Below are positions 1 to 57,381 of a stretch of DNA of 57,381 nucleotides, piece by piece. Source of the stretch: an uncultured Gemmatimonas sp. (GTDB taxonomy: Bacteria; Gemmatimonadota; Gemmatimonadetes; Gemmatimonadales; Gemmatimonadaceae); contig CAYUMN010000001.1 of NCBI GenBank assembly GCA_964445835.1, forward strand, positions 1-57,381, written 5' to 3'. Positions within the stretch are counted from its first letter, which is position 1. Each line of letters starts with the position of its first letter. Both the position numbers and the translations under genes were made by a program. The notes under the pieces are model-generated. The model was not told the origin of the DNA. It saw only the letters and a program-made list of their open reading frames with translations, and did no database searches.

Positions 1-670
<670 letters not shown>

Positions 671-696
671 TCACCGTCGAGCGCAACTAATCGTTG

Positions 697-2262
697 CTAG
701 AAGAGTTCGCGTGCGAGCCGCGCATCGTGCCCGTACAGATCGTCGCGTAGGTTGAGAATGCCGTCGGCGTCCACCCACGCGGTGAAGTAGACAAGCCAGA
801 CCGGCCGCGGCGTGGTGAGCCGGATCGGCGTTTCGCGCCCGCTGAGCATGCCCTCCGCGATGCGCGTCGTGGACCAGCTCGCGTCATCACGCAGGAGATA
901 CTCGGCGAGTTCGCGCGGACGACTGAGTCGAATACATCCATGGCTGAACGCGCGCTGTTCGCGCGCGAAGAGCGATTTGGCCGGCGTGTCGTGCATGTAG
1001 ATGCTGAAGCTGTTCGGGAACAGGAACTTCACGCGGCCCAAGGCATTGTTGGCGCCGGGGCGCTGACGGATCAGCGGGAGCGTCGCGGTGCCGCCAATGA
1101 TGTCCATCTGGTTGCGACGCAGGTAGTTCCGGTCGCGCCGCATCTTGGGAAGCATCTCACTCCGCACGATGCTCATTGGCACGGTCCACGTGGGGCTCAG
1201 CACCACGGTCGACAGGGTGGCCGTGAAGATCACCGTCTTCGTCGCCGCTTGCCCGACGACCACGGGCATTGTCATCACCTCGCGATTGCCCTCGTACACA
1301 TGGAGCTTGAACTCGGGGATGTTCACGACGAGCACGTTGGCCGGCTGCGTCTCGGGCAGCCAGCGCAACCGTTCCATGTTCACCAGCAACGTGCGCAACC
1401 GCGCCGCGGGCGTGACGTTGATGGCGCGGAGCACACCCGCGCCGATTACGCCATCGGCCGTGAGGCCATGGCGCCGCTGAAAGCGTTGCACGGCGAGGAC
1501 AAGGGTGCTGTCATACCGCGTCGATGTGCTCGCGAGCGCGCTGCCTGCGTGATCACCCAGGAGCTGCAGTCGCTCGCGGATTGCGAGGAGCACCCCGGCA
1601 CTGTCGCCGGGGTCAACGCGCCGCCGTCCGTCGGGGAGCGTGAGTGCGGGCCACGGGGTGTTCTCCTGCGCGCGCAACTGGGTGAGGGCGCCGCGCAGTC
1701 GTGTGTACTGCGGGTGGAGCGGCTCGTATCCCGCGAGATCGGCCGTGCGCGAAGCCAGGGAATCGAGCATCCGTCCGATATCCTTCTTCGCGCGCGGAAT
1801 GAACCAGTCGAGCTCCCGAAGGTCGCGCGAGAACTGGCCGCCATAGTTGCGTCCGGCGAAGCGAAAGAACTCAGCGGTGAGATGCAGTTCGGTGTCAGCG
1901 ATGCAACTGTCGCAGCCGATGTCGAGATGCAACGCCGTGCTGTCGGGCACCCCAGCGAGGGCGCGGAAGGCATCAGCCTGCGCAGTGAGAGAGTCGTCGA
2001 TGAACCAAGCGAACTGCTGGGCGCGTCGCGCGTAGAAGTCGGCAATCAGCGACGACTCTGCGCGGTACGTGGTGTGCTGTGCAAGGAAGCGCGCGAGGGC
2101 CGTCTCCTCCAGCTGGCGCGGTGTGTAGGGCACGGCGGTCTCGAACGCCCGGGCAATCTCAGCGGCGCGCTCCGCCCGCGCGGTGCGGGCGTTGCTTCCA
2201 CCGCAGGACGCAGACAGCACCACAAGCGCGATCACACACAGTGCATCGCGTAGGCGACGCAT
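697..2262 (-). CDS. Murein L,D-transpeptidase, YcbB/LdtD family, predicted lipoprotein
   Basis: Lipobox-like LSASC; peptidoglycan-binding segment (AVQRFQRRHGLTADGVIG); catalytic IYMHDTP...FSHGCIRL. Start moved to ATG 2262. Confidence 0.92.
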   Translation of the reverse strand: MRRLRDALCVIALVVLSASCGGSNARTARAERAAEIARAFETAVPYTPRQLEETALARFLAQHTTYRAESSLIADFYARRAQQFAWFIDDSLTAQADAFRALAGVPDSTALHLDIGCDSCIADTELHLTAEFFRFAGRNYGGQFSRDLRELDWFIPRAKKDIGRMLDSLASRTADLAGYEPLHPQYTRLRGALTQLRAQENTPWPALTLPDGRRRVDPGDSAGVLLAIRERLQLLGDHAGSALASTSTRYDSTLVLAVQRFQRRHGLTADGVIGAGVLRAINVTPAARLRTLLVNMERLRWLPETQPANVLVVNIPEFKLHVYEGNREVMTMPVVVGQAATKTVIFTATLSTVVLSPTWTVPMSIVRSEMLPKMRRDRNYLRRNQMDIIGGTATLPLIRQRPGANNALGRVKFLFPNSFSIYMHDTPAKSLFAREQRAFSHGCIRLSRPRELAEYLLRDDASWSTTRIAEGMLSGRETPIRLTTPRPVWLVYFTAWVDADGILNLRDDLYGHDARLARELF

Positions 2263-2299
2263 CACAGGACTCCAATGGCGAGGGACGGCCGCGCGGCCG

Positions 2300-2968
2300 T
2301 CACGCCCCGTGGATATACAGCAGGCCGCCGTCCGCCAGTGACTCAATAAGCGTCGCCATCACTGCTTGTGGCACGGCAGGGCAACCCCAGCTTCGACCGA
2401 GGCGTCCATGCCGCGCGACGAAGTCGGCGCTCACGTAGTCTGCTCCGTGTATAATGACCTCGCGCGCACGCGCCTGATCATTCAGGCCACGGTCGAGCCC
2501 TTCGAGCAAGAGCGCGGCACCATGCTTTGGGCTTCTGATGCGTGCGCCGACTCGGTACAGCCCGAGGCTCGTCTGGTGTGAGTTGTGACGATTGCTGAAG
2601 CGCTCGGCCATCAGTTCGCCCGATCCCTGTCCGTGCGCCACCCAGGTCCGAGTGAGCACCTCGCGCGTGTCGAGATTGACCACGACGAGCCGCTGTGCCG
2701 TGCTCGGCTGGCTCATGTCGGCGATGGCGAGGATCCCGCCAATCTCCCCAGCGCGCGCGATGCGTGCATAGGCGGCGTCAAAGACCGCGCGGTCAATCAC
2801 CCCGTCGAGCTTCATCGCCGAGAAGAGCGTCCCAGCGGGATCGGGCGCCGAGGTCCTCTCCGCCGAGCGGGCGGGGAGGAGTCCTGGCAGCGCTAGCGCC
2901 AGCGCAGTGAGAAGCGCGAGAGGCTGCGTGAGACCCAGGAAGAGGGGTCGAAGTCTGGTCCGGGGCAC
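2300..2968 (-). CDS. Murein L,D-transpeptidase catalytic domain family protein (YkuD_2)
   Basis: Motifs IADMSQPSTAQRL, VAHGQGSG, FSN..SHQTSLG, IIHGADYV, GRSWGCPAV; hydrophobic N-terminus. GTG 2968 chosen because TAGGTT lies 5 nt upstream. Confidence 0.88.
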   Translation of the reverse strand: MPRTRLRPLFLGLTQPLALLTALALALPGLLPARSAERTSAPDPAGTLFSAMKLDGVIDRAVFDAAYARIARAGEIGGILAIADMSQPSTAQRLVVVNLDTREVLTRTWVAHGQGSGELMAERFSNRHNSHQTSLGLYRVGARIRSPKHGAALLLEGLDRGLNDQARAREVIIHGADYVSADFVARHGRLGRSWGCPAVPQAVMATLIESLADGGLLYIHGA

Positions 2969-3082
2969 TCCCAAACCTAGGGGTTCCGGGTCCCCGGCGC
3001 TGTCAGGGAAGTTCCCCGCACGCGGGGTGGAGTGAAGGCCCAGAGCGGTCGACACTTAGGGTCCGAACCCCCATCCCCGCCC

Positions 3083-3946
3083 ATGCCGTACATCTTCCCC
3101 AGACTGCAGCAGATCATCAGCAGAGGGGAGGATTTGCCGACCTTGCCCACCATCGTGCTGCAGCTGCACCGGGTGCTCGACGATCCGCGTGCGGGGCCCG
3201 CGCGCGTGGCGCAGGTGATTGAGCAGGATCCCGCGCTCACGACTCGCCTCCTGCGTGTCGTGAACTCGGCGTTCTTTGCCGGCGGCGGCCCGCGACTTAC
3301 CTCCGTGCCGGCGGCGGTCGCAAAGCTTGGAATGAACCATATTCGTTCGACCTGCCTCGTGATGGCGGTGGTGAAAGCGTTCGGCAAACAATCGGGGCGG
3401 TTCGACCACGAGCAGTTCTGGGCGCACTCGGCAACGGTCGCCGAGCTCGCGAGCCGGCTGTGGGCCCGTGTCGGGGATGAGCGCACCGTGAGTTCGGACG
3501 ATGCCTATGTCGTGGGGTTGCTCCACGATGTCGGGTTGCTGGTGATCGATCAGCACTTCCCCGATGAACTGACGGAGCTGTTGCTCACACGCGATGACGA
3601 TAGCGCCCCGCTCGCGACGCTTGAGGAAGCCCAGATGGGAATCGATCATGGCGCGGTGGCGGGCCTCCTGCTTGGCCGCTGGTCGCTTCCACCGTTCGTG
3701 GCCGACGCGGTGACGCATCACAATCACCCGAAGGAAGCGCCCGCCGAGTTCAGGCAGCTGGCGATGGTGCTCGCCGCGGTCGAAGCGATGTGCTGGGAGA
3801 TGGATCTTGGGCTGCCGATTGAAGGACGGCCGGTGGAACCAGCGGCGGTGTGGCTGCGTGCGCTCGGGGTGCCCGCGCGCGAGGTGCGCGGCATCATCGC
3901 CGAGACGGAAGAGGTGCATTTTCAGGCGGCGGGGTTTCTCGCGTAG
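3083..3946 (+). CDS. Stand-alone HDOD domain signalling protein
   Basis: LPTLP, IEQDPALTTRLLRVVNSAFF, FWAHS, GLLHDVG, GIDHGAVAGLLLGRWSLP, HHNHP. Confidence 0.92.
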   Translation: MPYIFPRLQQIISRGEDLPTLPTIVLQLHRVLDDPRAGPARVAQVIEQDPALTTRLLRVVNSAFFAGGGPRLTSVPAAVAKLGMNHIRSTCLVMAVVKAFGKQSGRFDHEQFWAHSATVAELASRLWARVGDERTVSSDDAYVVGLLHDVGLLVIDQHFPDELTELLLTRDDDSAPLATLEEAQMGIDHGAVAGLLLGRWSLPPFVADAVTHHNHPKEAPAEFRQLAMVLAAVEAMCWEMDLGLPIEGRPVEPAAVWLRALGVPAREVRGIIAETEEVHFQAAGFLA

Positions 3947-4051
3947 GTGCGGGTGCCCTGTGTCGGTACCGACTGGTACCCGGGCTCGCGTGTGGAAGCG
4001 GACGCGGCCGTCGGCTGCAGCCCTCGCGTGTTGCATCGCGTGGTCCACCCG

Positions 4052-4792
4052 ATGAAGTTCCTCGATGTGACCACCACCACACACGACCTTCAGATCGAGC
4101 CGGAATCCGTTCGTGTGACGGCCTTCTTCGCTGCCACACAGGATGTGCTTGCCGCCCTCGGTGGCGGCGCGGAGTCGACCGCGACCTCGCAGGTGACGCG
4201 GTATCGCGGGGGCGCATGGGAGCGCATCACGCCGGAGGAGATCGATGGCGCCTTCCTCGCGTGCGTTGAGTTCGCGATGCGCGGGATTGTCGGGCGCTTC
4301 GTGTTCGGTGATCGCGAATCCTCGATGTCGCTGACACTCGCGCCGACACGCGCGCCGACACGCGCGCCGACACGCGCGCCGACACGCGCGCCCCGCACCG
4401 CCTATCATCTCGGCGAGTGGGTCGTGGCGCTCGGCTCGGAGTCCGCGCCGGACGCCACGTTCGCATGGCTCCTGACCGCGCGTCGTGTGCAGGAGGCGGT
4501 GGCGCGCTTTGGCACGCTGCTACTTTCGCACGTCGATCGTATTGCCGACGCGAAGTCCGAGACCTTGGCGCAGATGGATGCGGCGCGCCGGCTGCGTTTG
4601 GAGTCGGAGGCCGCGTACTGGCGCGCGCGCGATCAGGAACGCGACGAGTACGCCGCCGCCGCCGCGTTCCGCGAGGGGAACTGGCGGCGCGTGATCGAGA
4701 TTCTCTCGGCCTACGAAGCGCAGTTGAGCGCGGCGCAGACGATGAAGCTCACTCTGGCGCGGAAACGCGCGGGTGCGCTGCCAGAAAGCTGA
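4052..4792 (+). CDS. Hypothetical protein with internal (APTR)4 repeat and helical C-terminus
   Basis: Fills the gap between recognised genes with protein-like composition; no family recognised; start uncertain. Confidence 0.6.
   Translation: MKFLDVTTTTHDLQIEPESVRVTAFFAATQDVLAALGGGAESTATSQVTRYRGGAWERITPEEIDGAFLACVEFAMRGIVGRFVFGDRESSMSLTLAPTRAPTRAPTRAPTRAPRTAYHLGEWVVALGSESAPDATFAWLLTARRVQEAVARFGTLLLSHVDRIADAKSETLAQMDAARRLRLESEAAYWRARDQERDEYAAAAAFREGNWRRVIEILSAYEAQLSAAQTMKLTLARKRAGALPES
4340..4392. repeat. 12-bp tandem repeat (GCGCCGACACGC)x4 plus partial copy
   Basis: Read directly from the sequence; in frame, encodes APTR x4. Confidence 0.95.
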
Positions 4793-5690
4793 ACATCCGA
4801 GCGTTGAATGCCTGCGTCTGTTCGAGATGCGGGAGGTGCCCCGCGGAGTCGACGGCGAAGAACTCGGTGGCGGTGATCACGCGGGTGACATTCTCGGCAT
4901 CGCCGATCGGCAACGTGCGGTCCTGCTTGCCCCACACGAGGAGAACGGGGGTGCCCGCGTCGCGGATGCGCGCGTAGGTCGCGGGGAAGTTGACCTCCGA
5001 GAGAGCCAGCCGGGAGCGCCGGAGGGCTCGGCCGAAGCCACGGTACTGCATCTGCGGTTCGTAGCGTTCGGCCCACCCAGGAAACTGCTCCGGATGCAGG
5101 AAGTCGGTCGGCTGTCCGGCCGGCATCGCGGGCACCGCTTGCACCTGCCAGATGTAGGAACCGATGACTGGTGTCTTGAGGATCATCGGCACGTCGCTCG
5201 CCGTCGTGAGGGGATCAACGAGCACGAGCGTCCGCACGCGCTCGGGGTGCTCCGCGGCGAACTGTGCCGCGACGAATCCCCCGAACGAGAGGCCGAAGAG
5301 GTCGACGGGTTCGGTGATGCCGAGTGAGTCGAGGAGGCCGGTAAGTTGCGCCTCAAAGAACGGCCCATCGTATCCAGCGTCGGGACGGTCCGACCACCCG
5401 CGCCCGAAGAGGTCGTAGCGCACGACGCGATGTCCCGCGGCGGAAAGGGCGTAGAAGGTCGAATCCCAGATGTACGACGGCACGGAGAAGCCGTGGACGA
5501 GCACCGCGACACGTCCGGTATCGGGGCCGGCAATCTCATACTGCGTGACGCCGCTCTCCAGCGTGACCGATCGGCCCGGGGCACCGCGGCGCGCGGCCGC
5601 ATCAAGGGTGCGTCGCTCGGGATTCGCGTACACGTGATATCCGAGCGGCACGAGGACGAGAAAGGCAACGAATGCGAGGAGGCGACGCAT
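4749..5690 (-). CDS. Alpha/beta fold hydrolase with N-terminal membrane anchor or signal
   Basis: LVHGFS oxyanion motif, YDLFGRGWSD, GLSFGG nucleophile elbow, WGKQD, AGHLPHLE; N-terminal MRRLLAFVAFLVLVPLGY. Confidence 0.9.
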   Translation of the reverse strand: MRRLLAFVAFLVLVPLGYHVYANPERRTLDAAARRGAPGRSVTLESGVTQYEIAGPDTGRVAVLVHGFSVPSYIWDSTFYALSAAGHRVVRYDLFGRGWSDRPDAGYDGPFFEAQLTGLLDSLGITEPVDLFGLSFGGFVAAQFAAEHPERVRTLVLVDPLTTASDVPMILKTPVIGSYIWQVQAVPAMPAGQPTDFLHPEQFPGWAERYEPQMQYRGFGRALRRSRLALSEVNFPATYARIRDAGTPVLLVWGKQDRTLPIGDAENVTRVITATEFFAVDSAGHLPHLEQTQAFNARMFSFLAAHPRVSAPE

Positions 5691-5709
5691 GACTGGCGGG
5701 GTTCGGGAA

Positions 5710-7002
5710 TCAGCTCCCGAAGTGTACCACCGCTTGGCGCAACGCGTCGTGATGCGCGGCTTGCTCCGAGAGGGAAATGCCGCGCGCGATGCCGTCCCAT
5801 GCTTGCCGGACACTTGCCGCGCCAGCCGCGGGGCCATCGGGATGCCCAAAGACGCCGCGCCCAGGAACAAAGCCGAAGTCCACCGTGCCGAGGCGCTGAT
5901 AGATGCCCTCGAGCGTCCCGGCCCAATCGCTACCGCCGGGGACGGGAAGGGCGGGCGCGATCGTGCCCATGGGCTCTAGACATGCGCGCACGTTCTCGAG
6001 CACCTCCTGCTCGGACATCATCATACGCGCACCAAAGCCCGGCATGATCACGGCATCGCACCCGGCGAGTCGTTGCAGGCGCGTCATCACGCGCGAGTGC
6101 ACGCCGTAGTGCGGCAAGCGACTGAACGCGGCGATGAACGGAAAGTGCGCGAAGATCGGCACGCGCGCGTGTGCACGGAGGAGTCGCACGCCGCTGAGTC
6201 CCACGGGGAGGGCATTGATCAGGACCGCGTTCGCTCCCGCGTTCACCGCGATATCGTGCAGCGCAGTCAGTCGCGCCACCTCATCCGTCACATTCGCCAT
6301 GTACATCTTGGGCACACCGGTGGCACGCTCGGCGCGCACGCGCGCGGCGCCGAGCAATGCCGCGCGTTCCGCGAGAGGCGACCACGAGGTGTCGCCGAGC
6401 ATCTCATCGTCCTTGGCGATATCAAGACCGCCGAGCCAGGCCTGCTCACCGATCGCCGAGAAGGGCTCCGGTGCGAGTCCGATGTTGGGCTTGATGACGC
6501 CGAGGAAGATCGGGCGGTCGTAGGCGTTGAGCAGTCGCCGAATGCCCGCCACACCGAACTGTGGTCCGTCGAATTCCGCGAGAAACGATGCGGGGAAGCG
6601 GATGTCCTCGAGCCGAATGATCGGCACCCCAGGCACGAAGAAGACGCCTTCGCCCATCACGGCGGACATCAGGTTCGGAAGCCGCGGGCCGAAGTTCGCG
6701 TGTGGATGCGCGATGGTGACGTGCACGCGATGCACAGGGCCAAGCGGCGGCGCGGGGGGGTCGTACGAGAAGCCGGAGAGTGGCACGGCGTCGAAGGCGA
6801 CGACCTTGGCGGCGAACTGCGGGCGAAAGTCCTCGTCCACACCGACGCGCTTCCACTGTGCCGTGGACTGCTCGCTGCAGAGGTGCGCCGCCGCGAGCCG
6901 CGGATCGCCAGCGCACTCGAACGTGAAGTCGAGCTCGAGGTGCGCTTCGGGATCGAGCACCTCGCGCGTGGTGAAGAAGTGGGGGATGTCGTCGGCGTGC
7001 AT
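5710..7002 (-). CDS. RuBisCO-like protein (form IV, IV-Photo type)
   Basis: CSEQSTAQWKRVGVDEDFR, VIKPNIG, GGLDIAKDDEML, ANVTDEV, AHFPF, PVPGGSD, FVPGRGVFGHP. From memory these closely match the Chlorobaculum tepidum RLP. It lacks the KPKxG second Lys and HR pair of true RuBisCO. Confidence 0.93.
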   Translation of the reverse strand: MHADDIPHFFTTREVLDPEAHLELDFTFECAGDPRLAAAHLCSEQSTAQWKRVGVDEDFRPQFAAKVVAFDAVPLSGFSYDPPAPPLGPVHRVHVTIAHPHANFGPRLPNLMSAVMGEGVFFVPGVPIIRLEDIRFPASFLAEFDGPQFGVAGIRRLLNAYDRPIFLGVIKPNIGLAPEPFSAIGEQAWLGGLDIAKDDEMLGDTSWSPLAERAALLGAARVRAERATGVPKMYMANVTDEVARLTALHDIAVNAGANAVLINALPVGLSGVRLLRAHARVPIFAHFPFIAAFSRLPHYGVHSRVMTRLQRLAGCDAVIMPGFGARMMMSEQEVLENVRACLEPMGTIAPALPVPGGSDWAGTLEGIYQRLGTVDFGFVPGRGVFGHPDGPAAGAASVRQAWDGIARGISLSEQAAHHDALRQAVVHFGS

Positions 7003-7014
7003 GGTGGCCGCGGT

Positions 7015-7440
7015 TCAGGCGACGATCAACTGGAGCTGCACCTCGCGCGCCTCGCGCGGGCCATCGAGTTCCACAAGGAACAGCGCTTGCCAAGCGCCCA
7101 TCGCGAGTGCGCCGTCAACGACCGGAATGCTCTCGCTCGCCGGCATCAGGAGGCCGAGCAGATGACTGTGCGCGTTGGCGCGACCATCGACGGTGTCGAG
7201 GTTGTGGCGGTAGGTCGTGTCGGCAGGGGCGAGGTGCTCGAGGAAGCGCACCATGTCGCCCTGCAGTTCCGACTCCCGCTCGTTCCGCGTGATGCGCGCG
7301 GTGGTATGCGGCGAGGTGACGGTCAGCAGTCCCTCACGGACGCCGGCGGCGCGCACCCAGTCGCCGACCTGCTCGGTGAGGTCGATGAACTGAATGGGCG
7401 CGGTGGTCGCGAGCGTGAGCGTGTGACGGCGGACGGGCAT
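7015..7440 (-). CDS. yjbQ: YjbQ/UPF0047 family protein (secondary thiamine-phosphate synthase)
   Basis: PHTTARITRNE, YRHN, NAHSHL, MGAWQALFLVELDGPR. Confidence 0.9.
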   Translation of the reverse strand: MPVRRHTLTLATTAPIQFIDLTEQVGDWVRAAGVREGLLTVTSPHTTARITRNERESELQGDMVRFLEHLAPADTTYRHNLDTVDGRANAHSHLLGLLMPASESIPVVDGALAMGAWQALFLVELDGPREAREVQLQLIVA

Positions 7441-7459
7441 CGGTGTGAAGAAGGGGGAG

Positions 7460-7492
7460 GCCGACGCGAGCGGCAAGGGTGTTCGCGTCGGC
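7460..7492 (-). terminator. GC-rich hairpin between the amidohydrolase and yjbQ (possible weak terminator or processing site)
   Basis: Perfect 10-bp stem GCCGACGCGA/TCGCGTCGGC; followed on the minus strand by a pyrimidine tract (CTCCCCCTTCTT) but no true U-run. Confidence 0.4.
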
Positions 7493-7505
7493 GGTCGAGC
7501 GGGCG

Positions 7506-9032
7506 TCAGTCTGGGAAGCGACTGCGACCCCAGAACCCTTCCGGTGTGCGCAGCAGCGAGTCGAGTCCGGTGCGGCGTATCGCGGCATCGGCCTCGCGCT
7601 GTGCCGTTGTGAGCACCTCGGTCTCGTTCACCGAGAGCACCACGCGGTCGCGCATCAGCACGCGGCCGTTCACCAGCACCGTGGTGACATCGTTCCCGTT
7701 GGCGAAGTACGCCACGCGATACAGCGGCATGTTCATCGGCACCATGTGCGGCCGGAACCAGTCAATCAAGATGATATCGGCCTTTTTGCCGACCTCGAGC
7801 GAGCCGATCTCTTTTTCCATGCCGAGTGCACGTGCGGCATCGATCGTCACCATCTCCAGCACCTTCCCCGGGGGCAACACCTTCGTGTCGCGCCAGTAGA
7901 AGCGGTGATAGCGCATGGCCTGGAACATGTGACGGAACATGTCGTAGCTGCGATCAGGGGCGACGCCGTCGGAGCCGAGCATAACGGTGACGCCAGCGTC
8001 GAGCAGTTCGACCATCTGGAAGCGGCGACGCGTGGCCGCGTTGGCGCTCGGATTGTGCACGATCTTCGTGCCGGTTCTGACCAGAATCGCGATTTCCTCC
8101 GGCGTGAATTCGGTGGCGTGCGAGAGGATGGCGTCGGGGCCCAGGAGGCCGATCGAGTCGGCGAACTTCACGGTGTTCGTGGTGTGACCGTCCTGCGTGA
8201 AGAGGAGCTTGTAGCGGCGCGCGAGCTCACGCGTGGCCTGCGCCTGTTGAACCACCTCGTCCAGCGCGGCGCCGGAAAGCGGCGTCTCCTCCTGCCGATG
8301 CGTCGGAAACATCATCGCGATGTGCAGGCGGCCATCACCGGCGCCCTGCCACTTCTTGATGAGTTCCTCGGACACGGCCAGTTGCTGCGCAAAGCTCACC
8401 GCGACATCGGTGCTGGAGTCGCCGTTCCACTCGGTGTACGTCTTCGGGAAGGGCGGGCGACGCGGACCGACCGCAAGGATGTACCGGAGTCCCACCTCTT
8501 CGGTGGCCTGCATGTAGGCGTTGCCGTACTTCACATCGTCGGTGCGGGTGATCATGTCGCCGCCGCCGAAGTAGCTGAGCGCCGTCGTGACGCCAAAGCG
8601 CACGCGCTCGACGCCGGTGAGGAGCGCCTCGGCGCGCCAAAAGTCCACGGTGGAGCCGCGGGCGTAGATGGTCTCCGTGGCGGCATACCACTCGTCGGTA
8701 TCCATGCCCATGGACTTCACGAGGCCATGGCCGGCGTGGCCGTGGCCATCAATCAGGCCGGGCATGACGATCTTCTTGTCGGCGTCGATCGTTTCGCGGC
8801 CCTGGTACTTGGCCGTGATCTCGCTCGTGGAGCCAATGGCGACGATGCGATCGCCTGAAATAGCCACGGCGCCGTCCTCGAGGACGCGGCGTGTGGAGTC
8901 CATGGTGATCACCGTCCCGCCGGTGATGAGGATGTCGACTTGTTCGCGGTCGCCGGCGGTGCCGGAGCAGGCGGTGAGCATGGTCAGCGCGGTGGCGCAC
9001 GCGAGCAATGGGACGAGCAGAGAGTGGCGCAT
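7506..9032 (-). CDS. Metal-dependent amidohydrolase (MTA/SAH deaminase-AtzA-like), predicted lipoprotein
   Basis: MPGLIDGHGH, LSHAT, VHNPSAN, LGSDG, IGSLEVGKKADII; signal peptide ending LTAC. Confidence 0.85.
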   Translation of the reverse strand: MRHSLLVPLLACATALTMLTACSGTAGDREQVDILITGGTVITMDSTRRVLEDGAVAISGDRIVAIGSTSEITAKYQGRETIDADKKIVMPGLIDGHGHAGHGLVKSMGMDTDEWYAATETIYARGSTVDFWRAEALLTGVERVRFGVTTALSYFGGGDMITRTDDVKYGNAYMQATEEVGLRYILAVGPRRPPFPKTYTEWNGDSSTDVAVSFAQQLAVSEELIKKWQGAGDGRLHIAMMFPTHRQEETPLSGAALDEVVQQAQATRELARRYKLLFTQDGHTTNTVKFADSIGLLGPDAILSHATEFTPEEIAILVRTGTKIVHNPSANAATRRRFQMVELLDAGVTVMLGSDGVAPDRSYDMFRHMFQAMRYHRFYWRDTKVLPPGKVLEMVTIDAARALGMEKEIGSLEVGKKADIILIDWFRPHMVPMNMPLYRVAYFANGNDVTTVLVNGRVLMRDRVVLSVNETEVLTTAQREADAAIRRTGLDSLLRTPEGFWGRSRFPD

Positions 9033-9258
9033 GGAGAGGCGTGGGCGGAAAGGAGAGTGGGGTGGGAGACCCGCGAAACCCGAAAGGGAAACTTGTGCCA
9101 AACTCGCGGCGCCGGCGAGTCGTTGAGTTCAAACCCTCGAACGCACCCAGTTGTCTGATTGGCACAAGGTTGCCGACGCTGGACGTCACAATCGCGGCCA
9201 TATCCCCAATTCAAGACCAGGTCCCATGTCAAACGCCCGCTCGCCCTATTTTCTGCGT

Positions 9259-9828
9259 ATGCGCTGCGCCGTGACGGCACTGCGGCTCGCGGTACGCGCC
9301 GTGGCACTCGCCCCGGTAGTCGCCCCGGCACTCGCCGCGCAGTCCGCGGTCGCCGCGCCCACTGGGAGTGTGGAGAGTGCGCTCACCAGTGTGGCCACCG
9401 CTTCGGATCTTGATCGCCTCGTCGGCTCCGGGTGGACGGGAACACTCACGTATCGCGACTACACCACCGAGGCGCGCACCACGATCAAAGCGGCGCTGCT
9501 CTTCACGCGGTCCAGCACGGTGGGGGATGAAGCCGCGCGCTGGGACTTCCGCATTGCCTATGCCGACGAACCGCACGCGAACAGCGGGGAGATCGTCTCG
9601 CTCGCACCGGATGGCCGCTGGTTCCGCGGTGCCCGGGTCGTCGAGCGTACGGTACTCGCGAACGGCACCGTGCGCATCACGACGGAGCAGGAGGGACGGG
9701 ATAACGATCGGGCGGCCGCGATTCGACTGGTGTATACGATCGGCGAACGCAGTGCCTCGCTCCAGAAGCTGGTGCGCTACGAGGGCGGTGTGTATTTCGA
9801 GCGCCACATCTACGAGTGGACGCGCTGA
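9259..9828 (+). CDS. Hypothetical secreted beta-rich protein
   Basis: Signal-like N-terminus ending ALAAQ; WTGTLTYRDY and YADEPHAN segments. ATG 9259 is preceded by TATTTT-N6; alternative ATG at 9226. Confidence 0.7.
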   Translation: MRCAVTALRLAVRAVALAPVVAPALAAQSAVAAPTGSVESALTSVATASDLDRLVGSGWTGTLTYRDYTTEARTTIKAALLFTRSSTVGDEAARWDFRIAYADEPHANSGEIVSLAPDGRWFRGARVVERTVLANGTVRITTEQEGRDNDRAAAIRLVYTIGERSASLQKLVRYEGGVYFERHIYEWTR

Positions 9829-9870
9829 CCATTGGCCCTCGGGCCTTGCAGACGCCAACCGGCGGCGCGC

Positions 9871-10420
9871 CTACCGGTAGAGGTAGATGTTGTCCATGTA
9901 GATCACCATTGGGCCAGTGGAGACGAAGAGCAACTGCTGCAGCGCGGTCTTCGCGCTCAGTCCCACACAGCTCGTGAGCGGGATGTTGAGCGAGACCCAC
10001 GATCCGTTGGCGAGTGCGCCGGCCTGGTACCGACACGAAAGGATCGGTCAGGGTGCTGTTGCCGGCACTCCAGTTGGTCCGCCAAGTCTCGACCGCGCGG
10101 TTCGTGTACAGGGTCGTGAAGGGCGAAATGACATCGCCAGCCGCCTCGGTCGGCGCCGGGGCGATGGTGTTCGGTACGGCGAGCGGTGCCGAGACAGTGA
10201 TGGTAGAGCTGGACGGCACGGCGAGTCCGCCGAGGGTCGCGGTGATGATCGTGGTGCCGCCGCTGAGGCAGGTGATCAAGCCGTCTGGGCTGACGGTCGC
10301 CACGGCGGGATTGCTCGACGTCAACGTGTACCAGCGCCACGCGACATCCGGCCGACCGGCAGATTCTCGTACTGCACGTACTGCAGGCAGTATCGGGTCC
10401 GGAGCGAGGTGCCGCCAGGT
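9871..10420 (-). pseudogene. Decayed remnant of an Ig-like (Big_2) / carbohydrate-binding-module surface protein
   Basis: Protein-like pieces fall in different frames: VQYENLP; WRWYTLTSSNPAVATVSPDGLIT...DVISPFTTLYTNRAVETWRTNWS; then GSWVSLNIPLTSCVGLSAKTALQQLLFVSTGPMVIYMDNIYLYR-stop (TAG at 9873-9871). No start or signal peptide found; left boundary of the gene (right coordinate) approximate. Confidence 0.72.
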
Positions 10421-10579
10421 GCGCTACTGCCGCGACCATCCCGCGAAAGGACTAGGCGTGACGTAGTTCCTAAATCACTCGTGCGAGCAGTGCCTCCGAA
10501 AAGCATTCCGCGGCATCCTCCTCTTGGGGCTATCGGCGTCGCCGAAGTCGCCCCGTCGCTCACTGGGAGAACCATTTAC

Positions 10580-11404
10580 ATGTCACCGCTCACGAATCGC
10601 TCGCGCACGTCGCTCGTTCTTGCCACCCTCGTCCTCGGCCTTGTCGCCGTGGGCTGCTCCGACAGCACCGGTCCCGACCCCGTCTCCCCCACCTTGCCTG
10701 GTGCTGGTCCTGGGACCGGTGGCGCCGGCGGCAATGGCCCCACGCCGGTATTGCTTGGCGCGGCGGGTGACTTCGTCATCCTCGCCAAGACCGGCATCTC
10801 GACCGTCCCGATCTCGGCTATCACCGGAAACATCGGGATCAGCCCGGCCGCGGCGTCCTTCCTCACCGGATTCTCACTGACGCTCGGCAGCGGCGCGGCC
10901 TTCGCGACCTCGACGCAGGTGACGGGGAACGTGTTCGCGCCGGGCTATGCCGTCCCGACGCCGACGAATCTGACCACGGCGGTCGGCGCGATGCAGACGG
11001 CGTACACCGATGCCGCCGGCCGCACGTTGCCGGATCATGTGGAACTCGCGACGGGCAATCTGGGCGGGCTCACGCTTCCCCCGGGCCTGTACAAGTGGTC
11101 CAACACCGTCACGATTCCGGCCAACGTCACGCTCGAGGGTGGCGCGACCGACACCTGGATTTTCCAGATCGCTGGAGGCCTGACTCAGTCGTCGGGGAAG
11201 CGCGTGATCCTGAGCGGCGGTGCGTTGGCGGAGAATGTGGTCTGGCAAGTGGCCGGCGTGGTCACGATCGGCACGACGGCGCACATGGAAGGTCGCCTCT
11301 TCTCGCAGACGGCGATTTCAATGGGTACCGGCGCAAGGGTCAACGGACGCCTCTATGCGCAGACGGCCGTCACGATGGCCAGCGCGACAGTCGTGGTGAA
11401 ATAG
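10580..11404 (+). CDS. Ice-binding protein, DUF3494 family, lipoprotein
   Basis: GGAGA RBS; lipobox AVGC; Gly/Pro linker; FVILAKTGIST, ITGNIGISP, MQTAYTDAAGR, TLPPGLYKW, WIFQI, NVVWQVAG, NGRLYAQTAVT. Confidence 0.93.
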   Translation: MSPLTNRSRTSLVLATLVLGLVAVGCSDSTGPDPVSPTLPGAGPGTGGAGGNGPTPVLLGAAGDFVILAKTGISTVPISAITGNIGISPAAASFLTGFSLTLGSGAAFATSTQVTGNVFAPGYAVPTPTNLTTAVGAMQTAYTDAAGRTLPDHVELATGNLGGLTLPPGLYKWSNTVTIPANVTLEGGATDTWIFQIAGGLTQSSGKRVILSGGALAENVVWQVAGVVTIGTTAHMEGRLFSQTAISMGTGARVNGRLYAQTAVTMASATVVVK

Positions 11405-11609
11405 CCGGACGATGTTCGGGAAGGCCGCCCTCGTTGCTTGGGGGCGTCCTCACTCCCGTTCAGGAACACAAGGCTGTTGAGGAGTGCGACGGTGGCAAAT
11501 AACGTCACAAATCGTCATGCTCGCCCTTGCGCCTCAATCGTCGGACGCGGACATTCCCTGTCTGCGCACTCAGCTATAGAAATGGGCGCGCGCACGACTC
11601 GCACCCATC

Positions 11610-13715
11610 ATGTCAGACGACCTTCCCGAATCCCCAATTCCGGAGCCTTCATCGGCCGAGGATGTGCCCAGTACGCCGCGCGGATCCCGCTCCGTGGACC
11701 CGGTCATGGTCAAGCTCGCCGAAGCCACGGGGAGCGAGTATCGAGTTGAACGCGAACTCGGTCGGGGTGGAATGGCGACGGTGTATCTCGCGCACGACCT
11801 GCAGCTCGAGCGCAAGGTCGCCATCAAGGTCATGGGCGCGGATCTGTTCGCCGCCGGCGATATCCTCGTCGATCGGTTCCTGCGGGAGGCCCGGACGGGG
11901 GCGCGGCTCAATCACCCGCACATCATCCCCGTCTACGCGATCCGCGAGTCGAAGGAGCTGATCTACTTCGTGATGAAGTTCATCGACGGGAAGCCGCTCG
12001 ATGACGTGATCAGCAAGTACGGCCCCCTCCCGATCGCGCTCGTCGCGCGCGTGATGGCGCAGGTCGCCGACGCGCTGGCGTACGCGCACCGCAACGGCAT
12101 CGTGCACCGGGACATCAAGCCCGGCAACATCATGCTGGACAAAGAGGGGTGGGTGGTCCTCACCGACCTCGGCATCGCGAAGGTCCAAGAAGCCTCGATG
12201 CTCACGGCCACGGGTTCGGCGATCGGGACGCCGACCTACATGAGCCCCGAGCAGAGCAGCGGATCGAAGGAGACGACCGGCGCGTCGGACCAGTACTCAC
12301 TCGGCTGCGTCGCCTTCGAGATGCTCACGGGGCGTCCGCCCTTCCAGTCGGACTCGATGATCGGCCTGATCTTCCAGCATCACGCCGATCCGCCGCCGCC
12401 GTTGCACACGCTGCGCTCGGATGTGCCGGGGGACATTGCCGCGGCCGTGATGAAGATGCTCGCCAAAGGTCCGGAGGATCGGTACGCGAGTATGGAAGAG
12501 TGCGCGCAGTTCTTCCGCGATCGCTCGATGGGGGACGAGGAGGAGTTCCGACTCCTGCTCCGCGCCTTCGCCACAGGATCGGGCACGGAGGAGGCGGCGG
12601 GGCGAGTCAACACGCCACGGACGCCGATGCCGACCAAGAACCCCGCAGTTGGAACGCCGCGTCCGCCGAATCGGCCGAGCCGCCGCGAGGTCGCGGTCTC
12701 GACGACGGGGATGGTGCCGGTGGCGCGTGAGTTCACGACCGGGAACACTCCGGTCGTCGGCATGGCGACCGTAGCGGGAGGTCCGACATCGGATGCGGCC
12801 GCCGCGGCGAAGGCCGCGTGGCCGCGCACGCTGATTCGTCCCCCCGAGCAACAGAAGATCACCGCCCGGAGTTTCCGCGCCCCCGGCATCCTCACGATGC
12901 TGTTCGTCGCGGCACTCGTGTGGTTCCTGTTCTTCCCGCAGCTCGGGGATCTCGAGACAACGGTCCCGCAGAGCACCGCACTGATGCTGATGCGACAGAC
13001 CGAGGCCGAGGCCGCGGTGCGCCGTGGGTCGGCGCCCGGGGCCGAGGGAAGTTGCGAGGGAGTGCGCAACGATCTCCCGAACTGTCGGAAGCAGACGCCA
13101 GTCTCGCTCGACAGCATCGCGCCGGCGATGGTCGACGCGGTAAGGTTCGCGACCGACTCGCTCTTCAACGCGCGTCAGGGCGCCGATTGGATCGCGATGC
13201 GTCGGGCCGCGGGCTACCCGCGCGATGCCTTTGAGTGGGGGAACAGCGTCGATCGGTCGGATTTCTTTTCGGTGATGCCCACGCTGCTCAACCACATGGA
13301 CGTCGTGGGGCAGTCAGGTTCGTTGACGCAACGCGTGGTGCAGACGATCTGGTATCCGGCGGACAACGGCCTCTTCCGCAAGGCGCGTGAGATTCGTCTG
13401 GCGAACCGGTTGGCGGGAACGCTGACGAAGGATCGGATTCTTGAGCTCTACCTGAACGTCGCGGAGTTCGGCCCTGGGCTGTACGGTGTTGAGGCCGCAT
13501 CGCAGTCGTATTTCGGCATTCCGGCGAGCAAGCTGAGCAAGGCGCAGGCTGCGACGCTCGCCGCCACGCTGGCCACGCCGCGGACCTCGACGCCTGCGCA
13601 GGAGCCCGAGGCGATGACGCGGCGGCAGCGGCTGATCCTCCGCCGACTGAATGGCGAAGCGGTCAGTATCCCCGTCGCGTACGTCGCCACGGATTCGGCG
13701 CCGCGTGCGCCCTAA
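11610..13715 (+). CDS. Hanks-type Ser/Thr kinase + TM helix + degenerate GT51 (MtgA-like) transglycosylase domain
   Basis: Kinase: GRGGMATV, VAIKV, HRDIKPGN, DLG, YMSPEQ, SDQYSLG. TM: ILTMLFVAALVWFLFF. GT51: RKARE, KDRILELYLNVAEFG..YGVEAASQSYFG, with motif 1 altered to TDSLFNARQG. Confidence 0.9.
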   Translation: MSDDLPESPIPEPSSAEDVPSTPRGSRSVDPVMVKLAEATGSEYRVERELGRGGMATVYLAHDLQLERKVAIKVMGADLFAAGDILVDRFLREARTGARLNHPHIIPVYAIRESKELIYFVMKFIDGKPLDDVISKYGPLPIALVARVMAQVADALAYAHRNGIVHRDIKPGNIMLDKEGWVVLTDLGIAKVQEASMLTATGSAIGTPTYMSPEQSSGSKETTGASDQYSLGCVAFEMLTGRPPFQSDSMIGLIFQHHADPPPPLHTLRSDVPGDIAAAVMKMLAKGPEDRYASMEECAQFFRDRSMGDEEEFRLLLRAFATGSGTEEAAGRVNTPRTPMPTKNPAVGTPRPPNRPSRREVAVSTTGMVPVAREFTTGNTPVVGMATVAGGPTSDAAAAAKAAWPRTLIRPPEQQKITARSFRAPGILTMLFVAALVWFLFFPQLGDLETTVPQSTALMLMRQTEAEAAVRRGSAPGAEGSCEGVRNDLPNCRKQTPVSLDSIAPAMVDAVRFATDSLFNARQGADWIAMRRAAGYPRDAFEWGNSVDRSDFFSVMPTLLNHMDVVGQSGSLTQRVVQTIWYPADNGLFRKAREIRLANRLAGTLTKDRILELYLNVAEFGPGLYGVEAASQSYFGIPASKLSKAQAATLAATLATPRTSTPAQEPEAMTRRQRLILRRLNGEAVSIPVAYVATDSAPRAP

Positions 13716-14685
13716 CGGCACTCCGCGCCGGCTCCTGCTTGCGGCGCTCTGCCTCTTGGGCGTCGCCGGGTGTGCGGCGCGTCCGAAGCTCTGGCTCTTC
13801 ACGGCACCGTGGGATGTGCGGAGCGATTCCGCGCTCGCCTCTGGGGTCGCGCCGAGGGCGACGATCATCTCGGGCTGGATCAGCCTAGACTCTGCGGGTG
13901 GCCTGCCGGTGACGCTCTTCGAGGATCCGCCACGCGACCCAGATGAGCGTCGCGGCGATCGCTTCGCCCTGATCACGAGCTATCGCGTCGACAAGTTCCA
14001 CCCGGAAGCGGTCCGCGCGCTGGCCCGCGATGTGGCGGCCCGCCAGCGCGCCGCCGATGCCGTGGAGACGCTGGTGCGCGCCGGTACCTACGCGGGTGTG
14101 GTGCTGGATCTTGAGGCACTCGAGATCAGCGACACCACGGCGCTCGCCGTCGTCACGGCGTCGTTGAGCGCCGCGGCACGACGTGGTGGCGCACGCGAAG
14201 TCGCGATCGCGGTCCCTGCGCTCGATACGGTGGCGTACGCGGCGCGGGTGCTGCTGCCGCATGTCGATCGCCTGTTGGTGATGCTCTACGATCAGCATTG
14301 GACCGGCTCCGAACCCGGCCCCGTGGCGGCGCGCGCGTGGGCGCGTGAGGCGCTGCAGCGCTGGGTCGCGTCGGCGGGAGCCGACCGCGTGGTCGCGGCG
14401 CTGCCGGTGTACGGCTACCACTGGCGCACTGGCGTCGCGACCGATGTGGTGGGGTGGAGCGATGTGCAACGTTTGGCTCGCGAGTCCGGGGCACGCGCCG
14501 CGCGCGACACGGCCTCGGGCTCCCTGCGCCTGCAGATGGGCGAGCAGGGAGAGGCCTGGCTCGCGGACGGCCCGCTCTTGGCCCACATGGCAGAGGACGC
14601 GCGCGCGCTCGGCGTGCGCACCGTGGCGCTCTGGCGCCTCGGCCTCGAGGATCCGGCGGTCTGGACCGCCTTGGGAGTGCGATGA
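13705..14685 (+). CDS. GH18-like glycoside hydrolase lipoprotein
   Basis: Lipobox VAGC; YAGVVLDLE (DxE), VMLYDQHW..SEPGPVA, ALPVYGYHW, ALWRLGLEDP. GTG start overlaps the kinase stop by 11 nt. Confidence 0.85.
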   Translation: MRPNGTPRRLLLAALCLLGVAGCAARPKLWLFTAPWDVRSDSALASGVAPRATIISGWISLDSAGGLPVTLFEDPPRDPDERRGDRFALITSYRVDKFHPEAVRALARDVAARQRAADAVETLVRAGTYAGVVLDLEALEISDTTALAVVTASLSAAARRGGAREVAIAVPALDTVAYAARVLLPHVDRLLVMLYDQHWTGSEPGPVAARAWAREALQRWVASAGADRVVAALPVYGYHWRTGVATDVVGWSDVQRLARESGARAARDTASGSLRLQMGEQGEAWLADGPLLAHMAEDARALGVRTVALWRLGLEDPAVWTALGVR

Positions 14686-16184
14686 CGACCTTTGTGAAAA
14701 GTGGGATCGCGCCGCTCGATCGCCAGATTGGCGGCTTCGTCCCCGGGCGCCCCTACCTGATCTCCGGCAATCCGGGCACCGGGAAGAGCACCGCCTGTCT
14801 CGAGTTCATCGACGCGGGCGTGCAAGCGGGAGAGCGTGGATTGATTCTCACCCATGATGACCCAGGTGACCTGCTCGATTCTGCGGAGTTCCTCGGGATC
14901 GATCTCGGCGAATCGCTGCTCACCGATCGTGTCCGTATCGTCACCTTCCAGCTCGACTTCGTGCGCCGCTTCATGCGCGCCGCCACGCCGATGCAGGCCT
15001 TCGAGGAGCTGCTTCGGCAGATCGGCGACGAGCCGGTGCAGCGGATCAGCATCGATTCCATCGTCCCCTTCCTCGAGGGCGGAGGCGCGGGATCGCAGTC
15101 GATCTTCTCACTCGTGGATTTCCTCGACGCGTTGCAGGCGACCGCCATGATCACCTACCCCGGGGATCTCGCGGGACTCTACGATCAGCGACTGGAACCC
15201 TTGCTGCAGCGGGCGGGCGGCGTCTTTCACCTCGCCGCCTCCGAGCACGGCCGTCGTCGCGGCAACCTGCAGATCCGCAAGCTGCGTCATCAGGCGCGGT
15301 CGGTCGCGCCGGTGCGCTACAAGATCGATCCGGGATTCGGCTACGCGCAGGACGGTGAGCCGAACGTGAAGGAAGACACGATGATCGAGGAGCTGCGCCG
15401 GCGTCTGTTGATCGTGCGGCTGAGTGCGCCGTTTCCGGAAGGGTTGTTGGCGACGCTCCAAACCAGCTTCTCGGTCACGGTGCGTGCCTCGATGCCGCCG
15501 CAGTTCGCTGAGTCGATCCGCGACGGGATGGGCGCGCTCATGTTGTGCGTGCAGCGCGACACGCTCGACGATGCCCTGCAAGGCGTGCGGCAACTCCGCG
15601 CGGCGGACGTCCGGACGCCGGTCGTGCTCGTCACGCCATTTCATCTGCGTGCGAGTGATCGTACGCGTGCCCTGCGTGCCGGTGCGGACGACTTCCTCAG
15701 TGCGAATCTTTCCGAGCCCGAGTTCGTCGAGCGGTTGCGCGGCATTGTGCGGCGCGGGCGCTCGAAGGCGCTGGCGAGCCGCGACCAAGGCATTCCGACC
15801 GTCCTGCAGCCGATGGACGATCAAGGCCGCTATCAGTTGTTCGACGAAGATGGCTTCGCGTCGACGGTGCAGTCGGTCCTGACCTCGGTGCGCGATCCCT
15901 TCTTTGCTGTCCTGCGTGTCTCCTCTCCCGGCGGCGATCAGAACGCGCTCGCGGCATTGATGATTCGCGTGCTCCGCGTGGACAGCGGAGACTTCGCTGG
16001 CGTGTTGGGCGAGGGGGTGACTGCGTATCTCGAGGGGGCGCGACCGGCAGACCTCACGGGGCTACTCGCACGCATCGATAAGCAGTGGGCCGATGAAGGC
16101 GGGCCACCGCTGCACGCCGAGACCATGGGCTTCCCTTCGGACGGCGAGCGTCTCTACGCGCTCCTTGGGCTTTCGGTCGCCTAA
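14682..16184 (+). CDS. KaiC/RecA-like ATPase + pseudo-receiver + degenerate GGDEF-like domain protein
   Basis: SGIAPLDRQIGG, Walker A GNPGTGKS, Walker B ISIDSI, KLR finger; REC-like ALRAGADDFLS without an obvious phospho-Asp; C-terminal LRVDSGDFAG. ATGA overlap with the previous gene. Confidence 0.8.
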   Translation: MTTFVKSGIAPLDRQIGGFVPGRPYLISGNPGTGKSTACLEFIDAGVQAGERGLILTHDDPGDLLDSAEFLGIDLGESLLTDRVRIVTFQLDFVRRFMRAATPMQAFEELLRQIGDEPVQRISIDSIVPFLEGGGAGSQSIFSLVDFLDALQATAMITYPGDLAGLYDQRLEPLLQRAGGVFHLAASEHGRRRGNLQIRKLRHQARSVAPVRYKIDPGFGYAQDGEPNVKEDTMIEELRRRLLIVRLSAPFPEGLLATLQTSFSVTVRASMPPQFAESIRDGMGALMLCVQRDTLDDALQGVRQLRAADVRTPVVLVTPFHLRASDRTRALRAGADDFLSANLSEPEFVERLRGIVRRGRSKALASRDQGIPTVLQPMDDQGRYQLFDEDGFASTVQSVLTSVRDPFFAVLRVSSPGGDQNALAALMIRVLRVDSGDFAGVLGEGVTAYLEGARPADLTGLLARIDKQWADEGGPPLHAETMGFPSDGERLYALLGLSVA

Positions 16185-18512
16185 GTGAGCATCAAGAAGA
16201 CCTCGTCGCTCGGCTATGCGATCAGCTTCGCGGTCGGACTCGGCGGGCTCACGCTCGGGGCTATTGGCGCGTTCTGGCAGGTGACGGGAGGCGAAGTGCG
16301 CCGGAGCGCGGCCGAAGCCGCCGAGGCCACGCAGCCGCGTCCGGTGTGGGTCGATACCACCACGCCATGGCAGCCGTCCCCGGAGGTCGCGCTCCTCGAC
16401 ACGTTGTACATGCTGCGCAACGAGGGACGTCTCGAGGAAGCGCTGGAGGTGGTGGAGCGATGGCTGAGCGATCATCCCGACGATCGCCCGATCCGCCTCG
16501 ACGGCGCGCGGATTGCGTTCGAAGCGAAGGTGCGCGCGCGGGGCGTGTTCCACTACCGACGCTATCTCTTCGGTGGTGAAGACAACGACGTGCTGCGCGA
16601 AGCGGTGAGCCGGATCCTCGCCGAGCTGCCACCGCCGGAGGCGCGAAAGGCATTGACGACGTTGCTCCGTGTGGACGATGCCGCGTACACGGCGAGAATC
16701 GGACTCGCGCGGGCGACGGCGGACGCCAGTGATCCCGTGGGCGCCGATACACTGCTCCGGCCGATTCCACCCTTTGCAGACTCGACGGTCGATCAACTGC
16801 GCCTGCTCGTGCGCCGTGCGCAGAATCCTGATATCTCGACGGCGCAACAGTGGGTGCGCGAGTATCCCGACGAGGGGCTCTACCGGCTCGTGCTCGCGCG
16901 CGCACTGAGTCGGGCGGGGCAACCGAGAGAGGCGTTGCAGCATTACGTGGCAGCGTTCGCGGTGGATACCTCGTTGGCGCTCCGCCACGAGGCGTCCGAT
17001 GTGGCGGTGGCGGGAGAGAATCTTGATATCGCGAGCGGCATCCTGGCAGACATCCTCGCGCAGGAGCCGGAGAATCAGCGGGCGCTGCTTTCGTATGCGC
17101 GCGTGCGCGCGAGGCTCGGCGACAACGCCGGCGCGGTGCGGACTTTTGAGCGCTTGATGGCCCTGAACCCGGATGAGCAGCGCTATCGTGAAGCGCGCGG
17201 TGTGCTGTTCGAGGTGACCGACACGGAGCTGACCATTCCCTTGCTCGCGCGGCTGGTGGCGTTCCGTCCGGATGATGACGTGTTGCGCTTCCGGTACGCG
17301 CAGGATCTCGAGGGTACGCGGCAGTTCGAGAAGGCTGAAGTGCAGTACGACACGCTGCTACTCCGCGTGCCGACGGCGGCGTTGTACCTGACGCGTGCTC
17401 GGCTACGTTCGGCGCGGAATGATCTTGCGGGTGCGATCACCGACGCGGCCGCCTCCGAGCGTTTGGAGCCCTCGGTGGACGCCGCGTTGATTCAGGGTGA
17501 CATCCACCGGTGGCGGCAGGAACGCGAACTGTCACGGGTGGCCTATGCCCGGGCAGCGGCGCTGGCGCCGGATGATGCCCGAGTGACTGAGTCGCGTCGG
17601 TTGTTGGGGGTACAGCGTCGTGAGGCGCTCGCCTTCGAACCCGAGTATGGCAGCGCCATGACGTCCAACGGGATCACGGACTCCGATGGATTCGAGTCGG
17701 TGACGATCCGCGCGCAGGAAGGGTTTGCGCCGCTTGTGGATGAGTCGGTGATCATCGTGGGTGGCGAGGTGCGCCGCACGAGTGGCGCGAACGGCGCGCT
17801 TCTTTCGGGGTTCGGTGGCGATGTCGGTATAGCGCGCCCCGTGGGTGGACTCCAGATGCTTGGCCGCGTTGGCGCGGTGACATTCGGCGGCACTCCGGCG
17901 CTCACTGGCCTCTTCGAGGTGACGAAGCGCTCGCAGCTGCTCTCGCTTCGTGGTGCCCTGACACGGACGCTCGCGTATGAGTCCCTGCGTTCCGGCAACG
18001 TGGTCGCGGCGGACAGCGCCATGGCGGCGACGACGCTCCTCGGCAGTATGAGTGCGCAACTGTCGCCGCGTGTTGATCTCTACGTGCAGGCGGACCACGC
18101 GCGACTTGGTGACGGCAATGCGCGCACCGTGATTGCTGGCGCGGCGCGTCGAAAGGGTTCTGGGCCATTCTCGCTGCTGTACACGGCGAGCGCGGCGACC
18201 TTTATCACTGGGACGGCCCGGTACTTCTCGCCCGATCTGTTCATCACGCAGGGGCTTGGAGTCGATGCGCGTCGCGATCGTCGCGAGGGTTGGTCGGTGG
18301 GTGCGCGCTTGGCGCCATCGTACGCCTGGGTCCGCGAGAGTGCGCCGGGGCGTCCCGCCGGCATGCAAGGGGCGCTGCAAGGGACGCTGTCCGGTGATGC
18401 GACCTGGCGTCGGCCCGGCTGGGAGGTCGGACTCTTCGGTGGCTACGGCCAGGATCGTGCGGGCACGTACCAAGCGGCGTACGGCGGATTGCGTGCGCGG
18501 ATGACCCGATGA
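16185..18512 (+). CDS. TPR-repeat plus C-terminal outer-membrane beta-barrel protein (PgaA/BcsC/PelB-like export protein)
   Basis: N-terminal hydrophobic helix; many TPR-like helix pairs (EALEVVERWLSDHPDD, ILAQEPENQRALLSYARV, YARAAALAPDD); amphipathic beta-strand C-terminal ~280 aa with a YFSP motif. Confidence 0.75.
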   Translation: MSIKKTSSLGYAISFAVGLGGLTLGAIGAFWQVTGGEVRRSAAEAAEATQPRPVWVDTTTPWQPSPEVALLDTLYMLRNEGRLEEALEVVERWLSDHPDDRPIRLDGARIAFEAKVRARGVFHYRRYLFGGEDNDVLREAVSRILAELPPPEARKALTTLLRVDDAAYTARIGLARATADASDPVGADTLLRPIPPFADSTVDQLRLLVRRAQNPDISTAQQWVREYPDEGLYRLVLARALSRAGQPREALQHYVAAFAVDTSLALRHEASDVAVAGENLDIASGILADILAQEPENQRALLSYARVRARLGDNAGAVRTFERLMALNPDEQRYREARGVLFEVTDTELTIPLLARLVAFRPDDDVLRFRYAQDLEGTRQFEKAEVQYDTLLLRVPTAALYLTRARLRSARNDLAGAITDAAASERLEPSVDAALIQGDIHRWRQERELSRVAYARAAALAPDDARVTESRRLLGVQRREALAFEPEYGSAMTSNGITDSDGFESVTIRAQEGFAPLVDESVIIVGGEVRRTSGANGALLSGFGGDVGIARPVGGLQMLGRVGAVTFGGTPALTGLFEVTKRSQLLSLRGALTRTLAYESLRSGNVVAADSAMAATTLLGSMSAQLSPRVDLYVQADHARLGDGNARTVIAGAARRKGSGPFSLLYTASAATFITGTARYFSPDLFITQGLGVDARRDRREGWSVGARLAPSYAWVRESAPGRPAGMQGALQGTLSGDATWRRPGWEVGLFGGYGQDRAGTYQAAYGGLRARMTR

Positions 18513-19837
18513 TCGGCGGCGGAACCCTCAAGGACACGGTGCGCCTCGCGGCCGGCGTCTCCACGCTGATCACGGCCGTGGTCGGTGGCGTCTACCTCGC
18601 GTGGCGCATTCTCGGGCAGACCGAGAGCCTGATGTACATGGGCACCTTCCTGCTCAGCATCATGGTGCTGATGGGATTGGTGGTACGGTATCTCTCCTTC
18701 ATGTGGCTGGGCTATCTGCATCAGGTGGAGCAGACGGCACGGACCGATGCGGTGGGGCAGGTCACCTGGCCTCCGGTGACGATCATTGTGCCGGCGTATA
18801 ATGAGGGCCCGGTGATCGTGCCGGCCATCCGCAGCCTGTTGCAGATCGACTACCCCGCGTACGAGATCCTCGTCGTGGACGATGGGTCGACCGACGACAC
18901 GGCCGAACGGGTCGCGCCGCTGGAAGGACGGCATGGCGACGTCACCGTGCGATTGGTGAGCAAGCTGAATGGCGGAAAGGCGGCCGCGCTCAATACCGGA
19001 ATCGCGCTCGCGCGGCACGACTTTGTGCTGTGTATGGATGGCGACTCCAAGCTCGAGCCGCAGGTCCTCCGCGTCTCGATGCCGCACTTCGCAAAGGACC
19101 ACGTGGCGGCGGTGGCCGGGAACGTGAAGGTGATCAATCGCGATTCGCATCTCGCCCGCTTTCAGGCGCTCGAGTACATCGAAGGGTTGAACATGGCGCG
19201 GCGCGCGCAGGGATTCGTGCGCGTCGTGAACATCATCCCAGGGCCGATCGGGGTCTTCCGGCGGCGGGTGTTGCAGGAGGTCGGCGGCTATGACCGCGAC
19301 ACCTACGCCGAGGACGCGGATCTGACGCTCAAGATCCTTTCGTCCGGCTACCATATCGTGTACGAGGACCGAGCGGTCGCGTGGACCGAGGCCCCCGAAA
19401 CGATCAATGACCTGATCAAGCAGCGGTATCGCTGGACGCGAGGGATCCTCCAGGCGGTGCGGAAGCGCAAGTTGGCGCTGTTGAATCCCGTGTCGCTCTG
19501 GGTCTGGCTCTCCCTCATGATGATGATCTTCGAGGGGATCGTGATGCCGGCGGCGAACATCATCGTGAACGGGATGTTCACGGTGACGGCGCTGGCCACT
19601 GGCGAGTTGGGGGCCTTCATCGTCTGGTGGTTCCTCCTGTTCAACTTGCTCGACCTGATCGCGGCGATGTACTGTGTATCAGGCGAGCAAGAGGAACTCC
19701 GGCTTGTGCCGTACGCGCTCCTGATGCGGTTCTTCTACTTCCCGCTCATCGACGTCACGAAGCTCATGGCTACGGTAGATGAGTTGCAGAACGTCGAGAT
19801 GAACTGGGGCAAACTTCAGCGGCAGGGACGCCTGTGA
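18509..19837 (+). CDS. Processive GT2 synthase, PgaC/IcaA-like
   Basis: PAYNE, DDGSTD, NGGKAAALN, MDGD, AEDADLT, QRYRW; two N-terminal and several C-terminal TM helices; ATGA overlap. Confidence 0.9.
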   Translation: MIGGGTLKDTVRLAAGVSTLITAVVGGVYLAWRILGQTESLMYMGTFLLSIMVLMGLVVRYLSFMWLGYLHQVEQTARTDAVGQVTWPPVTIIVPAYNEGPVIVPAIRSLLQIDYPAYEILVVDDGSTDDTAERVAPLEGRHGDVTVRLVSKLNGGKAAALNTGIALARHDFVLCMDGDSKLEPQVLRVSMPHFAKDHVAAVAGNVKVINRDSHLARFQALEYIEGLNMARRAQGFVRVVNIIPGPIGVFRRRVLQEVGGYDRDTYAEDADLTLKILSSGYHIVYEDRAVAWTEAPETINDLIKQRYRWTRGILQAVRKRKLALLNPVSLWVWLSLMMMIFEGIVMPAANIIVNGMFTVTALATGELGAFIVWWFLLFNLLDLIAAMYCVSGEQEELRLVPYALLMRFFYFPLIDVTKLMATVDELQNVEMNWGKLQRQGRL

Positions 19838-20106
19838 CCGTCGGCACGATTCTCGCGCTCGTCATCCTGATCTCCTTCATGGTGACGTTGATTCTCGCCA
19901 TCGGCAGCTACGCGGCGTACAAGATCCGCGAAACGCGCCGCCCACGCGCGATCTTCACCGCCGATACGGAATTCCAGTTCTTCGAGCGCTATATCCACAC
20001 CCAAGAGGCGCAGGCCTCGCGTGAACGCCGTGTGGCGGAGCGCGAAGCGACGGGCGAGGTGTATGACAACCTCACGACGGAGTACCGTCCGCCGACGTTG
20101 CCGTGA
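19834..20106 (+). CDS. Small single-TM membrane protein (PgaD/IcaD position)
   Basis: GTGA overlap with the GT2 stop; hydrophobic ILALVILISFMVTLILAIGSYAAY followed by a basic stretch. Confidence 0.75.
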   Translation: MTVGTILALVILISFMVTLILAIGSYAAYKIRETRRPRAIFTADTEFQFFERYIHTQEAQASRERRVAEREATGEVYDNLTTEYRPPTLP

Positions 20107-20139
20107 CATCGTTGATCGTCCTCTGACCGGAGCGACACC

Positions 20140-20304
20140 ATGAGCAAGAAGATTCCTGATTTCTCGAGCCACAAGCCGCAGTCCAAGGCGTCCGCGCCCA
20201 AGGGCAGCGACGATGCCGCGCTCAAGTCCGCGATCAAGCCGTCGCCGAAGGTAGCGAGCAAGCCGCAGGCGACCTCGGCGAAGTCGGGACGACGCGGATC
20301 GTAG
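20140..20304 (+). CDS. 54-aa Lys/Ser/Ala/Pro-rich small protein
   Basis: Below the ORF-track cutoff. GGAG RBS, then MSKKIPDFSSHKPQSKASAPKGSDDAALKSAIKPSPKVASKPQATSAKSGRRGS; all Lys codons are AAG and third positions are strongly G/C. Confidence 0.7.
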   Translation: MSKKIPDFSSHKPQSKASAPKGSDDAALKSAIKPSPKVASKPQATSAKSGRRGS

Positions 20305-20307
20305 AGA

Positions 20308-20353
20308 GGGTGCCTGCGGGTGCCTGCGGGGTGCGATCGGTGCGATCGGTGCG
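20308..20353. repeat. Adjacent short tandem duplications (GGGTGCCTGC)x2 and (GGTGCGATC)x2
   Basis: Read directly in the gap between convergent genes. Confidence 0.85.
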
Positions 20354-20378
20354 CGGGTAGCCTAGTGCCCGCGGACGC

Positions 20379-20852
20379 TCAGCCCCACATCGCCCGAATC
20401 GCAGCGGGGGCGGCCGCCAAGAGCCCGAATCGCACGAGACGTCCGCCGAGGCAGATCACCACGAATCGGCCGAATGGGAGGTGGGTCATCCCGGCGGCAA
20501 TCGATGCCAGATGAAACGGCGGAACACTGGTCAACGCGCTCAACGCGAGCACGCCGTTGCCGTACGTTGGACGCGCCGCGAGAAACGCCCTGGTGCGGTC
20601 GACATACCGCTGCGTCCACCTATGCATCACGCGGTCACTCTGGGTGCCGAGCCAGTACCACGGCATCTTGGCGGTGACGTGCGCCAGGGTGAAAACGGCC
20701 CACATGGCGACCGCGAGCTCCGCGGGCAACACCACGCCGATCGCCACTGCGAGCGCTTCGGCCATCCCAATGGGAAGAATACCGGCCCCGAATCCCGCGA
20801 GTGCCGCGGTGCCGAGTGCGAGGACGGGCGAGGAGAGGTCAAAGGTCGGCAC
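20379..20852 (-). CDS. DedA/VTT (YqaA-like) membrane protein
   Basis: Hydrophobic throughout; KMPWYWLG, SVPPFHLASIAAG, GRLVRF. Confidence 0.75.
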   Translation of the reverse strand: MPTFDLSSPVLALGTAALAGFGAGILPIGMAEALAVAIGVVLPAELAVAMWAVFTLAHVTAKMPWYWLGTQSDRVMHRWTQRYVDRTRAFLAARPTYGNGVLALSALTSVPPFHLASIAAGMTHLPFGRFVVICLGGRLVRFGLLAAAPAAIRAMWG

Positions 20853-20901
20853 ACTTGGAATCTACGAGAGGGTGGGTGGGGGGCGCGTGTAGAATTACAG
20901 T
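20853..20901. promoter_or_regulatory. 49-bp divergent promoter, probably leaderless in both directions
   Basis: Plus strand: TAGAAT (20890-20895)-N6-ATG. Minus strand: TAGATT (20864-20859)-N6-GTG. No SD can fit in either spacer. Confidence 0.6.
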
Positions 20902-22059
20902 ATGCGATTCGCGCCTTCTCTCCCCCTGCTCTTCCTCGGACTCGTCGCGTTGGGCGTCGGTTGCTCGCGGATGCCGGCGCGGGCGGACTCCGCGCCCGTC
21001 GTGTTCCCGCTCGACACGCTGTTCTACGTTTCAGCCCGTGCGCGTGAGCTTGGGCGTGATACGCCGCGACTCGCGCCGGCTCTTGAGTACGGGCTGGTGA
21101 TCACCAAGCGGTCGACGGTCGCAGATCCGACCGAGGCCCACGTGAACTTCACGGTGCTCGACACGCTCCTTGTTTCCCGCGAGGAGTTCGTGGCGCGGTT
21201 GCGCGTGCGAGTGCTGCAGGCCTCCGAGCCGGGCGCCTTTGCGGTCCTCTACACGCATGGCTACGGGACGGGACTGAGCGAGGCGTGGGAGCATAGCACC
21301 AGTTCGCGGACACGGTCGCGGAGCACGCAACCTTGGGTGGTCTTTGCGTGGCCGTCAATCGGCTCCGGGGTCGCGTGGCCCCGCGGCGGCGAACTCTTCG
21401 CGACCGCGTACCTGCAGGACTCGGCATCGGCGGTCGCGAGTCGCGGCGCGTATGCCCAAGCGATGCATGCGGTCCATGAAGCGGTCGGTGGTGGCCGGGT
21501 ACTCGCGGTCGCGCACTCGATGGGTGGTCAGCTGGTGGGCGAAACGCTCGCGCAGGATTCCACCCTTCGTGCGGTGCTGCTGGCGGATCCGCTGCGTGCA
21601 CTCGCCTTCGTCTCTCCCGATGTCGAGGCGTCCCGATTCGGCGATGTGATCGTCCCCGGGGTGCGTGCCTTGACTCGGCGCCTCCTGCTCTACGCGTCGT
21701 CGGATGATCGCGTGTTGGCGATGTCGGAGATGTACAATGACTCAGAGCGAGCGGGCCGCATCGTCGAGGCGCGCTGTGGGCCGATTGTCCGCGACGCACT
21801 GGAGACGGTCGACATGACCGCAGGCGTGTACGCGGACTCGCGGCTGATTCACGCCTTCGGGACGCGACACGCGCTTCGTCGGAAGAGTGCGGTGCTGTTC
21901 GATCTCGTACATGTCGTGGGCGAGCAACGCGAGGCGTCGTGTCGGGTGACGCTGGGAACCGGAGAGTTACTTCCGACCGGCGTATGGAAGCTGACGGCCG
22001 CCTCAATCCCGCTGGCCGACGACGTCCTGCTCTGCGCGGCCTTGCCGCCCATGAAGTAG
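20902..22059 (+). CDS. Alpha/beta hydrolase, DUF900-like, lipoprotein
   Basis: Lipobox GVGC; LYTHGY, VFAWPS, VAHSMG, SPDV, YASSDDRVL. Confidence 0.82.
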   Translation: MRFAPSLPLLFLGLVALGVGCSRMPARADSAPVVFPLDTLFYVSARARELGRDTPRLAPALEYGLVITKRSTVADPTEAHVNFTVLDTLLVSREEFVARLRVRVLQASEPGAFAVLYTHGYGTGLSEAWEHSTSSRTRSRSTQPWVVFAWPSIGSGVAWPRGGELFATAYLQDSASAVASRGAYAQAMHAVHEAVGGGRVLAVAHSMGGQLVGETLAQDSTLRAVLLADPLRALAFVSPDVEASRFGDVIVPGVRALTRRLLLYASSDDRVLAMSEMYNDSERAGRIVEARCGPIVRDALETVDMTAGVYADSRLIHAFGTRHALRRKSAVLFDLVHVVGEQREASCRVTLGTGELLPTGVWKLTAASIPLADDVLLCAALPPMK

Positions 22060-22069
22060 GGGCGCGGTC

Positions 22070-23410
22070 ATGTCCACTCCGCCTACTCCAGCCGCGGTAC
22101 CGCGCCGAGTCGTTGTCATTGGCGCCGGGGCCGCCGGCACCATGGCCGCGATCTTTGCGGCAGGCACCGGCACCGAGACGATGCTGCTTGAACGCACCAA
22201 GGATGGCGGCCGCAAGATCCTCATCAGCGGCGGGGGACGGTGCAACGTCCTCCCGCTCGAGGTAGATGAATCGCGCTTCGTGACCGATTCCTCGAAGAAC
22301 ACGATGCGCCGCATCCTGCGCTCGTGGCCGCTCCGTGAGCAGCGTCAGTTCTTTGAGGACGAGGTGGGGATTCCGCTCTCCGAGGAACCCGAGCTCAAGA
22401 AGGTCTTCCCCACCTCGCATAAGGCGCGCGACGTGCGCGATGGACTGCTCGCGCTCGCGGTGAAGCGCGGCGCGCGCGTGCACATGGAGACCCGCGTCCT
22501 CGACGTGCGTCCGTGGAATGGACGGTGGCGGATCGATATTGCCGACCGTGAACCGCTGATGGCGGACGCGGTGATTCTCGCGTGCGGCGGCCTGTCGGTG
22601 CCGAATACCGGCAGTGATGGCACGGGGCTGACGATCGCGCGCGCGCTCGGGCATGAGATGCATCCCACCTACGCGGCGCTCACGCCACTCACGGATGAGG
22701 CGGGAAGCTTTGCCGCGCTGTCGGGCATTTCGCTGCCGGTCACGCTGACCGCGCGCGGAGGTGAGCGGACCGCGGCGCATACCGGTGGGTTCCTCTTCAC
22801 GCATCAGGGCTACAGCGGTCCCGCCGTGCTGAACATTTCACACGTGGCGGTGCGCTCGCGCATCGAAGAGGGCACGCGCGCCAAAGTGCAGGTGCAGTGG
22901 ACGGCGCTCGGCGAATCGGCGTGGGAGGCGGCGCTCAAGCCGCAGGGCGCGCGCACCGTGCTCGCGGCGGTCCGTGCGCATGTGCCGGATCGGCTCGCAA
23001 CGGTGCTGCTCGTCAACGCGAATGTGGATCCCGCGCGCACGCTCGCGGAACTTCGTCGCGACGAACGGCTCCGGCTGATCGAGACGCTCGTGCGCGGCAC
23101 ACTCCCGTGGTCAGGCGACGAGGGCTACAAGAAGGCCGAGGTGATGGGGGGCGGGGTGAGTCTCGCGGAGATTGATCCGCGGACAATGGAGAGCAAACGA
23201 CATCCCGGGCTGTATCTGTGCGGCGAGATGCTCGACGTCTTCGGCCCGATCGGCGGCTACAACTTCTTCTGGTCCTGGGCAACCGGGCGCGCGGCCGGCG
23301 TGGGCGCCGGATTGGGCGCCGGCGTCGCACCGGCCGCCGCCGCCGCTGCTGCCGCCGCGGCCACACCGGCGAGCGACTTGTCGCCCGGCCTGCCGCCCGG
23401 CAACCGGTAG
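22070..23410 (+). CDS. HI0933/YhiN (BaiN-like) FAD-dependent oxidoreductase
   Basis: GAGAAG, GRKILISGGGRCN, CGGLSVPNTGSDGTG, LFTHQGYSGPAVL, GLYLCGEMLDVFGPIGGYNF. Confidence 0.92.
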   Translation: MSTPPTPAAVPRRVVVIGAGAAGTMAAIFAAGTGTETMLLERTKDGGRKILISGGGRCNVLPLEVDESRFVTDSSKNTMRRILRSWPLREQRQFFEDEVGIPLSEEPELKKVFPTSHKARDVRDGLLALAVKRGARVHMETRVLDVRPWNGRWRIDIADREPLMADAVILACGGLSVPNTGSDGTGLTIARALGHEMHPTYAALTPLTDEAGSFAALSGISLPVTLTARGGERTAAHTGGFLFTHQGYSGPAVLNISHVAVRSRIEEGTRAKVQVQWTALGESAWEAALKPQGARTVLAAVRAHVPDRLATVLLVNANVDPARTLAELRRDERLRLIETLVRGTLPWSGDEGYKKAEVMGGGVSLAEIDPRTMESKRHPGLYLCGEMLDVFGPIGGYNFFWSWATGRAAGVGAGLGAGVAPAAAAAAAAAATPASDLSPGLPPGNR

Positions 23411-23913
23411 ATCGAGACCACCGTCTCGCCGAAGTCGAGGCGCTTGGCGCCATTGGGCAACGAGTGGTGGCGCTCGTGCTCACAGACGAGGATGCGCGAG
23501 AATTTCTTCTCCTGCCACGACTTGATCACGTGGTCGAGCATCTTGGAGCCGTAGGGCGGATCGACGAACGCCAAGTCGTACGCCCCTTCGCTGAGCGCCG
23601 CGGCAAAGGGCACCGCGTCGCGCTTGAACACGCGCGACCGTTCCTTCATGCGCACCGTGACGATGTTCGCCTTGAGCGCATGCAGGCTGGCCGGGCGGGT
23701 CTCCACGAAATCGCAACGCTTTGCTCCGCGCGAGAGCGCCTCAAGGCCGAGGGCTCCGGTACCGGCGAAAAGATCGAGCATGCTGATGTCCGGCAAGTCG
23801 GGCGCGAGCGCGTCGAGGACTCCCGCACGCACGTGCTCTGCCGTCGGCCGAACGCGAAAGTCGGCCGGCGAGGTGAGGTCACGACCGGCGTACTTTCCGC
23901 CGATGATTCTCAC
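23257..23913 (-). CDS. rsmD: 16S rRNA m2G966 methyltransferase RsmD family
   Basis: GTG start with GGAG RBS; RIIGG, VRPT, LDLFAGTGALGLEALSRGA, FVDPPY; carries an Ala/Pro-rich C-terminal extension. Confidence 0.9.
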   Translation of the reverse strand: MRIIGGKYAGRDLTSPADFRVRPTAEHVRAGVLDALAPDLPDISMLDLFAGTGALGLEALSRGAKRCDFVETRPASLHALKANIVTVRMKERSRVFKRDAVPFAAALSEGAYDLAFVDPPYGSKMLDHVIKSWQEKKFSRILVCEHERHHSLPNGAKRLDFGETVVSIYRLPGGRPGDKSLAGVAAAAAAAAAAGATPAPNPAPTPAARPVAQDQKKL

Positions 23914-23965
23914 AGGCTGAGGCTCCAGGTGAATCTCATGGCTGATAGGTAACTGATTCGCTCGT

Positions 23966-25360
23966 TCAACGCACCATAATGGTGTATCCGTGCGGTGGGA
24001 GCGCCAGCGAGCCGGTGGCGCCGAGCTCGACGCTCCGCCCCGTGAAGATGTCGCGATAGGTGCCCGGCGCCGCGAAATCGCGGTAAGCATACGTCGTCGC
24101 CGTTGCCCCCATATTGACGGCGACCACCACGTGGCTTTCCCCCGTGCTACGGGTGAAGGCGTAGAGATCGGCACCCCCATCGCCGACGAGCTTGACCTGC
24201 GGGCCACCATCGGCGCCGTTCCACAGCGCCGGCGTATTGGCCTTGGCCGCGAAGATCGCGCGATAGAACGGCACGAGCGTCGTGTCCGCAAAGGAGACGG
24301 TGTCCTTCTCAAAGAAGCGGAGCCGCTTGTTGAGGCGTGCTTCTTGGCCCGTGTAGAGGAGCGGGAAGGAGTTCACGAGCGTCGAGGAGAGCACGAAGGA
24401 CGCCAAGTGGTTCTCGCCCATGCGCTCGAACTCGGTCCCCTGCCAGCTGTTCTCGTCGTGATTGCTGGTGAAGTACATCCGGTAGGCATTCGCTGGGTAC
24501 TCGGCGGCTCCCTTCGCGAGGTAGGCGTCGAGTGAGCTGACGGGCTCCTTCCCCTGGGCGATCCGGTTCAGTTGGTGATGCAAGGTCCAGCCATAGGAGG
24601 CATTGAATGCGGAGTGCATGGCGGGGCCCTCCTCCTCGGCGAGGAGGAAGAGGTCGGGGCGGACCGTGAGGAGGGCCGCGCGGGACTCGAGCCAGAAGTC
24701 GAGGGGGACGCCCCAGGCCACGTCGCAGCGGAACCCATCCACCTGCATGTCGGTGAGCCACCATTGCAGGTCGGCGATCATCGCGGCACGCATCGCGGGC
24801 TTTGAGAAGTCGAGTTCGGCGACATCGGTCCAGTCGGTCTCCTTGCCATCTCGGTCGATGGGCAGGGAGATCGTGCCGTCGGCCTTGCGCACGTACCAGT
24901 CGGGGTGCGCGGAGACCCAGGTATGGTCGTGCGCGGTGTGATTGGCGACCCAGTCGAGAATGACCTTCATGCCGAGGGCGTGGGCGGAGTCGATCACCGC
25001 CTTGAGGTCGTCCTGGGTCCCGAACTCCGGGTTCGTCGCCCGGTAGTCGGCGATGGAGTAATAGCTGCCCAGTCCTCCCTTGCGGCGTTCGACTCCAATC
25101 GGCTGCACCGGCATCAGCCACAGGATGTCCACGCCCAGGTCGTCGAGACGGGTGAGGTGGGGGAGGAGGGCGCGGAAGGTGCCTTCGGGGGTGAACTGCC
25201 GGACGTTCACTTCATATATGACGGCATCTCGGGCCCAGTCGGGCTGCACGGCGATGGGGGCCGGCGCCGAGGCGGGGGCGTCTTCCGTTCCGGCGCAGGC
25301 GGCGAGGGAGAGAATGGAGAGAAGGGAGAGGGCGGCGAGGAGACGGTGGGCGCGCGTCAT
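23966..25360 (-). CDS. GH13 alpha-amylase family lipoprotein
   Basis: Lipobox LAAC; IYEVNVRQFT, LDWVANHT, DGFRCDVA, LAEE, FTSNHDENSW. Confidence 0.92.
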   Translation of the reverse strand: MTRAHRLLAALSLLSILSLAACAGTEDAPASAPAPIAVQPDWARDAVIYEVNVRQFTPEGTFRALLPHLTRLDDLGVDILWLMPVQPIGVERRKGGLGSYYSIADYRATNPEFGTQDDLKAVIDSAHALGMKVILDWVANHTAHDHTWVSAHPDWYVRKADGTISLPIDRDGKETDWTDVAELDFSKPAMRAAMIADLQWWLTDMQVDGFRCDVAWGVPLDFWLESRAALLTVRPDLFLLAEEEGPAMHSAFNASYGWTLHHQLNRIAQGKEPVSSLDAYLAKGAAEYPANAYRMYFTSNHDENSWQGTEFERMGENHLASFVLSSTLVNSFPLLYTGQEARLNKRLRFFEKDTVSFADTTLVPFYRAIFAAKANTPALWNGADGGPQVKLVGDGGADLYAFTRSTGESHVVVAVNMGATATTYAYRDFAAPGTYRDIFTGRSVELGATGSLALPPHGYTIMVR

Positions 25361-25574
25361 GTGGGCGGGACCGGAGTGCGGAGGGGGACCTGGACTGTCA
25401 GGGAATCCTAGCCAGCGTGGGTCGCCCCGCAACGGTTCTTCGTAACGTCCTGCCCATGGTGGGGCGGCGAAGCGTCCGAACGACGGTCCCGCTGTCCAGT
25501 GGGCCTTACACAACGTGAGCTAAAGCAATGCTGGACATGGACCAAAAGTCCTAATACCAGATTGTAACTTGTTC

Positions 25575-25603
25575 TTGACAGACTCCAAACCATGCCGGAT
25601 AAT
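25575..25603 (+). promoter_or_regulatory. Sigma70-type promoter of the susC-like operon
   Basis: TTGACA (25575-25580)-N17-GATAAT (25598-25603) in an AT-enriched divergent intergenic region. Confidence 0.75.
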
Positions 25604-25715
25604 CAGGGACCTTCGAAGTCCCCCTCCCGCCTGATTTGGTCGTTGAGCGAGTTCAAGCCGACTGCCTTTTCATGACGGGGTCTCGTAGTCCCTTCATATA
25701 TCTCGGAGTTGTTCC

Positions 25716-28682
25716 ATGCGGCGGTTCGGCGTTCTAACGCTGGTCGCGTTTCTCTGTGTGAGCGAACCGGCGCTCGCACAATCGGCCCGAATCACGGGCA
25801 TCGTCCGATCCGGCACTGGCGACGCACCGATCGTTGCTGCTGAAGTTGAGGTGGTGAGCGCCTCCTTCCGTCGTGTGGTCTCCACTCGTGAGGACGGACG
25901 CTACACCGTTCAGGTGGAGCCTGGGACGTATCAGGTGCGCGCGAAGCGCATCGGGTTCTCCGCCGACTCTTCGAGCATCACCATCTCGGGCACCGAAACG
26001 AAGACCCTCGACTTTTCGCTCACGGCGCGTGCCTTCCAGGTCGCGGGTGTGACGGTGACGGGCTACGGCACGCAGGACGTGCGCGACCTGACGGGTTCGG
26101 TGAAGGCCGTGACGGTTGAGGACTTCAACCCGGGTCGCATCGTGAGCCCCGAGCAGCTCATCCAGGCGAAGGTGCCGGGTGTGCAGGTCGTGGACAACAA
26201 CGAGCCGGGCGGCGGCATCTCGCTGCGTATCCGCGGCGGCACCTCGGTGAACGCCTCTAATGAACCGCTCTTCGTGATTGACGGCGTGCCGCTCAATGTC
26301 GGTGGCGGTCTCTCGTCGGGACGCAATCCGCTCAACTTCCTGAATCCGGCCGACATCAAGGAGATCACCGTCCTGAAGGACGCGTCGGCCACCGCGATCT
26401 ACGGATCCCGCGGCGCGAATGGTGTGGTGATGATCACGACGCGGTCCGGCTCTTCGACAGAGCCGGCTTTTTCGTATGGCACCTCGTTCTCGTCCTCAAC
26501 GGTTGCGGCGCGCCCCGACCTTCTGAATGCGCAGCAGTTCCGCAACATCGTGACGGCGAATGTGCCGTCGAACGTCGGCCTGCTGGGCTCGGCGAACACG
26601 GACTGGTACGACCAGGTCCTGCGTTCGGCGGGCGGTGCGGAGCACAATCTCGCAGTGTCGGGCGTGCGTGACGACATGCGCTACCGGCTCTCGTTCGGCC
26701 TCCTGAATCAGGATGGCATTCTGCAGGGCACGAACGCCCAGCGCATCTCTGGCTCGGCGACCTACTCGGACGTGCTCCTGAACGACCGCCTTGAACTACG
26801 CGCGAACTTCAAGGGCACGCGCAATCACGACATCTATACCCCGGGTGGCGTGCTGGGCAACGCCGTCAGCATGGATCCGACGCAGGCGCCGATCACTGGT
26901 GGCACGTACTTCCAGTGGCTCAACCCGCTCGGTGCGAACAACCCGATCGCCGACCTGAATCAGCTCTCGGACGAGGGCACGACCTTCCGAAGCCTCGGCA
27001 ACGTGGAAGCGAAGTGGTTCTTCAGTGATTTCGTGGAAGGGCTCTCCGGCACCATGCGGACCGGCTACGACTACTCCACGTCGACGCGCACCTTTTTCTC
27101 GCCGTCGACGGCCCAGCAGGACATCGAAAGCGGCCGTAACGGCCGCATCGACCGCAACATGCCGCGTCAGTTGAACACCGTGCTCGAGCTCTTCGGCAAC
27201 TACAACCGCGAGCTCGGCTTCATGGAGTCCACGATCGACCTGACGGGTGGGTACACGTACGAAGAGCAGACCGGCGATTACGCCTCGTATTGGGCGGAGG
27301 ACCTCTCGACCGACCTGCTTGGCGCCAACGGGATCCCGCTCGCGGGCGAGGCGCAGAACAACCTGTTCGTCGAAGATTCGAAACTGATCTCGTTCTTCGG
27401 TCGCGCCAACTGGTCGATTCGCGATCGCTACCTCGTGATGGCCAGCCTTCGTCGCGACGGCTCGTCGCGCTTCGGGCCCGAGAATCAGTGGGGTGTCTTC
27501 CCGTCGCTCGCCGTGGCGTGGCGCGTGAATGAGGAGCCTTGGTTCGGGGACCGCCTGAACCTCTCCGAGCTCAAGGTTCGCCTCTCGTGGGGCGTGAATG
27601 GCAGCCAGTCGTTCGGCAACTATCTGTACGTGCCGACCTACACGCCCTCGGGCGCGCAGGCGACCTACCAGTTCGGGAACCAGTTCGTCTCGACGCTCCG
27701 CCCGAGCGCGGTCGACCCGAACATCAAGTGGGAAGAGACGAGCTCGCTGAACTTCGGCATCGACTTCGGTTTCCTGAACGACCGGATCACCGGCACGCTC
27801 GACATGTACAGCAAGGACACGCGTGACCTGATCTTCTCGGTCCCGGTGGCGGCCGGCACGGCGGTTGGCAACTTCGTGACGACGAACATCGGCTCGATGA
27901 ACAACACCGGCATCGAGCTGGGTGTCTCCGCCGTGATTCTGGACGGCGCGGGCGGTGGCTTGCGCTATGAGGCGCAGTTCGCGATCTCCTCGAACCGCAA
28001 CGAGATCACCTCGATTTCCTCAGATGCGTCGGACCGCATTCTCACCGGTGGCATTGCTGGCGGCGTTGGCAGCCGCGTCCAGGTGTTGCAGCCGGGTTCG
28101 CCGATCAACAGCTTCTACGTCTACGAGCACCGCAAGGGCACCGACGGCAAGTTCGTCGTGACGGGCGCGGACACAGCGCTGTACGTGGACCGGAACGGCG
28201 ACAACATCATCAACCAGGACGATCTCCGCGCCTACAGGAATCCGGCGCCGAGGATGATCATCGGCCACACGTCGAATCTCGGCTACGGCAAGTGGGACTT
28301 CTCGGCGACGGCGCGCGCCTATCTGGGCAACTCCGTGTATAACAACGTGGCGTCCAACCTTGGACACCTGAACGGACTGCTTGGCCCCAACCCGGCCAAC
28401 CGTCATGCGTCGATCCTCGAGACGCCGTTCCAGAACCCGCAGTACTTCTCCGACATGTATGTCGAGGACGCATCGTTCTTCCGCCTCGATAACATCTCGG
28501 CGGCGTACACCTTCCGGAACCTTATGGGTGCACGGTCGGTTCGGTTGTTCGGCACGATTCAGAACGTCTTCACCACCAGCAAGTACTCCGGTGCCGACCC
28601 GCTCGCGGGCGTGAACGGCATCGACAATAACCTGTTCCCGCTCTCGCGCACGTACACGTTCGGCGCGAACCTCGCCTTCTAA
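25716..28682 (+). CDS. susC: SusC/RagA family TonB-dependent outer-membrane transporter
   Basis: Signal peptide, carboxypeptidase-regulatory-like N-domain, RIRGGTS..NEPLFVIDGVP, VLKDASATAIYGSRGANGVVMITT, IKWEET, C-terminal Phe. Confidence 0.96.
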   Translation: MRRFGVLTLVAFLCVSEPALAQSARITGIVRSGTGDAPIVAAEVEVVSASFRRVVSTREDGRYTVQVEPGTYQVRAKRIGFSADSSSITISGTETKTLDFSLTARAFQVAGVTVTGYGTQDVRDLTGSVKAVTVEDFNPGRIVSPEQLIQAKVPGVQVVDNNEPGGGISLRIRGGTSVNASNEPLFVIDGVPLNVGGGLSSGRNPLNFLNPADIKEITVLKDASATAIYGSRGANGVVMITTRSGSSTEPAFSYGTSFSSSTVAARPDLLNAQQFRNIVTANVPSNVGLLGSANTDWYDQVLRSAGGAEHNLAVSGVRDDMRYRLSFGLLNQDGILQGTNAQRISGSATYSDVLLNDRLELRANFKGTRNHDIYTPGGVLGNAVSMDPTQAPITGGTYFQWLNPLGANNPIADLNQLSDEGTTFRSLGNVEAKWFFSDFVEGLSGTMRTGYDYSTSTRTFFSPSTAQQDIESGRNGRIDRNMPRQLNTVLELFGNYNRELGFMESTIDLTGGYTYEEQTGDYASYWAEDLSTDLLGANGIPLAGEAQNNLFVEDSKLISFFGRANWSIRDRYLVMASLRRDGSSRFGPENQWGVFPSLAVAWRVNEEPWFGDRLNLSELKVRLSWGVNGSQSFGNYLYVPTYTPSGAQATYQFGNQFVSTLRPSAVDPNIKWEETSSLNFGIDFGFLNDRITGTLDMYSKDTRDLIFSVPVAAGTAVGNFVTTNIGSMNNTGIELGVSAVILDGAGGGLRYEAQFAISSNRNEITSISSDASDRILTGGIAGGVGSRVQVLQPGSPINSFYVYEHRKGTDGKFVVTGADTALYVDRNGDNIINQDDLRAYRNPAPRMIIGHTSNLGYGKWDFSATARAYLGNSVYNNVASNLGHLNGLLGPNPANRHASILETPFQNPQYFSDMYVEDASFFRLDNISAAYTFRNLMGARSVRLFGTIQNVFTTSKYSGADPLAGVNGIDNNLFPLSRTYTFGANLAF

Positions 28683-28694
28683 CCCCACACGACC

Positions 28695-30278
28695 ATGAAT
28701 CGCTTCATTCGTTCAACTCTGGTCACCGCCGTCGCGCTCGTTGCGGGCGTGGCGTGCACCGACCCAACGGTGGCTCCGAAGTCCACCATCAACTCCGAGA
28801 CCGTCTTCTCCGAGGTCTCGGCCTATCGCTCCCTGCTCGCGAAGGTCTACGCGGGGCTCGCGGTCTCCGGCCAGCAGGGACCCGGCGGCTCGCCCGACAT
28901 CTCCGGGCTCGACGAAGGCTTCTCGCAGTACTGGCGCCTCTATTGGCAGATGCAGACGCTGCCGACCGATGACGCCGTGATCGCCTGGGGTGACCAGGCG
29001 CTGAGCGAACTCAACACGCAGCTCTGGTCTTCGTCGAACCCGTTCCTGAATGCGATGTACTATCGCGTCTACTTCCAGGTCGCGATGGCGAACGTACTGC
29101 TGCGCGAGACGTCGAATGCGAAGCTGGACGCCCGCAACGTGCCGGGTCCCGTGCGTACGGAGATCGCCACGTACCGCGCCGAGGCGCGCTTCCTGCGCGC
29201 GCTCAGCATGTACCATGGCATGGACATGTTCGGCAGCATTCCGATCGTGGATGAGAACACCACGGTGTCCTCGCCGCCGGATCAGGCAACGCGGGCGCAG
29301 GTCTACGCCTTCATCGTCAGCGAGCTCAATGCGCTCCGCAACGAATTGCCGGCTGTTGGAGCCGCCGAATACGGCCGCGTCGACCAAGGCTCGGTCGCGA
29401 TGCTCCTCGCCAAGGTCTACATGAACGCGGGCGTGTACACGGCGACGACCCGCTACACCGAAGCGATGGCCGAAGTGCAGACCATCATTTCCAGCGGCGC
29501 GTACTCGATCGACCCGAGCTACCGCCGTATGTTCACGCCGGACAACCACAACTCGCCTGAGATGATCTTCGCGATCCCGCAGGACGGGCTCCGGATGCGC
29601 AACTACGGCGGCACGACCTTTCTCATTCACGCCAATGTCGGTGGCCCGCTGAACGCGGCCAACTTCGGCGTCAACGGCGGCTGGTGGGGCCTCCGGATGC
29701 GTCCCGAGACGCGTGCGCTGTTCACTGGCGGGATCGGGGCGGGCGCCCCGGACGGTCGTGCTTCCTTCTGGGCGAACATGAACACGGTGAACATCACCAA
29801 CATGTCCGACTTCCAGGAAGGCACTGCCGCGCCCAAGTACACCAACCGGACCATCGGTGGTGTCAACGGCCAGGATCTGGAGTTCACTGATACGGACGTT
29901 CCGATGTGGCGTCTCGGTGACGTGTACCTGATGTACGCCGAGCTGCAGCGTCGCGGCGGTGGTGGCGTCGAGGCAACAGCCGTCGGCTACATCAATGCGC
30001 TGCGCCAGCGCGCCTACGGCAACGCCACGGGCAACATCGTGGCCGCCACTATGACGCTCGACTTCATTCTCGCCGAGCGTGGACGTGAACTGTACATGGA
30101 AGGACACCGCCGTCAGGACATGATTCGCTACGGGCTCTTCACCGGCGCAACGCGGGTCTGGACGTTCAAGGGTGGTCCGGCGGCCGGTACGTCGACCGCA
30201 GCCTTCCGCGATCTCTACCCGCTCCCCGCGAGCGAGCTGATTGCCAACAAGAAGCTGACCCAGAACACCGGGTACTGA
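28695..30278 (+). CDS. susD: SusD/RagB family glycan-binding lipoprotein (starch-type)
   Basis: Lipobox GVAC; LAKVYAGLAVSGQQGP, AEARFLRAL, RLGDVYLMYAE, ERGRELYMEGHRRQDMIRYG, LTQNTGY. Confidence 0.96.
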   Translation: MNRFIRSTLVTAVALVAGVACTDPTVAPKSTINSETVFSEVSAYRSLLAKVYAGLAVSGQQGPGGSPDISGLDEGFSQYWRLYWQMQTLPTDDAVIAWGDQALSELNTQLWSSSNPFLNAMYYRVYFQVAMANVLLRETSNAKLDARNVPGPVRTEIATYRAEARFLRALSMYHGMDMFGSIPIVDENTTVSSPPDQATRAQVYAFIVSELNALRNELPAVGAAEYGRVDQGSVAMLLAKVYMNAGVYTATTRYTEAMAEVQTIISSGAYSIDPSYRRMFTPDNHNSPEMIFAIPQDGLRMRNYGGTTFLIHANVGGPLNAANFGVNGGWWGLRMRPETRALFTGGIGAGAPDGRASFWANMNTVNITNMSDFQEGTAAPKYTNRTIGGVNGQDLEFTDTDVPMWRLGDVYLMYAELQRRGGGGVEATAVGYINALRQRAYGNATGNIVAATMTLDFILAERGRELYMEGHRRQDMIRYGLFTGATRVWTFKGGPAAGTSTAAFRDLYPLPASELIANKKLTQNTGY

Positions 30279-30293
30279 TCGATGTAGGTGTCG

Positions 30294-30338
30294 TACGCCC
30301 GGTCCGAGGAGGTCTCTCGGGCCGGGCGTATGCTTTTT
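30294..30338 (+). terminator. Intrinsic terminator-like hairpin after susD
   Basis: 15-bp stem TACGCCCGGTCCGAG/CTCGGGCCGGGCGTA (one G-U pair) followed by TGCTTTTT. Confidence 0.75.
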
Positions 30339-30362
30339 CCCCTTAGCAGTCCCTGAGGTCCC

Positions 30363-31934
30363 GTGCGTATATCCGTTCTTCTGCTCGGACTCGCCCTCAC
30401 GGCGAGTAGCATCGCCTGCAGCGGCGATTCCACCGGTGTCGGAACCGGGACGAACCCCAATCCGACCAATCCCACCGCGCCGACGGTCCGCCCGACGCTC
30501 CCGTCCAACTACACCGCGACCGGGCGCGCTGCCGCGGGTGATGTGGCCGTTCAGCTCTTTGAGTGGGGATGGGCCGACGTCGCGCGCGAGTGCGAACTGC
30601 GTCTCGGACCGATGGGCTATAAGGCAGCGCTCGTCTCGCCGCCGCAGGAGCATATTACCGGCGGCCCGTGGTGGACTCGCTATCAGCCCGTGAGCTACTC
30701 GCTCGCCCAGAATCGGTCGGGGACGCGTACGCAGTTCGTCGACATGGTCTCCCGGTGCGCCGCGGTCAACGTCGACATCTATGTCGATGCGGTCATCAAT
30801 CACATGACCGCCGGCAGCGGCACCGGAAGCAACGGGACCGTGTACACCAAGTACGCGTATCCCGGGCTCTACAACAGCGGGGACTTTCACTCGGCTTGTG
30901 GCATCAACGATTGGGACAACCCGGCACAGGTGCAGGACTGCGAGCTCGTCGGTCTCTCGGATCTCGCCACGGGCAGTGCCTCCGTTCAGCAAAAGATCGT
31001 CGCTTACCTCGCCGAACTCGTCGACCTCGGCGTCCGTGGCTTTCGCATTGACGCGGCCAAGCATATCCAGCCGGTGCAGCTCGACAGCATCGTCACGAAG
31101 CTCAATCGAGCGGCCGAGGCGTCGGGTGACGCGAAGCCGTACATCTTCCTCGAGATCATCGACATGGGGGGCAGTGGCGTGCGAGCGACGCAGTACTACG
31201 GCGTCGGCTTTCAGGGCGGCAGCGGCTCTGACGTCTCGGAGTTCAAGTTCCGCGGCATCGGCGACAAGTTCCAGGGCGTCGGCGGACAGAAAGTCGCCGA
31301 ACTGGCGAGCTTCTCGCCGGGCATCTGGGGACTGATCCCCACGGACAAGGGCATGTCGTTCATCCAGAATCACGACACGCAGCGCACTGGCGGGTTGCGA
31401 TGGAGTGATGGCGACATGGCCCGCATCGCCAATGTCTTCATGCTCGCTGAGCCGTACGGGTATCCGATGATCATGTCGGGCTACTCCTTCAATGCGACGT
31501 CAGGCGCCGGACGCGACGCGGGCCCGCCGCCGAATACAGGGACCCCCGCTGGACAGACCTGCACGACGGACCTCGCGACTGCACCGGTCGGCGTCTGGCT
31601 TTGCGAGCATCGCGACCCTTGGCTCGCGCAGATGATGCGCTTCCGCAAGGCAGTGATTAGCACCGCTCGCACGAACAATTGGGACAACGGCAGTCACGCC
31701 GTGGCCTTCTCGCGCGGGAATATGGGTTTCGTGATCATCAATAACGCGACCGCGCCGATTACCGTGACGATCCAGACCGGCCTCGCGGCCGGCACCTACT
31801 GCGACCTGCTCTCGGGCGGCGAAGTCGCCAGCGCCTGCGTAGGCACTTCGCATGTCGTGGCTACGGACGGTCGTTCGGAAGTCACCGTTGGCGCACGTCG
31901 CGCCGTTGTCCTGCTGCAGGGAGACCAGCTGTGA
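30363..31934 (+). CDS. GH13 alpha-amylase of the animal/actinomycete-like type, lipoprotein
   Basis: Lipobox SIAC; VQLFEW, WWTRYQPVSY, DAVINHM, CELVGLSDL, GFRIDAAKH, FIQNHD, CEHR, GTYCDLLSG. Confidence 0.93.
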   Translation: MRISVLLLGLALTASSIACSGDSTGVGTGTNPNPTNPTAPTVRPTLPSNYTATGRAAAGDVAVQLFEWGWADVARECELRLGPMGYKAALVSPPQEHITGGPWWTRYQPVSYSLAQNRSGTRTQFVDMVSRCAAVNVDIYVDAVINHMTAGSGTGSNGTVYTKYAYPGLYNSGDFHSACGINDWDNPAQVQDCELVGLSDLATGSASVQQKIVAYLAELVDLGVRGFRIDAAKHIQPVQLDSIVTKLNRAAEASGDAKPYIFLEIIDMGGSGVRATQYYGVGFQGGSGSDVSEFKFRGIGDKFQGVGGQKVAELASFSPGIWGLIPTDKGMSFIQNHDTQRTGGLRWSDGDMARIANVFMLAEPYGYPMIMSGYSFNATSGAGRDAGPPPNTGTPAGQTCTTDLATAPVGVWLCEHRDPWLAQMMRFRKAVISTARTNNWDNGSHAVAFSRGNMGFVIINNATAPITVTIQTGLAAGTYCDLLSGGEVASACVGTSHVVATDGRSEVTVGARRAVVLLQGDQL

Positions 31935-34030
31935 GGCGAATCACTCGCGTGGTTGCCGCGCTCGGCATCCTCGCGCTCATTGGCGCCACGCGGCAGGGAC
32001 CGCAGGCTCCAGAGAGGCCGCAGGCTCCGCAGCGACGGCAGGTTCCGCAGGTTCCGCAGTCTCTGACGGTCGCGTCGCCCGATGGCCGTACGGTGGTCAC
32101 GGTCGCAGCGAATAACGGCCGACTTGTGTGGTCTGCCACGCGTGACGAACGACCAGTGGTCTCTCCCTCGCGACTCGGCTTCACCTTCCGCAACGCGCCG
32201 GAGCTCGGCGCCGACGTGCAGCTCGTTGAGCAGGCGCGTCGTGAGCAGGATGAATCCTTCACGCTGCCGTGGGGCGAGGTCGCCCGCGTCCGTGATCATC
32301 ATCGTGAACTGCGGGTGAAGGTGGCGGAACGCGACGGGCTGCGTCGTGAACTCTGGATCGCTGTGCGCGTCTTCGACGACGGACTCGGCTTTCGCTACGA
32401 ACTCCCGCAGCAGCCGAACCTCGGTGAGTTCGAAATTCTGGAGGAGCTCACGGAGTTCTCCATGAGCGAGGACATGAAGGCCTGGTGGATTCCCGCGGAC
32501 GTATCATCGCCCGACCGGCAGGAGATGCTCTGGTCATCGGGGCCGGTGAGCAAGTTGCGCCTTGTGCACACTCCGCTGACGCTCCAGAGCTCAACTGGAC
32601 TGCAGGCGGTAATCCACGAAGCCGATCTCACCGACTATGCCGGCATGTATCTGCAGGGGCGCAGTGAATCGCGGACGCTCACCGCGTCGCTCGCGAAGTG
32701 GCGCGATGGCGCCGCCGTAAAAGGTCGCACTCCCTTCCGTTCGCCCTGGCGCACGCTGCAACTGGCCGATGCGGCGGAGCAGCTGGCCCCCAGCACACTG
32801 ACGTTGCGGTTGAACCCGCCGAGCCGGATCGCCGACACGCGGTGGATCACGCCGATGAAGTACAACGGCATCTGGTGGGGAATGCACGTCAACACGATGA
32901 CCTGGGGCAGCGGTCGGTTGCATGGCGCGACGACGGCGAACACGCGTGCGTACATCGACTTCGCCGCGGCCAACGGGCTTGGCGGCACGCTCGTCGAGGG
33001 ATGGAACCTCGGCTGGGACGTGGATTGGATGAAGCAGGGCGACGGTTTCAACTTCACGACGGCGTACCCGGACTATGACCTGCCGGGCATCGCCGCCTAC
33101 GCGCGTCAGAAGAACGTGGCGCTGATCGTGCATAACGAGACAGGGAGCTTCGTCGAGAACTACGAGCGGCAGCTCGACTCGGCGTTCGCGTTGTATCAGC
33201 GGCTGGGTGTGCGCGCTATCAAGACCGGGTACGTGGGAGATACGACGAATCCAGGTGGACACGCCCACCAAGGGCAGTACATGGTGCGCCATCACCGGAG
33301 AGTGATCGAGACGGCGGCGCGCCACGGGATCAGCGTCGTGATGCACGAGCCGATCAAGGACACTGGTGAGCGTCGGACCTGGCCGAACATGCTCTCGCGC
33401 GAGGGAGCACGCGGGATGGAGTTCAACGCCTGGGGCGGGGAGGGGGGCAACCCTCCCGAGCACGAGACCATTCTGTTCTTCACACGGATGCTGTCGGGGC
33501 CGATGGATTTCACCCCGGGGATCTTCAACCTCACCATCACGCGCAGTGGCAGCAATGTGCCGCGCACTCCGCAGGATTCACGGCCGCGCTCGACCCTGGC
33601 GCGTCAGCTCGCCCTGTACGTCGTGCTCTACTCGCCGGTGCAAATGGCGGCGGATCTCATTGAGAACTACGAGGGGCAGCCGGCCTTCCAATTCATCCGC
33701 GATGTGCCCACCGACTGGGACACCACGCGTGTGTTGCACGGGCGCATTGGCGATGACGTGGTCGTGGCGCGCAAGGCGAAGGGGAAGGATGAGTGGTTCA
33801 TCGGCGCCATCACCGACGAAGAGGCCCGCGAGATCACCGTGCCGCTCGACTTCCTGACGGCGGGGCGTGGGTACGTGGCGGAGATCTATCGCGATGCACC
33901 GGCAACCGACTGGATGACCAATCCGACGGCGCTCACCATCACACAGCTGCCTGTGACGCGCGGCGAGGTGCTGCGCATTGCGATGATGCGTGCGGGCGGA
34001 CAGGCGATTCGTATCCGCCCGGCCCGCTGA
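31931..34030 (+). CDS. GH97 alpha-glucosidase (SusB-like), secreted
   Basis: VRVFDDGLGFRY, SPWRTL, KYNGIWWGMH, LVEGWNLGW, HNET, KTGYV, REGARGMEFNAW, GPMDFTPG; PQA/PQV repeats after the signal peptide. Confidence 0.94.
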   Translation: MRRITRVVAALGILALIGATRQGPQAPERPQAPQRRQVPQVPQSLTVASPDGRTVVTVAANNGRLVWSATRDERPVVSPSRLGFTFRNAPELGADVQLVEQARREQDESFTLPWGEVARVRDHHRELRVKVAERDGLRRELWIAVRVFDDGLGFRYELPQQPNLGEFEILEELTEFSMSEDMKAWWIPADVSSPDRQEMLWSSGPVSKLRLVHTPLTLQSSTGLQAVIHEADLTDYAGMYLQGRSESRTLTASLAKWRDGAAVKGRTPFRSPWRTLQLADAAEQLAPSTLTLRLNPPSRIADTRWITPMKYNGIWWGMHVNTMTWGSGRLHGATTANTRAYIDFAAANGLGGTLVEGWNLGWDVDWMKQGDGFNFTTAYPDYDLPGIAAYARQKNVALIVHNETGSFVENYERQLDSAFALYQRLGVRAIKTGYVGDTTNPGGHAHQGQYMVRHHRRVIETAARHGISVVMHEPIKDTGERRTWPNMLSREGARGMEFNAWGGEGGNPPEHETILFFTRMLSGPMDFTPGIFNLTITRSGSNVPRTPQDSRPRSTLARQLALYVVLYSPVQMAADLIENYEGQPAFQFIRDVPTDWDTTRVLHGRIGDDVVVARKAKGKDEWFIGAITDEEAREITVPLDFLTAGRGYVAEIYRDAPATDWMTNPTALTITQLPVTRGEVLRIAMMRAGGQAIRIRPAR

Positions 34031-34041
34031 GCGGTGTCCGC

Positions 34042-36609
34042 GTGACGATACGTTCGCAGGATGTGCTGGAGCTCCTCGCGCCGCTCTCCGGCGTGCTCGT
34101 GGCGCTGGACAATGTGGCAGATGAAGCGTTCCGTCAGCGACTCGTGGGCGATGGAGTCGCAGTGGACCCCATCAGCGATACGGTGCTGGCACCGTGCGAC
34201 GCGCGTGTCCTGCAGGTGCATCGGGCCAAGCATGCCATCACGCTTGAGGTCCGTGGGATCGAACTCATGGTTCACGTGGGCCTCGATACTGTGAAGTTGG
34301 ACGGTGCCGGGCTCACGCCGCTCGTAACGGCGGGAGATGTCGTGAAGGCGGGACAGCCCCTTCTGCGTTTTGACACCGATCTTGTAGCGCAACGGGCCGT
34401 GAGCCTCGTGACGCCGATCGTCATTGCCAACATGGCGAGCGTGGCGTCGCTAGAGGTGGCGCAGGGCGTGATGGAGGCTGGGCGCACGGTGATGCTTCGA
34501 GTGCGGCTCGCACCGAACACGGCGCAGCGTAGCGAAGGCGGCCATGAAGACAGCAGTCGTGGGCTCGTGGTGCGTTCGCGTGCGATTCGCGTCGCGGATC
34601 CGACTGGGCTCCACGCGCGTCCCGCGGCAACGCTCGCGGCAGCGGCCAAGCGCTTTGGCGCCGACTTACGCCTCGAGAAGGGCGCACGCGAGGCGAACCT
34701 GCGGAGCGTCGTGTCGATCATGGCCCTCGAAGTCGGAGGGGGTGACTCGGTGACGATCGCCGCGCGCGGCGAAGACGCCGATGCCGCGATCGCGGCGTTG
34801 ACGGCCTTGCTGGAGCAGGCGGCGGGGAGCGCAGAGCGCGCAGCCGCGCGCACCGGCGCGACCAGCGCGACCAGCGCGACCGTGCCGGCCACGCGCTCGC
34901 TCCCCCTCACCGACGGGACACTCGTCGGCGTCGCGGCATCTCCGGGCGTCGCGCTCGGGCAAGTCGTGCACCTCCGCTACGACGATGCCGTCGCCAAGGC
35001 GCGAGCGAACGACCCCAACACAGAACGCCGTGCATTCGACGCCGCCATTGCCGCCGCGCATCTGCAGCTCGAGGCGCTCCGCTCACGTCTCACCGATGAA
35101 GGACATGGCGAGCGCGCGGCAATCTTCGCCGCGCATCAGGAGCTCTTAGAGGACCCGGAGATACTCGATCTCGCCGCTGAAGAAATGCGCGCCGGGTGGA
35201 CTGCTGCCTGGGCGTGGAAACAAGCTTTTACTCTACAAGCCGACCGACTGCGTGCACTGAAGGATCCACTCCTCGCCGCACGCGCCACGGACCTGCGCGA
35301 CGTCGGGCGCCGGCTGCTGCATCTGCTTGATGGGCGCGATGAGGGTCCGCGTGCGCTTCCCGACGACGCCATCGTGATCGCCGAGGACCTCACGCCGAGC
35401 GACACGGCGGGGCTCGATCGCACAAAGGTGCGCGGACTCTGCACTACGATGGGCAGCTCCACCTCGCACGTGGCCATTCTTGCCCGTGGGCTCGGACTCC
35501 CCGCCGTGGCCGGCATTGATGTTCGTGCCCTCGATGTTCCCGAGGGAACGCGTGTGGTCATCGATGGCGATCGCGGCACCCTGCGCGTGGCGCCCACGGC
35601 CGCCGAGGAGGCGGAGATCGTCACGCGACGCGCGCGGCAGGCGGCGCGTCGCGCCACGGCTTTTGCATCGGCCCACGAACCCGCGGTCACCCGTGATGGC
35701 GATCGCGTAGAGGTGGCGGCCAATATTGGCGATGTCCGAGAGGCGGCCACCGTGGTGACGATGGGCGGCGAAGGGGTCGGCCTGCTGCGGAGCGAGTTCG
35801 TGTTCCAGGAACGCGCCACCGAACCCACCGAAGACGAGCAGACGGCGCTCTACAGCGAAGCAGCGCGCGCGCTCGGCCCAGAGCGTCTCCTGATCATTCG
35901 CACGCTCGATGTCGGCGGCGACAAGCCGCTCGCGTACATCCCGATGGAGACCGAGGCGAATCCCTTTCTCGGCGAGCGCGGTATCCGATTCACCGCGACG
36001 CGTCCGGCGCTCTTTCGTGCGCAGGTGCGGGCGATTCTCCGCGCGTCGCGCGAGGGCAAGGTGGCGATCATGTTCCCGATGATCGCGACCATCGCCGAAT
36101 GGCGCGCTGCGAAGCGCGTCGTTGACGTGGAGCGCGCCGACCTCAAGCTCGCGCCAATTCCGGTCGGCATCATGGTGGAGACGGCCGCCGCCGCCGTGAT
36201 GGCGGAACAGTTCGCGCGTGAAGCGGACTTCCTGAGCGTCGGTACCAATGATCTCACGCAGTACACGCTGGCCATGGACCGTACCAATCCGCGCCTCGCG
36301 CCGCAGGTGGATGCTCTGCACCCCGCCGTGCTCGGACTTATCGGGATGACGGTCGAGGGCGCGCGCACGCATGGCCGGTGGGTCGGAGTGTGTGGCGCGC
36401 TGGCGGGGGATTTGAACGCCGTGCCTGTACTCCTCGGACTCGGCGTACACGAACTCAGTGTGGACGTCCCGCTCGTGCCGAGCGTCAAGGCGCGGGTCCG
36501 TGAACTCTCCATTGCCGAGTGCCGCGCAACGGCACAACTCGCGCTCCGGTGCCTCGATGGCGCTGAGGTGCGGGCCTTGGTGGCCGCACGGCATGGGGAG
36601 GCGTCGTGA
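34042..36609 (+). CDS. PTS multiphosphoryl transfer protein EIIA(Glc)-HPr-Enzyme I fusion
   Basis: EIIA: [14 protein letters not shown]. HPr: GLHARPA. EI: [48 protein letters not shown]. Start estimated at GTG 34042. Confidence 0.93.
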
Positions 36610-38336
36610 ACGCGCTCAAACAGTTCTTCGCCACCGCATTCGGCATTCTGCAGAAGATCGGCAAGTCGCTGATGTTGCCGGTGAGCGTCCTTCCTGCTGC
36701 CGGCATTCTCCTTGGGGTCGGAAGCGCGAAGTTCGCGGTGCTACCACCGCTGATGAGCAGTGTGATGGCGCAGGCGGGGGGTGCGATCTTCGGGAACCTG
36801 CCGTTGATCTTTGCGGTCAGTGTCGCGCTCGGGCTCACGGCAGGAGAAGGCTCCGCCGCGCTTGCCGGCGTTGTAGGGTTCGCCGTGCTCGTCGCGACCA
36901 TGGGCGTGATGGCGCCGGTGGTCGGGTACGAGCCGCAGCAGATCCTCGGCATGCCGAGCATCGAGACGGGAGTCTTTGGGGGGCTCGTGATCGGCGCGGT
37001 GGTGGGCTTTCTGCACCAGCGCTATTCGCGTACGCAACTTCCCGCCTGGCTCGGCTTCTTCTCTGGCTCGCGCCTGATTCCGATTCTCACCGCGTTCGCC
37101 GCGGTGCTGACGGGCATCGTGATGGCGTACATCTGGCCGCCGATCGGCGAGCAGATTGGTCGATTCTCGCACTGGGCGGCCGAAGGGTCGCCGGCAACGG
37201 CCTTTGGACTCTATGGCCTCGTGGAGCGAGCGCTGATTCCTTTCGGGCTGCACCACATCTGGAATGCCCCCTTCTTTTTCGAGGTGGGCTCGTATCTCGA
37301 TCCCGCGACAGGGAATGTGATCCGGGGAGAGATCTATCGATTCACCGCGGGGGATCCGACGGCGGGAAATCTTGCGGGGGGATACCTCTTCAAGATGTGG
37401 GGCCTTCCGGCGGCGGCCGTGGCGATCTGGCGGACGGCGCGCCCAGAGAACCGTGCCAAGGTCGGTGGCATCATGATCTCCGCGGCGATGACGTCGTTCC
37501 TGACGGGAATCACAGAGCCGATCGAGTTCTCGTTTCTCTTTGTTGCGCCCCTGCTGTACGGCATTCACGCGATCCTCGCCGGCGCCGCCTACGTGATCGC
37601 GATCAAGTTGGGTATCCATCACAGCACGACCTTCTCGCACGGGCTGATCGATTTTGTCGTGCTGTATCCCAACTCGCAGCGCGGGTGGTGGTTGCTCTGG
37701 TTGGGGCCGCTCTATGCGCTCCTCTACTTCGGCATCTTCCGCACGGTGATTCTTGCGCGCGACCTGAAGACCCCGGGGCGGGAAAGTGAGGACGCCCCGA
37801 GTGCGTTGGGCGCGACGGTTACGGGAGTGCGTGCGGGGATCGCGACGGCGGGGACATCCCTGGCCGCGAAGCTCGTTGCCGCCTTCGGCGGCGCGTCCAA
37901 TATCAAGAGTCTCGATGCGTGCATCACGCGGCTGCGCGTTGAGCTGCAGGATCTCTCCCGCGCGAACGTGAGTGCGCTCAAGGCGCTCGGCGCGACCGGG
38001 GTACTCACGGTGGGCACGGGAATGCAGGCCATCTTCGGCACGCGATCCGAAGGGTTGAAGAATGAAATGGCGGACTATATGCGGACCCTCCGCCCGGCCC
38101 CGACGCGTGAGGCGCTGCTCGGCGCCCTTGGTGGGGATGAGAACGTGGTGGCGGCGAGCGCCGTTGCGATGACACGGCTCCGCGTTCGGCTCCGGAGTGA
38201 CACCGCGGTGGATGACGCCGCGCTACTGCGCGCGGGTGCGGGCGGCGTGCAGCGGGTGGGCGACGGGATCGTGCACGTGATCGTGGGACCTGACGCTCCA
38301 CTCTGGGCGTCGGTGCTCGGTCGCTCCGGTCAGTGA
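36606..38336 (+). CDS. ptsG: PTS glucose-family permease EIIC-EIIB-EIIB'
   Basis: [67 protein letters not shown]; the second EIIB copy reads AVAMTRLRV, without the Cys. Confidence 0.88.
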
Positions 38337-41029
38337 GACTCGACTCCGGAGGACGCGTGTGTCGGCAACGCCGGTACTTGGCGTTCGCGCTCTCCTCCCT
38401 GAGTGTATTCGCGAGCGACGTGGCGGCCCAGCGGCCCCTCTTCACCTCGCCGCAGTACGAGATCACGACGACTGGGGTGCGGCAGGGTCGATTCGAGGCG
38501 CTGGCGCTCGGGCGTGACACCATTGTCTCCACGTATCCGCGCGCCGCGCGCGAGATACACTTCAAGTTCGCGATCAACGGCCGAGACAATGAGTTCCCGT
38601 CAGGCATCGAGCAGATGATTAATCTGCGGCCCCGCGATGGCGCGATCGTGACGCCCGTCTTCGTGTTCGGGCTCGAGCCTCGCGCGCAACTACCACGGCC
38701 GGAGGACGCGGGCGAAGGCGAGAGTGGCGATGCGCGAGTGACTATCCGACTCGACCTGCGGCACGTGAAGCGGGCACTCGCGCAGCGCGGCTGGTATAAG
38801 CCGCCGCAGGGCGACACCATCCGCTCGCTCACCAGAGTGACCGTGATCGGCGACACCGATCCTCTCCAGTGGGACGTCAACGCCATCCCGGTGGGCGGGC
38901 CACAGGATCTCACGGATCGCGATGGCGATGGTATCTATGAGGTCGCGTTGCCGTTCCGGACCGAGTATTTGCGCGCGATCGATGCCGGCGGGCGTGCGAT
39001 CTGGGCGCGCTCCCGTGACCTTACGAGCTTCCCTGAACTTCGGTCGTCGTCCCCCCTGCTCGACGCGTTGTATCGCCTCTCGCTCGAGGAGCTCACGCAA
39101 CTGGTGCGCGATGACGGGGCCCTGTCGGCAGGCGCCAAGTGGCCCGGTGTGTGGACGCGCGATGTCGCACTGAGCTCGCTGCTCGCGTTGGCCATCATCG
39201 TCCCCGATGCAGTGCGCACGAGCCTGATGAAGAAGGTGGACGCGCAGGGGCGCATCATTCAGGACACTGGGACTGGTGGCTCGTGGCCCATCTCCACCGA
39301 CCGCATGACGTGGGCGCTTGCCGCGTGGGAGGTGTACGCGGTCACCGGCGACAGCACGTGGCTCCGTACGTCGTACGATATCATCAAGAGGTCGGCCGAG
39401 GCGGATGCGCATGCGGCGCTTGATCCCGCCACGGGGCTCTTTCGCGGTGAGTCGAGCTTTCTCGACTGGCGCGAGCAGAGCTATCCGCGGTGGATGCAGC
39501 CGGCGGACATCTATCAGTCGCAGGCCCTGGGCACGAATGCGGTGCACTATGGCGCGTATCGGATCCTCTACGCGATGGGGACGGAGCTCGGGGCCCCCGC
39601 TGCCGAACTGAACTCGTGGCAAACGCGGGCGGCGGGAGTCCGCACGGGGCTCGCCAGCGAGCTCTGGATCGGCAGCCAGAATCGTCATGCACAGTTCACC
39701 TATGGACGCGTCTCGCTCGCCCGTTCACCGCGGTACGAGGCACTCGGCGAGGCCCTCGCCGCGCTGACCGGTGCGGCCACGCCCGAGCACGCGGCACTGG
39801 CATCGGCGGCGGCCCCGCGCGTGCCGTTCGGTACCCCGACCTTCTGGCCCTTTATTGCCGGCGTGCCGTTCTATCACAACGCGACCATCTGGCCCTTCGT
39901 GACCGCGTATGACACCTGGGCCGCGGCCGAGGCACGCTCCATGGGCCCGGTGGAGCGAGGACTCGCCTCGATCACGCGCGGCACGGCGTTGTTCCTGACG
40001 AACAAGGAGAATCTGGTCGCCGCGACAGGGCACTTCGAAGGAACGGCGCTGAATTCGGATCGCCAGTTGTGGAGCGTTGCTGGCGCGCTGGCGATGCAAT
40101 ACCGCGTGCTGTTCGGCATGCGTTTCGAGCAGCAGGGTCTACGCTTCGCGCCCGTGGTGCCGGAGTCGTACGCGGGGGAGCGTGAGCTACGTGGGCTCAA
40201 GTATCGTGGTGCGACGCTCACGGTGCGGGTGCGCGGCTGGGGGGCGTGTGCTACTCCTACCGCGACGCTTGATGGAGTGTCGTTGCCGAACGCCGTGGTG
40301 CCCACGACGCTGACGGGGAGCCATGTGGTCGAACTGACGCTGGGGGACTCGTGCCATGTCATGAGTACTCCACCAACGCTCGTCGCAACGCGTTCGGCGC
40401 CGGCTACGCCGATCGCGACCGTGCAGGGCGAGGGGATGCACCGTGTCGTACGGTGGGATGCGGTCCCGGGCGCGGCCCGGTATGTCGTGCATCGCAATGG
40501 ACGTCCTGTCGACACGCTCCCCGTGCTCGCCACTCCGGTGGTCGCGTACGACTCGCTTGCGGAGTATCAGGTGGAGGCGATCGACGAGGGTAACACCGGG
40601 TCGTTTCTGAGCGAGCCGCTTCGGGTCATCAGTTGGCTGGGGACGCAGGAGTTCAGCCCCCGCGGGGGACAGGCGGCGCTCGATCGTGGCAGCGCCCCGG
40701 TGACCTTTCGGGTCCGCATCGCGAGTGCCGGGCGGTACGCCGTCGACGCGCTCTACGCCAATGGCAGTGGTCCCATCAACACTGAAGACAAAGCCGCAAT
40801 GCGCACACTGGACATCGATGGTCGCGAGTCCGGCGTGCTGGTGATGCCGCAGCGCGGTGCCGGGTCGTGGGACGTGCGTGGGTACACCAACAGCGTCGTC
40901 CTCTCGCTCTCCGCGGGTGAACACACCTTCACCATCCGCTGGGATGCGCTCGATGAGAACATGAATGGTGCAGTCAGCAAGGCCATTCTCCACCAACTCC
41001 GCGTCACGCGGCTCTCCAACGGGCATTGA
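38333..41029 (+). CDS. Six-hairpin (alpha/alpha)6 glycoside hydrolase, amylo-alpha-1,6-glucosidase/MGH1-like, with accessory beta-sandwich domains
   Basis: [50 protein letters not shown]; signal-like segment ending VAAQ. GH family and exact start uncertain. Confidence 0.72.
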
Positions 41030-41043
41030 GCTCCGAGGTTCGT

Positions 41044-42951
41044 ATGCGACGTGTCGTTCCGCTTTCGCTCGCCATGGCGCTTCCTGCGGTTCTCGCCTCA
41101 ATGCTCGCTGTTGTGCTCGCTGTTGTGCTTGCTGTTGTGCTCGCTTTTGGGCTCGTTGCTCATCCGCTGCTGGCGCAGGGGCCCACGGTGACGAAAGTGG
41201 AGCCCCCCAATTGGTGGGTCGGGCACTCGGTGAATCCCGTGCGCCTCTTGGTGCGCGGCACCGCCCTCGCAGGCGCTAGGGTGACGTGCGGTGCGTTGCG
41301 GTGCGGTGGTGTGCGCATCAGTACGGCTGGCACGAATCTCTTCGTGGATGTCATGGTCCCGCCGGGCACACGCGCTGGCACGTACCCGATCACGCTACGG
41401 ACGAGCGCCGGAAGCGTTGCCTTCGACTTCGCCGTCCACGCGCCGCTGGCACGGACGGGGCGATTCCAAGGCGTCGGGGCGAGCGACGTGATGTATCTGA
41501 TCATGCCGGACCGCTTCGCCAATGGTGATTCCGCCAACGATAATCCGGCGCGCTCACCCGGCTTGCACCGCCGCGACGATCCTCGCCACTATCACGGCGG
41601 TGACATCGAGGGGGTCCGCCAGCGGCTCCCCTATTTGAAAGAACTCGGCATCACGACCGTCTGGCTGATGCCGATCTACGACAACGTGGACTCCATTGCG
41701 CACCGGCGACCCGAGTCGTGGGCGCCGAATGGGTTCACCGACTATCACGGCTATGGTGCCGTCGATCTCTACGCGGTCGAAGAGCACTTCGGAGATCTCG
41801 CCGCGTATCGGCAACTTGTGGACGACGCGCACCGACTCGGCATGAAGGTCGTGATGGACATGGTGGCGAATCACACCGGGCCGGAACATGTGTGGGCGCA
41901 GGATCCCCCGACGCCCACCTGGTACAGCGGCACGCTGGCGCAGCACCTGCCAAACAATTGGCGGATGAACGACCTCGCCGATCCGTACGCCGCACCGGCC
42001 GTGCGAGACTCGACCCTCGCTGGCTGGTTCGCGAATATCCTCCCCGATTTCAACCAAGCGGACCCGGAGGTCGAGCGATATCTGATTCAGAACACGCTCT
42101 GGTGGGTCGCCGCCACCGGCATTGACGGCATTCGCCAGGACACCTGGCCCTACGTGCCTCGCTCCTTCTGGCGCCCCTGGATGGCTGCCATCAAGCGCGA
42201 GTATCCCACGATGACCGTTGTGGGTGAGGTGCTGAGCGAGGATGCGACTGTCGTGTCGTTCTTTGAGGGCACGAAGACCAACTTCGACGGCATCCGCACT
42301 GGCATCGATCAGGTCTTCGACTTCCCGTTGCAGGCCGCCATGCGCCGGAGCTTCTTGCAGGGCGGATCGGTGCGCGAGGTCGCGCAGACGCTCGCGCGCG
42401 ACCGGCTGTACGATCACCCCGAGCGACTCGTCACGGTCACCGACAATCACGACATGTCGCGACTCCCGTGGAACGCGCCGGCGGGCGATGCCGGGCTGCT
42501 CCTCGCGTACACGGCGCAGTTCACGATGCGCGGTATCCCGCAGCTCTACTACGGCAACGAGATCGGGATGGACGGCGGCAACGACCCGGACAATCGCCGT
42601 GACTTTCCTGGCGGCTGGCGGGGGGACCCGCGCAACGCGTTCGAGGCCAGCGGTCGCGAGCCACGTGAGCAGCGCATCTTCACGCATGTACAGTCCCTGC
42701 TCGCGTTGCGACGTGCGCGGCCCGAACTCCGCGATGTGCCCACCGAGCACCTCCTCGTGGAGGAGCAGCAGTACGTGTATCGGCGCGGCACGACCGTTGT
42801 GGTCATCAACAACGCACAGACCCCAACGACCGTGAGGGTGCCGGGGCTGCGGGTCACGTCAGCGGCGGTGATCGGCGGATGCGGTGCGCCGACAATCGAC
42901 GGCAACGTGACTGTGATTGAGCTCCCGCCGCGGACGGCGTGCGTGTACTGA
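41044..42951 (+). CDS. GH13 cyclomaltodextrinase/neopullulanase (SusA-like), secreted
   Basis: KVEPPNWWVG, YLIMPDRFANGD, DMVANH, DGIRQDTWPY, VGEV, DNHD; LAVV repeats in the signal peptide. Alternative TTG start at 41026. Confidence 0.92.
   Translation: MRRVVPLSLAMALPAVLASMLAVVLAVVLAVVLAFGLVAHPLLAQGPTVTKVEPPNWWVGHSVNPVRLLVRGTALAGARVTCGALRCGGVRISTAGTNLFVDVMVPPGTRAGTYPITLRTSAGSVAFDFAVHAPLARTGRFQGVGASDVMYLIMPDRFANGDSANDNPARSPGLHRRDDPRHYHGGDIEGVRQRLPYLKELGITTVWLMPIYDNVDSIAHRRPESWAPNGFTDYHGYGAVDLYAVEEHFGDLAAYRQLVDDAHRLGMKVVMDMVANHTGPEHVWAQDPPTPTWYSGTLAQHLPNNWRMNDLADPYAAPAVRDSTLAGWFANILPDFNQADPEVERYLIQNTLWWVAATGIDGIRQDTWPYVPRSFWRPWMAAIKREYPTMTVVGEVLSEDATVVSFFEGTKTNFDGIRTGIDQVFDFPLQAAMRRSFLQGGSVREVAQTLARDRLYDHPERLVTVTDNHDMSRLPWNAPAGDAGLLLAYTAQFTMRGIPQLYYGNEIGMDGGNDPDNRRDFPGGWRGDPRNAFEASGREPREQRIFTHVQSLLALRRARPELRDVPTEHLLVEEQQYVYRRGTTVVVINNAQTPTTVRVPGLRVTSAAVIGGCGAPTIDGNVTVIELPPRTACVY
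41104..41139. repeat. 12-bp tandem repeat (CTYGCTGTTGTG)x3 in signal-peptide coding region
   Basis: Read directly; encodes LAVV x3. Confidence 0.9.
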
Positions 42952-42965
42952 GGGGCGCGAGGACC

Positions 42966-45644
42966 TCAGCGCCCCAACAGGAAGATCAACGCCTCGTCAA
43001 TGCGCACACGCCAGGACCGCTCGTTGTGCTCTCCCCCCTCGAACACCCGTGTCCGAAAGTTCACTTCGTCGCGGTACCCTCGCGCCCGGAATAACGAGTC
43101 CGCACGAGGCTGATAGGGCGCGTAGGTGGAGTCGAGCGTGGCGGTCCCACGATCCATGTAGATCCGATGCGTTGCCGGATCGGGCATATGCCCCGCGAGA
43201 TAGTCGATCAGCGCCCCATCGCCGGCGGGGAAATGCGTGGAAATGGCACCCACGGCGCCATAGACGTTGGGGTACTCGGCCGCCGCGTAGAGCGAGGCGA
43301 TGCCGCCCATGCTCGAACCCATGATGAACGTGTCGGAACGTCCGCGACGCGTGCGGTAGGTGCGATCGATGTAAGGCTTCAGCTCTTCCACAAAGAAGCG
43401 CGCGTAGGCGTCGCCGAGGAGCGGTCCGCGCGCCGCCTCCCGAACGATTCCCAACGAGAACACCGTATCACCCGCGGGGACCGCCTTCTGCGCCATCAGC
43501 TCTTGGGGCCGACGGGACGTGGTCCAGACCGCCACCACAATGGCGGGCCTGATCTTTCGCTCGGCGATCAGACGCGTCATCCACTCATCGATGCCCCAGT
43601 CCACGCCGCCATAGCTCGTGGCCGGATCAAAGACGTTCTGCCCGTCGTGCATGTATAGGACCGGATACCGCACGGTGTCGCGTCCGTAGCCAGGTGGGAG
43701 CCAGATCTCCACCTGCCGCGCGGCGACCTGCTGCGACGGGAACGAGGGAATGACCACGCGCCTGCCGCTCACGCCGAGGGCCGGGCCAGGAACCTCGACG
43801 GATTCGACCGGGAAGATGCAGCCAGTGCGCGCGGGAATCCGTACGGCGACCACAGCACCCTGCGCCTCGGGCCTTCCGCACAGCGCGAGGAGGTCGACGC
43901 CGAGCAGTCCGATCGGCACCCGCGCCGTGATCGCGACCGTATCGTTGTTCAAGGCCACGAGCGTGTTCCCACGTCGGTACACCCACAGTTGCGAACCCAC
44001 GACCAGGTTCTGTGTCGGCGCGCTCCGCAGGTCGGGGCGCGCCGCACGGATGCGCAACAGTGTCTGCACGTGACTCCAGAGGGCCTGTTGCTCCGCTGTT
44101 CTTCCTGATTGCTCGAAGGCATTACGCGCGTCGCCGGAGAAGCCCCCAGGAAAATCGCGGCGATTCTGCGGGTCGCTTCCCCCTTGCAGTCCGATCTCAT
44201 CGCCGTAGTAGATGAGCGGTGCGCCGCGCGTCGTCAACTGAAAGGTGTATCCGAGCTTGAGGCCGTCGAGTGTCGCACGCGGATTGCCCATGAAGCGATC
44301 CACATCGTGCAGCCCCAAGAAAGTCACCAAGGAATTCGGTGCCTTGTACAACCGGTCGCGCGCCAGCGCCTCGGGCAAGGCCCGAATCGACTGCCCTTCG
44401 GCGAAGACGCTCCGCGAAGGGAAGAAGAGCGGGAAGTCGAACAGCGCATCCACGCCGGCATCGATCCCGTCCCACTGCGTCACGCCTCCTTGGTGGAAGG
44501 CGAGAATCGACGCATCACCATCGAACACTTCCCCGACCACGCGCAGGGTCGGGAACTCCCGCTTGATTGCCGCCATCCAGGGCTTCCAGAAGCTACGAGG
44601 CACGTACGGCCAGGTATCCTGGCGAATGCCGTCCATCCCCGTCATCGCCACCCACCAGATGGTGTTCTGGATGATGTAGCGCGCGACTTCGGGATCGTCC
44701 TGATTCAAGTCCGGCAAGATGTCGATGAACCAGCCGTCCATCGTCCCCTGCTTCACGGAGGGCGCCGAGTAGGGGTCAGCGATGGACCAGGTCTGCCAAG
44801 GATTGTTCGGATGCTGCGCCGCCGTGCCGTGGAACCAGGTCGGGGTCGGAGGATCGTTCACCCACGGGTGATACGGCCCCGTATGATTCGCGACCATATC
44901 TGCAACGATCTTGATACCGATCGCGTGCGCTTCATCGACCAGCGCGCGGAAGTCGGCGAGGGTGCCGAAGTGTTCTTCGACCCCATAGAAATCGGTCGCA
45001 CCATAGCCGTGATAGTCGGCCATCGGCTGCCCCTCCGGCGTCTCCTTGTGATTCAGCCCGTTGTTGTTGTCGTAAATAGGATTCAGCCAGATGGTCGTGA
45101 TGCCAAGCGACTTCAGGTAGGGGAGTCGCTGCCGGATCCCCGCGATGTCGCCGCCGTGGTAGTAGCGTGGCTTGTTGCGGTCCACGAGTCCGCGTGAGAC
45201 GGCCGGATCATCGTTGGAGGGATCGCCGTTGGCGAAGCGATCCGGCATCAACAGATACCAGACATCGTGCTCGTTGAATCCCTGAAAGCGTCCCGTGCGC
45301 GCCAGAGGCCGCGTGATCTCGAAGGTGGCGTCGGCAGATCCGCCACTCGTACGCACGGTCAGGGGATGACGGCCGGTAGTCGCGGTCGCCGGAATGTGCA
45401 CGTCGGCGAACACATAGGTGCCCGCCGCATTCACCGAGACATTCGTGCACCGCAGGCGCGGGCAGTCGAGCTGCGCACCGGTGAGGTGTTTGCCACGAAT
45501 CATCACGCGGACCGGATTCACCGTCGCGTTCGTCCACCAACTCGGCGGGTCAACCTTCTCCACCACGGGAACCTGTGCGGCGAGCGGTCCGCCGAGGCCG
45601 AAGAGGAGAACAACGCGGAGCATTCGCAGCGCAGGGCGGAGCAT
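42966..45644 (-). CDS. GH13 cyclomaltodextrinase (SusA-like) fused to a C-terminal alpha/beta-hydrolase esterase
   Basis: GH13: KVDPPSWW, LMPDRFANGD, DGIRQDTWPY, GLHD. Esterase: IWLPPGY, YPVLYMHDGQNVFD, GSSMGG, EHNERSW. Confidence 0.9.
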   Translation of the reverse strand: MLRPALRMLRVVLLFGLGGPLAAQVPVVEKVDPPSWWTNATVNPVRVMIRGKHLTGAQLDCPRLRCTNVSVNAAGTYVFADVHIPATATTGRHPLTVRTSGGSADATFEITRPLARTGRFQGFNEHDVWYLLMPDRFANGDPSNDDPAVSRGLVDRNKPRYYHGGDIAGIRQRLPYLKSLGITTIWLNPIYDNNNGLNHKETPEGQPMADYHGYGATDFYGVEEHFGTLADFRALVDEAHAIGIKIVADMVANHTGPYHPWVNDPPTPTWFHGTAAQHPNNPWQTWSIADPYSAPSVKQGTMDGWFIDILPDLNQDDPEVARYIIQNTIWWVAMTGMDGIRQDTWPYVPRSFWKPWMAAIKREFPTLRVVGEVFDGDASILAFHQGGVTQWDGIDAGVDALFDFPLFFPSRSVFAEGQSIRALPEALARDRLYKAPNSLVTFLGLHDVDRFMGNPRATLDGLKLGYTFQLTTRGAPLIYYGDEIGLQGGSDPQNRRDFPGGFSGDARNAFEQSGRTAEQQALWSHVQTLLRIRAARPDLRSAPTQNLVVGSQLWVYRRGNTLVALNNDTVAITARVPIGLLGVDLLALCGRPEAQGAVVAVRIPARTGCIFPVESVEVPGPALGVSGRRVVIPSFPSQQVAARQVEIWLPPGYGRDTVRYPVLYMHDGQNVFDPATSYGGVDWGIDEWMTRLIAERKIRPAIVVAVWTTSRRPQELMAQKAVPAGDTVFSLGIVREAARGPLLGDAYARFFVEELKPYIDRTYRTRRGRSDTFIMGSSMGGIASLYAAAEYPNVYGAVGAISTHFPAGDGALIDYLAGHMPDPATHRIYMDRGTATLDSTYAPYQPRADSLFRARGYRDEVNFRTRVFEGGEHNERSWRVRIDEALIFLLGR

Positions 45645-46972
45645 CAGGCGTTCCCCTCTGAGTCGTCGGTCACGCGCGTGACGAGCAAGGCGGCAACAGC
45701 CATTGAGATTCCGCCAGCCGTCACCGCCGCCATGCGGTCGTTGTTGAGGAAGGTGTTCATCACCCAGCCGAAGCCAAGCGCGGCGACGATCTCCGGAATC
45801 ACAATGAAGAAGTTGAAGATGCCCATATAGATGCCAGTCTTTCCCTCAGGGATAGCGCCGGCGAGAATTGAATAGGGCATTGAGATCGTGCTGGCCCACG
45901 CAATGCCGACGCCGATCATCGAGAGCATCAGCATGTTCGGATCGGTGATGAACCGCACCGAGATCAGCCCGGCCGCGCCCGCGAGGAGGCAGAGACCATG
46001 CGTTCCTTTGCGGCTCGCACGCTTGGCGATCGGCGGCAGGAAGTGTGCGAAGAGGAAGGTGACGAGCGAGTAGGCGCCGAAGCAGAGCCCGGCCCATTCA
46101 ATGCCCTGCTGGTAGCGCGGGTCACTCGAGTCCGCCGCGCCGAAGATATCGGTCGCCACAGCAGTGCCGAAGTAGAGCCACATGCAGAAGAGGCCCAGCC
46201 AGGTGAAGATCTGCACCCAAGCCAACTGTCGCATGGTTGGCGGCATATGCGTGATGGCGTGGAGGATCTCCTTGGCCACATTGCCGACGCCTGCGCCGGC
46301 CTTCTTCTTGGCGAGGAATGCCGCCATGTCCGCTGGGGGCTTTTCCGGCGTTGTGAGGATGGTGTAGAGCACCGCACCGAAGAAGGCCGCCGCACCGACG
46401 TAGAACGACAGCTTCACCGTGAGCGGGATGCCTCCTTCGCCGGATCCGACGACGCCGAACCAGTTCGTCATCATCCAAGGCATCGCCGAGGCGATCACGG
46501 CACCGAAGCCGATGAAGAACGACTGCATCGCGAAGCCGCGCGTCCGTTCCTTGGGCGGCAGGAGATCGCTCACGAAGGCGCGGAACGGCTCCATCGAGAT
46601 ATTGATGGACGCATCGAGGATCCAGAGTAGTCCCGCCGCCATCCAGAGCGTGCTCGAGTTTGGCATCGCGATCAGCGCGAGCGAACTGAGAATCGCGCCG
46701 ATCAGGAAGAAGGGACGGCGCCGCCCCAGCCGAGGATGCCAGGTGTTGTCGCTGAGGTGGCCGATGATCGGCTGCACCAGCAAGCCCGTGAGCGGCGCGG
46801 CGAGCCAGAGCATCGGGATCTCGTCCGGCTTGGCGCCGAGATACTCGTAGATCGCGCTCATGTTCGCCATCTGAAGTCCCCAGCCGAACTGGATCCCCAG
46901 AAAGCCGAAGCTCATGTTCCAAATGGTCGAGAGCTTCGTGGGCGCGTCGGAATTCTTAGCTACTGTAGGCAT
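45644..46972 (-). CDS. MFS maltose/sucrose-type (SLC45/GPH-like) sugar transporter
   Basis: [62 protein letters not shown]; TGATG overlap with the next gene. Confidence 0.92.
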
Positions 46973-46976
46973 CGGC

Positions 46977-49900
46977 TTAGCGCTGGTAGAGGTCGACCAA
47001 CTCACGGAGGCGCCGAGTGATGTCCGGCGTCACCTGCTGCCACGTGAAGCGGAATCCCCAGTTGCCCGCTTGGCGTCCGGGGAGGTTCATGCGTGCCTCA
47101 CCTCCGAGGCCCAACAAGTCCTGCATCGGCAGGAGTGCCGTATTCGCAACAGACGCGAGTGCGGTGCGAATCAACACCCAATGCATCTCCTTCCCATCGG
47201 TGGCGAGATAGCGGCGCGCAAAGGCCTGCTCGGCCGCGATCATCTCCGTGGTGCGCGTGGAGTCACCACCGGGCTGTGAATTCCACCACCCCATCGTCGT
47301 ATCGTTGTCATGTGTGCCGGTGTAGACGACCCGCTCGCGCGGATACCGATGCGGCTGGAAGTCGTTCGCACTACCATCGCCTCCAAAGGCGAACTGGAGG
47401 ATGCTCATTCCCGGATACCCGAACTTCTCGCGCAACGCCTCGACCTCTGGCGTGATCAGTCCCAGATTCTCAGCGACGATCGGGAGCGGTCCGAGCGCCC
47501 GCGTGATGGCACTGAAAAGCTCGTCACCGGGCGCCTTCACCCATCGCCCGTTGATGGCGGTGGTGTCTTTGCCCGGCACCTCCCAAAAGGCCTCAAATCC
47601 GCGGAAGTGATCGATCCGCACGACATCGAAGTGTCGGAACATCGCGCGCATCCGCTTGATCCACCAGGCGAAGCCATCGGCGCGCATCGCCTCCCAATTG
47701 TAGATCGGGTTGCCCCAGAGCTGGCCCGTTGCGCTGAAGTAATCCGGCGGGACGCCGGCCTGTACTTTCGTGTGCCCCATGTCATCGAGCTGGAAGTAGC
47801 CGGGCTCGGCCCAGACATCCGCGGAATCGTGCGCGACGTAGATCGGGAGGTCACCCATGATCTGAACGCCGACCCGGGCGCAATGCTGGCGGACATCGCC
47901 CCACTGCTGGAAGAAGAAGTGCTGCACGCGGCGATGGTGCTCGATCTCCGTGGCCAGTTCGTCTCGCCAGTGATGCAGGGCCACGGGATCGCGACGGCGT
48001 GCCCCGTCATCCCACTTTGTCCATTGCACGCCACCATGCGCGTCCTTGAGCGCCATGAAGAGGGCAAAGTCCTCAAGCCACCACGCATTCTCGCTCACGA
48101 AATGCCGGTACGCGTCGTCGGGCTGGAAGGTATCGGTGGCGTGCTTGAGGGCCGAACGCTTTCGCGGGATGACGCGGCCCCACTCGATCTGATGTGCATC
48201 GAAGTCGCCCTCGCACCCTGGGACGTGCACGAGCATCGGGTTGCCGGCGAATGCGGAGAAGCACTGATACGGCGAATCGCCGTAGCCGGTGGGTCCGATC
48301 GGCAGCACCTGCCACAACTTCATTCCGGCGGCGGCCATGAAGTCCACAAAATGGTGCGCGTCGGGGCCGAGGTCGCCGATGCCACAGGGGCCGGGGAGCG
48401 AGGTCGGATGGAGCAGCACACCGGCGGAACGTGGGAAAGTCATAGAGGGGTAGGCACGCCCGAGGGGCGTGTGATCAGTGGAAAGAGACAATGAATCAGG
48501 CGCCTCGTCCGTCTGCGGTTCCTCAATCAGGAGCACGACAGAACGTGCCGACAGCGGGAGTGGACGACGTGCATCGATCGGCACATCGGGTTGTGACGTA
48601 GATGGGGCATCGGTGGCGATCACATGGCGCCAGCGATGGCCGGGCCGAGGTGTCGGCACGCGCAATGCCACGTCGTGCGCCGCGCCGTGGAGCGCCACGA
48701 GGGCACGATCATCTGCGGGACCGGTGAGGAGCGCAATCAGCGTCCGCACGCGCCCCGACGACCAATCTTCGAACGACATCTCGTGGCCGTCGGGATGCAG
48801 CCACTGGACGTCGTCGAGTCCTCCAGACTGCCGCGGCTCGCCGACGAGCCAGCGATCCTCACGAAGTGCTGGATGCTGCCGACGTATGGCGATGAGACGC
48901 GCGGTGAACTCGGCGAGCCCGAGATCGGCCTGCGCCCAGTCGATCCATGTTGTCGGGTTGTCCTGCGCGTAAGCGTTGTTGTTGCCCTGCTGCGTATGGC
49001 CGAGTTCGTCGCCCATGGTGAGCATCGGCGTGCCGCGCGAGCAGAGGAGGGTGGCGAGAAGCGCGCGGACATCGCGTTCCCGCTTCTGCCGTACGAGGGC
49101 GTTCGTGGTGGGACCCTCGACGCCGTGATTCCACGAATGGTTGGCGTTGGTGCCGTCACGGTTCCCCTCGCCATTCGCATCGTTGTGCTTACGCTCGTAG
49201 CTCACCAGATCGGCAGCCGTGAAACCATCGTGCGCAGTGATGAAGTTCACGGAGCGCGACGGGCGGCGCTGACGCGTACCGAAGAGATCGGGAGAGCCGG
49301 CGATCCGTGTGGCGAGATCGCCCACGTGCTCACCGTCGCCGCGCCAGAAGTGGCGCACACGGTCGCGATACCGATCATTCCACTCCGCCCACGCCGCGGG
49401 AAACTCCCCGAGCCGATACCCGCCTTGGCCGATATCCCAGGGTTCGGCGATATGCTTCAGCGAACGGAGCACGGGGTCCTGCGTGATGGCCTCAAGCAGC
49501 GGCGCGTGCGGATCGAAGCCTGTCTCACGCCGCGCGATGGTCGTGGCGAGATCGTAGCGGAACCCATCCACCCCGGCCCACTCCACCCAATGCCGCAACG
49601 TATCGATCGCGAGTTCGGCCACCGGAGCACGGTCGAGCGCGAGCGCGTTGCCCGTGCCGGTGTCGTTGACGTAGCGCGCCGCGTCGCCCGGGACGAGGCG
49701 ATAATACGTCGCGTTGTCGAGTCCGCGTAGGGAGACCGTCGGGCCACGCTCGTCCCCCTCGGCGCTGTGATTCAACACGATGTCCAGCAGCACCTCGATC
49801 CCGGCGGCATGCAACGCATCCACGCAGGCTCGCAGTTCGCCGATGCCGCCTGGAGCAAGCCGCGGATCGGGGACCATCCAGCCGACCGTGTTGTAGCCCC

Positions 49901-50609
49901 AGTAGTTCGTCAGTCCGAGTTGGACGAGATGCGATTCGTCCATCGCGGCAGCAATGGGAAGCAGTTCGACCGCGGTGACGCCGAGTTTTACGAGGTGCTC
50001 GATAGCGGCAGGGTGCGCGAGTCCCGCGGCGGTGCCTCGGAGTTCGACCGGGACATCGGGATGCTGCTTGGTGAAGCCCCGCACGTGCATCTCGTAGATG
50101 ACCGACTCGGCGAGCGGAACGGGAGTGTGTCGCGAGACGGATCGCCCGCGCGCCGAATCTTCTGCAGCGAGCCAGGTCTCGAGCCAAGCATCGAGTCCGG
50201 GGAGGATGATCCCCTTTGGGACGTGATCGGCGCTGTCGCTGCCGGTACAGGATCCGTCGGCGTGCTGGCCCCGCTGTGACTGGTGCAACTGAAAGGGGCG
50301 ATCAACGGCGCGCGCGTACGGATCGACGAGCAGCTTGGCATGATCGAAGCGATGCCCTTCGTGAGGCGCCCAGGGGCCCTGTGCCCGCAGCCCGTAGCGC
50401 GCACCGGCCGTGATGCCTTCCACGAGGCCATGAAAGACCGAGCCAGTGCGTTCCGGGAGCGCGAGGCGCGCGACCTCACGTTCGCCGCGCTCGTCGAAGA
50501 GACAGAAGTCGATTCCCGCCGCGTACTGCGAGAAGACCGCGATGTTCGCGCCCTGCGCCGTCAGCGTCACACCCAGTGGGGCTGGGCTTCCCGGGAGGAC
50601 GCGAGGCAC
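46977..50609 (-). CDS. glgX-malQ: Glycogen debranching enzyme GlgX fused in frame to 4-alpha-glucanotransferase MalQ (GH77)
   Basis: GlgX: KLLVDPYAR, NYWGYN, DIVLNHSAEG, DGFRYDLA, AEPWD, AHDGFT. MalQ from ATG 48443: GVLLHPTSLP, GDLPIYV, GQLWGNP, RIDHFRGF, AENLG, YTGTHDNDT. No stop between the two. Confidence 0.92.
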   Translation of the reverse strand: MPRVLPGSPAPLGVTLTAQGANIAVFSQYAAGIDFCLFDERGEREVARLALPERTGSVFHGLVEGITAGARYGLRAQGPWAPHEGHRFDHAKLLVDPYARAVDRPFQLHQSQRGQHADGSCTGSDSADHVPKGIILPGLDAWLETWLAAEDSARGRSVSRHTPVPLAESVIYEMHVRGFTKQHPDVPVELRGTAAGLAHPAAIEHLVKLGVTAVELLPIAAAMDESHLVQLGLTNYWGYNTVGWMVPDPRLAPGGIGELRACVDALHAAGIEVLLDIVLNHSAEGDERGPTVSLRGLDNATYYRLVPGDAARYVNDTGTGNALALDRAPVAELAIDTLRHWVEWAGVDGFRYDLATTIARRETGFDPHAPLLEAITQDPVLRSLKHIAEPWDIGQGGYRLGEFPAAWAEWNDRYRDRVRHFWRGDGEHVGDLATRIAGSPDLFGTRQRRPSRSVNFITAHDGFTAADLVSYERKHNDANGEGNRDGTNANHSWNHGVEGPTTNALVRQKRERDVRALLATLLCSRGTPMLTMGDELGHTQQGNNNAYAQDNPTTWIDWAQADLGLAEFTARLIAIRRQHPALREDRWLVGEPRQSGGLDDVQWLHPDGHEMSFEDWSSGRVRTLIALLTGPADDRALVALHGAAHDVALRVPTPRPGHRWRHVIATDAPSTSQPDVPIDARRPLPLSARSVVLLIEEPQTDEAPDSLSLSTDHTPLGRAYPSMTFPRSAGVLLHPTSLPGPCGIGDLGPDAHHFVDFMAAAGMKLWQVLPIGPTGYGDSPYQCFSAFAGNPMLVHVPGCEGDFDAHQIEWGRVIPRKRSALKHATDTFQPDDAYRHFVSENAWWLEDFALFMALKDAHGGVQWTKWDDGARRRDPVALHHWRDELATEIEHHRRVQHFFFQQWGDVRQHCARVGVQIMGDLPIYVAHDSADVWAEPGYFQLDDMGHTKVQAGVPPDYFSATGQLWGNPIYNWEAMRADGFAWWIKRMRAMFRHFDVVRIDHFRGFEAFWEVPGKDTTAINGRWVKAPGDELFSAITRALGPLPIVAENLGLITPEVEALREKFGYPGMSILQFAFGGDGSANDFQPHRYPRERVVYTGTHDNDTTMGWWNSQPGGDSTRTTEMIAAEQAFARRYLATDGKEMHWVLIRTALASVANTALLPMQDLLGLGGEARMNLPGRQAGNWGFRFTWQQVTPDITRRLRELVDLYQR

Positions 50610-50611
50610 GG

Positions 50612-52096
50612 TCAGACGGCCGACATCGGTGCGGCGGTGCCGCGTGCCACCAGTGCGCGGAAGAGTGCGGCGTATTGCGCGGCCGGCCGGGTCCAGCTCA
50701 CGTCCATCGCCATCGCGCGTCGCTGCAGATTCCGCCACACGGTCGGCTGTGCCCACAGTCCGGCCGTCCGCTCAAGTGCGTAGAGCAGGCCGTCGGTCGT
50801 GACCGGGGAGAACATCACTCCGGTCCCCATCCTGGCCGCGAGCGCCGCGTCATTGGCATCCACAACGGTATCGGCGAGTCCACCCGTCCGCGCGACGACG
50901 GGAATCGCGCCGTAGCGCTGCGCGTAGAGTTGCGTGAGTCCACAGGGCTCGAATCGCGATGGCACCAACAGGGCGTCCACACCAGCCTGCATGCCATGCG
51001 CGAGCGCTTCGTCGTAGCCGATGCGCACCGCGATCTGCTTGGGGTGCTGCATCGCCAGGTCCAGCAGTGCGGTCTCAAGGAGCGCGTCACCTGAGCCGAG
51101 CAATGCGAGTTGCGCCCCCTGCGCGACGAGCGACGGAAGGACTTCGATCAGCAGATCGATGCCTTTCTGCCCCGTCAGCCTGCTGACCACGCCGTAGAGC
51201 AACGTGCTTGCCGAGACGTCGAGTCCGAGGCGCCCCTGCAGCGCCAGCTTATTGCGCACACGATCCTTCAATCGCTTCGCGTCGAATGGCGTGGCGATGT
51301 AGCCATCGTGCGCCGGATCCCAATCGAAGGCATCGATCCCGTTGAGGATGCCAGAGACCGCCGCGCCGCGCTTGCGGAGCAATCCGCCAAGTCCCATGCC
51401 GCCGATATTCGTGCGAATCTCCGCCGCGTAGGTCGGAGAGACGGTGGTGATGTGATCCGCGAAGACGAGTCCGGCTTTCAAGAAACTGATTCCGCCGTAG
51501 TACTCGAGCTCTTCAAGCGAATACGCCTCCGCCGGAAGACCAAGCGGCGCAAGCAACTCGGCGGAGAACTTTCCCTGGAAGGCGAGGTTGTGCACGGTCA
51601 CGACGGTCACTGGGCGCGGCCCGTCGGAGTACGCGAGGTACGCCGGGACCAGTCCCGCTTGCCAATCGTGGCAATGCACGACGTCTGGCGTGTAGCCAAG
51701 CACGAGGCCACGGCCGACATCGGCGGCGGCGCGACTCAATGCCCCAAAACGAATCGCGTTGTCGGGCCAATCCTTGCCATCGGGGCCGAGGTAGGGATTG
51801 CCTGGGCGGTCGAAGAGATGCGGCGCGTCGAGCACCATGAGGTCGAGTGCCCCCGCCGTGCCGGCGAGCAGGCGCGCCGGTCCCCCCATGAGCTGCTCGT
51901 ACTCGTGGGCGACGTGCCCGTCCTTGAGTGCCTTGAGCACGCTCGGATAGCCAGGTACGAGGGTCCGGACCTCGACGTCTTCGGGCGCGAGGGCCGTCGG
52001 CAATGCGCCGACGACGTCGGCGAGCCCGCCGGTCTTCACGAGGGGATAGACCTCGGACGTGACCGAAAGAACAGTCAGCGATTGAGAAGTCGTCAC
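50612..52096 (-). CDS. glgA: Glycogen synthase
   Basis: [45 protein letters not shown]; GTGA overlap with glgC. Confidence 0.96.
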
Positions 52097-53358
52097 AGCG
52101 AGAGTCGGTCGATCATCTGCTGAGTGATGAGGCAGACCCCGCCCTCGGACCGGCGGAAGCGTTGCGCGTCGAGCTCGGGATCGGTACCGACGATGAGCCC
52201 GGCGGGAATCTTCACGCCTTGGTCCACGACGACGTTCTTGAGGTGCGAGCCACGCGCGATGTCCACGTACGGCAGAATCACGCCATTCTCGACGCTCGAC
52301 CATGAGTGGACCTGCACGCCCGTGAAGAGAAGCGAGCGGCGGACCGTCGCGCCCGACACGATACAGCCACCCGAGACGAGCGCCGAAACGGCCTCGCCGC
52401 GTCGGCCTTCAACGTCATGCACGAACTTGGCCGGTGGAGTGATCTCGCCGTACGTCCAGATCGGCCAGTCCTGGTCAAAGAGATCGAGACGTGGGACGAC
52501 GTCCGTGAGATCGACGTTCGCCTCCCAGTAGGCATCGATCGTGCCGACGTCACGCCAGTAGGCTTCGGTCTCCGTCTTGCCGCGCACGCAGCTCTCGGTG
52601 AAACGGTGCGCCACGGCCGTCCCATGCTTGACGAGGAAGGGGATGATGTCCTTTCCGAAGTCGCGCGAGGAATGCGGATCGTTCGCATCGCGCACCAGTT
52701 GTTCGTTGAGGAAGGTGCGCTTGAAGACGTAGATGCCCATGCTCGCGAGCGCGAACCCCGGCTTGTCCGGCATCTCGGGAGGCTGTGCGGGCTTCTCGAA
52801 GAAATCAACAATGCGATCGTTCTCGCCCACATGCATGACCCCGAAGCCCTTCGCCTCGGCGACCGGCACCTCGATGCAGGCCACCGTCACATCGGCGCCT
52901 GAGTTCACGTGCTGCACGAGCATGCGCTCGTAATCCATCTTGTAGACGTGGTCGCCGGCGAGGATCAGCAGGTACTCGGGAGCATAGCCATCAATGATGT
53001 CGATGTTCTGGTACACCGCATCCGCCGTGCCCATGTACCAGCGGTCCTCGCTGACGCGCTGCGAGGCCGGTAGGATATCGAAGCTCTCGTTGCGCTCGGT
53101 CCGCAGGAAGTTCCAGCCGCGCTGCATGTGGCGGATCAGGCTGTGCGCCTTGTACTGCGTCGCAACGGCAAGACGACGAATGCCGGAGTTGAGCGCATTC
53201 GAGAGCGTGAAGTCGACGATACGCGACTTGCCTCCGAAGTACACCGCCGGCTTCGCGCGCCGATCGGTGAGTTCCATCAGGCGCGAGCCTCGCCCGCCGG
53301 CGAGAACATAGGCCATGGTGGAACGAGAGATCGGCGTGGAGTAGGTGACGTGTGACAC
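52093..53358 (-). CDS. glgC: Glucose-1-phosphate adenylyltransferase
   Basis: [54 protein letters not shown]; GGAG RBS before GTG 53358. Confidence 0.97.
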
Positions 53359-53371
53359 GGGTGCTCCGAGA

Positions 53372-53404
53372 GTGAACTCAGCCTTCGTGAACTCAGCCTT
53401 CGTG
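53372..53404. repeat. 15-bp tandem duplication (GTGAACTCAGCCTTC)x2 spanning the glgB stop codon
   Basis: Read directly from the sequence. Confidence 0.9.
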
Positions 53405-55675
53405 GACAAACCAAAGTGTGGCGAGCGGGGGCAGGACCACCGTTGCCGAGTGCGGGAACCCATGGCTCGGTGACGGCGACGCATGCACGCCTCCACCATT
53501 GCCGACATTCGACCCCCCGTACAGCGCGGAATCGCTGTTGAGCACTTCGCGCCATCGCCCACCCTCAGGAAGCCCAATGACATACGCGGGACGAGGGACG
53601 GGAGTCATGTTGACCAGTGCGACAAGCGGGCGAGTCCCCGCACCACCGTAGCGGACCCACGCGTAGACCGAGTGCGCGCTGTCATCCACGGTGATCCACT
53701 GGAAGCCTTCGCCTTCGCAATCGCGCGCATGCAGCGCCGGCTCGGCGCGTAGCAGAAGATTGCAGTCGCGCACGAGTGATTTCACGCCATGGTGCCACGG
53801 GATATCGAGCAGGTGCCAGTCGAGCGACTGCTCGTGGTTCCATTCGCGACCCTGGCCGAACTCGCCTCCCATGAACAGCAGCTTCTTGCCGGGATGCGCC
53901 CACATGAAGGCGAGGTACGCCCGCAACTGGGCGAACCGCTGCCAACCATCGCCCGGCATGCGGTCGAGCAGCGACTTCTTCCCATGCACGACTTCATCGT
54001 GTGACAGCGGCAGCACGAAGTTCTCGGTGAAGGCATACACGAGCCCAAAGGTCATCTGGTCGTGATGCCACTGCCGATGCACTGGGTCCTCACTCATGTA
54101 CTCGAGGGTGTCGTGCATCCACCCCATGTTCCACTTGAAGCCGAACCCGAGTCCGCCCTCTGAGGTCGGTCGCGAGACACCGGGCCACGCGGTGCTCTCC
54201 TCCGCGAGCGTCACGACGCCGGGAAAGTGCGCGTAGACCGTCTCGTTCATGCGCCGCAGGAAATCCACCGCCTCGAGGTTCTCGCGTCCGCCGAGGCGGT
54301 TGGGGATCCATTCCCCTTCCTTCCGCGAGTAGTCGAGATACAGCATCGAGGCGACCGCGTCCACGCGCAAGCCGTCGATGTGGAACACCTCGAGCCAGAA
54401 GAGCGCGTTGGCGATCAGAAAGTTCGACACCTCGCGCCGACCGAAGTTGTAGATCAGCGTGTTCCAGTCGGGATGAAACCCGAGTCGCGGATCCTCATGC
54501 TCGTAGAGCGCCGTCCCGTCGAACCGCGCCAGGCCATGTGCGTCGGAGGGAAAGTGTGCCGGTACCCAGTCGATGATCACGCCGATGCCGTTGGTGTGGC
54601 AACGGTCAACGAAACGCGCGAACGCTGCGGGGTCACCGAACCGCGAGGTCGGCGCGAAGAGCCCGACCGGCTGATAGCCCCACGATGCGTCGAAGGGATG
54701 CTCATTGATCGGCATCAGCTCCACATGCGTGAAGCCCATGTCCCGCACGTACGGCACGAGTTCGTCGGCGAGCTCGTCGTACGTGAGCCAGCGATTCCCG
54801 TCGCCGCGGCGCCAGGAGCCGAGGTGCACCTCGTAGGTGCTCATCGGAGCGCGGTGCTTCGCGACGCCATCGCGATGCTTCATCCACGCGTGGTCATGCC
54901 ACTGCAGTCGCGACGGGTCGAACACGCGCGAGGCCGTGGACGGACGCAACTCGGCGGCGAAGCCCACCGGATCGCTCTTCAGCGGCAACAGCGTGCCGTC
55001 TGCGGCGGTCAATTCGTACTTGTAGAGCGCCCCCTCATGCACGCCGGGAATGAAGATCTCCCAGACACCGGTGGCATGTCGCAGGCGCATCACATGACGC
55101 CGGCCATCCCAGTCGTTGAAATCACCCACCACGCTGACACGCCGTGCGTTGGGCGCCCAAACGGCGAACTGCACCCCCACGGTCCCTTCATGCGGAATGA
55201 GGTGCGCGCCGAGTCGCTTGTAGAGCTGGGCGTGCGTCCCTTCGCCGAAGAGCCAATCGTCCGTCGGGCCGAGCACGGGACCGAACGCGTACGGATCATC
55301 GACGGTCCAGGTATCGGTACCGCGGGTCGCGCGCAACCAGTACCGAAGGCGGCCGTCCACGGGGCCCTCAAAGAAGCCAGCGTCGTGCGTGCGCTGCAGC
55401 ACCGCCACCACATGCTCGGCCTCGTTGATCGCTTCGAGCCGCTCGGCACCGGGAATGAAGGCGCGCAGCACATGGGATTCGCCGACCGCGTGGATGCCGA
55501 GGATAGCGAAGGGGTCGCCATGCGTACCGGCGACGATCGCTTCGATCGCCTCGCGATGGAGTGCCGCTGCCTTATTCGGCGCGATCTTCTTGACCGCGAC
55601 CTTTTTCACCGTCGCCTTTCTGGCGACGGCCTTCTTGCGCTGGGGTTCCTCGTCGTCACCGCTTCGGCGCGGCAT
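53393..55675 (-). CDS. glgB: 1,4-alpha-glucan branching enzyme
   Basis: [61 protein letters not shown]; Lys-rich N-terminal leader; start uncertain. Confidence 0.96.
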
Positions 55676-57381
55676 CCCAAATCTCCGTCGCGTACTCGCG
55701 AATCGTACGGTCGGACGAGAACCAGCTCGTGCGCGCCGTGTTGAGCACCGCCTTACGCCACCAGAGGTCGCGAGTGCGCCACTGCTTCCCCACCTCGTAC
55801 TGCATGCCGTGGAAGGCATCAAAGTCGGCGCAGACCATGAAGTGGTCGCGGTGACGCAGGTTGTTCACGAGGTCGCGGTACCGTCCACGATCGTCCGGCG
55901 AGAAGACTCCCTGCTCCAGCTCGTCGAGTACCTGTCGTAGCGCGGGGGAGCCAGCGATCGTCTCGGACATGTCGAGCCCCTGAGCACGCCGCGCCGCGAC
56001 CTCTTCTGCCAGCAAGCCGAAGATGAAGATGTTGTCGCGCCCCACATGCTCGCTGATCTCGATGTTGGCACCGTCGAGTGTACCAATGGTCAGGGCCCCG
56101 TTCAGGGCGAGCTTCATGTTGCCCGTGCCCGACGCCTCCATGCCCGCCGTCGAGATCTGCTCCGACAGGTCCGCGGCCGGGATGATCGACTCGGCGAGGC
56201 TGACGTTGTAGTTCGGAAGAAAGACCACCCGGAGCCGGTCGCGGATGACGGGGTCGCGGTTCACGACCTTCGCCACATCATTGATGAGCTTGATGATCAG
56301 CTTGGCGGTGTGGTAGCCGGCCGCCGCCTTCCCCGCGAAGATGCGCACGCGCGGCACCCAGTCGTCGTGCGGACGCGCGCGCATCGCGTTGTAGGTCGCG
56401 ATCGTCTCAAGGATGTTCAGCAGCTGTCGCTTGTATTCATGAATGCGCTTGATGTGGACGTCAAAGAGCGCATCCGGATCGAGGCGCAGGCCGAGCCGGT
56501 CGGTGACGATCCGCGCGAGCGCGATCTTGTTCGTGCGGCGCACTGCGGCATACGCGTCGCGAAAGCCGGCATCCTCGGCGAAGGGTTCCAAGTCGCGCAA
56601 CCGCTCGAGATCGTCGCGGAAGGCGGGGCCGATGGTGTCGCTGATCAGGCGAGTGAGGCCAGGGTTCGCCTCAAAGAGCCAGCGGCGGAAGGTGATGCCG
56701 TTGGTCTTGTTGATGATGCGGTCGGGATAGAGCGCGTGGAAATCCCGAAAGACCGTCTGGCGCATCAGCTCCGTGTGCAGCGCGGACACGCCGTTCACGT
56801 GACGCGCCGCAAGGAAGGCCAGGTTCCCCATCCGCACCGACCGGCTGCCGTTCTCCTCGATGAGCGAGATCGTCGCCAGTTGCGCGGCATTCGACGCGCC
56901 GCGGCGGCGCAGCGCGTCCAGATGCTCGGCGTTGATGAGATAGATGATCTGCATGTGCCGCGGGAGCAACGACTCCATCAGCGACACCGACCACTTCTCC
57001 AGCGCCTCGGGGAGCAGCGTGTGGTTGGTGTAGTTGAACACCGACCGCGTGATCTCCCACGCCGCGTCCCACGCCATGCCGTGAATGTCCACCAGCAAGC
57101 GCATCAGCTCCGGAATCGCGATCACCGGATGCGTGTCGTTCAGTTGGATCGCGGCATGGTCGGGGAGCGAGGTCAGCTCGCCGTACTGACGCAGGTGCCG
57201 ACGCAGCAGGTCCTGCAGCGACGCACTGGCGAAGAACATCTCCTGGCGGAGACGCAGCTCGTGTCCGGCGGGAGTTTCGTCGCTCGGGTAGAGGACGCGC
57301 GAAATCGCCTCGAGGCGCACGCGGTCCGCCAGCGCGCCCACGTGGTCGCCACGATTGAAATCCGCGAGGTCAATCGGATCC
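55656..57381 (-). CDS. glgP: Glycogen/maltodextrin phosphorylase, C-terminal part (5' end outside window)
   Basis: [46 protein letters not shown] (PLP Lys), [11 protein letters not shown]. Confidence 0.97.

Follow-up and report, generated by a model that had tools for sequence, protein, structure and literature searches.

The window, meaning the whole 57,381-nt stretch of DNA that was analysed, contains a six-gene operon of an uncultured Gemmatimonadota bacterium. All six genes are on the + strand, and consecutive genes are joined by an 11-nt overlap followed by ATGA, TAA-GTG, ATGA and GTGA junctions. The genes and the sites within them are:

11610..13715, + strand: membrane Ser/Thr (Hanks-type) kinase with a degenerate GT51-like domain, a clade-specific accessory gene (Pfam, motifs)
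13705..14685, + strand: GH18-fold lipoprotein, by its sequence a likely periplasmic polymer hydrolase (GTG start; lipobox Cys23; DxE retained)
14682..16184, + strand: BcsE-like cytoplasmic regulator with a KaiC-type ATPase, a degenerate receiver and a degenerate GGDEF fold (Pfam, Foldseek)
14766..14789, + strand: intact Walker A motif of the regulator, residues 29–36
15648..15659, + strand: receiver RxxD motif R323–D326, in register with BcsE R306–D309 (hhalign)
15975..15992, + strand: R432...G436-D437, a conserved site in the GGDEF-like domain, with Asp where BcsE has R415
16185..18512, + strand: N-terminal hydrophobic helix, TPR superhelix (about 66–483) and predicted 16-stranded outer-membrane barrel (489–773)
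18509..19837, + strand: processive-type GT2 synthase (DD, DxD, ED, QRxRW) with at least four hydrophobic helices (Pfam GT2, E = 4e-34)
19834..20106, + strand: single-pass membrane protein of 90 aa, BcsF-like, predicted anchor of the regulator
19978..19992, + strand: conserved FFERY segment of the small protein, residues 49–53, flanked by clade-specific Thr45 and Thr56

Re-reading the sequence confirmed the coordinates and junctions, and with them the six coupled same-strand genes of the preliminary description. Its domain assignments for five of the genes also stood: a kinase–GT51 fusion (Pfam kinase, E = 7e-49; Transgly, 6e-33), a GH18-like lipoprotein (lipobox, DxE and a borderline Pfam match with E = 1e-6 and 29.1 bits, just below the 29.6 cut-off), an ATPase–pseudo-receiver–GGDEF-like protein (domain order recovered by Pfam, with KaiC at 7.5e-22 and REC at 6e-4, by Foldseek and by structure comparison), a TPR/β-barrel protein and a GT2 with the D,D,D,QxxRW pattern. 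Between 11300 and 20500 there was no match to a sigma-70 promoter or a terminator, and the window gave no Rfam match.

The co-occurrence in relatives that had been expected holds for close relatives: the order of all six genes is kept in loci L012–L018 (the TPR gene of L012 has one in-frame stop), and the truncated locus L011 shows five of the six. The flanking genes mostly differ among L011–L018, and the conserved arrangement is not due to chance. Across the Gemmatimonadota, the conserved core comprises four genes, encoding the regulator, the TPR-barrel, the GT2 synthase and the small membrane protein, and this order occurs in seven families of the phylum. The small gene was present in 52 non-redundant loci: in 45 it accompanies the GT2, and in the other 7 only the regulator; genes in relatives' loci were called with a codon-score heuristic, and several starts are imprecise. 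Diguanylate cyclase genes lie divergent and upstream in 6 of 41 loci, and genome G000 has 8 GGDEF matches. Literature searches found no published description of this core family, in agreement with the earlier statement that no described system with this combination is known.

The GT2 is a 442-aa stand-alone protein without a PilZ match. Its best NCBIfam model is PgaC_IcaA (210 bits versus a cut-off of 422; E. coli PgaC scores 648), and in the tree it falls in its own clade, separate from PgaC/IcaA, although sisterhood with PgaC/IcaA is not rejected (p-AU 0.124). A joint clade with NodC was rejected at p-AU 0.03, in a set of 19 rows under LG+G4 whose tree is without any true chitin synthase; the NodC model gave 100 bits versus a cut-off of 550, and Pfam Chitin_synth_2 matched at E = 1e-7 over 96 residues only. 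The closest BLAST matches are GT2 domains of GH18–CE4–GT2 and CE4–GT2 fusions (E = 1e-57 to 1e-72). In the tree the GT2 is separate from these fusion domains, and monophyly with them is neither shown nor rejected (p-AU 0.41). Substrate and linkage are inferred, because no characterised member of the GT2's own clade was found. CE4 and GH18 enzymes act on GlcNAc glycans. The best model, the CE4 and GH18 neighbours and the Streptomyces CE4–GT2 protein MatB, which makes β-1,6 PNAG (PMC5972031), together point to GlcNAc as the sugar. A β-1,6 (PNAG-like) linkage seems somewhat more likely than β-1,4.

The barrel at residues 489–773 of the TPR protein was modelled with 16 strands and a mean pLDDT of 90.9. 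It matches PgaA best (4y25; Z = 25.8, rmsd 2.7, 273 aligned), followed by PelB (23.6) and BcsC (23.1), so that the three polysaccharide pores score Z of 23–26 versus 15 or less for other barrels. Profile comparison with PgaA or BcsC aligned the TPR parts only, and it was the structure search that recovered the barrel. With the GT2 motifs and this predicted pore, the synthase-dependent export layout proposed in the preliminary description is supported, and the operon is probably a variant of synthase-dependent secretion.

The GH18 protein is homologous to the GH18 domain of GH18–CE4–GT2 fusions (E = 5e-24 to a Bacillus fusion). Its gene adjoins the operon in 16 of 45 GT2 loci, at three different positions, and GH18 and CE4 occur together in 7 loci. 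Since both the GH18 and the GT2 resemble domains of these widespread fusion proteins, their pairing is not new, and the claim that a GH18 in place of PgaB makes a new combination was overstated. The reported lack of a deacetylase is correct for this locus, where the operon has no deacetylase gene and no PNAG-type PgaB/IcaB is found; it holds likewise in the clade and in a small number of other clades. It does not extend to the system: a CE4 gene is next in line in 13 of 18 loci of a phylum-wide draw (in the 52-locus count, the truncated CE4 of L088 fell below the detection threshold). As most relatives carry a CE4 gene, we rejected a deacetylase-free state as a family trait; the CE4 of the family is lost in this clade. 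Genome G000 (84.8% complete) yielded three unlinked CE4 matches and no CE4 of the core family's own type.

The regulator has the domain order of BcsE, the resemblance noted at the outset, and its top Foldseek match is full-length BcsE (9fo7_E; E = 8e-18, 517 columns). Compared by domain, the ATPase is closer to KaiC (Z = 24) than to BcsE (14.4), and residues 378–497 adopt a GGDEF-like fold (diguanylate cyclase 6khu; Z = 13.0, rmsd 2.9, 116 aligned). Walker A, Walker B and the arginine finger are present, and the TFEE of KaiC aligns to THDD; Walker A is decayed in several distant members. Alignment with BcsE by hhalign put both c-di-GMP sites in register, with a weak sequence match (E = 0.005, probability 7%). 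R323 and D326 are invariant in all 42 aligned rows. BcsE R415 is described as necessary for c-di-GMP binding. In 120 homologues, the 14 most frequent forms all lack Arg at this position, most having Asp or Glu; L115 and L119, both distant members, do have an RxxD in the GGDEF domain. Pfam PF10995 (CBP_BcsE) gave no match at E 0.1, whereas E. coli BcsE scores 757 bits, and no bcs genes are among the neighbours scanned. Variants consisting of the ATPase domain only (L090–L093) still come with the pore gene, and also with the synthase, small gene and CE4 where the contig is long enough. A profile search of 1.84 billion proteins returned 89 regulator clusters at E = 1e-30 or better; 20 were looked up, and the two with a taxon were both Gemmatimonadota, so members outside the phylum are not confirmed. 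ESM Atlas rows in Campylobacterota and Acidobacteriota are leads only. No plasmid match to the regulator was found.

The small protein has no Pfam match, including to the BcsF family PF11120, and its profile alignment with BcsF covers 13 columns only (E = 0.012). Its pairing with the regulator was predicted when the two were modelled together: the complex scored 0.71 versus 0.00 for the best of 3 controls, with at least 96% of contacts common to the runs and a partner pLDDT of at least 66. Of 157 solved complexes, 116 attain the mark used, as do 2 of 215 mismatched pairs, and the score may reflect likeness to the solved BcsE–BcsF pair. In the predicted interface, FFERY pairs strand-to-strand with strand 85–90 of the ATPase domain, the kind of contact that a preprint describes for BcsF and BcsE (bioRxiv 10.1101/2024.06.05.597511). 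The small gene also stays beside the regulator in the 7 loci without synthase and pore, which shows that the two proteins can have some other use. The small protein is BcsF-like, with a single helix, and is predicted to anchor the regulator.

The kinase domain (residues 44–296) is followed by one helix (424–442) and a GT51 transglycosylase-like domain (about 493–684). The motif-1 Glu of GT51 enzymes has a catalytic role. Here it is Thr, and the domain does not carry the set expected of an active GT51 (motif-1 Glu and His, motif-2 GxSTxTQQ); Glu is kept in 10 of 31 members of the fusion family versus 22 of 23 plain GT51 proteins. The family is a narrow clade of 31 proteins with at least 53% identity. 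Other kinases lie near L086, L087, L089, L092, L122 and L126 and in the upstream cluster of L039/L042/L050, in convergent or divergent orientation or some genes away from the operon; the two scanned (L086 and L087) have no GT51 match, and we treat these other kinases as chance neighbours.

We consider it likely, with a probability of about 0.6, that the operon is a synthase-dependent GlcNAc-polymer secretion system with a BcsE-like regulator that is predicted to be anchored by a BcsF-like protein. The GT2 would polymerise GlcNAc from UDP-GlcNAc and thread the polymer through the inner membrane, and the TPR helix and 16-strand barrel would carry it across the periplasm and outer membrane, with the GH18 lipoprotein trimming or clearing stray polymer. 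In the predicted arrangement, the FFERY tail adds a strand to the sheet of the ATPase domain and thereby brings the regulator next to the synthase; there, the regulator would make polymer synthesis depend on a nucleotide signal, for which c-di-GMP is the likeliest candidate. With the CE4 lost in this clade, full acetylation of the polymer would be expected, barring the action of an unlinked CE4.

Other readings differ on the polymer and on its partners. The polymer could be β-1,4-linked (chitin-like) with the GH18 as its chitinase, CE4-bearing relatives then making a chitosan-like polymer. GH18 enzymes typically cleave β-1,4 GlcNAc, the DxE is kept, the gene adjoins the operon in 16 of the 45 GT2 loci, and the GT2 lies outside PgaC/IcaA; yet the rejected NodC clade, the poor NodC and Chitin_synth_2 matches and the β-1,6 product of MatB make this doubtful. 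MatB has a CE4 that resembles β-1,4 deacetylases although the product is β-1,6 PNAG. Very unlikely, in our judgement, is a cell-wall module of GH18 and GT51 kinase in which the GH18 opens peptidoglycan for the pore and spares the exported polymer. The two genes are adjacent, both proteins have glycan-binding folds, and the solved structures nearest to the GH18 include spore and peptidoglycan glycosylases, with YdhD, SleL and another GH18 among the solved relatives. However, the GH18 accompanies the operon without the GT51 kinase in 7 loci, GH18 matches in the kinase-only lineage are not close (31–32% at best), and synthases of Gram-positive as well as Gram-negative hosts carry this GH18 type as a fused domain. 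The preliminary description had taken the small protein for a PgaD-like partner, and a PgaD/IcaD-type co-polymerase beside an unrelated ATPase regulator would fit its gene, which directly follows the GT2 gene in 45 of 45 loci with both, as pgaD and icaD do. We rejected this, and rate its chances as slim, on the basis of hydropathy (one helix in 31 of 31 small proteins versus two in PgaD and IcaD), the lack of a profile match to PgaD (E = 0.59), its retention with the regulator in loci without GT2, and the complex prediction; the small protein may serve both regulator and GT2.

The kinase raises a further alternative, namely that all six genes form one machine in which it senses lipid II or peptidoglycan through the GT51 domain and phosphorylates the complex, most plausibly at the anchor tail. 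Its kinase motifs are intact; in 8 of 8 clade loci where this is visible, its gene either overlaps the GH18 gene or lies 0–73 nt away; and it travels with a GT2 clade of support 100/100 that spans genera and two families. All 9 small proteins of the clade have Thr45 and Thr56 beside the interface predicted by the model, versus 2 of 36 and 0 of 36 elsewhere (omitting 7 further small proteins without the FFERY motif), a pattern confined to one clade and hence not independent evidence. Against this, 4 of 11 fusion-bearing genomes of the genus (one lineage; 81–98% complete) have no match to the operon GT2 or regulator, which leaves the wiring of the operon to the kinase unproven. The fusion is present in 3 of 251 genomes of a family draw versus 33 of 251 for the regulator, and the 47 kinase matches in G000 imply that kinase neighbours are common. 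We regard the single machine as possible but unlikely. The kinase as a universal operon part is rejected, as it is restricted to a single clade and one lineage retains it by itself; we propose that it is a clade-specific co-transcribed passenger or modulator. A bolder combination, which we hold to be improbable, is that the exported polymer of this clade is a GlcNAc homopolymer with all its acetyl groups, perhaps true bacterial chitin, and that its export is switched by a kinase whose dead transglycosylase domain would read lipid II and which would phosphorylate the two Thr beside the docking strand. The regulator would then represent a still-ATP-binding BcsE ancestor, and the BcsE–BcsF module would have arisen before cellulose secretion and apart from it.

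A BcsE/BcsF-like pair with another synthase in another phylum offers a way to test the origin of the module. The Walker A series from intact to decayed is a handle both on that origin and on the activation of a PilZ-less synthase, and the family offers natural comparisons between loci that have or lack the deacetylase or the kinase, as well as loci with the regulator pair but no synthase. Independently of any control over the operon, a kinase whose outside domain derives from a transglycosylase would represent a new type of sensor for the cell wall.

Among known systems, PgaABCD/IcaADBC share a synthase of comparable length and identical catalytic motifs that is followed by a small membrane gene, a TPR plus 16-strand barrel (PgaA) and, in most relatives of this operon, a CE4 gene next to the core. 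They differ in that the GT2 here is below the equivalog cut-off and outside their clade, the two-helix PgaD/IcaD partner is replaced by a one-helix protein, the CE4 of the relatives is another protein, which carries a GH42M-like domain, and a GH18 stands where PgaB has its hydrolase domain. The GH18–CE4–GT2 and CE4–GT2 fusions (Streptomyces MatB type, Bacillus, Prevotella and a Deinococcus plasmid; the Streptomyces reference was likened to MatB by architecture only) are the best matches to both GT2 and GH18, share motifs with the GH18, and have the same three activities as the CE4-bearing relatives. Here, by contrast, the genes are separate, no CE4 is fused to the GT2, and there are a dedicated pore and regulator pair. 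PknB/Stk1-type kinases likewise combine a cytoplasmic Hanks kinase, one helix and an outside domain from cell-wall machinery, but that domain is PASTA repeats rather than a degenerate GT51, and the fusion, confined to its narrow clade, scores 309 bits versus a cut-off of 450. BcsE is placed in E. coli-type cellulose systems of β- and γ-proteobacteria (PMC8892547); this locus has no BcsA, B, G, Q or R, and its synthase is a PilZ-less GlcNAc-type GT2. This clade has kept Walker A and the KaiC-type RKxR intact, whereas the corresponding domain of BcsE is degenerate, and the GGDEF I-site Arg is replaced here; neither partner matches its Pfam family (CBP_BcsE or CBP_BcsF). The ATPase–receiver–GGDEF architecture nonetheless aligns with BcsE over its full length with the receiver RxxD in register, ATPase-domain-only variants occur in both, and the small protein shares with BcsF a single helix and a tail predicted to extend the ATPase sheet.

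The six genes of the operon at 11610..20106 (+), their coordinates and the five junctions between them were all confirmed on the window sequence, as the preliminary description had them. Pfam recognizes a kinase with a Transgly (GT51) domain, a borderline GH18, a KaiC-type ATPase with a receiver (here the regulator), TPRs and a GT2, with no match for the 90-aa small protein. A profile of the regulator found 41 loci, all in Gemmatimonadota records, which makes an origin of the window in this phylum almost certain. Gene maps were made with a codon-score gene caller for these loci, for 20 regions chosen from 36 matches and for 15 of the 18 non-self matches of an even phylum draw; of the rest, one was L091, already mapped, and two were viewed with 1.5 kb flanks only. 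The genes were expected to co-occur in relatives, and they do: among 52 pooled, de-duplicated small-gene loci including the window (non-independent, and skewed towards the window's clade), the GT2 is present in 45 and the regulator and small genes stand alone in 7. A GH18 gene lies near 16 of the 45 GT2 loci. In the even draw, which covered 301 genomes, 18 carry the small gene, and these represent seven families. Other features of the window are as follows.

5710-7002 (-): RuBisCO large-chain-like; probably a RuBisCO-like protein
10439-11404 (+): ice-binding-like gene (PF11999), separated from the downstream kinase gene by 205 nt; none seen at the same place in mapped relatives
20140-20304 (+): possible open frame of 54 codons with a basic product, 33 nt past the small gene
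23966-52303: large alpha-glucan region with several alpha-amylase-family genes, GH97, GH77, starch synthase, a fused EIIA-HPr-EI PTS protein, EIICB and a 988-aa TonB/SusC-like gene (named from sequence reading)

The small protein had been read as a PgaD-like partner of the synthase. We reject this in favour of a predicted BcsF-like anchor: all 31 members have a single helix, which BcsF shares and PgaD and IcaD do not; basic residues and then a conserved segment of FFERY type come after the helix; and the gene is retained immediately 3' of the regulator gene in loci that lack the TPR and GT2 genes. Five of these pair-only genomes were searched and contained no close GT2 orthologue (best 39%).

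Regulator and small gene only: L024, L028, L029, L044 (a single lineage, its synteny with L021/L022 otherwise preserved)
Regulator and small gene only: L032, L046
Regulator and small gene only: L127 (distant family)

Four genomes that keep the pair only (L070-L073; G054-G057) have at another place a reading frame of about 1146 codons, and about 920 aa of its product can be aligned with GH18-CE4-GT2 fusions (CE4 being the polysaccharide deacetylase family); the pair may now serve this product.

The predicted complex of regulator residues 1-232 with anchor residues 1-62 scored 0.71, against 0.00 for the best of three controls; among solved complexes the mark for this score is attained in 116 of 157, among mismatched pairs in 2 of 215. 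Runs had at least 96% of contacts in common, with a partner pLDDT of at least 66. The model places anchor residues 49-53 against regulator strand 85-90, which agrees with the beta-sheet complementation reported for BcsF-BcsE (10.1101/2024.06.05.597511). The score may be driven by likeness to the solved BcsE-BcsF pair; sequence likeness of the anchor to BcsF was not detectable.

The regulator model (pLDDT 80.8, pTM 0.54) finds full-length Escherichia coli BcsE as its top Foldseek match (E 8e-18, 517 columns, 10% identity), whereas domain by domain KaiC outscores BcsE: Z is 24.0 for KaiC, 14 for receivers and 13.0 for a diguanylate cyclase, and for BcsE it is 14.4 over 425 residues but with an rmsd of 15.8. 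A weak profile alignment (E 0.005) sets R323-D326, invariant in 42 of 42 aligned rows, on BcsE R306-D309, and D437 on D418. Sensing of c-di-GMP is plausible by this analogy but less than secured, because R415, reported as necessary for binding in BcsE (10.1101/2024.06.05.597511), is Asp here; R432, two residues before that position, is invariant in 39 phylum-wide rows. The window's Walker A motif is intact, RKxR is found in 117 of 120 homologues and THDD occupies the position of KaiC TFEE; from these motifs, ATP binding is likely and hydrolysis doubtful. Walker A is decayed in several lineages among L118, L120-L124 and L126, where the anchor motif is likewise more divergent.

The TPR protein was confirmed as a predicted beta-barrel. 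Its model, from 67 sequences (mean pLDDT 90.9), opens with a long helix; a TPR superhelix comes next, and 16 strands occupy residues 489-773. Compared against 48,161 chains, it lies closer to the polysaccharide pores PgaA (Z 25.8, rmsd 2.7, 273 aligned), PelB (Z 23.6) and BcsC (Z 23.1) than to the following barrel, OmpG (Z 15.0); Foldseek ranks BcsC first. If the first helix is uncleaved, the modelled protein could be anchored in both membranes. Some loci split the gene in two: one product has 160-180 aa and a hydrophobic N-terminus, the other is a TPR-barrel of 600-660 aa (less at contig ends), and several of these barrels have their own signal-like start. At L012:4097-6427 the gene is interrupted by one in-frame stop near residue 220, either a sequencing error or a recent loss.

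Split TPR-barrel gene: L033, L035, L039, L042, L050, L086, L087, L089-L093

The best plasmid matches of the GT2 are proteins of 1100-1150 aa. Four were scanned: three proved to be GH18-CE4-GT2 fusions, and the remaining one shows CE4 and GT2 hits plus, by BLAST, a GH18-like region. These and a Streptomyces CE4-GT2 protein (E 1e-57 to 1e-72) are closer than PgaC/IcaA (1e-37 to 1e-46) or NodC (1e-20 to 1e-24). In the tree, the fusions (99/96), PgaC/IcaA (99/96) and the 25 Gemmatimonadota GT2s (98/97) form separate clades; for the Gemmatimonadota clade, AU tests on 19 rows reject union with NodC (p 0.03) and neither that with the fusions (p 0.41) nor that with PgaC/IcaA (p 0.12). The window's 210 bits against the PgaC_IcaA model are compatible with PNAG, since the Streptomyces protein (183 bits) is also below the cut-off. 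A second GT2 in the window's genome (L010:7197-11769, contig C11), with QxxRW and 27% identical, is preceded by genes for a HEAT-repeat protein and a receiver-Hpt protein.

The window's GH18 matches the GH18 domain of the fusions (E to 5e-24) and has several motifs in common with it, DxE among them. Its pairing with such a synthase, put forward as new, is thus common, in one polypeptide in the fusions and as separate genes here; what is unusual is the combination of this set with the pore and the regulator pair. The gene lies upstream, divergent or downstream according to lineage, which suggests a functional tie to the operon.

The claimed lack of a deacetylase holds for the window's locus and fails as a family trait. 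A CE4 gene (Polysacc_deac_1 with a GH42M-like domain) lies directly downstream in 29 of 45 GT2 loci (30 counting truncated L088), is carried by 13 of the 18 non-self loci of the even draw, and accompanies GH18 in 7 of the 45. With one query, it was not found in the window's genome (84.8% complete) or in those of L011-L018, L021, L022, L025, L026 and L034, with two weak partial matches (E 1e-6). Loss rather than gain is the likely direction, because CE4-bearing GT2s branch first in the midpoint-rooted tree. Three other CE4 matches in the window's genome, in unrelated contexts, may act on the polymer in trans. In L042 and L050, the CE4 after the small gene has lost Asp and His motifs kept in the other nine aligned members. 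One sub-clade has an Ig-like gene 3' of CE4, in most cases with a gene for a PD40 beta-propeller after it.

Big_2 gene after CE4: L027, L030, L037, L042, L045, L047, L050, L082, L116

Functional control of the operon by the kinase-GT51 protein, as first proposed, appears rather unlikely. The kinase motifs are intact; the GT51 motif-1 Glu is lost in the window's protein, as it is in 21 of the 31 proteins that make up this narrow family (at least 53% identity, below which plain GT51 proteins appear). Linkage is tight across genera and two families, the gene preceding GH18 in L012-L018 and the window, and two clade-specific threonines of the anchor flank the predicted docking strand. However, the kinase is missing from most operons and survives without them: in a genus sample of 55 genomes it occurs in 11 and the GT2 in 8 (both in 7, kinase only in 4, GT2 only in 1), and the four kinase-only genomes, one lineage, have no regulator match. 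The stand-alone lineage (L069, L139-L141) has small genomes (2.1-2.3 Mb), and the adjoining gene resembles that of an ammonium transporter.

The GT2 would polymerize and translocate a GlcNAc polymer, the TPR-barrel, from its predicted fold, would export it, and GH18 would trim it. The anchor is predicted, with genetic support, to recruit the regulator, which by analogy with BcsE may gate the synthase on nucleotide, the weakest step. The polymer would remain acetylated in the window's clade, given CE4 absence across nine incomplete genomes. In the literature searched, largely without subscription papers, we found no description of the operon, no BcsE-like protein outside cellulose systems and no kinase-GT51 fusion. 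Genome-wide operon surveys may include such operons. They could likewise be present, automatically labelled, in a supplementary figure on soil-genome PNAG clusters (10.1101/2022.05.02.490339). The operon is a real and apparently undescribed variant of synthase-dependent secretion. By the tests applied it is a member of neither the Pga nor the BcsEF family; by analogy, it would export polymer in the manner of Pga, with a control pair resembling BcsEF.

Follow-up and report, generated by a model that had tools for sequence, protein, structure and literature searches.

A kinase fused to a probably inactive MtgA-like domain in uncultured Gemmatimonadales, a candidate receptor often linked to a predicted exopolysaccharide operon

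The window analysed in this study is a stretch of 57,381 nucleotides from an uncultured Gemmatimonas sp. (assembly GCA_964445835.1, contig CAYUMN010000001.1, positions 1 to 57,381 of the forward strand). The gene under study and the operon that it heads comprise the following features, all on the same strand.

11610..13715, + strand: fusion gene encoding a kinase, a transmembrane (TM) helix and a putative pseudo-MtgA (ORF, 701 amino acids)
11739..12497, + strand: Hanks-type Ser/Thr kinase domain, amino acids 44-296 (Pfam Pkinase, E 7e-49)
12498..12878, + strand: Pro/Thr-rich cytoplasmic linker, fast-evolving (sequence)
12879..12938, + strand: single TM helix, amino acids 424-443 (hydrophobicity, model)
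12939..13682, + strand: extracytoplasmic GT51/MtgA-fold domain, likely inactive (Pfam, alignment, predicted model)
13152..13175, + strand: motif 1 remnant, from Thr515 (position of the catalytic Glu) to Arg522 (alignment)
13311..13346, + strand: motif 2 remnant, with S570G, T571S and K578Q fixed and 579 variable (alignment)
13705..14685, + strand: GH18-like probable lipoprotein (the longest ORF runs from 13651; its probable start is the GTG at 13705, which overlaps the stop codon of the kinase gene)
14682..16184, + strand: protein with KaiC/RecA-like ATPase, receiver-like and degenerate GGDEF-like parts in a BcsE-like layout (Pfam, Atlas)
16185..18512, + strand: TPR repeats (Pfam) and a predicted PgaA/BcsC-like outer-membrane barrel
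18509..19837, + strand: GT2 synthase (best NCBIfam match PgaC/IcaA)
19834..20106, + strand: small single-TM protein of 90 residues, conserved with the operon (sequence)

The preliminary description of the gene as an intact kinase followed by one TM helix and an MtgA-like GT51 domain was borne out by Pfam, hydrophobicity and the structural model, which agree. Only one hydrophobic segment of the protein scored above 1.5; it starts at amino acid 424 and is likely to be MtgA's own N-terminal anchor. The kinase motifs (Gly loop, VAIK, HRD, DLG and GTPTYMSPE) were present in 28/28 full-length fusions. DLG, at 12165-12173 in the window, replaces DFG in all of them, and kinases with DLG can be active. 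The fusion is the sole DLG kinase among the 39 pattern-matched kinases of the window genome (G000, 3.3 Mb), 24 of which carry a predicted TM segment; this genome gave 51 Pkinase matches, 49 of them over the cut-off.

Just upstream of the kinase, at 10559-11404 (+), lies a gene for an ice-binding-like protein (PF11999, E 3.5e-68); a homologue occurs in locus L041, and its adjacency to the kinase is not conserved in other loci. A protein of the RuBisCO large-chain family (Pfam E 9.5e-47), probably a RuBisCO-like (form IV) protein, is encoded at 5710-7002 (-) next to a UPF0047 gene and an amidohydrolase gene, and was also found in L041.

The outer domain scored 114 bits on the Transgly family (PF00912, cut-off 27). 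It aligned without gaps over 212 residues with an intact Gemmatimonadales MtgA, P0241 (43% identity), and phmmer alignments with PBP1a of A. aeolicus support the same register. On the MtgA model TIGR02070 the fusion scored 101.7 bits, under the cut-off of 182.65; intact relatives reach 176-182 bits, so that this cut-off is strict for the lineage. An AlphaFold2 model built from a 148-row alignment had a pLDDT of 96; since 110 of these rows are intact MtgAs, the model leans towards the MtgA fold and indicates compatibility with the GT51 fold, not proof of it. An earlier run on 8 rows (pLDDT 42) was discarded. In Foldseek searches the model fitted well to GT51 structures only (best E 5.5e-8), and superposition on PBP1b with VIA, a comparison proposed in the preliminary description, gave a Z of 17.9 and an rmsd of 4.0 over 207 residues. 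Cys482 and Cys492 are conserved in this domain of the fusions and presumably form a disulfide.

A homologue search with residues 425-701 of the window fusion returned 30 close matches (E 6.6e-82 or better), followed by a sharp drop in score. Twenty-seven of these contain a full kinase and Transgly domain and three start within the kinase, so that the set of full-length fusions used below, with the window protein, has 28 members; lowest identity among these clusters was 53% over the domain. Seven further short rows are of the fusion type, four with part of the linker and three starting at or after the TM helix. Metagenome loci L055-L058, with 32-39% identity, are not fusion-type and were excluded. 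All 12 named genome loci carry the labels Gemmatimonas, Gemmatimonadaceae, Gemmatimonadales or Gemmatimonadota. The fusion was present in 11/55 genomes of the genus, and fusion-level scores were reached in 3/401 genomes of the phylum sample and 2/301 of the order sample. No independent fusion of a kinase with Transgly was seen among the 120 matches listed of 1,559, nor in 13 long or odd Transgly matches inspected with Pfam; a broader Transgly search, in which 150 of 32,795 matches were listed and a few scanned for architecture, leaves room for kinase-GT51 fusions that may exist outside the Gemmatimonadales.

In a tree with the first 25 of the 110 unfused MtgA rows, the transglycosylase halves grouped together (100/100) with a stem length of 0.74, and the kinase halves also formed one clade (SH-aLRT 99; 17 fusions against 37 paralogues). 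The fusions share one origin, from an MtgA of the Gemmatimonadales type. Genome G125 carries the fusion together with intact P0241, which has the same Cys loop, and this suggests a duplicated MtgA as the source; P0241 was not resolved as sister of the fusion in a separate tree. In unfused MtgAs of related Gemmatimonadales families (L009-L026, P0131-P0240), motifs 1 and 2 are set apart by an insertion of some 20 residues, which the fusion has inherited. Its absence from the window genome's own MtgA hints that the fusion was acquired by transfer.

The narrow distribution is what an assembly chimera or a decaying, strain-specific fusion would also produce. However, an 8,795-base contig from a separate study (run X5) is continuous across 11400-13430 with codon 515 identical. 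This independent bridge, the 28 full-length clusters with identities as low as 53% and the dN/dS values well below 1 refute such an artefact. Values of dN/dS were obtained by the Nei-Gojobori method for 10 pairs, one of them identical, and are rough, given branches common to several pairs and some high dS values: 0.09-0.31 for the transglycosylase domain in the nine non-identical pairs, 0.03-0.21 for the kinase and 0.10-0.84 for the linker. The GT51-fold domain is under purifying selection and is not decaying, a point that the preliminary description had put forward as a test.

That description had also named a conserved loss of the catalytic Glu of motif 1 as a test. In the window fusion this motif reads TDSLFNARQG, with Thr515 (codon ACC, 13152-13154) at the Glu position, a reading confirmed by the gap-free alignment with P0241. 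Among the 28 full fusions, ten have E at position 515, eight Q, five V, three T and two I, and only 11 of the 188 columns are more variable than this one. Five changes between E and non-E were placed on the tree, at least two of which are forced by the starred branches. Loss of the Glu as a hallmark of the family was consequently rejected. Among unfused MtgAs the Glu is present in 109/110, the exception being without any motif 1.

The case for inactivity rests on fixed changes beyond the Glu, since 10/28 fusions keep it. The His of motif 1 occurs in 0/28 fusions, H522R being fixed in 28/28. Motif 2, whose departure from the consensus had been noted before, carries S570G, T571S and K578Q in 28/28, with 575 and 579 variable, and position 586, Arg in 110/110 MtgAs, is never Arg in the fusions. 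Residues were mapped by offset (578 corresponds to PBP1b Lys274 and to SaMGT Lys140), and the roles of PBP1b and SaMGT residues were drawn from passages of secondary papers, according to which Ala at Lys274 or Arg286 of PBP1b abolishes activity (PMC6286386) and Glu233 is the catalytic centre (PMC4810414). The window fusion retains motif 3 RKxxE (R590, K591, E594) and YLN (614-616), as had been noted before; motifs 3-5 (RKxxE, YLN, LAA..P) are retained, with one Pro of motif 5 changed to Ala (655).

These retained motifs, the intact fold and the Glu of 10/28 fusions could be read as signs of a residual, weak peptidoglycan glycosyltransferase, at least in the Glu-bearing members, which the kinase would regulate or whose turnover it would read. 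Yet every Glu-bearing fusion also has H522R, S570G, T571S and K578Q and lacks R586, position 515 is among the most variable columns and the window copy has Thr there; this explanation is therefore regarded as quite improbable. The fused copy need not polymerise, because the genomes hold other intact genes: motif 1 is intact in three further GT51 genes of the window genome, and an intact MtgA was found in 4/5 other fusion genomes checked, none being seen in G450. The protein very probably combines an active kinase with a periplasmic domain devoid of polymerase activity. The idea of a pseudo-enzyme thus stands as to the non-catalytic domain and is replaced as to its basis, which lies in the other fixed changes. 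Since it fails motifs 1 and 2, the fusion does not belong among the active GT51 enzymes.

The same positions bear on the ligand. In simulations of SaMGT with moenomycin, as reported in part of PMC6053601, the phosphate rests on Lys140 and Arg148 and the sugars on Asn141, Tyr176 and Tyr181. The counterpart of Lys140 is Q in 28/28 fusions, that of Arg148 (586) is Arg in none, and that of Asn141 (579) varies freely, as the third most variable of the 188 columns, which is unlike a tight ligand pocket. Tyr176 is kept as Y614; the Tyr181 counterpart is mostly Glu, likewise in the MtgA relatives. A mapping of SaMGT Asn224 to 661 was dropped. With the lipid II/moenomycin phosphate contacts eroded, the moenomycin-like sensor is doubtful, and the earlier proposal of a sensor for lipid II or a moenomycin-like compound is weakened. 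Two of the three residues of the PBP1b cationic cage are kept (Arg286 as R590 in 27/28, Lys287 as K591 in 28/28), Arg593 is fixed, and no variation is seen at the pocket positions that correspond to Asp101, Asp111, Gln136 and Lys153. Position 518 of motif 1 and the donor-site positions 578, 579 and 586 have changed or vary freely. The cleft has thus been reshaped but not lost. It may plausibly bind nascent glycan or lipid-linked chains, though more weakly; the kept cleft residues may also be purely structural.

Eleven columns are fixed across the fusions and differ from MtgA, several of them in the flap, which points to change followed by conservation and fits a new function. That function could be one without glycan, the dead MtgA domain serving as a membrane-embedded module for docking, dimerisation or localisation at sites of wall synthesis or at a secretion machine. 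The drift of ligand-contact positions 515, 518, 579 and 586, alongside fixed fold residues and new, fixed flap residues (M563, G567, G570, P583, G587), is what such a module would show. Nevertheless, R590, K591, R593 and E594, which line the cleft region, are almost invariant, and the net charge of 12 selected cleft positions remains between +3 and +7; we regard this explanation as rather unlikely. A complex prediction of the domain with the GH18 lipoprotein scored 0.00 and, no controls having been folded, counts neither way.

The fusion gene heads the operon in 9/14 distinct loci (L053, which repeats L045, was counted once; in G005 the contig breaks inside the GH18 gene), and 5/14 are without it. 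In the window the five genes that follow the fusion are tightly coupled to it. D-x-E was found in 119/119 aligned rows of the GH18-like protein. The BcsE-like protein matched KaiC (E 7.5e-22) and REC (E 6e-4) and has an intact Walker A; its GGDEF matches are weak (E 0.16-0.8), and an Atlas feature matched BcsE at 0.90. The PgaA_barrel assignment of the TPR protein is an Atlas feature match only (0.95). The GT2 synthase scored 210 bits on PgaC/IcaA (TIGR03937), under the cut-off of 422 and still its best match. The small TM protein may have a BcsF/PgaD-like role. No deacetylase gene was found among the five genes of the window's operon. A promoter and terminator scan of 11300-20500 gave 0 sites, an uninformative result in GC-rich DNA. 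The best DNA matches to the locus came from microbial mat and biofilm metagenomes.

Within the genus the BcsE-like gene occurs in 7/55 genomes, and all seven lie within the 11 fusion genomes, which are kin and not independent, so that the co-occurrence may represent one gain. Four fusion genomes of one subclade (2.1-2.3 Mb, one of them 98% complete), whose loci fall in the Gln515 subclade, gave no match for the BcsE-like gene or for a close GT2 with the queries used. In this operon-less subclade (L047, L048, L049, L050, L054) the fusion and an NlpC/P60 (RipC-like) gene (L048 9858-10424, -) are arranged tail-to-tail, followed by a probable ammonium transporter gene and a P-II gene, both named from sequence.

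The BcsE-like regulator was present in 22/401 genomes of the phylum. In 13 stretches around it from fusion-free genomes no fusion was found, and GT2 was present in 10/13; in kinase-free operons 4/5 tested neighbour genes encode CE4 deacetylases. As the operon also occurs without the kinase, and the fusion without the operon, neither needs the other, and the occurrence of regulator/GT2 loci without the fusion marks the kinase and GH18 genes as lineage-specific additions to an older operon. In L082 (8092-9813) and L083 (8296-9783) the BcsE-like gene stands behind a gene for a PLP-dependent enzyme, with no GT2 or barrel in the stretch; the small TM gene was seen in L082. The BcsE-like gene may thus have a role outside the polysaccharide operon.

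The predicted exopolysaccharide operon, which the preliminary description did not name, is the most likely output of the kinase. Its linkage to the fusion in 9/14 loci would also suit a domain retuned to bind the N-acetylglucosamine polymer that the operon itself would make, on exit from the synthase, with feedback on secretion; the resemblance of the GT51 head to lambda lysozyme, as stated in a passage of PMC4810414, and the loss of phosphate contacts with Tyr614 kept point in the same direction. Against this, the same residues are fixed in the subclade without the operon, where purifying selection also persists (transglycosylase dN/dS of 0.09-0.21), and the explanation is considered improbable.

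The reading that we prefer is a pseudo-enzyme receptor that likely senses nascent wall glycan and would tune exopolysaccharide output; the whole chain is proposed tentatively, with somewhat less than even confidence. The periplasmic dead copy of MtgA would bind nascent peptidoglycan glycan or a lipid-linked chain, with R590, K591, E594, Y614, N616 and the fixed Arg593 holding the glycan more weakly than the enzyme does, or differently. Binding would promote dimerisation and autophosphorylation of the kinase, as in PASTA kinases, which offer a precedent for activation by wall precursors and for which dimerisation and autophosphorylation have been proposed, according to part of a preprint (bioRxiv 10.1101/2025.11.01.686061). 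The kinase might then phosphorylate cytoplasmic components encoded by the operon, namely the BcsE-like ATPase, the tail of the small TM protein or the synthase. Both polymers, wall and predicted exopolysaccharide, draw on UDP-GlcNAc. By these steps the use of UDP-GlcNAc for polymer export would be coupled to the state of the cell wall. In its strongest form the proposal would make the fusion the first receptor with a peptidoglycan glycosyltransferase fold, in which, in the periplasm of a diderm, lipid-linked wall precursors are read by a dead MtgA that does the work of PASTA repeats with an unrelated fold, and the kinase directly phosphorylates the BcsE-like ATPase so as to gate secretion of a biofilm polymer according to wall synthesis; this form is considered unlikely.

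The PASTA kinases PrkC, PknB and StkP/Stk1 resemble the fusion in having a cytoplasmic kinase that a disordered juxtamembrane linker and a single TM helix connect to an outer domain associated with peptidoglycan. The fusion differs from them in its GT51-fold outer domain and in lacking PASTA repeats (no PASTA match in the protein), and its gene, an accessory one in a diderm host, shows linkage to a predicted exopolysaccharide operon. The phylum of the host is diderm. The PASTA kinase model NF033483 was the best NCBIfam match of the kinase part (308.9 bits against a cut-off of 450); no PASTA kinase was found in the window genome, which is 85% complete and whose sole PASTA match lies on a gene of the class B PBP type. 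With the GT51 enzymes MtgA and SaMGT the fusion shares the fold, the TM anchor and motifs 3-5, and differs in the N-terminal kinase, the variable Glu and the changed His of motif 1 and Ser, Thr, Lys and Asn of motif 2. The beta-lactam receptors BlaR1 and MecR1 use a penicillin-binding fold as outer sensor and a protease as output. They are alike in that a membrane signalling protein has taken over a wall-enzyme fold for its outer sensor, and unlike in that the fusion has a glycosyltransferase fold and a Ser/Thr kinase.

The operon recalls E. coli PgaABCD in its PgaC-like GT2 and its TPR protein with a predicted PgaA-like barrel, and E. coli BcsE/BcsF, as described in part of PMC7439463, in its putative RecA-like/REC*/GGDEF* protein and small TM partner. 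It differs from them in the GH18 lipoprotein, the intact Walker A, the leading kinase and the missing deacetylase gene, and its polymer is a predicted one. No description of a kinase-GT51 fusion was found in a literature search in which subscription journals were thinly covered and supplements not included, and the word 'transglycosylase' has 0 occurrences in the available portion of the review PMC6213207. The fusion would be a receptor Hanks kinase with an apparently undescribed outer domain.

Ser/Thr kinases that sense the wall are known mainly from the PASTA kinases of Gram-positive bacteria. The fusion is known from a narrow range of uncultured genomes, and within these the family constitutes a natural experiment on GT51, in which fold residues are kept and residues of catalysis are lost or drifting. 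If the preferred reading is true, the GT51 pseudo-enzyme would add a new fold to the known wall sensors, in a diderm phylum whose kinome is very large and little studied, and it would link the status of cell-wall precursors to the secretion of exopolysaccharide.
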